Shown: positions 1 through 64,000, numbered from the stretch's first letter. The stretch: 64,000 bases of DNA from Acidobacteriota bacterium (GCA_963663035.1 OY760074.1:1440001-1504000), one strand, 5' to 3'. Program-made: numbers and translations. The notes: a model not told the origin generated them from the sequence alone.

Positions 1-63
1 GGGTATAGTGAGTATAGGAAGGGAGTTGCTCTGAAACGGACGAAATACCGGCTTGTTTAAGAC

Positions 64-2046
64 ATGACCATACCCCTGCTCAATGACATCGTCATCATAT
101 TCGGGCTCTCCGTTGGCGTCGTCTTCATCTGCCACCACCTTCAAGTACCCGCCATCGTGGGCTTTCTCCTGACCGGTGTATTGGCAGGGCCTCACGGACT
201 GGGGCTGGTGAAAGCGGCTGATGAAGTTGAAATTCTGGCTGAAGTCGGGGTTGTGCTCCTCCTCTTTACAATTGGAATTGAGTTCTCCCTCAAGACCCTG
301 CTGCAAATCAAGAAATCTGTGCTATTGGGTGGCTCGCTCCAGGTCATCCTGACCCTTTTGGTTGCTTTTCTCATAGCCAGGCGAACCGGCCAGAATGTTG
401 GTGAATCCGTCTTCATCGGATTGCTGATTGCTCTCAGCAGCACGGCCATTGTGCTCAAACTCATCCAGGAAAGAGCTGAAATCGACAGCCCCCATGGACG
501 AACCTCGCTGGCCATCTTGATCTTTCAGGACGTGGCTGTGGTTCCCATGATGCTGTTCATTCCGCTCCTGGCCGGTGCCACGGGTAACCCAGGTGAATCC
601 TTGCTGATTCTGGCGGTGAAAGGGATCGGCATCATCCTCTTGGCGATCACTCTTGCCAAATGGATTGTTCCCCAAGTGTTGTATCAAATCGTTCGCACGC
701 GCAGCCGCGAACTCTTCTTGTTGAGCATCTTCGTGATCTGCCTTGCCGTCGTGTGGTTCACTTCCCTGATCGGTCTGTCTTTTGCCCTGGGAGCGTTTTT
801 GGCCGGCTTAATCGTTGCAGAATCTGAGTACAGTCATCAGGCTCTTGGCTATATTTTGCCCTTCCGCGACGTGTTCATCAGCTTCTTCTTTGTCTCCATT
901 GGTATGCTGCTGGATGTCGGTTTTCTTTTCCAGCACCCTGGACTCATTGTGTTGGTTACAGTCGGTGTTCTGGGGTTAAAAGCCGTGATCGCTGGTTTGG
1001 TAACAATGTTGCTGGGACTTCCATTGAGGACGGCAATTTTGGTTGGTCTTGGACTCAGTCAAGTCGGAGAATTTTCTTTTATTTTGTCCAAGGCTGGTGT
1101 GGAGTACGGCTTTCTCGCCGGGGATCTTTACCAGCTGTTCCTGGCCCTCTCCGTGCTCAGTATGGCGGCCACTCCCTTCATGATCGCGCTGGCGCCTCGG
1201 ATCGAAAATGTTGTCCTTGGATTGCCCCTGCTGAGAAAGTTGAAGGGGGGTCTGTATCCGGTGCAAGCCAGCGACGATGTCGACATGAAAGACCACCTCA
1301 TTATCATTGGCTTCGGAGTGAATGGAAGAAACGTGTCACGGGCCGCCAAGGCGGCGGGCATCCCCTATGTCATCATTGAAATGAATCCCGAAACGGTCCG
1401 GGCCGAACAGGCCAAGGGGGAACCCATCCACTACGTTGATGCAACCCAAGAGGTGGCTCTGGACCACACCGGGATGAAAGAGGCGCGAGTTCTGGTGGTA
1501 GCCATCACCGACCCGGGCGCAACCCGAAAAATCACCGAAATCGCTCGGAGAATGAATCCCAGGACCTACATCATTGTCCGAACCCCTTACGTCAAGGAAA
1601 CCAAGGCTTTGTTGGAATTAGGAGCCGACGAGGTGATTCCCCAGGAGTTTGAGGCATCGGTGGAGATTTTTGCCCGAGTTTTGGTGAAGTACCTGATACC
1701 GAAGGACGAAATCGAGAGGTTCATTGCTGAAGTGCGATCCGATGGCTACCAGATGTTTCGAAGCCTTTCCGAAGAGTCGGTATCGCTTTCCAATTTGAAA
1801 CTTCATCTTCCCGATATCGATATTAATATGTTGCGGCTTCGCAACGGATCCTCCCTGGTCGGAAAATCGTTGGCTGAGATTGAGTTGAGAAAGGCATATA
1901 GTGTTACCTTGTTGGCCATTCGGCGGGGCACCGAAATACTGTCTAACCCCGGCGGAGACATCAGACTCTGTGCCAACGATGTCCTGGTGATCCTTGGGCA
2001 ATCAGATAAGATTGCCGACATCAGTGGATTATTCGAAAAAAGCTGA
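64..2046 (+). CDS. CPA2-family monovalent cation:proton antiporter (KefC/KefB-like) with RCK_N and RCK_C domains
   Basis: 660-aa ORF; multi-TM N-terminus with LSSTAIV and QD motifs; IIIGFGVNG Rossmann RCK_N; C-terminal TrkA_C. Confidence 0.9.
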   Translation: MTIPLLNDIVIIFGLSVGVVFICHHLQVPAIVGFLLTGVLAGPHGLGLVKAADEVEILAEVGVVLLLFTIGIEFSLKTLLQIKKSVLLGGSLQVILTLLVAFLIARRTGQNVGESVFIGLLIALSSTAIVLKLIQERAEIDSPHGRTSLAILIFQDVAVVPMMLFIPLLAGATGNPGESLLILAVKGIGIILLAITLAKWIVPQVLYQIVRTRSRELFLLSIFVICLAVVWFTSLIGLSFALGAFLAGLIVAESEYSHQALGYILPFRDVFISFFFVSIGMLLDVGFLFQHPGLIVLVTVGVLGLKAVIAGLVTMLLGLPLRTAILVGLGLSQVGEFSFILSKAGVEYGFLAGDLYQLFLALSVLSMAATPFMIALAPRIENVVLGLPLLRKLKGGLYPVQASDDVDMKDHLIIIGFGVNGRNVSRAAKAAGIPYVIIEMNPETVRAEQAKGEPIHYVDATQEVALDHTGMKEARVLVVAITDPGATRKITEIARRMNPRTYIIVRTPYVKETKALLELGADEVIPQEFEASVEIFARVLVKYLIPKDEIERFIAEVRSDGYQMFRSLSEESVSLSNLKLHLPDIDINMLRLRNGSSLVGKSLAEIELRKAYSVTLLAIRRGTEILSNPGGDIRLCANDVLVILGQSDKIADISGLFEKS

Positions 2047-2221
2047 TGGTGAGACATAATCTCAATCAGGTGACACTACTGCGCAATGCCACGCTGGTAA
2101 GGCATCCTCGCCTCGTGGTGATTTGATTCAACGGTGGGTAAAGGAGTCATGATGGAATGATTTCGGCTGTCCTGTCTGGATTTGCTGTGGTGCAAGTGCG
2201 CCGACTGTAGCGAGGAAAAGG

Positions 2222-2917
2222 ATGAACAAGGAAGTAGCAAAGTTAAAGGATCATTATATTGTCTGTGGATTCGGCAGGATTGGAAAACCCCTCGCTAAGG
2301 ATCTGAAACAGGAAGGCTACCCGGTGTGCATTCTGGAAAATGATCCTGAGCGAGAAGCAGAAATTCAGGCTGCAAAGCATCTCTATCTCATTGGTGACGC
2401 TACGGATGAATCGGTTCTCTCTTCCGCAGGTATCAAGAGGGCAAAGGTAGTTCTGGCCCTGCTTGCCTCCGACGCGGATAACTTGTTCCTGACCATCACT
2501 GTAAAGGAACTGAATCCCCAGGTCATGGTTATCGCCACGGCTTCTGATGAGAAGGTCGAACCAAGACTAAAGCGCAGCGGCGCAGATAAGGTGATCTCTC
2601 CCTATAAGACGGTTTATGCGCGCTTCGTTCACGCCGCCATTAAGCCCCCCGTCGTCGAGTTCTTGGAGCTGGTCACTCTTCAACTGAGTATGGAGGAACT
2701 CACGGTTTGTGATGGATCACCGTTTCAAGGTCTGACCCTTGCCGAGTCTGAAATCAGACGTAACTATGGCGTGGTCGTCGTCGCCATCAAACAAGCCAAT
2801 GGGGAAATCGCTTTCAATCCACAAGCTTCAACAGAGCTTGCGACTGACGACATTCTGGTGGTCATCGGGAAAAATCCTGACCTCAAAAGACTGGAAAGGG
2901 GGTGCAAGGGCAACTGA
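2222..2917 (+). CDS. TrkA/RCK-domain potassium channel regulatory protein (no pore domain)
   Basis: HYIVCGFGRIG RCK_N plus RCK_C; begins where channel proteins normally leave the TM domain. Confidence 0.8.
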   Translation: MNKEVAKLKDHYIVCGFGRIGKPLAKDLKQEGYPVCILENDPEREAEIQAAKHLYLIGDATDESVLSSAGIKRAKVVLALLASDADNLFLTITVKELNPQVMVIATASDEKVEPRLKRSGADKVISPYKTVYARFVHAAIKPPVVEFLELVTLQLSMEELTVCDGSPFQGLTLAESEIRRNYGVVVVAIKQANGEIAFNPQASTELATDDILVVIGKNPDLKRLERGCKGN

Positions 2918-3010
2918 GGGATGTTACACCGCAAACAACCTGCGCAGAGTCTTTAAGATTCGTCAAATAACTAACCCGAAACGAAGGTAAGGGCAAAGGA
3001 GGGGTGAGCC

Positions 3011-3452
3011 ATGAAAAAGTACCTTTTATTGGTGATCATAGTTGCTGTCAGCGGTTTTGTTGCCTGTGACTCCGGAGCCAGATCCCCAATCGGATTCGGC
3101 CTGCCGGAGGGCGATATCGAGCAGGGAGAGGCAGCATTTCTAGAACTACAGTGTTAGACCTGTCATCAGGTGGCTGGTCTTGACCTACCAGAACCCACTG
3201 TTAAACCCCCTGTCCCAGTGGTACTCGGTGGAGAGGTCTTTTGAGGTCAGAACGGATGGTTACTTGCTCACTTCGATTATTCATCCTTCGTACAAGATAG
3301 CGCAAGGCAATCATCAGGAAGAGATCACCACGAGTACAGGTGAACGAATGCCAGACCACAGTGATGTCATGACGGTTCGCCAGCTGATAGACCTAGTGGC
3401 CTTTCTCCAGTCATCCTACAAGGTTGTTCCTCCACCTCAGCCAGTCTTCTGA
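3011..3452 (+). pseudogene. Cytochrome c lipoprotein pseudogene
   Basis: ATG at 3011 gives a lipoprotein-like signal, then LPEGDIEQGEAAF-LQC-TAG-TCH (CxxCH broken by TAG at 3155-3157); a frameshift near 3240 joins the ORF with SIIHPS...MP...QLIDLVAFL. Confidence 0.8.
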
Positions 3453-3735
3453 GGATCGCCCGGAATGGGCTTTGCCGGGGTGAAGCACGATTTCGGCTGA
3501 TCTACTGTAGGAATGGCGAGTACTTTGAGTAGCTGATTGTTTGGTCCCGAGGTTCTGTTTTCGGGGTTGCAAGTCAGGCAAGCTTAGTCAGAGACAACAG
3601 CAATGAAGGCCACCACAAAAGGGCCTATAGCGGCAAAATAGAACGCCGCTGCACTCATCTTCATTGCCTTTCACAAGCTTGGCGGTCGAAGGTTCAAAAA
3701 ATTCTCGCAGCGTAAGCCACTGGGGAGGCGATTCT

Positions 3736-3940
3736 TTGATCGGCCAAACTATCTCCCCATAGTCCTTGAAAAACTCGACCACGGAGGCATGGACGAGGTA
3801 TACCTCGCCGAGGATGCCAGCCTGAAATGAGAAGTCGCCATCAAGGTTGCGCCCCAGCAATTCACGCGAGATCCCCTGCCATTGGCCCAGTTTGAGCGAA
3901 AGGCCCAACCGGTGGCTTCACTCAATCCCCCAGGGATCCC
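3736..3940 (+). pseudogene. Ser/Thr protein kinase N-terminal remnant
   Basis: After a GGAGG RBS: LIGQTIS...GGMDEVYLAEDASLK*EVAIKV...QFERKAQPVASLNP, matching Hanks-kinase subdomains I-IV, with stop and frameshift. Confidence 0.8.
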
Positions 3941-3952
3941 CTGGCACACCAG

Positions 3953-4783
3953 TTACTCGAAGCGGACCTCAAATATTTTGGGCCAGAGCTTTCCCGTGAG
4001 AAGAAAGGTCCGTCGGCCCGGAATGTAAGCAATCCCGTTTAGAACGTCCTCGCTTGGCTCCTTCGACTGATAAGGAAGCCTGGAAGCGTCAATTACAGCT
4101 GTGACATGTCCGGTTAAGGGTTCAATTCTAACAATGTCCCTTTTCTGCCAAAGGTTGGCGTATACCGACCCGTCTGCAAACTCCAACTCATTCAATAGGC
4201 TCATAGGACGGCCCTTCAAAGTAACCGGCAAGCGACGCTGCACTGCGAAACTCTTTGGATCCCTAAAAGTCAAGACATCAGAGCCATCACTCATCACCAA
4301 CGAGGTCCCGTCGTAGGTCAGTCCCCAACCCTCTCCTGAATAGTTTAACCTGCCCAACTCGTGAAAGGTTTCGACCTCGTAAGTTAGCGCAACCTCTTCG
4401 CGCCAGGTTAGCTGGATGAGGCGATCACCAACCTTAGCGAGGCCTTCTCCGAAGAGTCGAGGTGAAAGTCTGACCTCATGAAGGACATCACCACTGTGCA
4501 GTTCCACTTTCCTAAGACTCGACTGCCCGTATTGCCCAGTGCTCTCGTAAAGGCTCCCATGGTGCCACAAAAGACCCTGAGTAAATGCTCGTGGATCGTG
4601 TGGGTATTCGGCCAAAACTCTTGCCCTGAGAAATTCTACTGATCCTGGATTTGACTCAGGAACGTCAATCTCATCACCTGTTGTCAGTGAAAAGAGGAAA
4701 AATACGAAAGCGAAACCGACAAGCAGAGAAAGAAGACGAACGTACCCAGAGATCGAATCAGGCAAGTTCACTTTCTGAATCAT
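3953..4783 (-). CDS. Glutaminyl-peptide cyclotransferase (glutamine cyclotransferase)
   Basis: PHDPRAFTQGL, ESTGQYG, FGEGL, EGWGL, LNELE, VLNGIA motifs. Confidence 0.92.
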   Translation of the reverse strand: MIQKVNLPDSISGYVRLLSLLVGFAFVFFLFSLTTGDEIDVPESNPGSVEFLRARVLAEYPHDPRAFTQGLLWHHGSLYESTGQYGQSSLRKVELHSGDVLHEVRLSPRLFGEGLAKVGDRLIQLTWREEVALTYEVETFHELGRLNYSGEGWGLTYDGTSLVMSDGSDVLTFRDPKSFAVQRRLPVTLKGRPMSLLNELEFADGSVYANLWQKRDIVRIEPLTGHVTAVIDASRLPYQSKEPSEDVLNGIAYIPGRRTFLLTGKLWPKIFEVRFE

Positions 4784-5498
4784 TCCGACAGTACTAGGAT
4801 GCGGCCAAATAACACCCTATTATCCCACTTCGTCCCAAAGGCGGGAAGGATCACACCGAATTTCACCAAGACAGGCTTGTCCTTGTTTAAAAAGAGCCTG
4901 TGATTTCTGATGTACTCCAGGAGCCTGTCATCATTTTTCCGTTAGGCGTTCCATTCAGTCTACGAGAGAAAAAGGCCGCCACCCTCCGCTAAGTCCGAGA
5001 CGAAAACGTGGGAAATGGCAACTAGGCCGATCAAGACGGCACCGCTCAGAACTCGTATCTCCCACACTGCAAAATTCATGGTCGCGCTTTCTCTCCATGG
5101 GCGGTTTTATCTGGTGTCTACTTTGGCAATCAGCATGATATCGACCCTCAAGCATAACTTGGCCCGCCAATTAGGCCAATACATTCTTCATGATTCTAGT
5201 AATAAATTAGCAAACCATCGACCAGTAGTCCTGACATCCTAATTGAGACCGAACTCCCTCCATCTTTCAGCACCAGCTGGCTTCGGTTTATGGGTGTTAC
5301 GTTAAGGTCATCCAACGCATCTATTTGGGGTATATGGCCCAATTTCTCTGCGAAACTCATTCCCCTTGCTCACCCACACCTGTAGAGATCTCAGTCAGAG
5401 ATTAACTGATCGACGTTAAGTGACCACTCTCTCACTCCTGGTGCCTTTCCGCCAGAACGGGACTGAAAGTTGCATAAGAATAAAAAGGAAAGGAGATT

Positions 5499-5957
5499 TC
5501 ATGACTTTCCATGCGAAATATTGAAGCTTTCAATGATATCCCCAACCCTAACGTCCTCCTGTATCTGATTCCCTCGCAGAATTCCTGTCGCTCTGCTTCT
5601 ATCTTGAGTCTTTAGAAAGACCTTCAGATGGACAAACTCGAATTCCGGAGCGAATTCCCACGAACCTACCTTCCCAAAAAAGTACGCTGGTCGTAAACCC
5701 CAATACAGTGGACGATCAAAAGGTCTCCCCTCCCATTTGGCGTCGTGCAACAGCAAGTCCGTCTCGGTTGGAGGGTGATGGAGTATCAGAACACTCTGCT
5801 GAGTGTGATTTGGACCCGAGTACGCTGCCACAACGAATTCGTCAGCACGAGCTTCCCTACTAAAGAGGCACAGGAAACACATAAAGGGGAGAAGCCTGGG
5901 CTTTAAAAACATTTCACATACACTGTACAAGGCTGTCCACTTGGTCGGGGACTCCAA
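5499..5957 (-). pseudogene. Truncated outer-membrane beta-barrel protein (lipid A oxidase LpxQ-like)
   Basis: Signal peptide, then WEGRPFDRPLYWGLR...EFVHLKV...FNISHG; ends about halfway through the barrel. Confidence 0.5.
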
Positions 5958-6003
5958 ACTGGAACCACGAGGTTCTCACCTGGGAAGTGGAGGTGTGGGC
6001 CTT

Positions 6004-6300
6004 TCATGGAGCCGACCAGATAATCTTGCTGTTGTTATCGAGCAGATTTACACTCGGTTCCCCCTCGCTCCCCAAGCCTAATGTGATCCGGGGCTGCCCA
6101 TCTTCGTCATATAGGGCTAACCCTGGTTCGCCGTGGATTCCTAAAACAAACTTAGCCCGTATTCGGCCCTCGCTGTCGGAGAAATGGATTTCCTTCGCAT
6201 CAATGGTTTTGCCCATATACAACTGGGCTGATATTGCTCCACCCAACAAAGATGCACTCAAGGTCAATGCGATCACCAGCCAGTAATCTTGACGATTCAT
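6004..6300 (-). CDS. Small membrane-anchored hypothetical protein with two G-x-x-R...LG...GEP repeats
   Basis: 98-aa ORF, AGGAG RBS, N-terminal TM helix. Confidence 0.65.
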   Translation of the reverse strand: MNRQDYWLVIALTLSASLLGGAISAQLYMGKTIDAKEIHFSDSEGRIRAKFVLGIHGEPGLALYDEDGQPRITLGLGSEGEPSVNLLDNNSKIIWSAP

Positions 6301-6490
6301 TTGAGACTCCTTTTGGTTTGCCTTGATTCTACACTGGCTAGGACCTCATCGTATCAGAGCTTCTCTCTATAGCATCGGGCCTGCATCACACCGTCGGCAC
6401 CCTGCTTCAGCATAATCAAAAACCGGATCGGTAGGAGTCCCGTTGCGTTGATGTCCAGCTGGCATGGCTATCTATCCCCCTTGGACAGAT

Positions 6491-7516
6491 TCACGAAGAG
6501 CAGACTCTGTTGAGAAGTGCCATATCACTGAGCATTTCACCTGTTCCCAGGACCACTGAAGACAAAGGATCTTTGGCCAAAACCACGGGCACGCTAGTTT
6601 CCTTTTTGATTTTCTGGTCCAAGTTTTTCAGAAGCGATCCACCGCCGGTCAAGACCATCCCATTCTCCGCGATATCTGCGGAAAGCTCAGGAGGGGCGCG
6701 TTCTAAGGCCGCGCGGACGGCATTGATGATGGTTAACAGTGGATCCGAGAGAGCCTCGCGGACCTCCTCATCGGTGATCGTGATGATTTTGGGGATGCCC
6801 TCGATGAGGCTTCGGCCTTTGATCTCCAGGGTCCTCTTTTCATTTAATGGAGCAGCTGATCCGATTTCGATCTTGATCTGTTCGGCGGTTCGCTCTCCGA
6901 TGAGCAGGTTATGCTTTCTCTTCATGTATTGAATGATCGAGTCGTCCATTTCGTCACCCGCTACCCGGACGGTCCGACTGTACACAATGCCAGACAGACT
7001 GATGAGGGCGATATCGGTGGTCCCTCCCCCAATGTCGATGATCATATTGCCACTTGGTTCGGAGATGGGAAGCCCGACTCCGATGGCTGCGGCCATGGCC
7101 TGTTTCACCAAGTAGACCTCGCTGACTTTGGCACTACGGGCCGCTTCTATAACTGCCCTTCTTTCTACCTGGCTGATTTCCGATGGGATGCTGATGACAA
7201 CACGGGGAGCGAGCAAATGTTTGCGGATATGGGCTTGTTTAATCAAGTATTTGAGCATCTCTTCAGTGAGGTCAAAATCAGCAATGACGCCATCTTTCAA
7301 GGGTTTGATGGCAACCATGTTTCTAGGTGTACGGCCCAGCATCTCCTTCGCTTCGCGTCCGATCGCCTCGACCCGGTCGGTCAATTTGTTGATGGCCACC
7401 ACGGAGGGCTCGTTGACGACGATTCCGCGGTTGGGAGTGTAGACGAGTGAGTTAGCAGTCCCCAGGTCAATCGCCAAATCATTGGAAAACAAACTCAAGA
7501 ATGAGCGCAGGTTCAT
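6491..7516 (-). CDS. mreB: Rod shape-determining protein MreB (stand-alone copy)
   Basis: AIDLGTAN, DIGGGTTD, LTGGGSLL actin-fold motifs. Confidence 0.95.
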   Translation of the reverse strand: MNLRSFLSLFSNDLAIDLGTANSLVYTPNRGIVVNEPSVVAINKLTDRVEAIGREAKEMLGRTPRNMVAIKPLKDGVIADFDLTEEMLKYLIKQAHIRKHLLAPRVVISIPSEISQVERRAVIEAARSAKVSEVYLVKQAMAAAIGVGLPISEPSGNMIIDIGGGTTDIALISLSGIVYSRTVRVAGDEMDDSIIQYMKRKHNLLIGERTAEQIKIEIGSAAPLNEKRTLEIKGRSLIEGIPKIITITDEEVREALSDPLLTIINAVRAALERAPPELSADIAENGMVLTGGGSLLKNLDQKIKKETSVPVVLAKDPLSSVVLGTGEMLSDMALLNRVCSS

Positions 7517-7533
7517 AAATCTCCTACAAACGC

Positions 7534-8800
7534 TGACCTGCCCCCACGAACGAGTCCACCCTCTATGCTAGACCCGGGACCATTTGAAGTCCACTCCAAG
7601 GGATTGGATCCAGTGCCTGCGACCTAGGTAGTTTGGCCTCTGGCGCCGGCGGCCGATAGGCCAAGGCGCTGTGAGGCCGGATCTGATTGTAATCCCTCCG
7701 CCAGCGTTCTACCAACACCTTGGCTTCCCCCAGCGTGTCGAAGATCTCCATGTTCAGCAGCTCATCCCGTAGTTTCCCGTTGAAACTCTCAATGTACCCA
7801 TTCTCCCAGGGGCTGCCCGGCTCGATGTACAAGGTCCTTACCCCAACAGCCTGCAGCCAGTCCCGGACCGCCTGTGCCGTAAACTCCGATCCGTTATCGG
7901 ACCGGATAAACTCAGGCACTCCCCGATCAACGAATAACTCCGCCAGCCGGTCCAACACGTCTTGGTGATTCATCTGCCGTTTCACATCAATGGCGAGGCA
8001 CTCTCTGGTGTACTCATCCAGGATCGTCAATAGCCGAAAGGCTCGCCCATCATGGGTCCGTTCATGCACGAAATCATAGCTCCAGACGTGGTTCTTGCGA
8101 GCCGCTCGTAACCGAACACAGGAACCGTCATTAAGCCACAGCCTCCTTCGTTTCGGCTGTCTGGACGGGACTTTCAGCCCTTCTTGTCTCCACAGCCTCT
8201 CCACCCGCTTAGGATTCACCTTCCACCCTTCCCCATGAAGTATCGCCGTGACCCGCCGGTAGCCATAACGCCCGTATTGCGTAGCCAACTCCACCATCCG
8301 GGCCACCAATCGGGCCTCATCATCGGGAATTTGCCTTTCCCTTCGCTGGGTCGATCGAACCTGTCCCAGCACTTGGCAGGCCCGACGTTCGGAGACTCGC
8401 TCTGCTCCTAATCGCTCTCGTACCCACATCACCGCTCGTCTCCTGTTCGCCGGGCCTAGAAGTTTCCCGAGGACACTTCCTTCAGGATCTGCTTGTCCAA
8501 AGACAGATCCGCCACCAGCTTCTCCAACCGGGTATTCTCCTTCTCCAACACCTTCAACCTCTTGGCCTGGTCCAACCGGAGCCCTCCGTACTCTTTGCGC
8601 CACCGGTAGTAGGTCTGCTCGCTCACCCCCATCTGCTTCGACACCTGTCCCACCCTCTGTCCTTGGGCCAGACCCACCTCTGCCTCACGCAGCTTCATGA
8701 TGATCTGTTCTGCCCTAAACCGCTTCCCTGCCATCCTTGCCTCCTTCCTAAACCGGAAATCCTAACATTCAAACTGGACTCGTTTTAGGGGGCAAGGTCA
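7534..8800 (-). mobile_element. IS3-family insertion sequence, copy 1 (orfA 8456-8734, orfB DDE to 7563)
   Basis: TG...CA termini with imperfect IRs (tgacctgccccca / tagggggcaaggtca); 4-bp TSD ACGC (7530-7533, 8801-8804); GGGAAAC slippery site at 8462-8468; [18 protein letters not shown]. Confidence 0.95.
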
Positions 8801-9052
8801 ACGCTTATACCCCTGGGGGCACTCAGGACTCGACACTTGTGACTTCCTTTCACCTGTCGACCCTGAGGACTAAAGTCTGATTTATTGCTTTCCCTAAAAG
8901 CCGAAAACGGAATTTGAAGACGACTGGAGGGAGTGAGAAAAGTCCCCACAAGATCGACTGTGAGAGATCCTGAGCCCGTAGTTCACGTGAACAATCAGGC
9001 TTTTCGGTGGCTGGACTGTAGAAAGATCTAGGAGAGAGCGCGCTCCGTGGGA

Positions 9053-9499
9053 TCAGGCGGCGGAGTTTGGACTTTCCCCCTCCACTTCAGGTTGCCGTTC
9101 AGAGGTGGCCTTTGTGGGTTTATAGAGCATCGCCAGAACCGTTCCGCAGATGATAGTTTGCAACAGGCCGTAAATAAACCACTGAAGAGCCAAAGAAACG
9201 GGGACAGGTAATACCACATAAAGGTTGAAGGCCATGGGAATGGAGATGAACAAGCCAATCCACAGTCCGTAGCGGACCCCCTCCATTACCCCTTTTCCCT
9301 CGTGACCTTTGGTGTAGATAAAGGTGAAAAGGACCGCCCAGATCACGCCCGTCAGCCCAATGATCCACGTTTTCTGGTCCGATCGCCACAGGTTTTCCAG
9401 CGACCCATACGAACCGCTTAAGATAACCTGGTGAATCCAGAAACCAAGGATTTGATACACGACGTAGACCATAATGCTTGCAATAAAGAACTTCTTCAT
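9053..9499 (-). CDS. Hypothetical membrane protein (DUF1761-like, 4 TM)
   Basis: Hydrophobic helices, EGVRYGLWIGL; start moved to MKKFF after a GGGGAG RBS. Confidence 0.65.
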   Translation of the reverse strand: MKKFFIASIMVYVVYQILGFWIHQVILSGSYGSLENLWRSDQKTWIIGLTGVIWAVLFTFIYTKGHEGKGVMEGVRYGLWIGLFISIPMAFNLYVVLPVPVSLALQWFIYGLLQTIICGTVLAMLYKPTKATSERQPEVEGESPNSAA

Positions 9500-9659
9500 A
9501 TTTGTAGTCTCCCCCCTTTCTATCAAGTTTGAAAGACAGTCAAAGGGCAAACAACGCCTGTTTTTGCCCTCATCCCTGCTACAGCTCCATTTTTGAGCTT
9601 AACGATCTCATTCGTGGTTTCGCCCAAGCCACTTTCGATCCACTACAAAAACGTGCTTA

Positions 9660-10178
9660 CTAGGTGCTTGGGGCGGCACCGCTGGAAGCAGGAAACGGGT
9701 TGCTACTGTTCCAGATGTGACGGGCGATCTGCCAGGAGCCGTAAGGTTGTTTCTGCAGGATCACGATGTACTTGCCATTATCTTCTGTGGGCTCGCCTCC
9801 AGCTTTAGAGGTGAGGGTAATCGTAAAAGTGCCCCGGTCGAATGCCCGGTTTCCAAGCACTTCAAGTTCCTCTGAGGAGACCGTGAGCTCGGCGGTGAAC
9901 TGCTCAAAAATGGCCGCATACCTTGAGCTGACTGCCTCGTGCCCAGTGACGCCTGGCTCGTTCGGGGGCATCAATACCACATCGTCGGTCATAGTGATTA
10001 TAAGACGCTCCACACTACTGGCGTTATAAGCGGCGACGTATTCCTGACGCAGAGCGTTAATCGCCTCCATGTCGGCCCCAGCTGTCGCTTCGGCCGCCTG
10101 TTCGGGCTCCTCTGCTCCCGGGGCGCAGGCGCCGAGCACAAAGCACAGCAGTGCTCCAATACCGAGATAGGATCTCAT
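9660..10178 (-). CDS. SnoaL/DUF4440 (NTF2-like) lipoprotein
   Basis: Lipobox LGAC; DVVLMPPN...GKYIVILQKQ..GSWQI..HIWN; true start MRSYL after AGGAGG. Confidence 0.8.
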   Translation of the reverse strand: MRSYLGIGALLCFVLGACAPGAEEPEQAAEATAGADMEAINALRQEYVAAYNASSVERLIITMTDDVVLMPPNEPGVTGHEAVSSRYAAIFEQFTAELTVSSEELEVLGNRAFDRGTFTITLTSKAGGEPTEDNGKYIVILQKQPYGSWQIARHIWNSSNPFPASSGAAPST

Positions 10179-10232
10179 TGTTAATGTCCTCCTTTGTAGC
10201 TTTCTATTCGTGTCATTGCTTGCTGGTGAGTC

Positions 10233-11499
10233 TGACCTGCCCCCACGAACGAGTCCACCCTCTATGCTAGACCCGGGACCATTTGAAGTCCACTCCAAGG
10301 GATTGGATCCAGTGCCTGCGACCTAGGTAGTTTGGCCTCTGGCGCCGGCGGCCGATAGGCCAAGGCGCTGTGAGGCCGGATCTGATTGTAATCCCTCCGC
10401 CAGCGTTCTACCAACACCTTGGCTTCCCCCAGCGTGTCGAAGATCTCCATGTTCAGCAGCTCATCCCGTAGTTTCCCGTTGAAACTCTCAATGTACCCAT
10501 TCTCCCAGGGGCTGCCCGGCTCGATGTACAAGGTCCTTACCCCAACAGCCTGCAGCCAGTCCCGGACCGCCTGTGCCGTAAACTCCGATCCGTTATCGGA
10601 CCGGATAAACTCAGGCACTCCCCGATCAACGAATAACTCCGCCAGCCGGTCCAACACGTCTTGGTGATTCATCTGCCGTTTCACATCAATGGCGAGGCAC
10701 TCTCTGGTGTACTCATCCAGGATCGTCAATAGCCGAAAGGCTCGCCCATCATGGGTCCGTTCATGCACGAAATCATAGCTCCAGACGTGGTTCTTGCGAG
10801 CCGCTCGTAACCGAACACAGGAACCGTCATTAAGCCACAGCCTCCTTCGTTTCGGCTGTCTGGACGGGACTTTCAGCCCTTCTTGTCTCCACAGCCTCTC
10901 CACCCGCTTAGGATTCACCTTCCACCCTTCCCCATGAAGTATCGCCGTGACCCGCCGGTAGCCATAACGCCCGTATTGCTTAGCCAACTCCACCATCCGG
11001 GCCACCAATCGGGCCTCATCATCGGGAATTTGCCTTTCCCTTCGCTGGGTCGATCGAACCTGTCCCAGCACTTGGCAGGCCCGACGTTCGGAGACTCGCT
11101 CTGCTCCTAATCGCTCTCGTACCCACATCACCGCTCGTCTCCTGTTCGCCGGGCCTAGAAGTTTCCCGAGGACACTTCCTTCAGGATCTGCTTGTCCAAA
11201 GACAGATCCGCCACCAGCTTCTTCAACCGGGTATTCTCCTTCTCCAACACCTTCAACCTCTTGGCCTGGTCCAACCGGAGCCCTCCGTACTCTTTGCGCC
11301 ACCGGTAGTAGGTCTGCTCGCTCACCCCCATCTGCTTCGACACCTGTCCCACCCTCTGTCCTTGGGCCAGACCCACCTCTGCCTCACGCAGCTTCATGAT
11401 GATCTGTTCTGCCCTAAACCGCTTCCCTGCCATCCTTGCCTCCTTCCTAAACCGGAAATCCTAACATTCAAACTGGACTCGTTTTAGGGGGCAAGGTCA
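10233..11499 (-). mobile_element. IS3-family insertion sequence, copy 2
   Basis: Near-identical to 7534-8800 (at least two amino-acid differences); no matching TSD (AGTC vs GACC). Confidence 0.95.
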
Positions 11500-12450
11500 G
11501 ACCTTTACTCTGTCTGCTCGTGCATGCTTAGCAACGTTGGCCAACAATTCGCGCACCGCCTGGAACAGAGTGATGCGAGCATCGTCGCTCAGCGGCTTGG
11601 ACTGCCTATCGTCCTCAAACTTGACCAAAAAGTCGTGCTCTTCTTGGATTTGTTCGCAGAGCGACTCCACTGCTCCCTCAAGACCCAGCTGGTCGAGGAG
11701 GGGAGGACTAAGCTGGAATGTCAACGACCGAGCCTCACGGATCGTCTCTCCAAGAAGGTCGTAGACTTCGTGCAGGGACTTCTTAAGCCCTCTGGAGGGT
11801 ACTGATTGTCGCAGCGTTGCTAACTTCAATCTGCTGGCAGCCAGGGTTTGGCCGATACCGTCGTGCAGGCCGGCTGCAATGCGCTGACGTTCCCTCTGCT
11901 CGGCAAATGTCAATTCGGATGCCAGAGACTTGAGTTGGTTTTGATAGGCCAGAAGCCGCTTCTCTGCCTGTTTGCGCTTCGTGATGTCACGCAGGACCGC
12001 CCTGCTGCGAACAATCCTTCCGCGGTCATCGCGAACGGCCGATATATTCAAACTCACTTCTATTTTGCTTCCATCTTTTCTTTTCAATTGAAGTTCGGTA
12101 TCACGCACCTCGCCAGTCTCGATAAACGACCGGCGCACCTGTTTTACATCCTCTAAGCAATCAGGATGATAGATATCGAAAATGTAGCGGCCGATAAGCT
12201 CTTTCCCACTGTAGCCTGTAACTGTCTCCAAAGTCCGATTACATTGGACAATTTTGCCCGTGACCACCTCCACGGAGAAAAACATATCGGGGGCGTTATG
12301 ATAGAGATCTTGATATCTGGCTTCCGAGGCTCTCAGAGCCTCCTCCGCCTGGTTACGCTCGTCTTCTGAGGCTTCAAATTCAGTAATCTGTTGGCGCAGT
12401 TCTGCCAATTCACTTATGAGCTGCTTTTTTGTCTTGTCCTCATCCTTCAT
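11497..12450 (-). pseudogene. PAS-domain HisKA_3 sensor histidine kinase truncated by IS3
   Basis: PAS, ERQRIAAGLHDGIGQ H-box, ELLANVAKHA N-box, then the ORF runs into the IS end; D/G boxes are missing. Confidence 0.88.
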
Positions 12451-13127
12451 CTTAAAGGATGATAGAGTTGTTAGCTGATAGCGCTACTTCCGCCAGGCCA
12501 ATTCCTGAGGGATATGCCTTACAGCCTATTGAAATGCCTGCCAAAAGTCAATTCCTCTTCTCCTGTTGACTGGCATCCGGAACCGAGTAGATTCCGTCCC
12601 CTTTTTAATGACTTTTATGGAACAACTTCAAAAATTCACATGGGTCATGAACTATTTTTTTCCACTTTGTTCCTGGTAAAGCAAAGCGTTGGATCCGAAA
12701 GTCAGTCATGCCGGTTGGTCGAAATTCCGCAACGGCGTTAGCCGCAGAATCGGCATGTTCACTCTTAGAGTGGGGGTTTAACTGATTTGCTGAGACTCAA
12801 CAATCAGGCTTCGCCCCTGCCCTTATCCTGCCAAATTTCCACCATAATTGTGGAAAGATAGTGAAAAATCCTTTTCAGAAACTGCTAGGTTTGTTATCAA
12901 ATCGGGCTACTTGGCACTTTGCACAGTCTTTGTGCACCTGCTCCAAACTGTTTCGGAGGAGTGCCAGGGATTACTTGGGCGGACCCGATCGTCGTCGGTG
13001 CGGCATTTCTATCTTTTTCGTGGCAAGCAGCGAGCAAAGCTGGGCCTGCCTCTCCCCTTGACATCGAGGGAATTTCTGGTAGCAGTAAATCAGACATACC
13101 GGGAGCTCGAAGCCGGGAGTTTGTGAA

Positions 13128-13895
13128 GTGACGATGCCGGGAACCGTACTTGATCGAATAAGTTACTTTGATGACATTGCACAGGAGTACGAGTGTGTTC
13201 GTGGAACTGAAATCTGGCCTTCACTGCTGCAAACGATTCGTTCCGTTGACTCCAACACTCTGCGCGTGTTGGACGTGGCGACGGGTACGGGTCTGTTCAG
13301 TGTGAGGCTGGCCGAGGAGGGTTTTCATGTACTCGGTTTGGACCAAAACCCCCACATGCTGGCTCAAGCAATACGCAAAGCCAAGCAGCAGGCCTGTTCC
13401 TTTCAGGGAGTTCTGGGCTTGGCCGAGCAACTGCCCCTGCCAGAGAGAAGTATCTCGGTGATGTTTTCAACCAATGCCATCCACCATTTTGACCTTCAGG
13501 CCCATTTCACAGAGGTGAAGCGAGTGTTAAAGCCAGGCGGCTGCTACGTCGTTTACACCCGCTTTAGAAAACAAAATGCCCGCTCCATCTGGGGGCGGCT
13601 GTTCCCCCATTTCGCTGAGAAGGAGACCCGCCTGTACAACCCGGAGGATTTCCAACGGCTCGAAGCAGAGTTTCCCGAGTTGGCACTGGAGTCCTTAGAT
13701 GAACTTTCATTCGAGAAGCCGTTTTCCCGCGATCGTCTTCTGCAGACCACGCGCCAGCGCAAATACTCGACTTTTGCGTTCTATGGTGAGGAGGAGTTTT
13801 GGCGGGCCTATGCTACATTTCGCTCGCGCCTGGAGTCCTGGAGTGACAGCTCCTACCTTGCCGAAATTGGGCGCATTGTCTTCCGATACCAGTAG
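13128..13895 (+). CDS. Class I SAM-dependent methyltransferase
   Basis: VLDVATGTG, AEQLPL, RVLKPGG. Confidence 0.88.
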   Translation: MTMPGTVLDRISYFDDIAQEYECVRGTEIWPSLLQTIRSVDSNTLRVLDVATGTGLFSVRLAEEGFHVLGLDQNPHMLAQAIRKAKQQACSFQGVLGLAEQLPLPERSISVMFSTNAIHHFDLQAHFTEVKRVLKPGGCYVVYTRFRKQNARSIWGRLFPHFAEKETRLYNPEDFQRLEAEFPELALESLDELSFEKPFSRDRLLQTTRQRKYSTFAFYGEEEFWRAYATFRSRLESWSDSSYLAEIGRIVFRYQ

Positions 13896-13998
13896 AAGTC
13901 TGAGCAACAGACTACCTGAATATTCCTTCAATTCGGGGAAATAAGCGCGGCGATTGAAGCGCCACTTCCAGACCCTGAGCCACCTCGGCCCCACACCG

Positions 13999-15555
13999 TC
14001 AGTGGAAGATGACATGGCATAAGATTAACGACGTCAGCAAGGCCGTGCCAAATCGGACCGCGCTCCGGGTTGAGAGCAGGAGCAGCTCGTCCAACGGTAT
14101 CCGCCACCCGTTTTTGAGGACAGTGGGAATGGCCACTATGGCAAACGTGAGCACGATCACCCAGCCCGAACGCACAAAGTAGTTCATTTCCTCAAAAAGC
14201 TCATTGATGAGGTAGGTCACCGCCACGCTCGACAAGAAGGTGGCGAGCACCAGCCGTTTGGACGGATTCACGAGGAAGACTGCGGCTATGACCAGGAGCA
14301 CGAAGCCGTTCTTGACGTAGTAGGAAAGCTCGTTAAACCAGTGAGTCAGGGGAAATTGGGGATTACCATATTTGACGTATACCACGACGAAGCTAAACAA
14401 CACTCCCGTGATGAGCGTCGCAATGATAGCGAGCCTTCCCGCGCGCACCATCTGCTGCTCGGTGGCATCCTGCTTCAGGTAGCGCTTGTAGATGTCGACA
14501 GACCAGAGAGTCGAGACGGAGTTGTAGATCGAATCCAGTGTGCTCATCAGCGAGGCGAACAACCCGCACAGAATGAGCCCCCGGACGCCGGCAGGGAGGA
14601 GCATATTTACCAGGGTCAGATAGGCCAGATCGGGATCGTCAAGAGGGTTCTCGCGGAGAATTCCTGCCAGCGCGATACCCGGCACAACGATGATGAGCAC
14701 CATCAAGTATTTCAGCGCGCCTCCCACCAGAAGCCCGATCTGGGCATGTCGCAGGTTCTTGGCCGCCAGCGCTCGCTGCAGGATGACTTGATTCGCACCC
14801 CAGTAGTTGAGGTTCAACAGGAACATACCAAAAAGACCCACCCAAGGCAGTGTCTCGTGATCCCGCGGGAGGTGCAAATGCATGAGATCGCCCGTGCTGG
14901 TCCAAAGGCTAGACCAACCCCCGAGATGGTGAATGGCCACCGACAGTGTGATCAGTCCCCCCACGACCAAAAGGACGAGCTGCACAATATCAGTGCGCAC
15001 AACTGCTCTCAGCCCACCTAGATACGTGTACACGGCGGAGAACACTCCGGTTGCCACGATGAGGATGCCAAGCCGCACCACCGGATCGGAGTCCAGGACT
15101 CCCACTTGGCTGCTGAAAATCCCGTCGATAGCGTAGGCCGCCCAAAACAGTGCAGTGCCAAGGTAAAGGAGTGAGTACAGGACAATCATCAGCACCGAGT
15201 AGGCCAGGGCGACCTGGGGACCCAGCTTGGCCTCAAAGAACTGGGTGATGGTGATAACCTTCATTCGCAGATAGAGCGGGACGAAGAAAAAGGCCGCAAC
15301 CAGGATACCGAAAATGGCATTGATCTCCAGGTTAGCCTGTGCCAGCCCGTAGAGGTACGCCGAGCCGGCCATGCCGATAAAGTGGTTGGCTTGGATGTTG
15401 GTGGCGATGGTCGACATGGCAATCGACGGCCACTTCAGAGAACGTGCGCTCAAGAAGTACTCTTCGACCTGGACGTCTCTACGCACCCGAGCCCGTACGC
15501 CAATGGTCATGATGATGGTGAAGTAGGCAAGGATAATGCTAACGTCCAGAATCAC
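13999..15555 (-). CDS. Sodium:solute symporter (SSS/SLC5 family)
   Basis: YFLSARSL, YTYLGGLRAVVRTD, NQVILQRALAAK, ASLMSTLDS. Confidence 0.92.
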   Translation of the reverse strand: MILDVSIILAYFTIIMTIGVRARVRRDVQVEEYFLSARSLKWPSIAMSTIATNIQANHFIGMAGSAYLYGLAQANLEINAIFGILVAAFFFVPLYLRMKVITITQFFEAKLGPQVALAYSVLMIVLYSLLYLGTALFWAAYAIDGIFSSQVGVLDSDPVVRLGILIVATGVFSAVYTYLGGLRAVVRTDIVQLVLLVVGGLITLSVAIHHLGGWSSLWTSTGDLMHLHLPRDHETLPWVGLFGMFLLNLNYWGANQVILQRALAAKNLRHAQIGLLVGGALKYLMVLIIVVPGIALAGILRENPLDDPDLAYLTLVNMLLPAGVRGLILCGLFASLMSTLDSIYNSVSTLWSVDIYKRYLKQDATEQQMVRAGRLAIIATLITGVLFSFVVVYVKYGNPQFPLTHWFNELSYYVKNGFVLLVIAAVFLVNPSKRLVLATFLSSVAVTYLINELFEEMNYFVRSGWVIVLTFAIVAIPTVLKNGWRIPLDELLLLSTRSAVRFGTALLTSLILCHVIFH

Positions 15556-15617
15556 TGCTGCGCTCCCGTCACCCGTTTCTGAAAGACCTTGGAATGGGAA
15601 ATGGTCTGGCCGACTAG

Positions 15618-17256
15618 CCGCAATTATTCATAAGTTTGGGGTGAGTGTCGATTTTCTGCGGAAGTTCAGGGCTGAGAGTGTGTTCAGGTGCGATTACAAG
15701 GCGTCCAAGCTTGTTGAGCCGAATAGAGATGAAGCGAGAGCCCCTTCCGGAAACAGCTCGGCCCGCAGGGGGCTGTATATCTGTGTTGGCGCAGGGAGTC
15801 AGGGGACCGTCAGGTGGGACACAGACGGTGCATCAGTAATGCGAAGAGCTTTTGTTCGGGATAAGACGATGCCAGGTGCACCCAGATGCGACGAGAAGTT
15901 TCCCGAACCCGGGCACCGATTTTGAACAGGCGGCGGCGGAGCGTCTCAATCTCCAGGTTGTGCCAGGGAGTCCCGCACAGGTAATCCCGCAGGCGCAGGA
16001 TTAAGACATAGGCCAGGGCGTGGATGAAGAGTCGGAACTGGTTGGCCAGGAAACGGTGGCAGCTCAAGCGATCCATGGCCAGATCTTTTTTGAAAGCTTT
16101 CACGAAGTTCTCGCACTGGCCCCGTCCGATGTAGTGGTCATACAGCTGCCCGGCCGTGAGATCCTGGCGGTTGGTGACCACAAAGCGACGGTTGAACCCG
16201 CGCTCGCTCACTTCCACCTTGGCCACCATGCGCCGCTCCCGGTCCCAACTGTCGGCCTGATAGACGAGCTCGGTGAACTGGCGTTGCTTTTCTCCTGAGT
16301 CGTCATAGTCTGCTTGCACCTGCTCAACCAAGGGCTCGACGGTGGCCGCCAGCCGGGAGTTGCGGGCAAAGCCCACCACATACTGCAGTTTTTCCTCCTC
16401 ACAGAACTCGTACAGTGCCGGCGTCGCAAAGCCACTGTCGGCTCGCACTTCGATCGGAACATCGGATCCCAGAACCTGGCGCATCCGGGCCACCACCCGT
16501 TTGAGAACCGCCACCGCGTGGGCGGCCGCCCCCTGGTTGCCGGGCCGCAGTAGCGCACATACCAGATCGCCCGTCTCGCCATCGAATAGCAGCAGCGGAT
16601 GATACATGTGCTCGCGATAATAGCCGTGGTAAAAGCTGAACTCCTGCTGCCCATGCGTGACGTCATCCGTGCTGTCGATGTCCAGGATGATCTTCTCGGG
16701 CCGGCTCTTCTTGCGGTGCTTCAAGTAGGTCTCCAGCAGCCACTGTCCCAGGCGAGTGAGATCCTTCGAGTCCACCGAGTTCTCCAGTCGCGACAGCGTG
16801 GGTTGAGAAGCCAGATCCGGATCGCTTTCCGGCAGCCGATCACACACGGTCTTGAAGATGGGATCCGAGCGCAAGCTGTCGGCATCGTTGCAGTCCTCAT
16901 AGCCGGCCACGATCTGAAAGCTGCGCTGGGTGAGCAGTTCGCGAATCTGGTGGCGGACGTAGCGGCTATCTCGAGCGTCCTTCAGGCAGGAGGCAAAGCC
17001 AGCCGTCAGTCCGTGCTGTTGATCCAGGGCGTACAGACACAGCAGCCCGGCATCGGAGGAGAGCCGGCCTCCATCGAATCGAGCCACCACTTTTCTGTCA
17101 GGGTGAGATGGCAAGTTGATCTGGCAGACTGATGCATCGCTGGGCCGTACCTTTTTGGTTTGGAGTTGTTTCATAACCCCTTTTATATCAAAGAGGTACG
17201 GCATCTTTTTGTGCCCTCGATCAGACCCCTTCTTCAGAATTTATGAATAATCCGGG
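15618..17256 (-). mobile_element. IS1380-family insertion sequence (transposase 15810-17204)
   Basis: FDGGRLSSDAG, LDIDST, RADSGF, Y..RGQCEN; IRs ccgcaattattcataa / ttatgaataatccggg; CTAG TSD at 15614-15617 and 17257-17260. Confidence 0.95.
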
Positions 17257-17852
17257 CTAGGGCTCCCCTTCCTCTTAAGTCACAGGTGTGATTTTGCTAA
17301 ATAATAAGGCTTAATGGGTTTAGAAGGCAAAATCCACTGATTCATATATTAATCCGAAGAATAGATGGATCCGTTCTTCGGAAAATATACACGCTGTGCT
17401 TCTGCAACATCGAGCGCGTCGCTCAACGTACACCGGACCAGTTCCCTCCTCCGGTGTTTCACGGGGGTGAATAATGTGTTGCTAAATTTATCACATTGTT
17501 CATTAGGCTTTGGCAGTCGCTAGAGTAAGCTGGGCAAGTTGGGATTTCAGCAGCTGTTTGCGAAGAAGTATTTCAGTTTGCAGCATTCTGTGGCTTCAGC
17601 AACAGCGGGAATCGAGGATAACAGTGAAAAGATTGTGGCGCTCGAGCAAAGGCGAAAGCCGTTGAACGAACAGGTTGATGCCCGGTCGGAACAATTGGGC
17701 GAGAGCGTTGCTCTTTTACAAAATGACATTCGGGGCTCCGTTTGTTTCTTAGAGCTTACTTTGAGCCGTCTCCTATTGTCGCAGCTCTGTTCATCTTGGA
17801 CCACCAGGCCAGCAGCCGCGGCAGCTGTCGTTGTAGAATGGTGAACAGAATC

Positions 17853-19025
17853 ATGAAGAAGTCCGGTATTGGCATCCTAACGGGTGGCGGCGATGTACCC
17901 GGTTTAAATTCGGTGATCAAGTCGGTGGTCTATGGGGCCAAACATCTTGCTCGCGAGGTCATTGGGATTCGCAGAGGCTGGCAGGGTCTCACCGATGTCA
18001 ACCTCTCTCAGCACCAGGACCCCGGGTTCATCATGCCTCTAAACAGATTGAACACTCGCAGCATTGACCGAACCGGAGGTACGGTTCTCCATACCTCCCG
18101 CACCAATCCCGCCATGATGAACAAATCCAAACTGCCTGCGCATCTTTCCGCGGAAGAGTTGCGTCCCCTCCAGGTTGACGAAGACGCCTATGATCTCACA
18201 CCGATCGTGATTCGAAATCTGGAGCAGCTTGGGATCGAGACCCTCATCGCGATCGGAGGAGATGATACACTGGGCTATGCTGCGCACCTGAGTGGCGAGG
18301 GTTTTCCCGTTATTGGCATTCCAAAGACCATGGACAACGACGTACCCGGCACGGAATACTGTATTGGCTTTTCCACTGCTATCACCAGGGCTAAAGAATT
18401 GATCACCCGCCAACGCACGACGCTGGGCTCGCATGAACGCATCGCCGTGTTTCGGATGTTCGGACGCGAGTCAGGCTTTACGGCCCTTTATACGGCCTAC
18501 GTTACGTCCACTCGCTGCCTGATACCAGAATACCCTTTTGACCTGGAGACGATCTGTCGCTTGATGGTCGAGGACAAATACAATGCTCCCAGTCGTTACT
18601 CCCTGATCGTGATTTCTGAGGGGGCCACCTGGCGAGGACAACCGAAGGCAGAGTTCGGCGAGACTGATGCCTACGGTCACCGCAAGACGGTGGACATCGG
18701 TCATGCTTTGGCGGCGGAGATTCGACGCCGAACTGGAGAGGAGACGATGACCTCCGATCTCACCTATGATCTACGCAGCGGGGATCCCGACTCACTGGAC
18801 AGTCTCGTTGCCGCGACTTTTGCCAACAACGCCATGGACCTGATCAGCAAGGGAATGACAGGTCAGATGGTCTCGGTCCGAGATGGCCGTTACCACCATA
18901 CCACCTTACCCGATCCTGCATCTCCTCCTCGTCGGGTCAACGTGGAGAGGCTCTACGACACCTCCCGCTTTCGGCCGCGCTACGACAACAAGCTAGGCTC
19001 CCCCATACTCCTTGACCACGTCTAG
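17853..19025 (+). CDS. 6-phosphofructokinase, probably PPi-dependent type
   Basis: GILTGGGDVPGLN, GGDDT (Asp signature), PKTMDND; start set at MKKSG. Confidence 0.88.
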   Translation: MKKSGIGILTGGGDVPGLNSVIKSVVYGAKHLAREVIGIRRGWQGLTDVNLSQHQDPGFIMPLNRLNTRSIDRTGGTVLHTSRTNPAMMNKSKLPAHLSAEELRPLQVDEDAYDLTPIVIRNLEQLGIETLIAIGGDDTLGYAAHLSGEGFPVIGIPKTMDNDVPGTEYCIGFSTAITRAKELITRQRTTLGSHERIAVFRMFGRESGFTALYTAYVTSTRCLIPEYPFDLETICRLMVEDKYNAPSRYSLIVISEGATWRGQPKAEFGETDAYGHRKTVDIGHALAAEIRRRTGEETMTSDLTYDLRSGDPDSLDSLVAATFANNAMDLISKGMTGQMVSVRDGRYHHTTLPDPASPPRRVNVERLYDTSRFRPRYDNKLGSPILLDHV

Positions 19026-19194
19026 GAGCTTTGTGCTCGGGTGGCTGAGGCCGCTGGGCCTTCAGTCCGGCCTGAGTTTATCTCAGCCCGGGGCTTACCG
19101 CACGCTAGCCAGAATTGTTGCAGTCCAAGGCGGAGACCGTGGGTAGCTTTCTGCCCGGGCGGTCGCCGAACCGTGCCAAGCCTCAGGGCCCACA

Positions 19195-20223
19195 TTAGGC
19201 CACTTCCTTTTCCATCGCTTCATTGTAGCTTCCGCTGCGAGCAGCCCCATTGCAGCTGGCGCGGTGGTAGAAGGCCTTTTTGGCGGCTTCGATGTTCCGG
19301 CTCTCTCCCTGCCAGGCCTCGAGAACCGGGGCCTGGAGGGCGCGGCCGAAGGAAAAGCTGAGTTCCCATGGGAGCTTGCCCATGGCATTCATGGCATTCA
19401 GATTCGTCGTGGCCTGTACGTCAGACTGCCCGCCTGAGAGAAAGACCAAGCCGGGAACAGCCGCTGGAACATGACGGAGAAAACATCGCAGAGTGGCTTC
19501 CGCGACTTCCTCTGGATGCGCCTGAATGGTGCAGTCCTTCCCAGGCAGAACCATATTGGGTTTCAATAGGATTCCTTCCAGAAGTACACCACTCTCATCC
19601 AGAGCGCCAAAGACCGCTTCCAGGGTCTTGCCGGTCTCCGTTTCACAACGGTCTATACTATGAGCTCCTTCCATCAAAACTTCGGGCTCCACAATGGGAA
19701 CCAGGCCTTCTTCCTGACAGAGGGCAGCATACCTGCCCAGAGCATGCCCGTTGCAATGAATGCAGTAGCGGGATGGAGTCTCCTCTCCAATGGCAAGAAC
19801 CGCTCTCCACTTGGCGAATCTGGCCCCCAGCTGCCGATACTCCTTCAATCGGGCTCTGAGCCCGTCCAACCCCTCAGTGATCTTCTCTCCACGGCTGAAG
19901 GGTAAGGGTGTAGTGCCCTTGTCTACCTTGATGCCTGGAATGATCCCCTGTTTCAGGAGAACATCGGTAAAGGCTTGGCCCTCCGAGGTGGTCTGTCGGA
20001 TGGTCTCATCAAACAAAATGACGCCACTGATGAACTCGTTGGACCCGGAAGTGGTGAAAAAGATTTCGCGATAGGCTCGACGACGGTCCGTCGTAGAAGC
20101 CACATCGATCGTCTTGAACCGTTTTTCAATGGTGCTGAAGCTCTCGTCGGCTGCCAGGATACCCTTGTTCGGGGCTACCAGGGCCCGGGCCGTCTCTCTC
20201 AATGTATTTCCGTATTCGTACAT
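19195..20223 (-). CDS. Class I fructose-bisphosphate aldolase
   Basis: KGILAADES, GIKVDKG, FAKWR, VPIVEPEV, LLKPNMV, FLSGGQS, FSFGRALQ. Confidence 0.95.
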   Translation of the reverse strand: MYEYGNTLRETARALVAPNKGILAADESFSTIEKRFKTIDVASTTDRRRAYREIFFTTSGSNEFISGVILFDETIRQTTSEGQAFTDVLLKQGIIPGIKVDKGTTPLPFSRGEKITEGLDGLRARLKEYRQLGARFAKWRAVLAIGEETPSRYCIHCNGHALGRYAALCQEEGLVPIVEPEVLMEGAHSIDRCETETGKTLEAVFGALDESGVLLEGILLKPNMVLPGKDCTIQAHPEEVAEATLRCFLRHVPAAVPGLVFLSGGQSDVQATTNLNAMNAMGKLPWELSFSFGRALQAPVLEAWQGESRNIEAAKKAFYHRASCNGAARSGSYNEAMEKEVA

Positions 20224-20449
20224 TAGAACACCCCATTTGTTGCCGCTGTTGACAACCTCATTTAAGGAAATCCAGAGCTGCGGGTCAACCATGAACCACA
20301 CAGGTCATAGGTTCTTGACGTTTTTGGAGTCCAGACGATGGCAATACCCTATCCAAACGAGAGATAGGTTGAAAGACTCTTCAGATTCCGGTATTTCGGG
20401 TCGTACGAATAGCCAACCGTCTGACCATCCTAATTCGAAAATGGTGTCT

Positions 20450-20752
20450 TCAATCATCTTTTACACGTACTAAGATCTTTTGTCGCAGGGTCTCAAATTG
20501 CCTCACCCACTCTTGAGAATTTTCATCTGTTGATTTCCGAAATTTAGGGTACTCCGTTTTCAAAATTTCATAGAAGTCGTTTTGAACTGTGCGGAGGTTG
20601 ACTTCGAAGGGAAGAGTTTGCATAAGATTTGCAACTCCGTTTAATTGCTTAACAAGAGGCAGGTTAGCTGGATTATTTCTCAGTTCGTTCATCATCCACT
20701 CAAAAGCCTGTGTGAAGCTGAAACTTAAACTAGCTGTATCGAAGGGGATGTT
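20450..20752 (-). pseudogene. C-terminal remnant of a DUF3536/GH57-type protein cut by IS256
   Basis: LPFEVNLRTVQNDFYEIL...WVRQFETL resembles DUF3536 C-termini; the frame is open up to the IS end. Confidence 0.55.
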
Positions 20753-22132
20753 GAGCTACCCTCAAAAGGTGTGTAAATAGCACAGGCGGTGATTATCCTT
20801 CCGGGTGAAAATAAAAACCCGGGCGGAAGAGCCCGAAAGGAAGGAGTCACACCGCCATGAGCAAGAAGAACATTGATCACAGTGTGGAGTCAAGAGTCTG
20901 CTTTGAACAGCTGGAAGAGTGGGTGCGAGAGCAGATCCAGTTTTACGTACAGGAACTGCTGGAGGATGAAGTGACACAGCTGCTGGGACGAAGAAAGAAT
21001 GAGCGTCGCCGAGAAGTGGACGCCTCCGGTGGCTATCGCAACGGCTACGGCAAGGAGCGGCGACTGACGATGAGTTGCGGAACGATCAAGCTGCGGCGTC
21101 CCCGAGTGCGGGATCTGGAAGAGCGTTTTGAGAGCCGGGTCTTGCCGCTGTTTGCCAAGCGAACGCGAGAGGTACGAGACTTGATTCCAGAACTCTATTT
21201 ACATGGTCTGGCCGAGGGGGATTTCGATCTGGCCTTGAGAGGGCTTTTAGGGGAAGAAGCGCCGCTGTCCCCCAGCACCGTAGCCCGGTTGAAACAGAAG
21301 TGGCAGGGAGAAATGGAGGCCTGGCAGAGCCGTCGGCTGGATGATCTGGAAGTCGTGTATTTGTGGGCGGACGGCGTGTACATCAAAGCAGGGCTGGAGA
21401 AGGAGAAGGCCGTGATTCTGGTAGTGATCGCCGCTTTAAGTGATGGCACTAAAGTGGTGGTGTCCGTCAGTAGTGGTTATCGAGAATCGACCCAGAGCTG
21501 GTCCGAAGTGCTGCGGGATCTCAAAGAGCGGGGGATGAACCCACCCCGTCTGGTGATCGCTGACGGGCATCTGGGGATCTGGGGAGCGTTGCGCAACGTG
21601 TTCCCAGAAGCCGACGAGCAGAGATGCTGGAATCATCGCATCGTCAACTTGCTGGCCAAGATCCCCAAGAGTCGGCACAAAGCGGCCTTGTTGATGTTGC
21701 GGCAGATCCCTTATGCAGAAACACGGCAGGAAGCCGAGCGAGTCAAAGGACGATTCCAACATTGGTGTAGCAAGAGAGGCCTGGAGGCAGCGGCTGATCT
21801 GATCGACCAGGACTGGGAGCGGATGGTGACGTTTTACAACTATCCCAAACAGCAGTGGCAACATCTGCGGACTACCAACCCAGTGGAGTCTCCCTTCTCT
21901 GCTCTGCGACTGCGAACCGATGCTGCTCGAAGGTTCAAGAAAGTGGCCAACGCACGGGCTGTCATCTGGAAGATGCTGCTGGTCGCTGAGAAGAGATTTC
22001 GCCGTTTGAAGGCTCCCCACTTGATGAAGGATGTCTACCAAGGAGCCCAATATGTCAATGGAGTTCCAGTCAACCCAGTCACCCAGGAGAAAGCCGCCTG
22101 ATGTCTATTTACACACTTATTGACGGAACCTC
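20753..22132 (+). mobile_element. IS256-family insertion sequence, copy 1 (transposase 20857-22101)
   Basis: YRNGY, WADG, IADG, QRCWNH, LRTTNPVES; IRs gagctaccctcaaaaggtgtgtaaatag / ctatttacacacttattgacggaacctc; no TSD. Confidence 0.95.
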
Positions 22133-22156
22133 CTGTTTGAGTGCTAATCGACCTAA

Positions 22157-22573
22157 TTAGCTCACAGCAAATGATTGGGGCCGAATCTGCAACTCAGACA
22201 ACTTTCTGACTACTTCTTCCAGTTGCTTGCGATCACGGCGGATCCGGAGATATTTGAGGATTCTCCAGGAACCTATGTTTAAGATCTCACAAACCCAGTT
22301 AAAGCTTCCTGGAGTGGTTTCCTCACAAAAGAACCATTCCTGAGCATCCCTTTGCCATCTCTCCCAATTTTTTCTGTTTTCCTTTCCAGACTTGCTGGGA
22401 GCCCGAAGATCCCGGAGTGCCTGAAGTAAAATGGCAAGAGCCAGTTTTTTTACAGATGGCTCTAGCTTTTTCTCCCGGCCGTAACGCCCTGGGCTTGTGA
22501 GTTTTAGATGTTCAACATATGTGATTAACATCGCTTTGCTGATTCTTGACCTCCAGCCCATTAGATCGAACAA
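22157..22573 (-). CDS. Hypothetical protein (LAILLQALRDL...DAQEWF...SFNWVCEIL)
   Basis: 138-aa ORF; start uncertain; motif resembles small phage-associated proteins (inference). Confidence 0.55.
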   Translation of the reverse strand: MFDLMGWRSRISKAMLITYVEHLKLTSPGRYGREKKLEPSVKKLALAILLQALRDLRAPSKSGKENRKNWERWQRDAQEWFFCEETTPGSFNWVCEILNIGSWRILKYLRIRRDRKQLEEVVRKLSELQIRPQSFAVS

Positions 22574-22617
22574 GTGAGACTGCTTTGTGCGAACGCTCTA
22601 GTGCTAAGGACCTTCTG

Positions 22618-22743
22618 TTAGTGTGTCCTCCTTTCCCTCGAGTACCAGAGGTAGTTGCTATCAATGTACTGCTGCCACCGCTCGGGAACTTCCTCTTCAG
22701 GGAAAACGGCCTCCACGGGGCATTCTGGAACACAAGCACCACA
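22618..22743 (-). pseudogene. Ferredoxin C-terminal half (FdxA-like)
   Basis: Manual translation CGACVPECPVEAVFPEEEVPERWQQYIDSNYLWYSRERRTH*; not in the ORF track. Confidence 0.8.
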
Positions 22744-22761
22744 GAACAGGCCCCTAATCTC

Positions 22762-22787
22762 CTTTTTATACTATTATGTATAAAAAG
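22762..22787. promoter_or_regulatory. Perfect inverted repeat CTTTTTATAC-N6-GTATAAAAAG, candidate operator
   Basis: 10-bp arms in the divergent intergenic region between the ferredoxin remnant and the regulator. Confidence 0.5.
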
Positions 22788-22881
22788 TATAGAAAGTCAA
22801 CACGCCTGATTTGCGTGTAGGAGACTTTTCGGAGGACAACCGGGAAAACATGACCGTGTTTTGCTGTTATAATGAGACAAA

Positions 22882-23508
22882 ATGCTTGACGTGAGAAGCT
22901 CAGCCAGCCGGAGACTTCTTGAGTTGCTCAAAGAGACGGGGAGAGGTATTGCCGTAAAAGAGCTGTGTGAAGAACTCCAGCTTTCCTCTATGGCTGTTCG
23001 CAGACAGCTAACATTCCTAGAAGGAGACGGTCTGATTTTCTCAGAAGATGAAAGAAAAAAGATTGGTCGTCCCGCTAAACGTTACTACTTAACTGATCAA
23101 GGGCATGAATACTTCGAGCGAGACTATGCAAACTTCGCCATTGAGCTTCTTGCTGCGCTTCGGTCTCTCAACGGTAAGAGAAACGTGAGCCAAGTATTCG
23201 AAAGGCGCATGCATGAAGATCTCGAAACTGCCAGAAAGCGGGTTTTAGGCAAAACTCTTGAAGCGAGAGTCCACGACGCCACGAAGTGGTTTACCGAGAA
23301 AGGTTACATGGCAAGGTGGGAGAAAATCGCTACTGACAAATACTTAATCAAGTTCATGAACTGCGCTGTACTGCAAGTGGCAAAAAAATTTCCGCAGATA
23401 TGTGTTTGCGAAGAGAATTTTCTTTCTGAACTCATTCAGGCTAAGGTCACCCGTCGGCATTATATCCTTAAAAATGGTCATTTCTGCTCCTACCTGGTTG
23501 AGGGTTGA
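22882..23508 (+). CDS. SufR-like HTH transcriptional regulator with C-terminal Cys cluster
   Basis: LSSMAVRRQL..LE.DGLI, IGRPAKRYYLT, NCAV...ICVCEE...FCSY; TGTTATAAT extended -10 lies 8 nt before the ATG. Confidence 0.82.
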   Translation: MLDVRSSASRRLLELLKETGRGIAVKELCEELQLSSMAVRRQLTFLEGDGLIFSEDERKKIGRPAKRYYLTDQGHEYFERDYANFAIELLAALRSLNGKRNVSQVFERRMHEDLETARKRVLGKTLEARVHDATKWFTEKGYMARWEKIATDKYLIKFMNCAVLQVAKKFPQICVCEENFLSELIQAKVTRRHYILKNGHFCSYLVEG

Positions 23509-23564
23509 AATTCGGCGGTCACTCATTTAGTAAATCCGGAAATTGCACGCCACATCCGAACAGA

Positions 23565-23615
23565 ACCCAAATCAACATCTTCCTCACCTGGTTCGAAGAA
23601 CTCAAACGCCTAGCC
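23565..23615 (+). pseudogene. C-terminal remnant of a kinase/TolB-propeller protein
   Basis: TQINIFLTWFEELKRLA resembles the typical INxVLNWFEELKRL terminus. Confidence 0.6.
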
Positions 23616-23625
23616 ATGAGTACAG

Positions 23626-23712
23626 TCAGACCGCGATGTAGGTGACGACCAGAATGTCCAGGACTTCGTACCAGTGAAGCTGGCTGAAAAGGTAAGTAAG
23701 TGAGGCCACCAT
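23626..23712 (-). pseudogene. Possible N-terminal remnant of diadenylate cyclase CdaA
   Basis: MVASLTYLFSQLHWYEVLDILVVTYIAV* resembles the LDILxV first TM helix. Confidence 0.4.
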
Positions 23713-23793
23713 TTCAACTGTATGCCCGTCCCGCTTCAGAAGCAATGTCTGAATGTTCTTAAACAGCAAGACCGCTTTTAACTCTTTAGGAGT

Positions 23794-23825
23794 TACAAAA
23801 CTCGGCTTACATCTCCGCTTGCCGG
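23794..23825 (+). repeat. Diverged copy of the RNase P RNA 3' end
   Basis: tacaaaactcggcttacatctccgcttgccgg vs tacaggactcggcttacatctctacttgccgg at 55641-55672 (28/32). Confidence 0.85.
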
Positions 23826-23985
23826 CAAAAACTGACCAGCTAACCTCGTGACCCGCTGACCCACAATCCCATCTAGGGGTCAGGGAGGTCAGGTGGTTAG
23901 GTGGCCAGCTGTTTCCCCCGGTCCCCGAATGCTACAATGAGCACCCGCAAAGGAACAACTCAAGAACCACGCAACATGTCTTTGC

Positions 23986-25365
23986 GAGGTTCCGTCAATA
24001 AGTGTGTAAATAGACATCAGGCGGCTTTCTCCTGGGTGACTGGGTTGACTGGAACTCCATTGACATATTGGGCTCCTTGGTAGACATCCTTCATCAAGTG
24101 GGGAGCCTTCAAACGGCGAAATCTCTTCTCAGCGACCAGCAGCATCTTCCAGATGACAGCCCGTGCGTTGGCCACTTTCTTGAACCTTCGAGCAGCATCG
24201 GTTCGCAGTCGCAGAGCAGAGAAGGGAGACTCCACTGGGTTGGTAGTCCGCAGATGTTGCCACTGCTGTTTGGGATAGTTGTAAAACGTCACCATCCGCT
24301 CCCAGTCCTGGTCGATCAGATCAGCCGCTGCCTCCAGGCCTCTCTTGCTACACCAATGTTGGAATCGTCCTTTGACTCGCTCGGCTTCCTGCCGTGTTTC
24401 TGCATAAGGGATCTGCCGCAACATCAACAAGGCCGCTTTGTGCCGACTCTTGGGGATCTTGGCCAGCAAGTTGACGATGCGATGATTCCAGCATCTCTGC
24501 TCGTCGGCTTCTGGGAACACGTTGCGCAACGCTCCCCAGATCCCCAGATGCCCGTCAGCGATCACCAGACGGGGTGGGTTCATCCCCCGCTCTTTGAGAT
24601 CCCGCAGCACTTCGGACCAGCTCTGGGTCGATTCTCGATAACCACTACTGACGGACACCACCACTTTAGTGCCATCACTTAAAGCGGCGATCACTACCAG
24701 AATCACGGCCTTCTCCTTCTCCAGCCCTGCTTTGATGTACACGCCGTCCGCCCACAAATACACGACTTCCAGATCATCCAGCCGACGGCTCTGCCAGGCC
24801 TCCATTTCTCCCTGCCACTTCTGTTTCAACCGGGCTACGGTGCTGGGGGACAGCGGCGCTTCTTCCCCTAAAAGCCCTCTCAAGGCCAGATCGAAATCCC
24901 CCTCGGCCAGACCATGTAAATAGAGTTCTGGAATCAAGTCTCGTACCTCTCGCGTTCGCTTGGCAAACAGCGGCAAGACCCGGCTCTCAAAACGCTCTTC
25001 CAGATCCCGCACTCGGGGACGCCGCAGCTTGATCGTTCCGCAACTCATCGTCAGTCGCCGCTCCTTGCCGTAGCCGTTGCGATAGCCACCGGAGGCGTCC
25101 ACTTCTCGGCGACGCTCATTCTTTCTTCGTCCCAGCAGCTGTGTCACTTCATCCTCCAGCAGTTCCTGTACGTAAAACTGGATCTGCTCTCGCACCCACT
25201 CTTCCAGCTGTTCAAAGCAGACTCTTGACTCCACACTGTGATCAATGTTCTTCTTGCTCATGGCGGTGTGACTCCTTCCTTTCGGGCTCTTCCGCCCGGG
25301 TTTTTATTTTCACCCGGAAGGATAATCACCGCCTGTGCTATTTACACACCTTTTGAGGGTAGCTC
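23986..25365 (-). mobile_element. IS256-family insertion sequence, copy 2 (transposase 24017-25261)
   Basis: Same protein as copy 1, inverted; 9-bp TSD TGTCTTTGC (23977-23985, 25366-25374). Confidence 0.96.
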
Positions 25366-25425
25366 TGTCTTTGCCATGTCCGAACTCAATCGACGCGATT
25401 TCAAGCTTGCCTGTCGTTACCTGTA

Positions 25426-26427
25426 ATGCCGAACCTCCAGGATCCTACAAAACTTGACTACGGTGGAGGACTCACCGATATCCATGGGATCCTCGTCGGA
25501 CACTTCACCGACTCGCGCCGCCCCACGGGCTGTACGGTGGTTCTGGTGGAAAAGGGTGCGGTTGCGGGAGTCGATGTGCGCGGATCCGCCCCAGGGACTC
25601 GAGAAACCGATCTGCTGGAGCCCCGCAATACTGTCCAGAAGGTCCATGCGGTTGTTCTCTCCGGTGGGAGTGCTTTTGGTCTGGAGAGTGCGACCGGAGT
25701 TGTGCAATATCTAGAGGAAAAGGGCATCGGCTATCCCACCGCCTCCGTGCCGGTCCCCATCGTTCCCGCTGCCATCCTTTATGATCTGAGTGTGGGCGAT
25801 CCTTCCATCCGGCCTGACCGTCAGGCCGGTTATCGAGCCTGCCAGAACGCAACCACCGGGCCCGTGGAAGAGGGCAACGTGGGGGCTGGAGCCGGAGCCA
25901 CGGTGGGAAAGTTGCTGGGAAAGAAGCGCGCAATGAAGGGTGGTCTGGGAAGCGCCAGTCTTCAGGTCGGGCCATTGACGGTGGCGGCCCTGGTAGCGGT
26001 CAACGCCAGCGGCGACGTCATTGATCCAAAAAACGGGCGCATTCTGGCCGGAGCCCGCAGCCAGGATGGCCGATCCTTTGCCAACATGGCAGAAATTCTA
26101 AGGAAGAATCCTCTGAGTGCGATGCAAAAGCTGGGTGAAAATACCACCCTAGGCGTGGTGGCCACGAATACCTCATTCGACAAGGCAGCCCTGCAGAAAA
26201 TCGCCCAGATGAGCCATGACGGATTGGCTCGGGCAATTGTGCCGGTTCACCTCCCCACCGACGGGGACACCATCTTCTCTCTCTCGACGGGTGAAGTGAA
26301 AGGGCATGACCTAGGACAGGTTGGCGCCCTGGCCGCCGATGTCATCTCACAGGCTGTGGTGCGAGCCATTTTACAGTCTCGGGGAATTCCCGGATACCCT
26401 GACCATTTCCAACTCCTATCCCAATAG
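25426..26427 (+). CDS. P1/S58 family peptidase (DmpA-like)
   Basis: TGCTVVL, GVDVRGSAPGTRETDLL, LSGGSAFGL, EGNVGAGAG, ENTTLG, DGDTIF. Confidence 0.92.
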   Translation: MPNLQDPTKLDYGGGLTDIHGILVGHFTDSRRPTGCTVVLVEKGAVAGVDVRGSAPGTRETDLLEPRNTVQKVHAVVLSGGSAFGLESATGVVQYLEEKGIGYPTASVPVPIVPAAILYDLSVGDPSIRPDRQAGYRACQNATTGPVEEGNVGAGAGATVGKLLGKKRAMKGGLGSASLQVGPLTVAALVAVNASGDVIDPKNGRILAGARSQDGRSFANMAEILRKNPLSAMQKLGENTTLGVVATNTSFDKAALQKIAQMSHDGLARAIVPVHLPTDGDTIFSLSTGEVKGHDLGQVGALAADVISQAVVRAILQSRGIPGYPDHFQLLSQ

Positions 26428-26472
26428 GAAGTTCGTCATTCATAAACCCCTCTGCCCTCTGCCGGTGATACA

Positions 26473-26513
26473 ACTTTTAAGTAGAGGGTCGCTGGTTCGA
26501 GTCCAGCACGACC
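26473..26513 (+). other. 3' half of a tRNA-Lys(UUU) gene, probable att-site remnant
   Basis: Anticodon loop CTTTTAA, then gtagagggtc and T-arm gctgg-TTCGAGT-ccagc; 5' half absent. Confidence 0.75.
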
Positions 26514-26524
26514 TTTAAGTCCAG

Positions 26525-26764
26525 GTGACCTTGCCTTGTGCTACCTGGCTGACTTTTCGAAGAACGTACTCATCCTGGGCTCATGTTAAAGGCGTGCCTC
26601 AGAAAGTAATTGCCGAGTTGATGGGTCACTCGAACGTGTACACGACACTGAACGTTTACACTCAGGTCATGGACGGCTCGCTGAGGGCCGCGGTGAACAA
26701 AGTCGGAGAAGAATTGCTCAGTATTGTTCAGTTTGGGGAGGGTGGCAGCGAGCTAACTCATTGA
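26525..26764 (+). pseudogene. Tyrosine recombinase (phage integrase) C-terminal remnant
   Basis: FRRTYSSW...IAELMGHSNVYTTLNVYTQ (box II R, H and catalytic Y). Confidence 0.85.
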
Positions 26765-26769
26765 AAAGT

Positions 26770-26845
26770 TGGCTCCCCAGGTAGGACTCGAACCTACAAC
26801 CCTCCGGTTAACAGCCGGATGCTCTGCCAATTGAGCTACTGAGGA
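26770..26845 (-). tRNA. tRNA-Asn (GTT)
   Basis: TCCTCAGTAGCTCAATTGGCAGAGCATCCGGCTGTTAACCGGAGGGTTGTAGGTTCGAGTCCTACCTGGGGAGCCA cloverleaf with CCA. Confidence 0.97.
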
Positions 26846-27040
26846 GCAATCAGGACTAGAGTATATCGTCAAATCCCATCTTCAGGTCAAGGTCCTTCGA
26901 GGTGTATTCGTTCTGGCGAAGCCTGGGCTTTGTCAGTGACTCATGTCACAGATCTTTGACAAAATGGCCCAATTAGGTTAAAAAGGGGTCTCATAAACCT
27001 TGAAACCGGAGCGATCCGGTACAAGGGAGGTTAACGGAAC

Positions 27041-27448
27041 ATGTCAAAAACATTACTCGTGCTGATGATGATGGTTACTCTCCTGCTGGTCCCGCCAGTG
27101 GCGGCGTCTCCCCCAGCGGCTGCCGATGAGAAAGATGCCCTGACCGAAGAAGATACTTTCTCGGGGACCTTTAGGACACTGGAGCAAATGACGGGGTTGG
27201 GAATTCTGGGGATTCGTATTCTCTATGAAACCTCCGGTGCCCAGAACTTCGAGGAATTTGCTGAAGCTTTGATGACGGCCTACAACCTGAGTATAGACCC
27301 TCAGTTTGTGCTGCGGGGTCTGTATGGAAGCAGCTTGAAGGAGATCTTAGACGATTTTGGCTTGACTCCTGATCAAGTCAAGCAGGCCATTGAACTGACA
27401 AAACGTCAGCTCAAGGTTGCTGACGAGGATTGGAAAAAACGGACCTGA
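27041..27448 (+). CDS. Secreted hypothetical protein
   Basis: GGAGG RBS, signal peptide, 135 aa. Confidence 0.7.
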   Translation: MSKTLLVLMMMVTLLLVPPVAASPPAAADEKDALTEEDTFSGTFRTLEQMTGLGILGIRILYETSGAQNFEEFAEALMTAYNLSIDPQFVLRGLYGSSLKEILDDFGLTPDQVKQAIELTKRQLKVADEDWKKRT

Positions 27449-27467
27449 TGGTTGCCACGGGGAAGTT

Positions 27468-27884
27468 TTAGCCTTCTTTACTCTTAGACGCCTTCTTTTC
27501 CTTCTTCTCTGGAACCGCTTCCTCCCCTTCTCTATCCACCAGCTCGATAATAGCCTTTTCTGTGCAGTCACCCGGCCGGAAACCCAGCCGGATAATTCGT
27601 GTGTATCCACCCCCGCGGTCGGCATAGCGTGGGGCTAACGCGTCAAACAACTTGTGTACGACCGATTTCCTGCGGATGATTGACAGCGCCCGACGACGAG
27701 CGTGGAGGTTCTCCCGTTTGCCCAGGGTAATCATTTTCTCTGCAAAGGGGCGCAGCTCTTTGGCTTTGGCAATGGTCGTGATGATTCGTTCTTTTTCCAA
27801 GAGCTCCGTCACCATGTTGCGCAGCATGGCCATCCTGTGGCTGGATGTGCGACTCAGCTTTCGACCTGACTTGCGATGTCTCAT
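27468..27884 (-). CDS. rplQ: 50S ribosomal protein L17
   Basis: [22 protein letters not shown]. Confidence 0.98.
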
Positions 27885-27904
27885 TATTTCTTTAGCTTCT
27901 TTTG

Positions 27905-28888
27905 TCAGCTCTCCTCATTGACGGGCCGGCCTTGCTCATCCAATCTCATGGCGAAGGAAAGTCCCATGCCGGACAGAATCTCCCGAATTTCATTCAAGGA
28001 CTTGCGGCCAAAGTTCTTGGTCTTGAGCATTTCCGCTTCGCTTTTGGTGACCAACTCCCCGATGTTTCGGATATTGGCGTTTTTCAAACAGTTATAGGAA
28101 CGTACGGAGAGCTCCAATTCCTCCACTGACTTGCTGAGGTTCTCGTTGATGGAGTCAAGTTCTTCGTCTTCCTCTTCTGTTTCCGGGACCTCGGGCTCTT
28201 CTTCAAAATTGATAAAGATATACAGGTGATCCTTGAGAATCTTAGCGGCTTGTCCCACAGCATCTTGCGGCGAGAGACAACCGTTGGTCCAAACATCCAG
28301 GTTGAGCTGATCATAGTCGGTTAACTGCCCCAGTCGTGCGGCCTCAACATGAAAATCAACTTTCTTGACCGGTGAATACACTGATTCCAGAGGAATATAG
28401 GAGATGTCCAGGTCCTCGTCGAAATTCTCACCGGCCGGAACGTATCCGCGTCCAGCCTTGACCCGCATTTCCATTTTCAGACTGGCAGCATCATTGACGG
28501 TGGCAATAAAGATATCCGGATCCAATATCTCCACATCCGGATCGGGTTTGATATCGCCCGCTTTCAGATCGCCCGCACCAGTCGACTCCAGGTAGAGGGT
28601 CTTAGGGCGATTGACGTGAAGCCTGATGGGGATTTTCTTCAAATTCATTATGATGTCGGTCACATCCTCTCTCACCCCTGGGATGGATGAGAATTCATGA
28701 AGTATTCCCTCAACCTTGACTGCCGTGATGGCCGCACCCTCGATTGAGGAAAGAAGCACTCTGCGCATTGCGTTCCCAATCGTGGTGCCGAAGCCTCTCT
28801 CGAAAGGCTGAGCCTGGAAATTTCCGAAGGTCGGGCTGGCTGACTTCGGATCACTAAAAAGTCTTTTGGGTCTTTGAAAACCTGCCAT
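27905..28888 (-). CDS. rpoA: RNA polymerase alpha subunit
   Basis: [29 protein letters not shown]. Confidence 0.98.
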
Positions 28889-28930
28889 ATATAGTCTCCA
28901 ATATTTCTTTTGATGGACGGACTGATGGTG

Positions 28931-29566
28931 TTACTTAGAATAGAGCTCGACGATCAGTGACTCTTCTATGGGCATCCCGATGTCCTCCTGCCGGGGTAAC
29001 TCGAGTACCTGGCCTTTGAAATTTCCGCCGTCGAGCTGAAGCCAGCCGGGAACTCCTCGTCCTATCGTTTCTTCCATATTGCTGAGAATCAGCACATTCT
29101 TCTGACTCTTCTCCCGAATCGAGATCTCATCGCCTTTGGATACCAGACAGGAAGGGATACTCATTTTTCGACCATTGAGCATAACATGGCCGTGCCGGAC
29201 CCACTGCCGCGCCTGACTTCTGGAGCTGGCAAATCCGAGACGGAAAACAACGTTGTCCAGGCGCTGTTCCAAAGACTGCATCAGCAGTGCGCCAGTGATT
29301 CCCTTCTTGCGGGCAGCCTTTTCGAAGTAGCGTCGGAACTGCTTCTCCAGCACGCCATACATGCGTTTGACTTTCTGCTTCTCCCGAAGCTGCAGTCCGT
29401 AGCCCATAATTTTTCTTCGAAAGCGGCTCCTGCGTCCTTGCTCACCCGGCACAAAGTTTCTCTGCTCGATTGCGCACTTTTCGGAGAAGCATCGCTGCCC
29501 CTTCAGGAACAGCTTCATCCCTTCTCGTCTGCAAAGTCTACAAACAGGCCCTGTGTATCTTGCCAA
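28931..29566 (-). CDS. rpsD: 30S ribosomal protein S4
   Basis: ARYTGPVCRLCRREG, LEQRLDNVVFRLG. Confidence 0.98.
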   Translation of the reverse strand: MARYTGPVCRLCRREGMKLFLKGQRCFSEKCAIEQRNFVPGEQGRRSRFRRKIMGYGLQLREKQKVKRMYGVLEKQFRRYFEKAARKKGITGALLMQSLEQRLDNVVFRLGFASSRSQARQWVRHGHVMLNGRKMSIPSCLVSKGDEISIREKSQKNVLILSNMEETIGRGVPGWLQLDGGNFKGQVLELPRQEDIGMPIEESLIVELYSK

Positions 29567-29602
29567 AACTCTAGCTCCTAACTCCTATCTGCTTCTTCAC
29601 GG

Positions 29603-30010
29603 TCACACCCGGCGTCGTTTGGGCGGCCGACATCCATTGTGAGGAATGGGAGTGACGTCCTTAATGGTACGAACACCCAATCCTGCCGCCTGCAATGATC
29701 GAATGGCAGCCTCCCGCCCGGCACCCGGCCCCTTGACCCTAACGTCGCAGTACTTCATTCGGTACTGATCACGAGCGGCTACTGCGGCTGCATGAGCCGC
29801 TTGAGAGGCTGCAAAAGGCGTACTCTTGCGACTTCCCCGGAAGCCCCTTGCCCCGGCGCTGCAGGTGGTGAGCACATTACCCTCTAAATCCGTGATGGTA
29901 ATCACGGTGTTGTTAAAGGTCGCCTTGATGCAGGCAATCCCGTGCACGACGGTGATCTTCTCTTTCTTCTTCTTAGATCTCTTCTTGGCTGTCTTTTTTA
30001 CCTTGGCCAT
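29603..30010 (-). CDS. rpsK: 30S ribosomal protein S11
   Basis: [23 protein letters not shown]. Confidence 0.98.
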
Positions 30011-30024
30011 CTTCTGTGCTTGGT

Positions 30025-30393
30025 CTACCTCTTCCTTCTATGAATTCCCGCCTTACGTGGACCCTTTCTGGTACGGGCGTTGGTATGGGTCCTCTGGCCA
30101 CGCACGGGAAGGCCCCGCCGGTGACGCAATCCACGGTAACAGTTGATATCCATCAACCGCTTGATATTCAGCTGCAGTTCTTTGCGAAGATCGCCCTCCA
30201 CCCTTCCCTCATCCTGAATCAACTTGCGAATGCGCACTGACTCCTCTTCAGTCAAGTCTTTGATCAATGTATCCACACTCACATCGGCCTGCTTCAAGAT
30301 CGAGGTGGCCCGTGATTTCCCAATCCCATAGATATAGGTCAATGATATCTGGGCCCGCTTATTGTCGGGAATATTCACTCCTTCTATTCGCAT
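30025..30393 (-). CDS. rpsM: 30S ribosomal protein S13
   Basis: [26 protein letters not shown]. Confidence 0.98.
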
Positions 30394-30409
30394 AGAACCT
30401 CCATGAGTT

Positions 30410-30523
30410 TCATCCCTGACGTTGTTTGTGCTTGGGATTCGTACAGATCACTCGCACAACACCCTTCCGTCGAACAATTTTGCATTTCGCACAAATCTTT
30501 TTCACCGAGGCTTGAACTTTCAT
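30410..30523 (-). CDS. rpmJ: 50S ribosomal protein L36 (Zn-binding type)
   Basis: Manual translation [37 protein letters not shown]; below the ORF-track cutoff. Confidence 0.97.
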
Positions 30524-31281
30524 CAGCTGAGCCCGTTCAGTTCACTCAAAATCCATGGCCCATTGTCTGTCACGGCCACTGAATGCTCGAAGTGAGCACT
30601 GTACCCACCATCGGCCGTCACCGCTGTCCACTTGTCATCCAGCACTTTGACCTCAGGCCCTTGACTGTTCACCATGGGCTCGATGGCCAGAACCATTCCT
30701 TCAACCAGCCTTGGTCCTCGTCCCGGTTGGCCGTAGTTGGGCACCTGAGGTTCCTCGTGCAGGGAGCTGCCAATGCCATGTCCCACAAACTCTCGTACGA
30801 CTGAGAACCCGTTGGCTTCCACAAAGTCCTGGATGGTGGAGGAAATATCGGATACCCGGTTTCCCACCATGACCTTTTTAATCCCTTTATACAGTGAGTC
30901 CTTCGTCACTTCGAGGAGGAGTTTCAAATCGTCAGAAATTTCGCCCACCGGGAAGGTCCAGGCGGAATCCCCACAATATCCCTTATAGTGAACGCCCACA
31001 TCCAAGCCGATGATGTCCCCTTCCTGCAAAGTCCCATCGTGTGGAATCCCGTGGACAATCTGATCGTTCACCGACGCACACAGGGTTGCCGGGTAGCCCT
31101 GGTAACCCTTAAAGGCCGGACGAGCTCCCAGTTTGTTAATCATCTCCTCGGAAGTTCGATCGAGTTCGGCAGTCGTCGCTCCTGGTTTGACCAGAGTCCC
31201 TAAATGGTTCAGTACCTGTGCAACGATCAGGTTCGCTTCTCTCATCTTCTTCAGTTCCGCTTTCCCCTTACAAATAATCAT
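30523..31281 (-). CDS. map: Type I methionine aminopeptidase
   Basis: VHGIP, GDSA, GHGIG..LHEEP, AIEPM, SAHFEH. Confidence 0.97.
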
Positions 31282-31288
31282 GACGAGA

Positions 31289-31978
31289 CTATCGGTCAAC
31301 ACTCAAAGGTGGCTTGCCCGTCTTTTCCTTTTGACTCAGTAGTTTCCCTGATATCTCCTCAAACACAGCTTGAGGACTCAGGTTTCCATTGATTTCTATG
31401 AACACTTCCTTATTCGTGTAAAAAGCAACTAATGGCTCAGTTTCCTCCCGGTACACTTGAAGACGCTTCCGGACAACCTCAGGGCGATCATCTGGACGAT
31501 GAATCAGCTCTGCTCCACAAGCGTCACACACATCCTCCTGACCAGGAGGTGAGAAGTAGACATTGCAGATCTTACCACATTCCATACAATATCTCCGTCC
31601 CGACAACCTTTTCACCAGGAGTTCCTCATCCACTCGAAAGTTGACGACCCAAATCAGAGTCTCTCCTGCCATCTGTTCCAACAGGTCAGCTTGGGCCAGG
31701 TTGCGAGGAAAACCGTCCAACAGGAAACCTGCTTTCCCGCCCGAAGACCCCATACGCTCACGAAGCACATCAGCCACCAACTGGTCTGGCACCAGTTCCC
31801 CTCTTTCAATGATCTGGCCCACCTGACTTCCCAGCCCGGTTCCTTCCCGTGCTTTCTCTCGTAGGAGATCACCCGTCCCCAACTGGATCAAATGAAACTC
31901 CCTGGCCACCCTTTCGGCTTGAGTTCCCTTTCCAGCCCCAGGCGCTCCCAAAAATATGAGGATGTTGTCCTCTATCAC
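31289..31978 (-). CDS. adk: Adenylate kinase (Zn lid)
   Basis: GAPGAGKGTQA, LDGFPR, CxxC...CxxC lid. Confidence 0.97.
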   Translation of the reverse strand: MIEDNILIFLGAPGAGKGTQAERVAREFHLIQLGTGDLLREKAREGTGLGSQVGQIIERGELVPDQLVADVLRERMGSSGGKAGFLLDGFPRNLAQADLLEQMAGETLIWVVNFRVDEELLVKRLSGRRYCMECGKICNVYFSPPGQEDVCDACGAELIHRPDDRPEVVRKRLQVYREETEPLVAFYTNKEVFIEINGNLSPQAVFEEISGKLLSQKEKTGKPPLSVDR

Positions 31979-33393
31979 CCCCTTCTCCCTCGTATCCTTC
32001 CCTTTTTCAGGAATCCTTCATAGTGGCGCATAATCAACTGCGACTCGACCTGCTGAACAGTATCCATCGCGACACCGACCACGATGAGCAGTGAAGTGCC
32101 ACCAAAGTAAAAGGTCACACCCAGACCTGTGGTGATGTATCCCAAGCCATATTGGACCAAGAAGTTGTCAATCGATGGCCCAATAAAAGGGATCGGCTGA
32201 ACCTTGAAGCCGGTAATGAGGAACTCCGGTAAAAGACAAACCAAAACCAGATAAATGGCACCTGCCGCTGTCAGGCGGCTCAGTGCTCGATCAATGAATT
32301 CGGCGGTGCGCTTCCCAGGACGGATTCCGGGTATGTATCCCCCGTACTTCCTAATGTTGTCGGCGACTTCATCGGGGTTGAAGATAATACTGACATAGAA
32401 GAAGCAGAAGAAGATGATTCCCGTGATGTAAAGGAGGTTGTAAAGAGGATAACCCTGCTGGAGCTGGGTGGACATCCCTTGCATCCACGGTGTCTCAAAG
32501 ACCAGACCCAGAGTGGATGGAAAGGCCACAATAGAAGCCGCAAAGATCACCGGGATCACACCTCCCGAATTGACCTTCAAGGGAAGATGAGTAGCCTGCC
32601 CCCCGTACATTTTTCGTCCCACCACTTTCTTGGCATACTGGATCGGAATCCTCCGCTGGCCCCGTTCAACAAAAACCACGGCGGCCGTCACCCCAACCAT
32701 CAAAATCAATAGAAAAAGGATGCTAAAGATACTGCGCTCACCCGTCCCAATGGGCGGAGGCAAGCCCTGCCCCAGGGAGATCACGGCCGGGACCAGGCCC
32801 ACTACGATGCCAGCGAAAATAATCAGCGAAATTCCATTTCCAATGCCGCGCTCGGATATCTGCTCCCCGATCCACATGACAAAAGCGGTTCCCGTGGTTA
32901 AGGTCAGCATGGTCATGAGGATAAAGCCCCATCCGGGATTGGGGACGATGGGAGGATCGGCAGCCGTCCGCTGCAGGGCCAGTGATGTGGCGAAGCTCTG
33001 AAACAAGGCCAGGGCAACGGTCAGATAGCGCGTGTACTGGGTGATTTTCTTTCGACCCAGCTGCCCTTCCTTGGACAAGCGCTCCAGATAGGGCCACACC
33101 ACGGTCAACAGCTGCAGGATAATGGAGGCCGTGATGTAGGGCATAATGCCCAGAGCAAAGATCGACAGACGGCTCAAGTTCCCGCCAGAAAAGATGTCCA
33201 GAAAGCCGAAGATGGTGCCTGCCTGCTGTTCAAACAGCTGCTGGAGCGCCAGCGTGTCAACCCCGGGAGTGGGAATCCAGCTCCCCATGCGATATACGGC
33301 AAGCAGCCCCAACATGAACAGGAGGCGCGTACGCAGGTCAGGGATATTAATGACGTTCCGGAGACTACTTAGCAACGGGCCCATATTTGCCAT
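31975..33393 (-). CDS. secY: Preprotein translocase SecY
   Basis: SIFALGIMPYITASII, GIGNGISL, IPGIRPG, GGTSLLIVVGV. Confidence 0.98.
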   Translation of the reverse strand: MANMGPLLSSLRNVINIPDLRTRLLFMLGLLAVYRMGSWIPTPGVDTLALQQLFEQQAGTIFGFLDIFSGGNLSRLSIFALGIMPYITASIILQLLTVVWPYLERLSKEGQLGRKKITQYTRYLTVALALFQSFATSLALQRTAADPPIVPNPGWGFILMTMLTLTTGTAFVMWIGEQISERGIGNGISLIIFAGIVVGLVPAVISLGQGLPPPIGTGERSIFSILFLLILMVGVTAAVVFVERGQRRIPIQYAKKVVGRKMYGGQATHLPLKVNSGGVIPVIFAASIVAFPSTLGLVFETPWMQGMSTQLQQGYPLYNLLYITGIIFFCFFYVSIIFNPDEVADNIRKYGGYIPGIRPGKRTAEFIDRALSRLTAAGAIYLVLVCLLPEFLITGFKVQPIPFIGPSIDNFLVQYGLGYITTGLGVTFYFGGTSLLIVVGVAMDTVQQVESQLIMRHYEGFLKKGRIRGRRG

Positions 33394-33842
33394 TAACCGA
33401 GCACCTTTACAGTGCCACCCGCCTCTTCGATCTTCTTTCGGGCCGAGTTACTGAAATGATGTGCGTGAACGGTGAGCTTCTTCTCCAGTTTCCCTTCACC
33501 TAAGATGCGCAGACCATCCTCTATTTTTTTGAGGATCCCCTTCTCCAGGAGAAGCTCAGGTGTCACCGTGGTTCCTTCATCGAAACGGTTTAAGGTCTTG
33601 ACATTGAGGATGGCATATTTCCCGGAAAAAATATTGTGAAAGCCCCGCTTTGGGAGTCGCCGGTACAGAGGCATCTGGCCCCCTTCGAAGCCGGCTCGCT
33701 GGGAGTAACCGGAACGGGACTTCTGACCCTTGTCGCCCCGACCTGAGGTCTGGCCATGACCAGATCCCGGACCCCGTCCCACACGCTTGCGCTTTCTATT
33801 GGCTCCCCGGGCGGGAGTTAACCGATGCAACTCGATGCTCAC
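33393..33842 (-). CDS. rplO: 50S ribosomal protein L15
   Basis: [27 protein letters not shown]. Confidence 0.98.
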
Positions 33843-34036
33843 TTCTCTTCCCCCTCAATAATCTGGATCAGGTGAGGAATCTTGGCGACAATGCCTCGCG
33901 TGGCCGGGTTGTCCGGACGCTCAACCACCTGGTTGAGTTTTTTGAGCCCCAGGCTCCGAAGGATTCTTCTTTGACTCTCCGGACAGCCGATTCTGCTGCG
34001 GAAATATTGGATTCGAATGGTCTTGCCTTTGGCCAT
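33839..34036 (-). CDS. rpmD: 50S ribosomal protein L30
   Basis: RSRIG...SLGLKK; operon position. Confidence 0.95.
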
Positions 34037-34530
34037 TACAAATCCTCAATCGCAATTCCACGAGTTTTGGCCACCTGAGCTGGACTGCGCAGCTGGAGCA
34101 ACCCTTGGAACGTTGCCTTGACGATGTTGCTGGGATTGGCTGAACCCAGCGATTTGGTCACCACGTCCTTGATCCCGGCCTTCTCCATGACGGCGCGAAC
34201 TGCACCGCCAGCGATCACACCTGTTCCTTCCTGGGCTGGTTTGAGCATCACGAGTCCTGCACCAAAGGTTCCCATTACCGCGTGGGGAATGGTGGAGCCA
34301 CTCATTGGAATTTCGACCAGGGTTCTCTTGGCCTTGTCGATTCCTTTGCGAATCGCTGCCGGGACCTCCTTTGCCTTACCCATGCCATATCCCACACGTC
34401 CCTGCTGATCACCCACAACCACCAGGGCACTGAAGCTCAGATTCTTTCCACCCTTGACGACCTTGGTCACTCGATTGATCGATATGACTTGATCTGTAAC
34501 TTCTCCTCTTGCTTTCTCTTTTTCAACCAT
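34036..34530 (-). CDS. rpsE: 30S ribosomal protein S5
   Basis: [21 protein letters not shown]. Confidence 0.98.
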
Positions 34531-34539
34531 GAATTCTTC

Positions 34540-34905
34540 CTAGAACTGCAGACCGGCTTCCCGGGCGGCTTCCGCCAAGGCCTTCACGCGGCCGTGATAG
34601 AGATATCCACTGCGATCAAAAACCACCTTCTTGACCCCGCTCTCGAGCGCCTTCTGGGCAATGGCTTGACCCGCTTTCTTGGCTGCCTCCATATTGTTGC
34701 TATTTTTGAGCTTCTTACCGTCTATCTTCAACGTCGACACCCCGGCGATGACTTTTCCCTGATCATCAGCAACCAACTGCGCATACATGTGCCTGAGACT
34801 CCGAAAGACACACAGTCTGGGATGCTCCTCTGTTCCCCTGAGCTTGCTTCGAATCTTCTTGCGAACCTTCAGTCTTCTCACTCTTCTGGTTAACTGCTTG
34901 CCCAT
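34540..34905 (-). CDS. rplR: 50S ribosomal protein L18
   Basis: [30 protein letters not shown]. Confidence 0.98.
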
Positions 34906-35465
34906 CAAACCCCTTTCTTGCCGACCTTCAACCTGACCAGTTCGTCGGCATAACGGAGACCCTTTCCCTTATAGGGATCGGGGCGACGCAGCAATCGAAT
35001 TTCAGCGGCAACCTGCCCAACACGTTGTTTGTCCCTTCCGCTCACCACGATGGAGGCAACATAGTTCGAAATGGGTTTCTTGCTCCGCTGAACCTGGATT
35101 TCGATTCCCTCTGAGATGGGGAACTCGATGGTGTGGGCAAATCCCAGACTGAGGTTGAGAGCCTTGCCCTTGACCTCGGCTCGATATCCAATCCCTACAA
35201 GATCCAATTCCTTCGAAAACCCTTTGGTGACTCCCAAAACTGCATTGGCCAACAGGGAACGAGTCAATCCGTGCAGAGCCCTCGCCTGTTTTGTTTCACT
35301 GTCTCGATGGGCCACCAGTTGACCATCCGTCAACTCAACCCTGATCGAGGATGGCACAGAAGTCTTCAGGATTCCCAAAGGTCCCTCGACCCGGACATGC
35401 TCCTTCTCTATGTTGACTTTGACAGTCGACGGAATCTCAATTTCTTGTTTTCCAACACGCGACAT
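34905..35465 (-). CDS. rplF: 50S ribosomal protein L6
   Basis: [14 protein letters not shown]. Confidence 0.98.
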
Positions 35466-35479
35466 AAGTCTCTCTCTTA

Positions 35480-35752
35480 GTGCCTCGTTTCACAAATACG
35501 GTAACGTTTGTGTCGAGCGCGACGGCGTCGAGTTCGCGAAGCGACGACGACGCGATGTCTGTGCGCATCGCGGAGGAGGAGGGACAAAGGAATCGATGCC
35601 GTCCCGCCGCCACCCTTTGGGCTAAAGGGGTTGCGGGCGATCTCTGTGTCCCTTTGTCGTCGCCGATGTCCCAGCATCGCCTCCTCCTCGCTCCTTAATC
35701 TCGCCTCGCAAGCCCTTTCAGCAAACGTCATCGTATTTGTGAAGCGAGGCAC
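35480..35752. mobile_element. MITE-like 273-bp element inserted at the rpsH stop codon
   Basis: 31-bp TIRs with 3 mismatches (gtgcctcgtttcacaaatacggtaacgtttg / caaacgtcatcgtatttgtgaagcgaggcac); TTA duplicated at 35477-35479 and 35753-35755. Confidence 0.85.
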
Positions 35753-36151
35753 TTAGTACACTTCACACAAGATTTCGCCGCCAACACCCTTTTCTCTGGC
35801 CTTCTTGCCCGTCAAAACACCGCTGGAGGTGGAAAGAATATTGATTCCCAGACCTCCCAATACCAGTGGGATGTCATCCTTCCTGGTGTAGACCCGCCGA
35901 CCCGGCTTGCTGACTCGCTTGAGACACCGGATGATGGGCTCTTGAGAGGCCTGGTATTTCAGGTGGACGGTCAAAGTAGCAAAAGGCTGTGTATGATTCA
36001 CTGAATGTCCAAAGATATAGCCTTCTTCCTCCAGGATCTTGACAATCTCTACCTTGGTATTGGAAAAGGGGAGTTCCACGGTCTCAAACCTGGCCATCTG
36101 GGCATTGCGAATGCGAGTCAAGAGATCGGCAATAGGATCCGTCATTGACAT
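35753..36151 (-). CDS. rpsH: 30S ribosomal protein S8
   Basis: TDPIADLLTRIRNA, SKPGRRVY, GGEILC. Confidence 0.98.
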   Translation of the reverse strand: MSMTDPIADLLTRIRNAQMARFETVELPFSNTKVEIVKILEEEGYIFGHSVNHTQPFATLTVHLKYQASQEPIIRCLKRVSKPGRRVYTRKDDIPLVLGGLGINILSTSSGVLTGKKAREKGVGGEILCEVY

Positions 36152-36169
36152 TGTTCTAGCACTCCTTTA

Positions 36170-36355
36170 CTACCAACTGGCCTTGGTGACCCCGGGGATC
36201 TCGCCTTGCAGGGCCAGTTGTCGAAAACAGATTCTGCACAGTTCAAATTTCCGTAAGTAACCTCGAGATCTTCCGCATCGCTGGCATCGCGAGTAGCCGC
36301 GAGTTGAGAACTTGGGGCGCCTCTTTTGCTTGGCGATCAGTGATTTTTTGGCCAT
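36170..36355 (-). CDS. rpsN: 30S ribosomal protein S14, Zn-binding short type
   Basis: RCQRCGR...LCRICFR, KASW. Confidence 0.97.
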
Positions 36356-36364
36356 AAATTTCCT

Positions 36365-36931
36365 CTAGATCACAGCTGCCTGGGGTTCTTCAATCCGGGC
36401 AAAGGGCATTCCCATCTGAGCCAGCAGAAAGTGGGCCTCTTTATCCACCTTGGCACTCGTCACCAGCGTGATGTTCATTCCGTGTATCTGCTCGGTTTTT
36501 CCCATATCGAGTTCCGGGAAAATGAATTGATCCGTTATTCCCAGGGTGTAGTTGCCTCTCCCGTCAAAAGCACGAGCAGAAAGACCTCGGAAGTCACGGA
36601 CCCGAGGGAGGGCAATGCTGACCAGGCGATCAAGAAACTCATACATTCGCTCCCCTCGGATGGTCACCATGACCCCAATGGGCATCCCTTGACGGAGCTT
36701 AAACGTAGCAATGGCCTGTCGGGCCATCCGGATGATCGGCTTCTGGCCAGTGATGGCGGTCAGTTCTGCCGAAGCGGCATCCAGCAGCTTGGGCTCGCGA
36801 ATGGCGGCGCCCAGACCAACATTGATGACGACTTTCACCAGCCTGGGCACTTCCATGATGCTTTTGTAGTGAAACTCCTGCATCAAAGCAGGGACGATCT
36901 TTTCCTGGTATTTCTCCGCCAGTCGTGCCAT
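36365..36931 (-). CDS. rplE: 50S ribosomal protein L5
   Basis: [22 protein letters not shown]. Confidence 0.98.
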
Positions 36932-36949
36932 GGCTCTTTCTCTCTCTGC

Positions 36950-37270
36950 CTACTTGTCGATCGTGCCCTCGCACTTCTTACAGATTCGCACCTTCTGCCC
37001 ATCTGTCAGCAGCTTGTATCCGACTCTTGTCGGTTTGCTGCACTCCCGGCAAATCACCATCAGATTGGAAAGGCGCAGCGGGGATTCTCTCTCTACAACT
37101 CCCCCCTTAAGATTCTTTTGGGGATTGGGACGAGTATGCCTTTTAAGCATGTTAAGATTCTCAACCACAGCCCGCTCCCCACCCTTGGCAATGCGCAAGA
37201 CCTTTCCCCTCTTTCCACGGTCTTTCCCGGCCAGAACAACAACCTCATCATCTCTCTTGATATGTAACAT
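36950..37270 (-). CDS. rplX: 50S ribosomal protein L24
   Basis: [15 protein letters not shown] motif. Confidence 0.97.
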
Positions 37271-37276
37271 ATTCGT

Positions 37277-37645
37277 TCACAGGACTTCGGGCGCCAGCGA
37301 CACGATTTTCAAGAAGCGCCGCTCGCGTAATTCCCGGGCTACCGGCCCAAAAACACGGGTTCCAATGGGCTCTTTTTGGGCGTCAATAAGGACTGCCGCG
37401 TTCTCGTCAAACTTGATGTAGGTCCCATCCCGGCGCCGAGCATTTCTGCGCATTCGCACGATGACGGCCTTGACCACCTCTCCCTTCTTGACTGCTCCAT
37501 CCGGACTGGCCTCTTTTACAGAAGCCGTGATCACATCTCCCAACCCGGCAACCCGTCCGGTGCCGCCACCCACTGGAAGAATGCAGGCCAACTTCCGAGC
37601 ACCTGAGTTGTCCGCTACCGCTAGCTTGGTCCGCATCTGGATCAT
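37277..37645 (-). CDS. rplN: 50S ribosomal protein L14
   Basis: [27 protein letters not shown]. Confidence 0.98.
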
Positions 37646-37649
37646 ATTG

Positions 37650-37910
37650 TCACCCTTTCGCCTTCTCGAGAATCTCCGCTACAACCCAGTGTTTCCGCTT
37701 ACTCAAGGGACGAGTTTCCTCAAGCTTGACCTTATCTCCCACCTGGCAGGCGTTCTCTTCATCATGAGCCATAAACTTTCGGGTGCGACGGATCGTCTTG
37801 CCATAAAAAGGATGGGCAAAGAGTCGGTCAACAGCCACCACCACGGACTTTTCCATTCCGTCCGAAACCACTCGCCCAACTTTGGTGCTCCTCGTCTTAG
37901 GGGAACTCAT
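37650..37910 (-). CDS. rpsQ: 30S ribosomal protein S17
   Basis: [17 protein letters not shown]. Confidence 0.97.
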
Positions 37911-38107
37911 CGAGTCAGCTCCTTTTCCTTTTCCGTCAATACTGTCTTGATTCGGGCCAGGTCCCTGCGAACCTGTCCTATCTTCATCACATTCTCCAGT
38001 TGCCCGGTCGCCTTCTGAAGCCGCAGGCGGAATAGCTGTTCTGAAGAGGCTGCCGCCTCAGTCTCCAGCTCTTCCTTGGACATTTCTCTTAATTTTTCAG
38101 CTTTCAT
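37907..38107 (-). CDS. rpmC: 50S ribosomal protein L29
   Basis: LFRLR...GQLEN...RRDLARIKT. Confidence 0.96.
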
Positions 38108-38520
38108 TTTGAACCGTACCGGCCCACCACCCTGGTTTTCAGTGACAGCTTCTGTGAGGCCAACCTCAGCGCCTCACGGGCAACCTCTTCAGTCAAACCG
38201 TCCACCTCGTAAAGAATCCTGCCGGGTCGAATCACCGCCACCCATCCTTCCGGAGCTCCTTTTCCTTTTCCCATCCGAGTTTCTGCAGGCTTCTTGGTAA
38301 AGGGCTTATCCGGGAAAATGCGGATCCACACCTTGCCACCTCGCTTTGCATAGCGAGTAATGGCAATTCGCGCAGCCTCAATTTGCCGATTCGAGATTCT
38401 TCCCGGTTCCAGAGCTTTCAGACCATACTCACCAAAAGCGACGGTGTATCCGCCACTGGCCTTACCCTTTGTACGACCCTTCTGCTGCTTTCGATACTTC
38501 ACCTTCTTGGGCATTAACAT
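38104..38520 (-). CDS. rplP: 50S ribosomal protein L16
   Basis: [18 protein letters not shown]. Confidence 0.98.
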
Positions 38521-38522
38521 GA

Positions 38523-39173
38523 TTAGGCCCCACTGGGTTGGTCTTGTTGCTCATAGATATCACCTTTATAGACCCAAACCTTTACGCCGATCACCCCGTA
38601 GCTGGTAAAAGCTTCAGCAAATCCATAATCGATATCCGCTCTGATCGTATGTAAGGCTAACCGGCCTTGCAGATACCACTCCGCACGGGAGATTTCCGCT
38701 CCATTGAGTCTTCCTGCACAGCGCACTTTGATGCCTTTGGCACCAAACCTCACACTCGTATCCACGGCCCGGCGCATCGCTCTTCGAAAGGCCACTCGCT
38801 TCACCAGCTGCTGGGCAATCGATTCGGCAACCAGCTGGGCTTCCAGCTCCGGCTTACGCACTTCCTGAATATTGATATACACTTCTCTTCCGGTGGTCAC
38901 CTGGAGATCACTCTTGAGCTTGTCAATCTCACTTCCCTTGCGACCAATAATGATCCCGGGGCGAGAAGTATGCACGATGACTGTCAACTTGTTGGCCGCT
39001 CGTTCGATCTCAATACGGGAGATCCCGGCGTGGAAAAAACGATGTTTCAGTTGGGCCTTGATCTTCAGGTCCTCGTGCAACAATTTCCCATAGTTTTTAG
39101 TGGCGAACCACCTGGACTTCCAGGTCAGGTGATGGCCAAGCCGAAATCCGTAAGGATGGACTTTTTGACCCAC
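38523..39173 (-). CDS. rpsC: 30S ribosomal protein S3
   Basis: [26 protein letters not shown]. Confidence 0.98.
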
Positions 39174-39175
39174 GT

Positions 39176-39532
39176 TTACTCCTTTTCATCCTCTCCATCC
39201 GAAACTCGGATGGTGATGTGCTTTTGATGTCTTCGCTCTCGAAAGGCACGTCCCTGTGGAGCAGGCCGCATTCGCCATTTCCACTTGGTAGAGCCCAAAT
39301 TCACAAACGCCTCCTTCACGAAGAGTTCTTCCAGACTGACAGCCGCAGACTTCACCTCTGCATTGGCAATGGCCGAACGCAGGACCTTTTCAATCGCCTT
39401 GGCTGCACCTTTCGGAGAAAACTGCAGAATACCCAAGGCCTGCTCGACCTTCTTCCCTCGAATGAGATCGATGACCAATCGTGCCTTCTGTGAAGAACCT
39501 TTCACGTATTTTGCCGTGGCCGTCGCTTCCAT
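39176..39532 (-). CDS. rplV: 50S ribosomal protein L22
   Basis: [19 protein letters not shown]. Confidence 0.97.
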
Positions 39533-39549
39533 GATTTCTCACGCCCTGG

Positions 39550-39834
39550 CTATCTCAACCGGGCAGCCTTCTCCCTTTTGCCGGTATGACCCCTAAAAGT
39601 TCTGGTCGGTGAAAACTCTCCCAGTTTATGCCCCACCATGTTTTCAGTAATAAAGATGGGGATAAACTTTCTTCCGTTGTGCACCGCAATGGTATGCCCG
39701 ACCATCTCCGGAATAATGGTCGACCTCCGGGACCAGCTTTTGATGACGATCCTCTCATTGGTTTCATTTAAGTGCTTGATCTTCTTGAGAAGATGATCGT
39801 CCAGAAACGGTCCCTTTTTTACTGATCTCGGCAT
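39550..39834 (-). CDS. rpsS: 30S ribosomal protein S19
   Basis: [17 protein letters not shown]. Confidence 0.98.
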
Positions 39835-39873
39835 CAAAATTCCCCTGTCAGTTGTCAGCTGTCAGCTGTTCTC

Positions 39874-40701
39874 TTACCTCTTCTTGCGTCTACGCACAAT
39901 AAACTGTTCCGTTCTCTTGTTGTTGCGGGTCCTGAAGCCCTTGGTTTTCCAGCCCCATGGTGAGCAGGGATGGCGTCCTCCCGATGCCTTGCCCTCACCT
40001 CCACCCATAGGATGGTCTACCGGGTTCATGGCAACACCCCGCACCGAGGGCCGTCGTCCACGCCAGCGATTTGCTCCCGCTTTTCCGAGGGTCACATTCT
40101 CATAATCCAGGTTTCCAATCTGGCCCACGCTAGCCCGGCACAGAATGTGTACCCTCCGAACTTCCCCAGAAGGCAGCTTGATCTGGACGTAGTTTCCCTC
40201 TTTCGCCACCAGCTGTGCTGATGCTCCGGCACAGCGCGCTAACTGCCCGCCTCTTCCCCGAGTCAATTCGATGTTGTGAATGATCGTCCCCAGCGGGATA
40301 CTAATCATGGGCAAATTGTTTCCGGGCACAATGTCGGAGTCGGGTCCAGACATCACCTGATCGCCCGGACTCAAGCCCAGGGGAGCCAGGATGTACCGTT
40401 TCTCCCCATCCACGTAGTGCAATCGAGCGATTCGAGCGCTCCGGTTGGGATCGTACTCGATGGCAACGATGGTGGCCGGGATTCCATCTTTATCCCGCTT
40501 GTAATCAATGAGTCGATACTTGCGTTTGTGACCTCCCCCGCGACGCCTGACCGCAATACTTCCATGGTCATTCCGACCACTGATTCTCTTTTTTCCACGA
40601 GTCAAACTCTTGAGGGGCTTGATATCAGTCAGGCCCTCCTGGTTTTGAACGGTCCGAAAGCGAGACCCCGGAGATGTGGGCTTGAAGCGCTTAATACCCA
40701 T
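39874..40701 (-). CDS. rplB: 50S ribosomal protein L2
   Basis: [20 protein letters not shown]. Confidence 0.98.
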
Positions 40702-40706
40702 AGATC

Positions 40707-41009
40707 TTACACACCTTCAAAAAACTCAATAGACTTTTGGCCCGGTTTCAAGGTGACATAGGCCTTCTTCCAACCCGGTCGTCGACCTGAAGTTTGTCCC
40801 TGTCTCTTTATTTTTCCCAGAAAATTGGCCGTCCTCACCTTCTCCACCTTAACCTCAAAGATCTGCTCAACCGCCTCTTTGATGCGTTGCTTGTTAGCAC
40901 TTTTGCGCACCTGAAAGGCAATGACCCGGCCATCGCTCTGTTCTTTTCTGAGTGTGCTTTTCTCCGTTACGTGCGGATAACGCAGAATGTCGAAAGGTCC
41001 TTCCGTCAT
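40707..41009 (-). CDS. rplW: 50S ribosomal protein L23
   Basis: [12 protein letters not shown]. Confidence 0.97.
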
Positions 41010-41644
41010 CTCTGCAGCACCTCCTGAAGTGCCAAGATGGCACGTTTGGTGACCAGAAAGTGTCGGCAGTTCAAGAGATCATAAACGTTCAATCCCCCCG
41101 TAGCCACCAACTTCATCCCAGGCACATTTCGAGAGCTCAAGTAGAGATTCCGATTCTCGCGATCATCCATCAGCAACACTTTCTTATCCAGCTTAAAGTT
41201 CTCCAGGATGCCTAAGAAGTCCTTGGTTCGATGAGACTCTAAAGAGAAATCTTCCAGGACCGTTAGACTCTCGCTTCTCAATTTATCGCTGAGCACGAGT
41301 TTCATGGCACCGCGTCGTTTCTTCTTGGGAAAAGCCTGTGTGTAATCGCGGGGAGTCGGCCCATGAGTTATCCCCCCTGCCCTCCAAAGAGGGCTGCGGA
41401 TCGTTCCTGCTCGAGCCCGGCCTGTCCCTTTTTGTCTCCAGGGCTTTCTTCCCCCGCCCCGCACCTGTCCACGCCCCTTGGTGGCATGAGTCCCTTTGCG
41501 CTGGGCTGCCAGATAGGCTCTCACCGCTTCCCAGACAAGCGTCTCACTGGCGCTATAGTCGAATACCTGATCGGCTAGCTCCAACTTTTCGACCACCTTG
41601 TTTTCCAGATTCTTCACTTCAACTTCGGCCATACTCTTTGCCAC
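41006..41644 (-). CDS. rplD: 50S ribosomal protein L4
   Basis: KPWRQKGTGRARAG. Confidence 0.98.
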   Translation of the reverse strand: MAKSMAEVEVKNLENKVVEKLELADQVFDYSASETLVWEAVRAYLAAQRKGTHATKGRGQVRGGGRKPWRQKGTGRARAGTIRSPLWRAGGITHGPTPRDYTQAFPKKKRRGAMKLVLSDKLRSESLTVLEDFSLESHRTKDFLGILENFKLDKKVLLMDDRENRNLYLSSRNVPGMKLVATGGLNVYDLLNCRHFLVTKRAILALQEVLQR

Positions 41645-42310
41645 TTATTCAGCAGATCCGGTTTCTTTTGACGGTCCTTCCAGGGAAGGAGTGATAGACA
41701 CATAGCCGCCACGGCTACCGGGAATTGCTCCTTTGACCAACAACAGATGATCTTCTTCCCAAATTTCAACCACTTTCAAATTGCGGACCGTGCAACGCTT
41801 GTTCCCCATCCTCCCGGGCATTTTCATGCCCGGCATAACCCGGCTGGGATAAGCACTGGCGCCGATGGATCCGGGCGCCCGGTGAAACATGGAACCATGG
41901 GTAGCCTTCCCCCCGTGGTGCCCGTGGCGTTTCATCACGCCTTGAAATCCGCGCCCAATGGTTTGGCCCATGACATCCACCACGTCATTCGCTTGAAAGA
42001 GGTTTTGAACCAGGACCTGATCACCGACGTTGACCTGGTCCTCTTTGCTCTCAGTAAAGGAGAACTCTTTCAAAAGGCGCGTCGGGGGGACGCCGGCCTT
42101 CTTGAAGTGGCCCTCCAACGGCTTGGTGATGTGTCGTTTCTTGCGCTCTACCAAACCTAGCTGAACTGAGTCGTAGCCCTCCTTCTCCAAGGTCTTCTTT
42201 TGTACTACGATGCAGGGTCCGGCCTGAATCACAGTCACAGGAATGGCGTTGCCGTCTTCGTCAAAGATCTGCGTCATTCCCAGCTTTTTCCCGAGTAGGC
42301 CTTCCACCAT
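41645..42310 (-). CDS. rplC: 50S ribosomal protein L3
   Basis: [24 protein letters not shown]. Confidence 0.98.
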
Positions 42311-42313
42311 GGC

Positions 42314-42640
42314 TTATTCCTTTTCCGTTCCGAAAGCTTTAATCTCCACATCGATGGCTGCCGGGAGATCCAACTTCATCAGTGCATCCACTGTTTGAGG
42401 AGTCGGCTCTAGAATGTCCACCAGTCGTTTATGCGTCCGAATCTCGAATTGCTCTCGTGACTTCTTGTCCACATGAGGCGAGCGCAGGACAGTATATCGG
42501 CTGATGGTTGTGGGCAAGGGCACGGGTCCGGAGACGCGTGCGCCCGTCCGCTTGGCGATTGCCACGATCTCAGTGGCCGATCGATCCAACACTCGATGAT
42601 CGTATGCTTTCAATCGAATTCTTATTTTCTCGTCAAGCAT
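42314..42640 (-). CDS. rpsJ: 30S ribosomal protein S10
   Basis: [23 protein letters not shown]. Confidence 0.98.
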
Positions 42641-42718
42641 GGGTCTTCAGGATCCTAGGATTTACAATCCCCTTCTATAGATTCTGGATTCTCTCTCCTG
42701 CCTCCTGACTCCTACCTC

Positions 42719-43906
42719 CTATTCCACTATTTGGGCAATGGTTCCGGCTCCCACCGTGTGCCCGCCCTCACGGATGGCAAAGCGCAGCCCTTTTTCCATG
42801 GCGATGGGCGTGATCAGTTGCACATCCACCGAAACGTTGTCTCCCGGCATGACCATCTCCGTTCCGCCCTCCAGCTCCACTGAGCCCGTCACGTCCGTGG
42901 TTCGAAAATAAAACTGGGGCCGATACCCCGTAAAAAAGGGCGTGTGGCGTCCCCCTTCTTCCTTCGTCAAAATATAGGCTTCCCCTTTGAAGTGCTTATG
43001 GGGATTGATGCTTCCCGGCGCCGCCATCACCTGGCCCCGCTCCACGTCATCCTTGTCCGTCCCTCGCAGCAGCAGTCCCACGTTGTCTCCCGCCTGGCCC
43101 TCGTCCAGCATCTTCTTGAACATCTCCACTCCCGTGACCACTCGCTTGAAGGTGTCTCGGATTCCCACGATCTCCATCTCCTCTCCCACCTTCACCTGCC
43201 CTCGCTCCACTCGGCCCGTCACCACCGTCCCTCGTCCGCTGATGGTAAAAATATCCTCAACCGGCATCAAAAACGGCTTGTCTATATCCCGCTCCGGTAC
43301 CGGTATATACTCATCCACCGCTGCTAACAACTCCAGCACTTGCTTCTCCTCTTCCTCTCCCCCTTCCAGCGCCTTCAGTGCACTGCCCCGCACGATCGGG
43401 ATATCATCTCCAGGAAACTCGTACTTGGAGAGCAGCTCCCTCACTTCCAGTTCCACCAGATCCAGCAGCTCCGGATCATCCACCATGTCCACCTTATTCA
43501 AGAACACCACGATATAGGGCACTCCCACCTGCCGCGCCAGCAGGATGTGCTCCCGCGTCTGCGGCATCGGTCCATCCGCAGCCGACACCACCAGTATGGC
43601 CCCGTCCATCTGGGCCGCTCCCGTGATCATGTTCTTCACATAGTCCGCGTGTCCCGGGCAGTCCACGTGCGCATAGTGCCGATTCTCCGTCTCGTACTCC
43701 ACATGCGCTGTCGCTATCGTGATCCCTCGCTCCCTCTCCTCCGGTGCATTGTCGATGGAATCAAACGTTCGCACCTCTATCTTCGAGTTCGCCTTGGCCA
43801 AAATGTGGGTGATGGCCGCCGTCAGCGTTGTCTTCCCGTGATCCACATGCCCGATCGTCCCGACGTTCACATGCGGCTTCGTTCGCTCAAATTTCTGTTT
43901 TGCCAT
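42719..43906 (-). CDS. tuf: Elongation factor Tu
   Basis: [21 protein letters not shown]. Confidence 0.99.
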
Positions 43907-43953
43907 AACTCAGTCTCCCAAGATACTTAGGTTAAACTTCCCTTCAAAGGCTT

Positions 43954-46053
43954 CTATCCAGATTTACCCACTAACTTGCCCTGGCTGCTGGCTACGATCT
44001 CATTTGCGATCTGGTTAGGCAACTGCCGATAGCAATCGAAGTGCATGCTATAATTTGCCCGCCCCTGACTCAAGGAGCGAACTGCTGTCGCATACCCAAA
44101 CATTTCCGCAAGAGGCACAACGGAAGCGATCACCTGGTTATCGCCCCGCGCCTCCATATGACTGATTCGCCCACGACGACCATTGAGATCTCCTACCACA
44201 TCTCCCATATATTCCTTGGGCACCACGACCTCGACTCGCATGACGGGCTCCAGAATCACGGGTTTGGCCTTTCTGGCCGCCTCTTTGAAAGCCATCGAGC
44301 CGGAGATCTTGAAAGCGAGCTCAGAGGAGTCCACCTCGTGAAAGGATCCATCATAGAGAGTGACCTTCACGTCTTCCATCTCATATCCAGCCAGGATCCC
44401 GCTTTCCATGGCTTCCCGAACTCCACTCTCAACGTTGGAGATAAACTCTCGCGGAATGGCGCCACCCACAATCTTGTTTTCAAAGACACACCCATCCCCG
44501 GGTTCAGTCGGTTCAACCTTGAGCTTGACATGACCGTATTGGCCGCGACCACCACTTTGGCGAATATACTTCCCTTCGCCTTGAGCTTCTCTGGTGATGC
44601 TTTCCTTGTAAGCCACCTGCGGTTTGCCCACATTGGCACCCACTCCGAACTCGCGCAGCAAACGATCGACGATGATCTCCAGATGCAGTTCACCCATTCC
44701 GGAAATGATGGTTTGACCCGTATCAGGCTCCACGTGAACTTTAAAAGTCGGGTCCTCCTGCATCAGTTTCCCCATAGAAAATCCTAGTTTTTCCTGATCT
44801 TCTCTGGTCTTCGGCTCGATGGCGATAGAGATGACGGGCGCCGGAAAGTCCATGGATTCAAGGATGACCGGATGCTTCATGTCACAAATGGTGTCCCCGG
44901 TTCTCACATCCTTCATCCCGACTGCAGCCGCAATGTCACCCGAGAAAACCTTCTTGATTTCCTCTCGCTTGTCGGCATGCATCTTGAGAAGTCGTCCTAT
45001 CCGCTCATTACGGTTGTGAGTCGGGTTGAAAACGGTGGAACCTGACTCCAGTATTCCCGAGTACACTCGCAGGAAGGCCAACTGCCCCACAAATGGATCG
45101 GTCATGATCTTAAAGATCAGCGCCGAAAAGGGTGCATCATCGGAAGCCTTGCGTTCAACCGGGTCTTGCGTTCCGGGAACAAGGCCCAGGACGGGCGGAA
45201 CGTCTAGTGGAGAGGGCAGGCAGGTGACGATAGCGTCAAGGAGCGGCTGCACTCCTTTATTCTTAAAGGCAGCCCCACACAAACAGGGAGTAAATTGGAG
45301 GGCACATGTGCCCTTACGAAGTCCAGCTTGCAACTCCTCGGTCTCAATGACTTCTCCCGACAGGTATTTCTCCAGAAGTGCATCATCGACCTCCGCTATC
45401 ATCTCCACCATCTTCTCGCGCCACTCCTTGGCCTGCTCCAAAGATTCGGCTGGGATCTCGATTTCCGTGAACTCTGCCCCCAACGTATCCATCTCATAGA
45501 CAAAGGCCTTCATGCTGACCAGATCGATCACTCCCTCAAAAATCTCTTTTCTGATGAGCGGAATCTGAATGGGGACGGGCGTGGCAGCCAGGCGTTTTTT
45601 CATGGATTCCATGGAGGCAAAGAAATCTGCTCCGGGACGGTCCATCTTATTCATGAACGCGATACGTGGAACAAGATACTTGTCGGCCTGACGCCAGACT
45701 GTTTCGGACTGAGGCTCCACACCGGCAACGGAATCAAAAACAGCTACAGCGCCGTCCAACACTCTTAAAGAGCGCTCGACTTCGGCAGTAAAGTCCACGT
45801 GCCCGGGAGTGTCAATGAGATTAATTCGGATGTCCTTCCAGACACAGGTGGTAGCTGCCGATGTAATCGTAATCCCACGCTCCTGCTCCTGAACCATCCA
45901 ATCCATGGTGGCGGTTCCTTCGTGCACCTCACCCAGTTTGTAGGTGATTCCCGTGTAGTACAGGATGCGTTCGGTAGTGGTGGTCTTGCCGGCATCGATA
46001 TGCGCCATGATACCGATGTTGCGGGTTCTCTCTAGTGAATTTTCCCTTGCCAC
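43954..46053 (-). CDS. fusA: Elongation factor G
   Basis: [17 protein letters not shown]; start moved to the GTG at 46053. Confidence 0.98.
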
Positions 46054-46096
46054 AATCTTCTCTTCAGTCCTTAAAAGGGTTGTCAGCGGTTCTTCC

Positions 46097-46567
46097 TCAC
46101 CACCGATAGTGAGCAAAAGCCTTGTTCGCTTCTGCCATGCGACGGATGTCCTCTCTTTTCCTGACAGCCCCGCCGCGACTGTTGGAGGCGTCCAAAACCT
46201 CATTGGCCAGCCTTTCAGCCATTAGTCTTTCTCCCCGGTCGCGGGCATATCTGACAATCCAGCGAATGCCCAACGAATTTCTGCGGTGTGGACTCACTTC
46301 AATGGGCACCTGATAGGTTGACCCTCCGACACGGCGCGACTTGGTCTCCAAAATGGGCTTCACGTTATCGAGCGCCTTTTTGAGAACTTTCATGGGGTCT
46401 TCCTCTGTCTCCTTTTCAATGAGCGTCATGGCCCCATAAAAAATGCTCTCAGCCACGTTCTTCTTTCCCCGCTCCATAATCTTGTTGACAAAGCGGGTGG
46501 CTAACTCGCTCTTATACACAGGATCAGGAGACACCTTTCTTTTTGGAACTTCTCTCCGTCTTGGCAT
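46097..46567 (-). CDS. rpsG: 30S ribosomal protein S7
   Basis: [25 protein letters not shown]. Confidence 0.98.
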
Positions 46568-46647
46568 TTAGTACACCAGCCTCCTCCACATACAAAAAAG
46601 CTGCAAAGAACAGAATCCATGCAGCTTTTCACAAACCAGTTAGGTCC

Positions 46648-47022
46648 CTACGCCTTGGGCCTTTTCGTCCCGTACTTGGAGCGAGCGTTGTGGCGGCCCT
46701 CCACACCCAAGGCATCCAGAGTGCCCCGGATAACGTGGTAGCGAACGCCAGGAAGGTCTTTCACGCGGCCACCCCTTATGAGCACGATCGAGTGCTCCTG
46801 AAGATTGTGTCCGACACCTGGGATGTACGTGGTGACTTCAATCCCATTGGTTAATCGCACACGAGCCACCTTCCGCAGTGCGGAGTTTGGCTTCTTGGGG
46901 GTCTGCGTGTAAACGCGAACACAGACGCCTCTCCTCTGTGGACAGCCCTGTAGCGCTGGGCTCTTCGTCTTGACCTTAATCCTCTTGCGCCCTTTGCGAA
47001 CTAACTGATTGAATGTTGGCAC
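46648..47022 (-). CDS. rpsL: 30S ribosomal protein S12
   Basis: [20 protein letters not shown]. Confidence 0.99.
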
Positions 47023-47037
47023 TCCTCTGTTCTCCCT

Positions 47038-47069
47038 AAAAAAAAAAGATGATGCCGAGGCATCATCTT
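47038..47069 (-). terminator. Intrinsic terminator-like hairpin in the rpsL leader
   Basis: AAGATGATGC-CTCG-GCATCATCTT running into a 10-U tract on the minus strand. Confidence 0.7.
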
Positions 47070-47104
47070 GTAAAAAGAAACCAGCCTAAGATAACGAGCC
47101 TCAC

Positions 47105-47133
47105 AACTTAGCTTGCAGATACACCTCTGTCAA
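47105..47133 (-). promoter_or_regulatory. Sigma70-like promoter of the str operon
   Basis: TTGACA-17 bp-TAAGTT on the minus strand. Confidence 0.6.
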
Positions 47134-47248
47134 GCAGTTGAGCCGGTAAGTCTACCAATCTTTTCTGAAAACTACAAAAGTTTTTCAACCCTCCCTCGGA
47201 TGGTTGAAGCCACCCATCCCGCGAGTATAGGATTAGACTTTTCAGTCA

Positions 47249-48568
47249 ATGCTTCGCACCTGGCTCTGGCTCTACTCGATTCTCTATACTTTCCTCCTTT
47301 TTCTCTACCTGCCTGTCTGGATTTACCAGGTCATCTTTCACCACAAAAGTCCCTTGGTTCTGTGGAAGCGGACAGGTGTTCATCCCCTCAGGAGTTCAAC
47401 TCACCCGAGGCAGCCTTCCCTGTGGATTCACGCTGTCTCAGTAGGGGAGGTCAAGGCAATCGAGCCTTTGGTTGAGGCGCTCGCCTTGAGTCGTGACCAA
47501 CTTTTCATCTCCACGGTTACCGACACAGGCCAGCTGCTCGCCAAGAGCAGATTCCAGGACCGGGCTGACGTGTTCTACCTGCCCCTGGACTGGAAATGGC
47601 TCTGCCGCCGATACCTGCGAGCACTTTCTCCCTCCTGCGTACTCCTGGCTGAAACCGAAATCTGGCCAGGTTTTATCAGCGCTGCTCAATCCCTCGAGAT
47701 TCCCGTTATACTCATCAATGGCAGGATTTCAGACCATTCCTTTCGTCGCTATCGGCGAATCCGTTTTTTGCTGCGGCCTCTCTTGCAATGTTTCTCCCAT
47801 CTCTGCATGCAGACAGGACAGGATAAGCAACGCATCATAGAGCTGGGAGCAGCCCCTTCTCGGGTCAGTCAAATGGGCAATCTCAAGTACGACTACCAGC
47901 TGGCCCAGCTTCCTGAGAAAGTACAAATGGTGGAGCGCTTACAGAACTTCATGAAACCACATGAGGACGACCTGCTCTGGGTTTGCGGCAGTACTCGGGA
48001 AGGAGAAGAAGAAGCCCTGCTGAAGGTTTTTGAGATTCTCAGCAGCGAGTTTCCATCCCTGCGGTTGCTCCTGGCACCACGACACCCCCAGCGAGTCGAC
48101 CAGGTCGCCAGGCGGATAGAAGCTCGTGGATTGACTTACCTGAAACGCTCTCAGCTGAATTCTGACACGTCTGACTGTCCTGCAATTTTGCTTCTGGATA
48201 CTATTGGCGAGTTGGCCTACTGTTATCAGCTGGCAGATGTCGTCTTTGTGGGAGGAAGTCTGGTCCCCACCGGGGGACACAACATTATAGAAGCGGCCTA
48301 TTTCTCCAAACCGATCCTCTTCGGTCCCCATATGGAGAACTTTCAGGAAATCTCCGCCTCCTTCCTGGAGTCGTATGCAGCCCTTCAAGTGCAAACAGAA
48401 GAGGAGCTGACTGCAAAAGTTCGTGATCTGTTGACCAATCCTCAAACCAGACAATGGCTGGGGCGAAACGCCCGCAAGGTGATCCGCGACAATCAAGGGG
48501 CGGTCGGTCGCACAGCCAAGATCGTGAAGGAGGAGCTGAAGCAGGAAAAGCTGACGATTGACCACTGA
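47249..48568 (+). CDS. waaA: Kdo transferase
   Basis: LWIHAVSVGE, ETEIWP, NGRIS, APRHP, GGHNIIE. Confidence 0.95.
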   Translation: MLRTWLWLYSILYTFLLFLYLPVWIYQVIFHHKSPLVLWKRTGVHPLRSSTHPRQPSLWIHAVSVGEVKAIEPLVEALALSRDQLFISTVTDTGQLLAKSRFQDRADVFYLPLDWKWLCRRYLRALSPSCVLLAETEIWPGFISAAQSLEIPVILINGRISDHSFRRYRRIRFLLRPLLQCFSHLCMQTGQDKQRIIELGAAPSRVSQMGNLKYDYQLAQLPEKVQMVERLQNFMKPHEDDLLWVCGSTREGEEEALLKVFEILSSEFPSLRLLLAPRHPQRVDQVARRIEARGLTYLKRSQLNSDTSDCPAILLLDTIGELAYCYQLADVVFVGGSLVPTGGHNIIEAAYFSKPILFGPHMENFQEISASFLESYAALQVQTEEELTAKVRDLLTNPQTRQWLGRNARKVIRDNQGAVGRTAKIVKEELKQEKLTIDH

Positions 48569-48650
48569 CCGCTGACAGGTTTTGAATTTTGACTTTTGAA
48601 TTTTCTGTGATCTGTTGTCAGGTGTCAGCTGTCAGGTGTCAGTTTCCGAT

Positions 48651-49688
48651 ATGAAATATTTACTTTCAAAACTCTATGGCCTGATCGTTTCACTACGGGT
48701 CTTCCTCTACCGAAGAGGAATTTTGGGATCTCACCAGTTAAAACATCCCGTCATCAGTGTGGGAAACCTGACCGTGGGCGGGACTGGCAAGACTCCCCTG
48801 GTGGGATTCCTGGCTCAAATCCTGAAGAAGGCCGGTTACCAGCCCGTCATTTTGAGTCGTGGATACAAGGGAACAAGTAAGAGTCCAGCGCTGCTGGTCA
48901 GCGATGGGCAAAAGGTCTTTTGCGGGCCGGAGGAATGTGGAGATGAGCCTTATCTTCTGGCCCGCGAACTTGAGGGAGTCCCGGTCGTGGTGGGGAAAAG
49001 TCGCTATCAGGCCGGTCGATCTCTGGAAGATCGTTACCCAAAATTGATTTATCTGCTGGATGACGGCTACCAGCACCTTCAGCTCAAACGCAATCTGAAC
49101 ATTCTTGTCCTGGATGCCACTGATCCGTTTGGTGGCAGCCAGCTGCTGCCGGCAGGCAGGCTGCGGGAGTCCATCAAAGGTCTCTCCCGAGCTGATACCA
49201 TCGTCATTACCCGATCCCACATGGCTTCACCGATAGAGAACCTGGAGGAACAGATCCGCAGATGGAACCGGGCGGTAGCCATCTCCTATTTCCATCATGA
49301 CGTCACCGCCCTTTCCGATCTCAAGACGGGAAGGCGGTTGCAGGCGCGAGATTTTCTGGGAGCACCTGTGATAGCGCTGGCCGCCATTGGAAACCCTCAG
49401 ATCTTTCTACACGATCTGGAGCACTATCAGATGAAAATCTCGGACCGGTTCCTTTTCCGTGACCATCACCCGTTCAGCCAGTCACAACTGGATCGTGTCC
49501 TGAAACGCTGCCAGAAAGTTCAGGCCCAGGCTGTCGTGACCACGGAAAAGGATGCGGTTCGTCTGGAAAAACTGGAGTTCAAGGAGGGACAGATCTTTGT
49601 TCTTCACATTGAACCCCAGCCCGAGGATCCCCAGGAATTTAAAAAGGAATTCCTCAATGAGGTAGAGTTCTTGGCGGACGCACGATGA
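48651..49688 (+). CDS. lpxK: Tetraacyldisaccharide 4'-kinase
   Basis: SVGNLTVGGTGKTP, SRGY, GDEP, DDGYQH, TTEKDAVR. Confidence 0.96.
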   Translation: MKYLLSKLYGLIVSLRVFLYRRGILGSHQLKHPVISVGNLTVGGTGKTPLVGFLAQILKKAGYQPVILSRGYKGTSKSPALLVSDGQKVFCGPEECGDEPYLLARELEGVPVVVGKSRYQAGRSLEDRYPKLIYLLDDGYQHLQLKRNLNILVLDATDPFGGSQLLPAGRLRESIKGLSRADTIVITRSHMASPIENLEEQIRRWNRAVAISYFHHDVTALSDLKTGRRLQARDFLGAPVIALAAIGNPQIFLHDLEHYQMKISDRFLFRDHHPFSQSQLDRVLKRCQKVQAQAVVTTEKDAVRLEKLEFKEGQIFVLHIEPQPEDPQEFKKEFLNEVEFLADAR

Positions 49689-50743
49689 GCCAAGACAACC
49701 GCATCCTGATCCGCGGGACCAACTGGATCGGTGACTCCGTCATGTCACTGCCAGCGCTGCGCGAGCTGCGGCGACTGTTCCCCCACCATCATCTGACCCT
49801 CCTGGTGCGACCTTGGGTCTCAGGTCTGTTTGAAAAACAGGAAGTCGTGGATGAGATTGTCGAACTGGAAGCCACTCCATCCACTTTTCAACTTCTGATC
49901 CAGCTGCCTAGAAAAATTCGCCATTTCGACACGGCGGTTCTCTTTCAGAATGCTTTCCAGGCGGCTCTGATCACTCGTATAGCCGGGATTCCTGAGAGAA
50001 TCGGCTACAATACGGACGGAAGAGCACTTCTGCTCACGCGTCGCGCTAGGCCCCGGATCAAGGAACTGCAGCGACACCAGGTCTACTATTATCTGGATCT
50101 TCTCTATCAAACCGGCCTCTCTCCTCATGATTACCTCAACGACCCCCACTTCAAGCCGGACATCCACCTCAATCCAAGTGCGGCAGGAGTCCGGCAAGCC
50201 CAGCAGCTGCTCCAAAAAGCCGGTGTTGCTGAACATCACCCCCTGATCTTAATCAACCCGGGCGCTTACTATGGCTCCGCCAAGCGCTGGTTTACCGATC
50301 GCTATGCAGCCCTGGCTGACCGCCTTCTCAAGGAGGATAACGCTGCCGTGCTCCTCATCGGATCTGCAGGTGAGGCACCCATCGCCGAGGAAATTCAGAG
50401 TCTCATGAAACACCGCCTGACAAGTCTGATGGGACAAACCGATCTGCCCACTCTGATAGGACTCTTGAGCCGTTGTGACCTGTTGCTGACAAACGATTCT
50501 GGGCCCATGCATTTGGCGGCGGCCCTGGACACTCCACAGATCGCCATTCTGGGATCCACCGACGAGGTCGCCACCGGTCCCCGTAGTCCCAGAGCCCAGG
50601 TCATCCACAAACATGTTGAATGCAGCCCTTGCCTTTTGCGAGAATGCCCTATCGATTTGCGCTGCTTTTCGCGCATCGAGGTAGAAGAAGTCTATGAGTC
50701 CGCAAGAGCCATCCTGCAAACCCGCCATCTTTCTGGATCGTGA
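49685..50743 (+). CDS. waaF: LPS heptosyltransferase II (GT9)
   Basis: NWIGDSVM, PGAYYGSAKRW, TNDSGPMHLA. Confidence 0.92.
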   Translation: MSQDNRILIRGTNWIGDSVMSLPALRELRRLFPHHHLTLLVRPWVSGLFEKQEVVDEIVELEATPSTFQLLIQLPRKIRHFDTAVLFQNAFQAALITRIAGIPERIGYNTDGRALLLTRRARPRIKELQRHQVYYYLDLLYQTGLSPHDYLNDPHFKPDIHLNPSAAGVRQAQQLLQKAGVAEHHPLILINPGAYYGSAKRWFTDRYAALADRLLKEDNAAVLLIGSAGEAPIAEEIQSLMKHRLTSLMGQTDLPTLIGLLSRCDLLLTNDSGPMHLAAALDTPQIAILGSTDEVATGPRSPRAQVIHKHVECSPCLLRECPIDLRCFSRIEVEEVYESARAILQTRHLSGS

Positions 50744-51338
50744 TGGAACCTTGATCGAGGAGATAGGCTATTTGCGTCGCCCGCAAGACATCCGGATCTG
50801 CCCCACCGCCGTTGAAGCCGTGGAGAAGATCAACCAGAAAGGAGTCCCGGCCATCGTGATCACGAACCAGTCGGCCATTGCCCGTGGTCTCATGAAAGAG
50901 GAGGACCTGCAACACCTGCACCGTTTCCTCCAAGACACCTTTCAGGAGAAAGGGGCTCGTATCGACGCCTTCTACTACTGCCCCCATCATCCACGGGCCG
51001 GAACGGGAGCCCATACGCAAACCTGCAGTTGTCGAAAACCCGAGCCCGGACTTTTCCTGCGCGCAGCACGGGAGCTTCAGCTTGACCTCAGCACAAGCCA
51101 CATGATTGGAGATACACTGCGGGATGTCGAAGCTGGACACCGGGCAGGCTGCCAGTCCATCCTGATCAAGACCGGCTATGGCCAGGATGAGCTCCTCCTG
51201 CTGGGCAAGAAAGACAGCGCAAGTTCCGCCTCCAGCAACCCTCTGCAGCAACCCGAGCACGTTGCTGAAAATGTTCTGGAGGCCGTGAACTGGATCCTGG
51301 AGCACTATTTTGAAGGACAATCTGAAGCAGCTCATTGA
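50694..51338 (+). CDS. gmhB: D-glycero-D-manno-heptose 1,7-bisphosphate phosphatase
   Basis: FLDRDGTL, TNQS, CPHHP, CSCRKP, MIGD. Confidence 0.93.
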   Translation: MSPQEPSCKPAIFLDRDGTLIEEIGYLRRPQDIRICPTAVEAVEKINQKGVPAIVITNQSAIARGLMKEEDLQHLHRFLQDTFQEKGARIDAFYYCPHHPRAGTGAHTQTCSCRKPEPGLFLRAARELQLDLSTSHMIGDTLRDVEAGHRAGCQSILIKTGYGQDELLLLGKKDSASSASSNPLQQPEHVAENVLEAVNWILEHYFEGQSEAAH

Positions 51339-52302
51339 GCAGTTTTCCCATCTCAAGATCCTCGTACTTGGGGATTTCCTTCTGGATGAGTTCATCTTCG
51401 GGGAAATCTCCCGCGTGTCTCGCGAAGCCCCGGTGTTGATCCTGAACTACCAGAGCACCCAAACTGTTCCCGGGGGAGGGGCTAATACGGTTGCCAATGT
51501 GGCGAGCCTGGGTGCGGAAGTCATTCCTCTGGGTTTTCTGGGAGACGATCCTGCAGCTGATCTGCTTTTCTCCAACTGGCCTGAAAATCTGGACAAGCGC
51601 TATGTCTTTCGGGACTCCGCATTTCAAACCACTCGAAAATCACGACTGCTGGCCGGATCCTTCCACTCCTTTCGCCAGCAGGTCGTGCGCATGGACTACG
51701 AGTATCCATGTCTCCTTCAAGAGCACCACGAAGAAAAACTGCTCGAGTGTCTGGCTGAACTCATCACTCAGGTGGATGCTCTCATCCTCTCTGACTACAG
51801 CCTGGGGAATATTAACCAGCGAGTGCGGGAATCCGCTCTGGCGCTGGCGAAGCAGAATGACAAGATTGTGGTGGTGGATTCCAGGGACAGCCCCGCTATT
51901 TGCAAAGGTGCCACTTCGGTCACTCCCAACATCACGGAAATCGAAGCGACTCTCTCCATCCGTATCGGAAATGACCTGTCGGCTCTGGAAAGAGTTGGTA
52001 CTCAATTGTTGAAGGAATGGCAGCTGCAGGCCCTGCTGGTCACTCGAGGAAAACTGGGGATGTCTCTTTTCGTCCAGGACGGGGTCACACACATCCCGAT
52101 TTATGGGACGGATGAAGTGGTTGATGTCACCGGTGCTGGTGATACCGTGACGGCAAGTTATTGCACCTCCCTGGCCGCCGGAGGATCATTCCAACAGGCG
52201 GCCCGATTAGCCAATTACGCAGCGGGCATCGTGGTGATGAAAAGAGGAACTGCCACGGTCTCGCAGACCGAGCTCCTCCATGCCATTGAGGAAGATTCGT
52301 GA
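51310..52302 (+). CDS. Heptose-7-phosphate kinase (RfaE domain I / HldA)
   Basis: [29 protein letters not shown] (PfkB fold). Confidence 0.9.
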
Positions 52303-52805
52303 AGACCAAAGTGAAGGCTCTCGAAGAGATCACTGCCATCGTTTCCCAACACCAAAGATCTGGTAGAAAGGTCGTTTTTGCCAACGGCTGCTTCGATCTT
52401 CTGCACGTGGGACACATTCGCTACCTCGAGGCCGCCCGTGCTCTGGGAGACGTTCTGGTCCTAGGATTGAACGGGGATGAATCGGTTCGACTCTTAAAAG
52501 GACCAGGACGCCCCTTGATGAAGCAGGAAGAGCGCGCTGAAGTTCTCTCAGCACTGGAGTTTGTGGATTACCTTGTCCTGTTCGATGATCTCACCGCCCA
52601 CGGCATTCTTGAAAAGCTCCAACCCGACTTTCACGCCAAAGGGACTGACTATACCCGGGAGACGGTTCCAGAAAGGGATACCGTGCTCTCTTACGGAGGC
52701 TCCATAGCGATTGTGGGAGACCCGAAGGACCACTCCACTCAAGATTTGATGCGACGAATCGCCCAGAGTAAATCACCGACTCCATCCAAAAGCGGTTCAA
52801 AATGA
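52299..52805 (+). CDS. Heptose-1-phosphate adenylyltransferase (RfaE domain II / HldC)
   Basis: [23 protein letters not shown]. Confidence 0.92.
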
Positions 52806-53839
52806 ATAGCGATCGCCTGAAAATCCTGATCGTCAAGCTGGGCTCCCTGGGCGATATCATGCATACCATCCCCGCCCAGCAGCGGATCGCTCAAGAAGTT
52901 CCTGGAGCAGAGATCCACTGGCTCACGGAACCTCCCTACGAGGAGTTCCTGCGACGTATCTCGGGTCTGTCGCGGGTGTGGCTGGCCGATACCAAGAAAT
53001 GGCGAAAGACAATCTTCTCTCTGCCTGAGGTCATTCACTTGATTCGATCTCTTCGCCGTCAGAAGTTCCACATAGCCCTGGATTTCCAGGGTCTGGTCAA
53101 ATCGGCCCTGCTGGCCAGATTGTCGGGGGCGGGGCGGGTGGTCGGCTTTGTTCCCCACCAATCCCGGGAACCGGCTTCTCGGCACTTTTATTCTGAAATG
53201 GTCCTGGGAGATGACGGGTCCCAACCCCACGTCATCGAAATCAATCTCCAGCTGGCTCGAACCCTGGGGTGCGCTTCAAAGGGAGCCAGCCCTTTAATAC
53301 CTCTGGATATTCCATCCGAAGCGTTCGATTATGTGGAGGACCAACTGAGTCAAAGGAAAATCGTGAAGCCGATTCTGGTCAATCCGGGGGCCGGCTGGGT
53401 GACCAAGCTTTGGCCACTCAAAGATTACGCCGCTCTACTGCTTCGCATTCAGGAAGAATTGGGCTGTGCCACTCTTCTCACCTACGGGCCGGGGGAGGAA
53501 GATATGGTGGAAGAGATTCGAACCATCCTGGCACCCCATCCCCTGGAAGCCTTTCCCACCACCCTTTTACAACTGGCCGCGCTGTGCCGTCGCTCACGGC
53601 TGCTCATCGCCGGGGATACCGGACCACTGCACCTGGCAGTAGCCATGGGAACCCCGACTGTCGCCATACTGGGTCCCACTTCCCCCTGGCGCAATGGACC
53701 CTTCAACCAGGAGGACCAGATTGTCAAACGTTATCTGCCCTGCTCCAACTCCTACAAACGAACCTGTAATGAGTTCATTTGCATGGATATCCCGGTAAAG
53801 GATGTCTTTGATGCGGTAACTCGGCGTCTTGACTCATGA
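52802..53839 (+). CDS. waaC: LPS heptosyltransferase I (GT9)
   Basis: [29 protein letters not shown]. Confidence 0.88.
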
Positions 53840-54390
53840 CTTTGGTCCAGAGAAGCCGCGTTCCCGCCGGCTTCTTCTTTGCCTGTATATACCTTTACTT
53901 TTCCCAGCCTCGACTGGGCTTTTTCGCGGCTGGGCTGGCCGTGGCAGCCTCGGGTCTGGCCCTTCGTATCTGGGCATCGGGCCATCTGGAAAAAGGGATT
54001 CGACTGGCCGTCCAGGGCCCCTATCAAAGGACGAGAAATCCACTTTACCTGGGATCCTTTCTGATGGGTCTTGGCTTCACCCTGGCGGCGGCTACCCCAT
54101 GGCTCCTGGCCTTCTTTCTTGTTCTCTTTCCGACCATTTATATTCCCGTGATGCGACGAGAAGAGCAGGAACTCGAACAGGCTTTCGGCCACGATTTCGA
54201 AGTCTATCGTCTCCGAGTCCCTCTGTTTGTGCCCCGTCTCAAGACTCGTGGCCCCGCTCAAGAGTTGTTAGAAGCGGGTGCCGAGCGCAACTTTCAGTGG
54301 CACCGTGTAATCTTAAACCGTGAGTACAAGGCGGTGATCGGATTTCTGATCGTTTCCATTTGGGTGGGAGTGAAAATGCTATGGACCTGA
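53836..54390 (+). CDS. Isoprenylcysteine carboxyl methyltransferase/PEMT family membrane protein
   Basis: LRIWASG, GPY..TRNPLYLG, EE..L...FG. Confidence 0.88.
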   Translation: MTLVQRSRVPAGFFFACIYLYFSQPRLGFFAAGLAVAASGLALRIWASGHLEKGIRLAVQGPYQRTRNPLYLGSFLMGLGFTLAAATPWLLAFFLVLFPTIYIPVMRREEQELEQAFGHDFEVYRLRVPLFVPRLKTRGPAQELLEAGAERNFQWHRVILNREYKAVIGFLIVSIWVGVKMLWT

Positions 54391-55238
54391 GTCGAGGCTC
54401 TGTTTGTATGCTGGCCGCGTGTCTCTCCCTGGCCATGATCATTGAGGTTGGGTCCCAGAGCGATCCCCTGCCCCTGTTGAGTGAGAAACAAGACTATTCG
54501 GTGCCCTTTCAGGAGGGGGAAACACTTCGCTACGAGGTCAATTGGAAGCCTCTCTTTCTCATTCCGGCTTTTAAAGCCGGTGAGCTGACCTTTAAAATCC
54601 ATGAGTCCGAATACAAGGAGCACCCGACCTACACCATCTCCGCCTCGGCCTTCTCAGCTGGTTTGCTCAGTTCCATTACTGGTATGGAAGTACGGGATTA
54701 CTTCGAGTCCAACATCGATCGCGAAACCTTTCGTTCCTACCGGCTATTGAGACAGGTTCGCCAAAACAAGCGCAAAAGAGACCTGGAAGTTTTCTTTGAG
54801 TATGAACACAACACCATCCAGGTGCATGAGACCAATCTGGCGATGGATCCACCTGAGGAGGTTCACAAGACGATTGAGGGAATCCCCGGACCCATCACCG
54901 ACATACTCTCGGTCTTCTATGTGGCCCGGCTGCACCAAATGGAGCCCGGTCAGGAGTACCTGCTCCACTTGAGTGAGCGAGGAGAAGCCAAGCAGGTCCG
55001 AATCCAGGTCCAGCAATACGAAAAGGTGCAAACCGCCGTCGGCGAGTATGACTCCGTTCGGATCAGCACGGTGGGTGGACTCTTCCGGGATGGAGGGGAC
55101 TTTCGCATCTGGTATTCCAAAGATCAGCTGCGCATTCCTGTTCAATTCGAAGCTGAAGTGAAGTTCGGCAAAATTTACGGAACGGTTATCGGTATAGAAA
55201 CGCCCCAAATGAGCCGCACTGTGATTGAGATCGAGTAG
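54381..55238 (+). CDS. DUF3108-like exported protein
   Basis: Signal peptide, PFQEGETLRY, IWYSKDQLRIPV. Confidence 0.75.
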   Translation: MDLSRGSVCMLAACLSLAMIIEVGSQSDPLPLLSEKQDYSVPFQEGETLRYEVNWKPLFLIPAFKAGELTFKIHESEYKEHPTYTISASAFSAGLLSSITGMEVRDYFESNIDRETFRSYRLLRQVRQNKRKRDLEVFFEYEHNTIQVHETNLAMDPPEEVHKTIEGIPGPITDILSVFYVARLHQMEPGQEYLLHLSERGEAKQVRIQVQQYEKVQTAVGEYDSVRISTVGGLFRDGGDFRIWYSKDQLRIPVQFEAEVKFGKIYGTVIGIETPQMSRTVIEIE

Positions 55239-55284
55239 GAGGGGAAACTTCCAGTTATGGCGTGGTACAATAAGGGATTCGAAC

Positions 55285-55672
55285 CCGGCAAGTAGAGAGG
55301 GTGATCGCCTTTCGGGCCCGGCCTGGAAGGAGGAAAGTCCGAGCACCACAGGGCAGCGTGCTTCCTAACGGGAAGGGGGGGTGACCCTACGGAAAGTGCC
55401 ACAGAAAACATACCGCCTGAGAATTCTTAGGTAAGGGTGAAAAGGTGGGGTAAGAGCCCACCGCTTCGATGGTGACATCGAAGGCACGGTAAACCCCACG
55501 CGGTGCAAGGCCAAATAGGCTCCGTGTTGTACTGGCCCGGTTAGTCCATCGAGTTTACTCGATGGAGGCGGAGCGGGTAAGCCGCTTGAGGATTGGGGCG
55601 ACTCAATCCCTAGAGGAATGATCACCGCCCTGAAAAGGGATACAGGACTCGGCTTACATCTCTACTTGCCGG
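55285..55672 (+). ncRNA. rnpB: RNase P RNA (type A)
   Basis: GAGGAAAGTCCG, GAAAGTGCCACAGAAA, GGTAAACCCC, ACAGGACTCGGCTTA; P1 helix ccggcaagtagaga/tctctacttgccgg. Confidence 0.97.
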
Positions 55673-55762
55673 AAACTTCTGACCGGCCGATCGGTCGGCG
55701 GACATGTCTTTTCGCGACTGTCACTTTTCTCCTCCGATGATACAATACAGCCTCTCTTGGGT

Positions 55763-55839
55763 GGGGACGTAGCTCAGTCCGGAAGAGCGCCTGACTCGCA
55801 CTTAGGAGGTCGAGGGTTCGAATCCCTTCGTCTCCACCA
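55763..55839 (+). tRNA. tRNA-Ala (CGC)
   Basis: Cloverleaf, G3:U70 pair, anticodon loop CTCGCAC, CCA end. Confidence 0.96.
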
Positions 55840-55850
55840 CCCTTGCTTGG

Positions 55851-57145
55851 TGCATTCCGGACACATAGGTTACAGTTTATTCCGAAGACATAGGTAACAC
55901 CTTTGCACCAAAAGGGTTATTTATAGGTTCAAACCTTCTACTGTCTTCGTCAAAGTAACCGAGGTCGTATTCCATAAACGACACCAGCCAAATTTTCTCT
56001 TTGACCTCTTTGATTCCAACATCTTGACCAGCAAACACCGTGCTGAAGTTGATCTTTTGACTTTTCATACAGATTCTGCCGCAGCTGGTGACGGTCACGG
56101 TGCGATCGTGCATGGGGTACTCGACGCGCCCGATTCCTCGGTAGGGACAAGATGCGGGAGTATAGACCTCGGACGGAAACTTCATGCCCAGGGCCTCATG
56201 AGGTCTCTCAGTATTGTATTCCGCCTGAAAGGCATTAAACCTCTCTTGCTGCTGAAGAAGGTTGTGGGCAGCGGGAACGACTGTGGCCTTCTTGAGGGTG
56301 AGATGAAGGCGCTCATGCCTTCCGTTCTGCTCGGGATGGCCGGGCTTGATCCTCTCGATTCGGATTCCTAGCCTAAGCCACCAGACGGCCAGTCGACTGA
56401 GTCCAAACAATCCGTTGGGTGATGCAAAAGGGACTCCGTTGTCCGTGCGGATCGCTTCCGGCAAACCTAACTCTTGAAAGGTTCTCTCGAATACGGGGAA
56501 AGCACCTCTTTCCTTAACACTGTCGAGAGCCTCGATGGCGAGCAGATAACGGCTGGCGTGATCGCTCACGGTGAGAGGATAACAGTACCGTTTGTCTCCC
56601 AGCATGAACTCTCCTTTGAAGTCGGCAGACCAAAGGTCATTGGGATTCTGGCTGCTGGACAATCGAGTCCCCTCTGCCTTGAACCGTCGCCGTTTTCTAC
56701 AGTTCACCAGGCCGTTGCGATCCAGAACCGCGTGAACTGTGCTCACCGCAGGCGGCCGTACATTCGGAAACCTACGAATCAGGAGCGCCCGAATCTTGGG
56801 AGCTCCCCAATACGGCTTCTCTCGCTTTAGCCTGACCAGGGTCCGTTCCACCTGTTCGGGCAGTTGGTTTCCGTAACGATGCGGCTTGCGGCTCCGATCC
56901 ACCAGGGCGTAAGCGCCGGTGTTTTGATAGCGGTTCCAAATCTTGTAGCCCGTCTTTCTGGATATCCCAAACTCCTCACACAGACGGCTCATGGACTCCC
57001 CATCCAACAGCTTCGCTATAAATCTCATTCTCTCGTCCATCACACAGATCTCCTTCCATGGCATCTCTGGGCACCTCCCAGAAGAAGCCTATAAGTGTTA
57101 CCCATGTGTCCGGTATAATTTGTTACCCATCTTTCGGAATGGGCA
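55851..57145 (-). mobile_element. IS481-family insertion sequence (transposase 55877-57064)
   Basis: MPWKE start, WSADFKG, RTDNG, PEQNGRHER; tandem subterminal repeats; CTTGG duplicated at 55846-55850 and 57146-57150. Confidence 0.93.
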
Positions 57146-57263
57146 CTTGGTGCCACGGATCTGATAGCATTAGGTCGGAGTCCAATTTCGACAGGTGGTT
57201 TGCCGGTGGCTGTCCGGTTGCCGGTCGCCTCCAGAAGCCGAACCCTTCAGCTAGGAGAAGAAT

Positions 57264-57656
57264 ATGGCTTGCCAACACCATCATAAATGCTCCCCTGTCA
57301 TGTTTGCAGCGCTACTCGTGATCACCAGTGCTTTCGTGACTTTCGGTCAAGGTCGGGAGGTCTACGCAAAGCGCTTTGAGATTCTGGATCTGATGAACTT
57401 GAAGCCCGGAATGAATGTGGCCGAGATCAAGAAGGCACTGCGACCGGACGGTCTCTTTTTGCTGATTGATGCCGAGCGGATCACGGGTCTTACCTCGGAA
57501 GGCCGTATGGAGATGGTGCGGTCCGGCAAAGGCACCTTCACCGACGAAATGATCAATGCGGGCTTCAAGTTGGAGGAGGAAATTGACCTGTTCGAGCTCG
57601 ACTACGTCCTCAAGTTCCGCCACCGGCAGATTCAGGAAACGTCGGATACCATGTAG
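57264..57656 (+). pseudogene. Exported class I methyltransferase with an in-frame deletion of the SAM-binding core
   Basis: LKPGMNVAEI is joined directly to KKALRPDG; the GxGxG motif and central strands are missing. Confidence 0.7.
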
Positions 57657-57711
57657 CATTGAAGTATATGCATTTTCTCCGAACAGGGAGAAAGTGGGAT
57701 TGGAGGCAAAA

Positions 57712-58189
57712 ATGAATCGTGGTGCCGCGCGCATGCGAATGACACTGATTGGTGCAGTCCTCACACTTATTGCGAGCATGACCTTATCGGGTCAACGGTT
57801 TCCAACCCAGGAACCCGGTCATTGTCTACAAGAGCCCGACCTGAGGGTGCTGCGTCAAGTGGGTGGGTCACCTACAATCCAAGAATTTTAAGGTCAATAC
57901 GCTTGCAGCGACGAATACCCAGATCAACACCATTAAGGACAAGTATGGGGTGCCGCGGAATCTCCGCTCCTGCCACACCGGACTGGTGGAAAACTATGTG
58001 ATCGAGGGCCACGTACCGGGAGATGTAATCCTTCGTCTATTGATAGAGAAGCCGGCTATAGTCGGAATTGCGGTTCCAGGTATGCCGGTGGGTTCCCCGG
58101 GGATGGAAGGTCCGAATCCTCAACCCTACAGTGTCTATTCGTTCGACAAAGAGGGCCGCGTGAAGGTCTACGCCCAAATTAATCCCTGA
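57712..58189 (+). CDS. DUF411 metal-binding protein; in-frame TGA at a conserved Cys (candidate selenoprotein) and a +1 frameshift after the signal peptide
   Basis: VYKSPT-TGA-GCCVKWVGHL...SCHT...IEGHVP...AVPGMPVGSPGME. Confidence 0.75.
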
Positions 58190-58333
58190 ACTAGTTTACC
58201 TTCGTTTAGCCCGCATTTCTCACACCAGGTCGCCACGGAGCGAGGGTAAGCGGGCGAAAAGACACTATCCGGATAGGCCGCTTCGTCGATGGGGCTGTGA
58301 GCTGGTCTGTTGCAGGTTACGGGTGACTTTCGA

Positions 58334-58723
58334 TCAGTCCTCGAAGCCGTCCCAAAGAGCCTCCCCATACTTATTGGGCTCAGCCTTTCCGGGCAGTAAG
58401 GCGAGAAACAGTGGGCTTATGAATCCGACCAACGGAATAGCCAGGGTGAGGTTCATCCACCCAGACCAGCCAATGTCGTGCCACCGTTTTGTGAAAATCG
58501 CTAGCGACATCCATATGCTTACGCCAAGGATAATCACCATAGGAGCAATCAGGGGAGCAACCAGGAGAAGATTGGGGTCCCCAGTAAGTGGAATGAGACC
58601 TCCAATCTCGATAATTAAGCCCAGCAACATCACTGCGAATATGATCACTGAAAAGTGTGCTACCCAAAATGTGCCAAGATCTATGCGACCCTTAAATGAA
58701 AATAAGATTTCACCGACTGACAT
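58334..58723 (-). CDS. DUF805 family membrane protein
   Basis: LFSFKGRI, KRWHDIGWSGW, NKYG. Confidence 0.9.
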   Translation of the reverse strand: MSVGEILFSFKGRIDLGTFWVAHFSVIIFAVMLLGLIIEIGGLIPLTGDPNLLLVAPLIAPMVIILGVSIWMSLAIFTKRWHDIGWSGWMNLTLAIPLVGFISPLFLALLPGKAEPNKYGEALWDGFED

Positions 58724-58782
58724 GGAACACCTCCATTACCTGTGTATTCTTTCCAGATAATACCGCCAGTAGAAGGGCATAA

Positions 58783-58936
58783 GCAGTGATCGCAGTCACT
58801 ATCGTGAAGGAGAGTTATCGGTGGCTCTACAGGTCCGTAAGCGGTCCATAAAAAAAAAGGGTTTCACCCGAAATCACCCACCTCGCACAGGTAAAACATG
58901 CAATATCACGGTACTGGGCAGTGATCGCAGTCACTA
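58783..58936. repeat. Two identical 19-bp direct repeats GCAGTGATCGCAGTCACTA
   Basis: Copies at 58783-58801 and 58918-58936; each contains AGTGA-N6-TCACT. Confidence 0.85.
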
Positions 58937-59177
58937 GTACTAAAAAATGCAAAGGTAAACTGTGAATGAGCGCAGGGATTTACTATAGCTCTGCTGCTTG
59001 CCATAGAGGCAAGTCCTTCTTCTTTAGAGGGCTTGCCTTTTTTTCTGCCAACCTTTGATTGAAACAATTTTGAGCCAAGTTGATCTAAGAGGAAAGGTAG
59101 AACAGGTTCGGCATATCGTCAGAGAACTTCTATAGACTTTATCCTGGGTTTTTTTGCAAGGAAAAGGAGGGATTGTC

Positions 59178-60185
59178 ATGAAACTCAACAAGTACAACGC
59201 AATCTTTGTTCTCCTGGTGTTCTCTTTCAGCACCCCGGTGATGCTTTGGGCTGCACAGGAGACAGGCACCTTGCCCACCATTCAGGCTCCCCCTGGAATG
59301 ATGGAAACCAAAGGTGTGGTGGTCGAACGCTTACCTGACGGCTTCACCTTGCGCAATGAGCGGGGTTTAGAACTCGCCGTCACCGTCACGGATCTAACCG
59401 TCATCAAGGAAAAGAAACGCAATTTTTTTCGTAAGGCCATCGACTATTCCTCACAACAGCTTCACCTGGGTCTCAAGGTCCAAGTGGAGGGCCATGGTGA
59501 CCGCTGGGGTGCTCTGGTGGCACACGAGATTAAGTTCACTCAGGACGACCTCAAGATTGCCCAGATCATCTCTTCACGGGTTTCACCTGTAGAGATGCGT
59601 GTGCAGGAGGCTCATCTTCGTCAAGACCGTCTCGAGGAACAGAGTGAGGTCATGTCAGGCCACATAACGGAATTGAATGAGGCTTTCGGGATAGCACGAG
59701 GTGAAGCCCAGGATGCTCGAAGTACTGCCGATCGAGCGCTTTCCCGTGTCGATCGCACAGATGACCGCATTTCCGCACTTGACGAGTACACGGAGATGCA
59801 GTTTCTCAGCATCCAGTTTGACTTCAATAGTGCAAACCTTTCACCGAATGCCACAGCAAAGCTCGATGCACTTGGCAGTCAGGTAAAGGGTGTCAAAGGG
59901 TTTCTGATCGAGGTGAGAGGATTTGCTTCATCGGACGGAGACAGTGACTACAACATTCGCCTGAGCGAGCGTCGAGCTGAGTTGGTGGTGCGGTACCTGG
60001 TCGAGAACCTCCAGGTTCCCTTACGACGAGTCGTCACACCACACGGATTCGGAGAGATGAGCCCAGTGGCCGAGAACTCGAGTCTTCAGGGACGCAGAGA
60101 GAATCGCCGGGTGGAAGTTCGCGTGCTCCTCAATCAGGGCCTGGAGTCAGCCCATCTGGATGCCATGTACAAACCCCTGAAGTAG
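59178..60185 (+). CDS. OmpA-family peptidoglycan-binding protein
   Basis: Signal peptide, FDFNSA.L, YNIRLSERRA, ENRRVEV. Confidence 0.9.
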   Translation: MKLNKYNAIFVLLVFSFSTPVMLWAAQETGTLPTIQAPPGMMETKGVVVERLPDGFTLRNERGLELAVTVTDLTVIKEKKRNFFRKAIDYSSQQLHLGLKVQVEGHGDRWGALVAHEIKFTQDDLKIAQIISSRVSPVEMRVQEAHLRQDRLEEQSEVMSGHITELNEAFGIARGEAQDARSTADRALSRVDRTDDRISALDEYTEMQFLSIQFDFNSANLSPNATAKLDALGSQVKGVKGFLIEVRGFASSDGDSDYNIRLSERRAELVVRYLVENLQVPLRRVVTPHGFGEMSPVAENSSLQGRRENRRVEVRVLLNQGLESAHLDAMYKPLK

Positions 60186-60242
60186 ACCCACCTTCTATAC
60201 GCCCATAGGCAGCTGATACACTTTGACGGCAAGAGCGAGCAG

Positions 60243-60294
60243 CCGGGATTACTCATAATCCCGGCTAGCCCGGCTTGTGCATCATCCGGGCTAG
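60243..60294. repeat. Two tandem 22-bp palindromic units, each followed by CTAG
   Basis: ccgggattactcataatcccgg-ctag-cccggcttgtgcatcatccggg-ctag. Confidence 0.7.
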
Positions 60295-60319
60295 CAGTGA
60301 AAAGCGTCGTGAATGCCCT

Positions 60320-61951
60320 ATGGGAAAAAGTGTTTTAGGGAAAAAGCTTTTTGCCCTTTTTTCTCTGGGCTTGTTTTCTGCCCTTATCTTTGGTTACTTG
60401 TGGTGGGGAAGATTTCAGTACTATCACGACCGCTACATCTTTATAGTCTTTGCAGGCGGGCTATTCCTCGTTGCCGCTAACCACCTCTACCACCGCGACA
60501 CCCTCAGAAGGCTGGGTCTTCGAATGGACAATTTTCGAAGGGCTGCCCTTTGGTACGGGGGAACCACACTGGTCCTGGGAGCCGGCATTGCTGCGCTGGG
60601 GTGGCTCAGTGGGGATTTGCGGCTGGATCGCTGGAGTGATCTGGTCACCTATTTCGCCTGGGCAGCAATCCAGCAGTACCTCCTTCAAAACTTCCTGCGA
60701 CTGCGCAGTGAGGATCTGATCGGTTCAGCGAAGACATCTTCTTCTGCTGTTGGAGGCTCCCTCATGCCAGTCTTCCTCACCGCAACGCTTTTCGCACTCT
60801 ATCACCTGCCCAACTATCCTCTGGTCTGCATGACATTTGTGGGTGGATTGTTTTGGTGCTTCTTATATGCTCTGATACCCAACTTCTATTGGGCTTGGCT
60901 GTCACAGGCTTTCCTGGTCACCATCGTTACCGTCTTTTTCAAGTATGACGTAGCGAACCAGTTTCAGGTCGGGTTGCCAGGATACGGCTACCCCTTTTAT
61001 GGAAGCGGGGTCAAAGTAGCGGCCGGTTATGACGCCGACAAGAACCCTGTCATCGCCACTCTTCCCGGTGCCGACAAAGGAACGAAGGCTCGCGTCAAAA
61101 TCTTCACTGTTGGAGGGCTTGCTCTGGCAGAATGGGATGCTTTTGAGGAACTGGAATTCTCGGGCGAGATCTCGGTGGGGGAGCTTGGATTCGGCCCGGG
61201 AGATGAAGTGGCCATTGCAGCGGGACCCGGTCCCAACAACCCTCCTCTGGTTCGCATTTTTGACCTCGATGGCAAGCTTCTTGGTCAGTTTAGGGTGGAA
61301 GACATGGATCGGGGATTCGGGGCCTGGGCCTCGATTGACTGCGGAAAATTATATGTCTCGCCTGGGCCTGGTCCGGGGCGGCCCCAGCAGGTTCTTGAAT
61401 TCAGCCCAGCGGGCCAACTTCTCAGGCAATGGGACTTTGACGACCTGGGCCTGGTCAACGGACTGCGGTCGGCGGCACTCTGTTCGGACACCGCTCTTTC
61501 AGAGAACGGCTCTCCTGTTCCTCAAGGAGAAACAAGTCATCTGCTGATGTGGGCATCGGACATCTCGGTAAACCACTCCACGTTATTTATTTACGATCTC
61601 GTCCAGAGTTCACTCCGATCAATAGAAACACTGGGGACAGACTTTGGAGTCAACCTCACCCTGGTTCAGCTTGCAGAAAATCGCCTGGGGGTGGGGGTGG
61701 CTCCAGGCCCCCTGCACGGCTATCCTCCTCTGATCCAGGGCTTTGATCTGAAGGGGGAAAAACTGTGGGCTTTCTTCGGCTTTGAGGACCCCGACAGTTA
61801 CGGCAGCAACATCGCTGCTGTTGATATCGACGGCGACGGTGAGGATGAACTGGTCCTTGGCGAGGGAATTGGTCCTGAGCGCCCTCCCATGGTTCGCATC
61901 GTCAGGCTCAATGGGCAGCTCGTGACCTCTTGGAGAGCCTACCCAGAATGA
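60320..61951 (+). CDS. CPBP (CAAX protease)-like membrane domain fused to FG-GAP-like repeats
   Basis: TM region with QQYLLQ and FALYHLPN; repeats GPGP...VRIF, DIDGDGEDELVLG. Confidence 0.7.
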   Translation: MGKSVLGKKLFALFSLGLFSALIFGYLWWGRFQYYHDRYIFIVFAGGLFLVAANHLYHRDTLRRLGLRMDNFRRAALWYGGTTLVLGAGIAALGWLSGDLRLDRWSDLVTYFAWAAIQQYLLQNFLRLRSEDLIGSAKTSSSAVGGSLMPVFLTATLFALYHLPNYPLVCMTFVGGLFWCFLYALIPNFYWAWLSQAFLVTIVTVFFKYDVANQFQVGLPGYGYPFYGSGVKVAAGYDADKNPVIATLPGADKGTKARVKIFTVGGLALAEWDAFEELEFSGEISVGELGFGPGDEVAIAAGPGPNNPPLVRIFDLDGKLLGQFRVEDMDRGFGAWASIDCGKLYVSPGPGPGRPQQVLEFSPAGQLLRQWDFDDLGLVNGLRSAALCSDTALSENGSPVPQGETSHLLMWASDISVNHSTLFIYDLVQSSLRSIETLGTDFGVNLTLVQLAENRLGVGVAPGPLHGYPPLIQGFDLKGEKLWAFFGFEDPDSYGSNIAAVDIDGDGEDELVLGEGIGPERPPMVRIVRLNGQLVTSWRAYPE

Positions 61952-63402
61952 GATTTCCCTTCAACCCCCCGGATTCGGAGAATTGGGAAGCGAAGCTCTT
62001 CTCTCTTATCCTGGCCTTTGGGGCACTGTTGAGGTTCTCCAACCTGGGACAGAGCCAGCTCTGGGTAGACGAGATCATACAACTGCAAACCTTCTCACAG
62101 GCAAGCTTCAGAGAAAGCCTTGCTGAGGTGACCAGGATCGTAGCTGCCACCCCCCTCGATTTTATGGTCCAACAGCTTTTCGTGACCATATTTGGTCAGT
62201 CAGAATTCGGTGCCAGGTTCCACGCAGCCCTCTTTGGCAGCCTCTCCCTTCCCTTGCTCTATTTGATCGGCAAGAGATTCTTCTCGACTCAGGTCGCTCT
62301 TTTGGGAATGCTCCTTTTCGCCCTCTATCCTCTGCACCATCAATACTCTCAGGAGGGCCGCAACTATGCGCTTTTCTGTTTTTTATCCCTGTCCTGTTAC
62401 TACGTCCTTGCCCGGGCAGTGGGAAGCAGTAGGCCCGGCTGGTGGATCTTGTTTACTGTCGTGGCCACTCTCCTTCTGTATACCAATTACTTTGGAGGGG
62501 TCCTGTTGGTATCGCAGACTGCCTTCCTGCTTTGCCTCAGATCAGAACGAATCAGGCGTTCCCTGAACTTTCCACTCGGCGCTTCATGGCTACGGATTTT
62601 TCTGTTATTCCTGCTGTGTGGAGGCGCGGCTGCAGTCTCCTTTCTCCCCTGGTTGTTGACCACACTGGACAGGACAGTCTGGGACTCTGCAAACCTCTTC
62701 TCAGAGTTGGGGCTTTGGCTGCGCATCGTGAAAGAAATCAGCGGCAGCGGATACCCACTTTCTCTTTTGTTATTGGCGTTTTACGCACTTGGCCTTAAGC
62801 AACTTCTGAGCAGTAGACAGTGGGCGGGAGCGAGCTTGCTACTCGCTTGGTTCCTACTTCCCTTCCCCATCATCCTGTTTCTCGACTGGTCTCGCCAGTA
62901 CTTTTTCCCGATTCGCCAGTTGCTCTTTACAACACCGGCTTTATACCTTGGGCTTGCCGTCGGCATTTATCATTTGCCTCGCTTCTTTCGCAACCAGACA
63001 ACAGGTCAGAGAATCCGCCTCACAAGCCTCTTACTGATCGCCGCCCTGTCTGTCGGCACCATCTACACTCACGTGGGGAGAGAACAGGCAGACTGGAAGG
63101 GTCTGGCTGAATACATGAGGGAAAAGGTTGGAGGCGATGACCTCGTGTCCGCCCCCAGCACCTGGAACCTGATCTCCTACTATTATCCGGAAATGGTGGA
63201 CCGCAACCTGCACATCGAAGAGCTGGTCGAACCGCAAGAAGCCTCCCTGAACCGGCCGGAACAGAACATCTACTTGATCGAATCGATCTACATGACTGCC
63301 CAACAAAGCGAAATGGTCAACGATTTCCTGTCGGCTCACAGTGTGAGCCAGGTGCACCAACTGCCGGGTTTCAAGGTCCATCACTTGAAGGAAGTGCGAT
63401 GA
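61948..63402 (+). CDS. GT-C glycosyltransferase (family 39/PMT_2-like)
   Basis: LRFSNLG..QLWVDE, YSQEGRNYA, multi-TM. Confidence 0.88.
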   Translation: MRFPFNPPDSENWEAKLFSLILAFGALLRFSNLGQSQLWVDEIIQLQTFSQASFRESLAEVTRIVAATPLDFMVQQLFVTIFGQSEFGARFHAALFGSLSLPLLYLIGKRFFSTQVALLGMLLFALYPLHHQYSQEGRNYALFCFLSLSCYYVLARAVGSSRPGWWILFTVVATLLLYTNYFGGVLLVSQTAFLLCLRSERIRRSLNFPLGASWLRIFLLFLLCGGAAAVSFLPWLLTTLDRTVWDSANLFSELGLWLRIVKEISGSGYPLSLLLLAFYALGLKQLLSSRQWAGASLLLAWFLLPFPIILFLDWSRQYFFPIRQLLFTTPALYLGLAVGIYHLPRFFRNQTTGQRIRLTSLLLIAALSVGTIYTHVGREQADWKGLAEYMREKVGGDDLVSAPSTWNLISYYYPEMVDRNLHIEELVEPQEASLNRPEQNIYLIESIYMTAQQSEMVNDFLSAHSVSQVHQLPGFKVHHLKEVR

Positions 63403-63419
63403 TGCCACTCCAGCCGTCT

Positions 63420-63497
63420 GGCCCGTGGGCTAAAGCCCACGGCTCTGACTACTTTGGGCTCAGCATCAACAGAGCCGTAGGCTTTAGCCTGCGGGCC
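63420..63497. repeat. REPIN-like inverted pair of REP palindromes
   Basis: ccgtgggctaaagcccacgg and ccgtaggctttagcctgcgg within 28-bp inverted arms. Confidence 0.8.
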
Positions 63498-63638
63498 CAC
63501 TGTCGGTTTCCCGACATCCAGTAGCGGATTGTGCCAACCATCACCGTCACACTCTTTTGTTACCCATATCATTGAGCATTGGTTTCTCTACAAAAATCAT
63601 TGGGAAGTGGTTTGAATACTGGAAAGAGAGGGAAATGA

Positions 63639-64000
63639 ATGAAAAATATAATGAAAAAGAAATTCCTCGTGTTGCTTGGCTGCACGCTCCTGGTTGCCCT
63701 TGTGGCTATCCCCAACGCTCTCGGGAATCCCAATCCACGGGTGACGGTCCTCTTTGGAGGCTCATTTTTAAATGGGGAGCGAGCCTTTGATATCAGTGGT
63801 GATTCCTTTACCTCCAAATTCCTGAAGGGAGGCAAAACGCGCCTGCGGGGCAGTTTGGACCTCACTGAGCATTGGACTTTGGAAGGAGACTACAGCTTTG
63901 GTCATAATGACCAACGCATCACGGACCTGTCGGGAGTCACACCCGTCGAGACCGATTTCGGGGTCTCTGTGGGCCAGTTTCACTTCAACATGATACGCTT
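63639..64000 (+). CDS. Outer-membrane beta-barrel protein (partial; runs off the window)
   Basis: Manual translation MKNIMKKKFLVLLG... signal, then amphipathic strands (WTLEGDYSF); open to the end. Confidence 0.65.
   Translation, partial: MKNIMKKKFLVLLGCTLLVALVAIPNALGNPNPRVTVLFGGSFLNGERAFDISGDSFTSKFLKGGKTRLRGSLDLTEHWTLEGDYSFGHNDQRITDLSGVTPVETDFGVSVGQFHFNMIR

Follow-up and report, generated by a model that had tools for sequence, protein, structure and literature searches.

CopG is a periplasmic, thioredoxin-like protein that binds a tetranuclear copper cluster through a CxCC motif and two methionine residues and contributes to anaerobic copper resistance, as set out in the review passage devoted to it (PMC7558416). 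Oxidation of Cu(I) or delivery of copper to CueO has been proposed as its function in the same passage, which is also the source of what is said below about the roles of individual CopG cysteines (PMC7558416). Metal-related selenoproteins form a second group of relevant systems. The entries on them in a catalogue of prokaryotic selenoproteins (PMC13188914) include the Cu/Zn efflux transporter SO_0444 with a UxC motif, a CopZ-family 2Fe-2S protein, SaoT, the MerB-like SaoL and a putative mercuric transport protein. Here we describe a DUF411 gene from an Acidobacteriota bacterium in which a TGA codon stands in place of the first cysteine of the CxCC motif. The gene lies in a window of 64,000 nucleotides, the whole stretch of DNA analysed, and positions are counted from its first letter. 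The explanation that we favour, and hold to be probable, is that the locus is a CopG (DUF411) gene of a selenocysteine (Sec) branch whose only copy in this genome is frameshifted by an extra C and is most likely a recent pseudogene. The features on which this account draws are the following:

57702–57706, plus strand: Shine–Dalgarno-like GGAGG, 5 nt before the ATG at 57712, read directly from the sequence
57712–57816, plus strand: ATG and signal-peptide-like N terminus; close relatives have a similar N terminus, there in frame with the domain
57814–57817, plus strand: frameshift site CCCG where the signal peptide meets the mature domain, one base more than in relatives; possible +1 slip site
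57818–58189, plus strand: mature DUF411/CopG domain in the +1 frame (Pfam PF04214, CopG PDB match, AF2 model)
57842–57844, plus strand: UGA, putative selenocysteine codon at the first position of C-x-C-C (U-G-C-C)
57859–57875, plus strand: candidate SECIS hairpin of 7 bp with a GGU loop, within the codons for K-W-V-G-H-L

An earlier note on this DNA had placed the TGA at 57842–57844 in the DUF411 frame at the conserved first cysteine, and the translation and the Pfam DUF411 match both agree with this placement. With TGA read as U, the domain frame reads ..VIVYKSPT-U-GCCVKWVGHL.. and stays open up to a TGA stop at 58187–58189. The signal-peptide-like frame that begins at ATG 57712 is one base out of register with the DUF411 domain; the same note had located this break near 57814, and the frames read as it claimed. 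Followed without a shift, the frame of ATG 57712 reaches TAA at 57889–57891 and gives a product of 59 amino acids. The domain could conceivably be made without its signal peptide, as a cytoplasmic Sec-containing CopG, from a non-canonical start after 57782 or by re-initiation, given that its frame is open from 57782 and contains an in-frame ATT at 57821–57823. However, between the last upstream stop (57779–57781) and the TGA this frame contains no ATG, GTG or TTG, and the stretch from 57782 holds no ribosome-binding site. Every relative that was read has an in-frame signal peptide, and CopG is periplasmic according to the review passage (PMC7558416). We regard a cytoplasmic product as very improbable.

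The 129-residue stretch obtained by reading through the TGA scored 85.6 bits with Pfam DUF411 (PF04214; E = 1.9e-24), above the gathering cut-off of 27, and phmmer aligned it to the CopG structures 6wis and 6wje over 120 residues (E = 3.2e-28); in this alignment, the TGA falls on the first cysteine of C-G-C-C. An AF2 model built on a 58-sequence alignment had a pLDDT of 95.7 and put U15 between a strand (residues 7–11) and a helix (residues 16–27). Foldseek superposed this model on CopG (6wje and 6wis) with a TM-score of 0.86–0.90, an rmsd of 1.5–1.7 Å and 39–40% identity; beyond the CopG chains, it returned only weak matches to glutaredoxins and thioredoxins. In the predicted structure, the Sec position, after strand 1 and just before helix 1, is that of the nucleophilic cysteine of the thioredoxin CxxC motif. 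C17, C18, M95, M102 and the C-H-T and E-G-H motifs are invariant in the 58-sequence alignment and are kept here.

The earlier note had proposed looking for recurrence of the TGA at this codon. Relatives were found by six-frame searches of genomes with the DUF411 domain as query. Among 61 related genomes, there were 12 hits in 11 genomes, of which 9 had exactly one TGA; these 9 were 40–72% identical to the query, came from three families and all had the TGA at the first codon of C-x-C-C, and the remaining 3 had TGC at that codon. Of 401 genomes sampled from the phylum, 50 yielded 52 hits, 24 of them with one TGA, and reading all 24 placed it at the first cysteine of CxCC in each. A further scan covered the contigs of 185,579 GTDB species genomes, one genome per species, and 18 of the best 80 loci taken from it were TGA forms. 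The record labels of these 18 are Acidobacteria/Vicinamibacterales, Binatia, Deltaproteobacteria, Tectomicrobia, Gemmatimonadota, Methylomirabilota/Rokuibacteriota and Chloroflexota/Anaerolineae.

Taken over the homologous loci examined, 49 of 49 TGA-bearing loci had a single in-frame TGA at the same codon and none had a second one, and the other 78 loci had TGC or TGT there. Thus, homologues do not uniformly encode cysteine at this position, one of the outcomes that would have refuted the earlier claim, and the TGA recurs at this codon and nowhere else. The TGA-form loci are 40–72% identical to the query and belong to Acidobacteriota and to metagenome-assembled genomes (MAGs) of at least six other phylum labels. 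Their motif is mostly U-G-C-C, with variants in which D, S, R, E or P follows the U (U-D-, U-S-, U-R-, U-E- and U-P-C-C). The open reading frames of the relatives continue through the TGA and begin with an in-frame, hydrophobic, signal-peptide-like N terminus, and intact copies include several in single-contig genomes of the phylum. TGA is also the ordinary stop codon of the gene studied here (58187–58189) and of several relatives; the genetic code is therefore standard, and an altered code does not explain the in-frame TGA. Recurrence of TGA at one codon is far beyond chance and, together with cysteine codons in the other homologues, is at the level of sequence the classical signature of Sec/Cys homology. 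From this recurrence, which is directly observed, we infer actual insertion of selenocysteine, and we consider the Sec reading of this DUF411/CopG branch very likely.

Consistent with this reading, the genome of this copy, a single 3.59-Mb contig, encodes selA (559 bits), selB (370 bits) and selD (378 bits), and it contains a tRNA-SeC gene with anticodon TCA; all four parts of the Sec machinery that the earlier note had named for a check were found. The selD gene itself has an in-frame TGA at its canonical G-U-x-x-K site (G-U-A-S-K). This gene, itself encoding a selenoprotein, lies outside the 64-kb window at G000:C1:3111136–3112059 on the minus strand, approximately 10 kb from the tRNA-SeC gene (3121533–3121627, minus strand), and selA and selB are located elsewhere on the chromosome. 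Of 30 genomes carrying a TGA form, 29 gave a selA hit, the exception being a genome that is 69% complete; so did 25 of 26 genomes with Cys forms only, and selA therefore does not discriminate Sec from Cys genomes.

An alternative is that the TGA is a plain nonsense codon, or stands for a standard amino acid, and that the family consists of split or dead genes without selenocysteine. The copy studied here is indeed broken elsewhere, its own hairpin is not significant (see below) and the public record P0029 shows W at this site. By contrast, a random mutation would not recur at one metal-ligand cysteine codon in 49 loci, and the recurrence extends down to 40% identity and across several phyla in reading frames that are otherwise open, with a standard code and a complete Sec machinery in the genome. 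This alternative is already strongly disfavoured, and we leave it almost no probability. The proposed U-G-C-C selenoprotein motif is supported by the 49-locus recurrence and by the Sec machinery of the genome.

The earlier note had also described a SECIS-like hairpin downstream of the TGA. Its place and shape stood: the arms at 57859–57865 and 57869–57875 enclose a loop at 57866–57868, seven pairs form, one of them G-U, and the hairpin, which begins 14 nt after the TGA, belongs to the minimum-energy fold. Taken alone, however, it is unremarkable, with a minimum free energy (MFE) of −12 kcal/mol and a z-score of −0.52 against shuffled sequences, 49 of 200 of which folded equally well. Nearly every Sec form has a stable stem–loop 13–20 nt after the UGA, centred on the W-V-x-H-L codons, and the loop of these stem–loops often starts with GGU or GU. 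We compared 39 distinct Sec forms with 71 distinct Cys forms, sets from which the parsing pattern had dropped the Cys loci L040, L071, L085, L102, L112 and L125 and in which two duplicate segments were merged. The mean MFE of the segment from +10 to +48 was −11.6 kcal/mol for Sec forms and −8.2 kcal/mol for Cys forms, and the z-scores against resampling of synonymous codons were −0.71 and +0.02, respectively. A fixed helix (columns 17–24 with 28–35) was paired in 71.8% of cells in the Sec forms, a level reached by 0 of 500 shuffles, whereas the same columns were paired in 61.4% of cells in the Cys forms, which 257 of 500 shuffles reached.

Sequence context around the site differed in the same comparison. 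Of the 39 Sec forms, 37 have leucine (CUN or UUG) at +10, compared with only 35 of the 71 Cys forms, in which methionine (AUG) at this position breaks a G-C pair. GGG serves as the glycine codon next to U in 23 of 34 Sec forms and in 11 of 64 Cys forms, and the UGA is directly followed by G in 37 of the 39 Sec forms. This GGG/G bias may reflect a local context for Sec insertion or shared ancestry. The Fisher and Mann–Whitney values for the Sec/Cys contrasts ignore relatedness and are descriptive only. Phylogenetically independent contrasts of the Sec state with leucine at +10, GGG at +1 and MFE comprised four supported pairs and had no power, and the sign test was non-significant; because only four independent Sec/Cys contrasts are well supported, none of the associations survives a phylogenetically independent test.

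RNAalifold detected no fold common to all 39 Sec forms (−0.22 kcal/mol), because the register of the hairpin differs between clades, with at least three registers. Of the 39 Sec forms, 30 passed loose SECIS-like thresholds that follow the description of bSECISearch and were not taken from a tool, yet 33 of the 71 Cys forms passed them as well. One sub-alignment (A2, 18 sequences) had been selected by the hairpin itself, and its pairs were left uncounted to avoid circularity. The conserved W-V-x-H-L peptide dictates a large part of the stem, and one may speculate that the codons of this peptide amount to a latent hairpin that eases conversion of the site to Sec. As to conservation, a hairpin follows the UGA in the majority of Sec forms, with greater stability than in the Cys forms, but its register varies and the statistics are weak. 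The hairpin lends only moderate support to a SECIS element.

We then considered the frameshift, which the earlier note had attributed to either a pseudogene or a sequencing indel. This copy has the four bases CCCG where a relative has a three-base codon, and thus one extra C in the C-run. A sequencing or assembly error in an intact gene could be suspected from the short homopolymer at this site and from an assembly that consists of one 3.59-Mb contig. However, Logan contigs from three DNA runs (X1, X4 and X7, each from a different study) covered 57500–58129 with 0 gaps; two of the three carry C>A at 57726 relative to this genome and thus stem from another strain. In a metatranscriptome library (X14), a contig of 227 nt is identical over 57727–57953, which documents occurrence in an RNA library but says nothing of strand, level or translation. 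Gap-free contigs from three studies and from the RNA library place the frameshift in the DNA of the species and argue against an assembly error, to which we give next to no weight. Of the two possibilities raised earlier, the sequencing indel is therefore discarded and the frameshift is real, although such contigs could hide rare variants such as a minority intact allele at the C-run. Longer contigs of another organism in runs X1 and X7 (18,137 and 6,949 nt) match only 57824–57873, the 50 bases that surround the TGA and hairpin, with 4 differences; these probably represent a second Sec-form DUF411 gene in the same communities.

With an assembly error set aside, this copy is either broken or dependent on a +1 slip of the ribosome. 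The frameshift is absent from 8 close relatives and from the further homologues read through; 7 close relatives compared at the junction are in frame at that point. It affects the only DUF411 copy in this genome. No second lesion was found in the domain, in which all 25 residues that are invariant in the 58-sequence alignment are kept, and the branch leading to this copy in the tree measures 0.13 against a median of 0.2, so that any decay would be recent. We consider it most likely that this copy derives from a true selenoprotein gene and became a pseudogene recently, with a presumed loss of function. The lack of a second lesion and the occurrence of one frameshifted allele in the strains of three studies are compatible, too, with a gene in use. 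The earlier reading of a Sec-containing DUF411 protein is supported, and none of the three outcomes that the earlier note had set as refuting it clearly applies; the gene belongs to a widespread branch, of which it is probably a freshly broken member.

A gene in use would require the ribosome to slip by +1 at CCC-G (57814–57817), joining the signal peptide to the Sec domain. CCC-N sites are prone to +1 slips, and an upstream Shine–Dalgarno-like element stimulates the prfB shift. Exactly +1 is required here, and peptidyl-tRNA-Pro could re-pair from CCC to CCG, both of which are proline codons, restoring the reading found in relatives; AGGA lies 1 nt upstream of CCC-G. The otherwise intact domain with its 25 invariant residues, the short branch, the status as sole DUF411 copy, the recurrence of the allele in three studies and the RNA-library contig that spans the site all suit this possibility. 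It would entail two recoding events on one mRNA, a +1 frameshift followed by UGA-Sec decoding 8 codons later. The site resembles prfB-type frameshifting in the +1 direction, the re-pairing P-site codon and the purine-rich AGGA upstream, but it lacks a stop or slow A-site codon and is not conserved among relatives. The 0-frame A-site codon is GGU, which is neither a stop nor obviously slow; no stimulatory structure was identified; and contigs cannot show translation. As neither the 8 close relatives nor any other homologue read through has the shift, it has the appearance of an insertion that arose within a homopolymer in this lineage. Given this lack of conservation and an A-site codon that is not slow, we consider expression through such a slip unlikely, as we do the double recoding that comes with it.

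The surroundings of the gene were also inspected. An intact IS481-type transposase of 395 amino acids (55877–57064, minus strand; rve, HTH_32 and LZ_Tnp_IS481 domains) lies approximately 650 bp upstream of the frameshifted DUF411 gene and directly after a tRNA-Ala(CGC) gene (55763–55839) and a class A RNase P RNA gene (55289–55672). Between the transposase and the DUF411 gene, an ORF of 130 amino acids (57264–57656) matched no Pfam family, had no similarity to the methyltransferase upstream of locus L064 and looks like a gene remnant. Downstream are a DUF805 membrane protein (58334–58723, minus strand) and an OmpA-family protein with DUF5666 (59154–60185, plus strand), neither with an evident link to copper or selenium. 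Scans of 57100–58500 for promoters and terminators returned 0 and 0, and Rfam at gathering thresholds found only the RNase P RNA and two tRNAs in the 64-kb window.

How would the protein work in relatives with an intact gene? In our model, their mRNA would encode a signal peptide followed by the mature DUF411 domain, and the UGA would be decoded as selenocysteine by SelB and tRNA-Sec, aided by the hairpin 13–20 nt downstream. Sec in place of the first cysteine of C-x-C-C would then be one ligand of the tetranuclear copper cluster of CopG. In the copy studied here, the extra C at 57814–57817 puts the signal peptide out of frame with the domain and so has most likely inactivated the gene. The exported metal-binding protein proposed earlier would be made by the relatives, which have in-frame signal-peptide-like N termini and homology to CopG; the N terminus of this copy is out of frame. 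Across 13 Sec-form loci, none of 20 neighbouring proteins belonged to a copper family, copA, cusCBA and cueO, to which CopG genes are often but not always linked, were not adjacent, and no gene neighbourhood was conserved; with no copper gene among the neighbours, the copper role is drawn from homology alone. Copper binding by Sec-containing CopG is accordingly a prediction from sequence, and the protein may act in the periplasm in copper handling or Cu(I)/Cu(II) redox chemistry, with selenium as its reactive or bridging chalcogen.

The Sec/Cys column was masked for a tree that comprised 110 distinct domains. On this tree, the label (Sec or Cys) changes at least 9 times, 4 of the changes being forced by well-supported branches, whereas shuffled labels change 32 times on average; Sec forms thus make up several clades with repeated switches. 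Sister pairs of Sec and Cys forms occur within Rokuibacteriota, within Chloroflexota and within one family of Acidobacteriota. One public protein, P0005 (155 amino acids), is full-length, has cysteine at the site and is 90% identical to a Sec form of the same genus, which suggests a very recent Sec/Cys switch. With at least 4 switches, and 9 by the most parsimonious count, the family is a good system for questions about gain and loss of Sec.

Public annotation of the Sec forms is affected by the in-frame TGA. The closest public proteins to an intact Sec form are calls of 108–113 residues that start just after the TGA, and in P0029 the gene caller read the TGA as Trp. None of the 120 public proteins listed, from 3,895 relatives at E ≤ 1e-10, is named a selenoprotein. 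Gene calls that truncate Sec forms or read UGA as Trp could therefore be corrected on a large scale, and the form is common, being present in 24 of the 50 homologue-bearing genomes of the 401-genome phylum sample and in MAGs elsewhere.

A bolder reading combines these elements: that the family is a natural Cu–Se cluster protein, that Sec arose in it several times and that the present copy is expressed through the +1 slip at CCC-G. Repeated origin of Sec from Cys forms would here follow from the W-V-x-H-L peptide, which encodes a latent hairpin at SECIS distance. If true, selenium would ligate a tetranuclear copper cluster or be one of its bridging atoms, and one short mRNA would undergo two recoding events within 10 codons. 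We judge this combination distinctly improbable. Under the favoured reading, a Sec-branch CopG gene that was recently inactivated, this particular copy matters less, as a probable pseudogene of recent origin, provided that the +1 slip does not occur.

The Sec branch of CopG/DUF411 appears to be uncatalogued, although it may be listed under another name in supplements. Table 1 of the 2026 catalogue of 119 prokaryotic selenoprotein families (PMC13188914) contains no entry for DUF411, CopG or PF04214, in agreement with the earlier remark that the family lies outside the known selenoproteins. The main texts on BSepDB (PMC13326102), the GOS selenoproteome (PMC2398784) and eight families in a 2022 preprint (bioRxiv 2022.07.06.499078) likewise make no mention of DUF411, CopG or PF04214, and NCBIfam release 20.0, which includes selenoprotein models, gave no match at E ≤ 0.01. 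A full-text literature search for DUF411 or CopG with selenoprotein or selenocysteine, with most subscription journals and supplements outside its reach, returned nothing relevant. Matches for CopG with selenocysteine mostly concern coatomer COPG. If the Sec reading is true, the prokaryotic selenoproteome gains one more family, absent from Table 1 of the 119-family catalogue (PMC13188914), and Sec in a copper-cluster motif would offer natural U/C pairs with which the proposed redox role of CopG could be tested.

The closest described system is CopG of Pseudomonas aeruginosa (6WIS/6WJE), which shares the family, the fold and the position of C-x-C-C with the present protein. The two methionines of P-G-M-P-x-G-S-P-G-M and the C-H-T and E-G-H motifs of P. 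aeruginosa CopG are all conserved here. The two differ in the first residue of the motif, which is cysteine in P. aeruginosa and would be selenocysteine (U-x-C-C) here, and in the frameshift of the present copy. The metal-related selenoproteins in the catalogue resemble the Sec forms in that Sec is proposed to be a metal ligand or to lie beside a metal-binding cysteine, as described in the entries on these proteins (PMC13188914), but they have no sequence relationship to the DUF411 copy as judged with the models of NCBIfam release 20.0.

A further parallel is provided by the thioredoxin-fold UxxC selenoproteins, among them Sec-containing thioredoxin, glutaredoxin, DsbA-like protein and thiol:disulfide interchange protein, in whose catalogue entries Sec is likewise the N-terminal residue of a CxxC-type motif (PMC13188914). 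In these proteins, too, Sec sits at the start of helix 1, as it does in our model, and the U-G-C-C found here contains U-x-x-C. They also have Cys homologues and bacterial-type UGA decoding with a hairpin just downstream. By contrast, the present protein belongs to a different Pfam family and has an extra cysteine (U-x-C-C), and its motif ligates a copper cluster in the solved CopG homologue, whereas that of the UxxC selenoproteins forms a simple dithiol/disulfide. Sec insertion of this type and a fold of this type are both known; what is new is their combination, together with the possibility that selenium is a ligand of a copper cluster.
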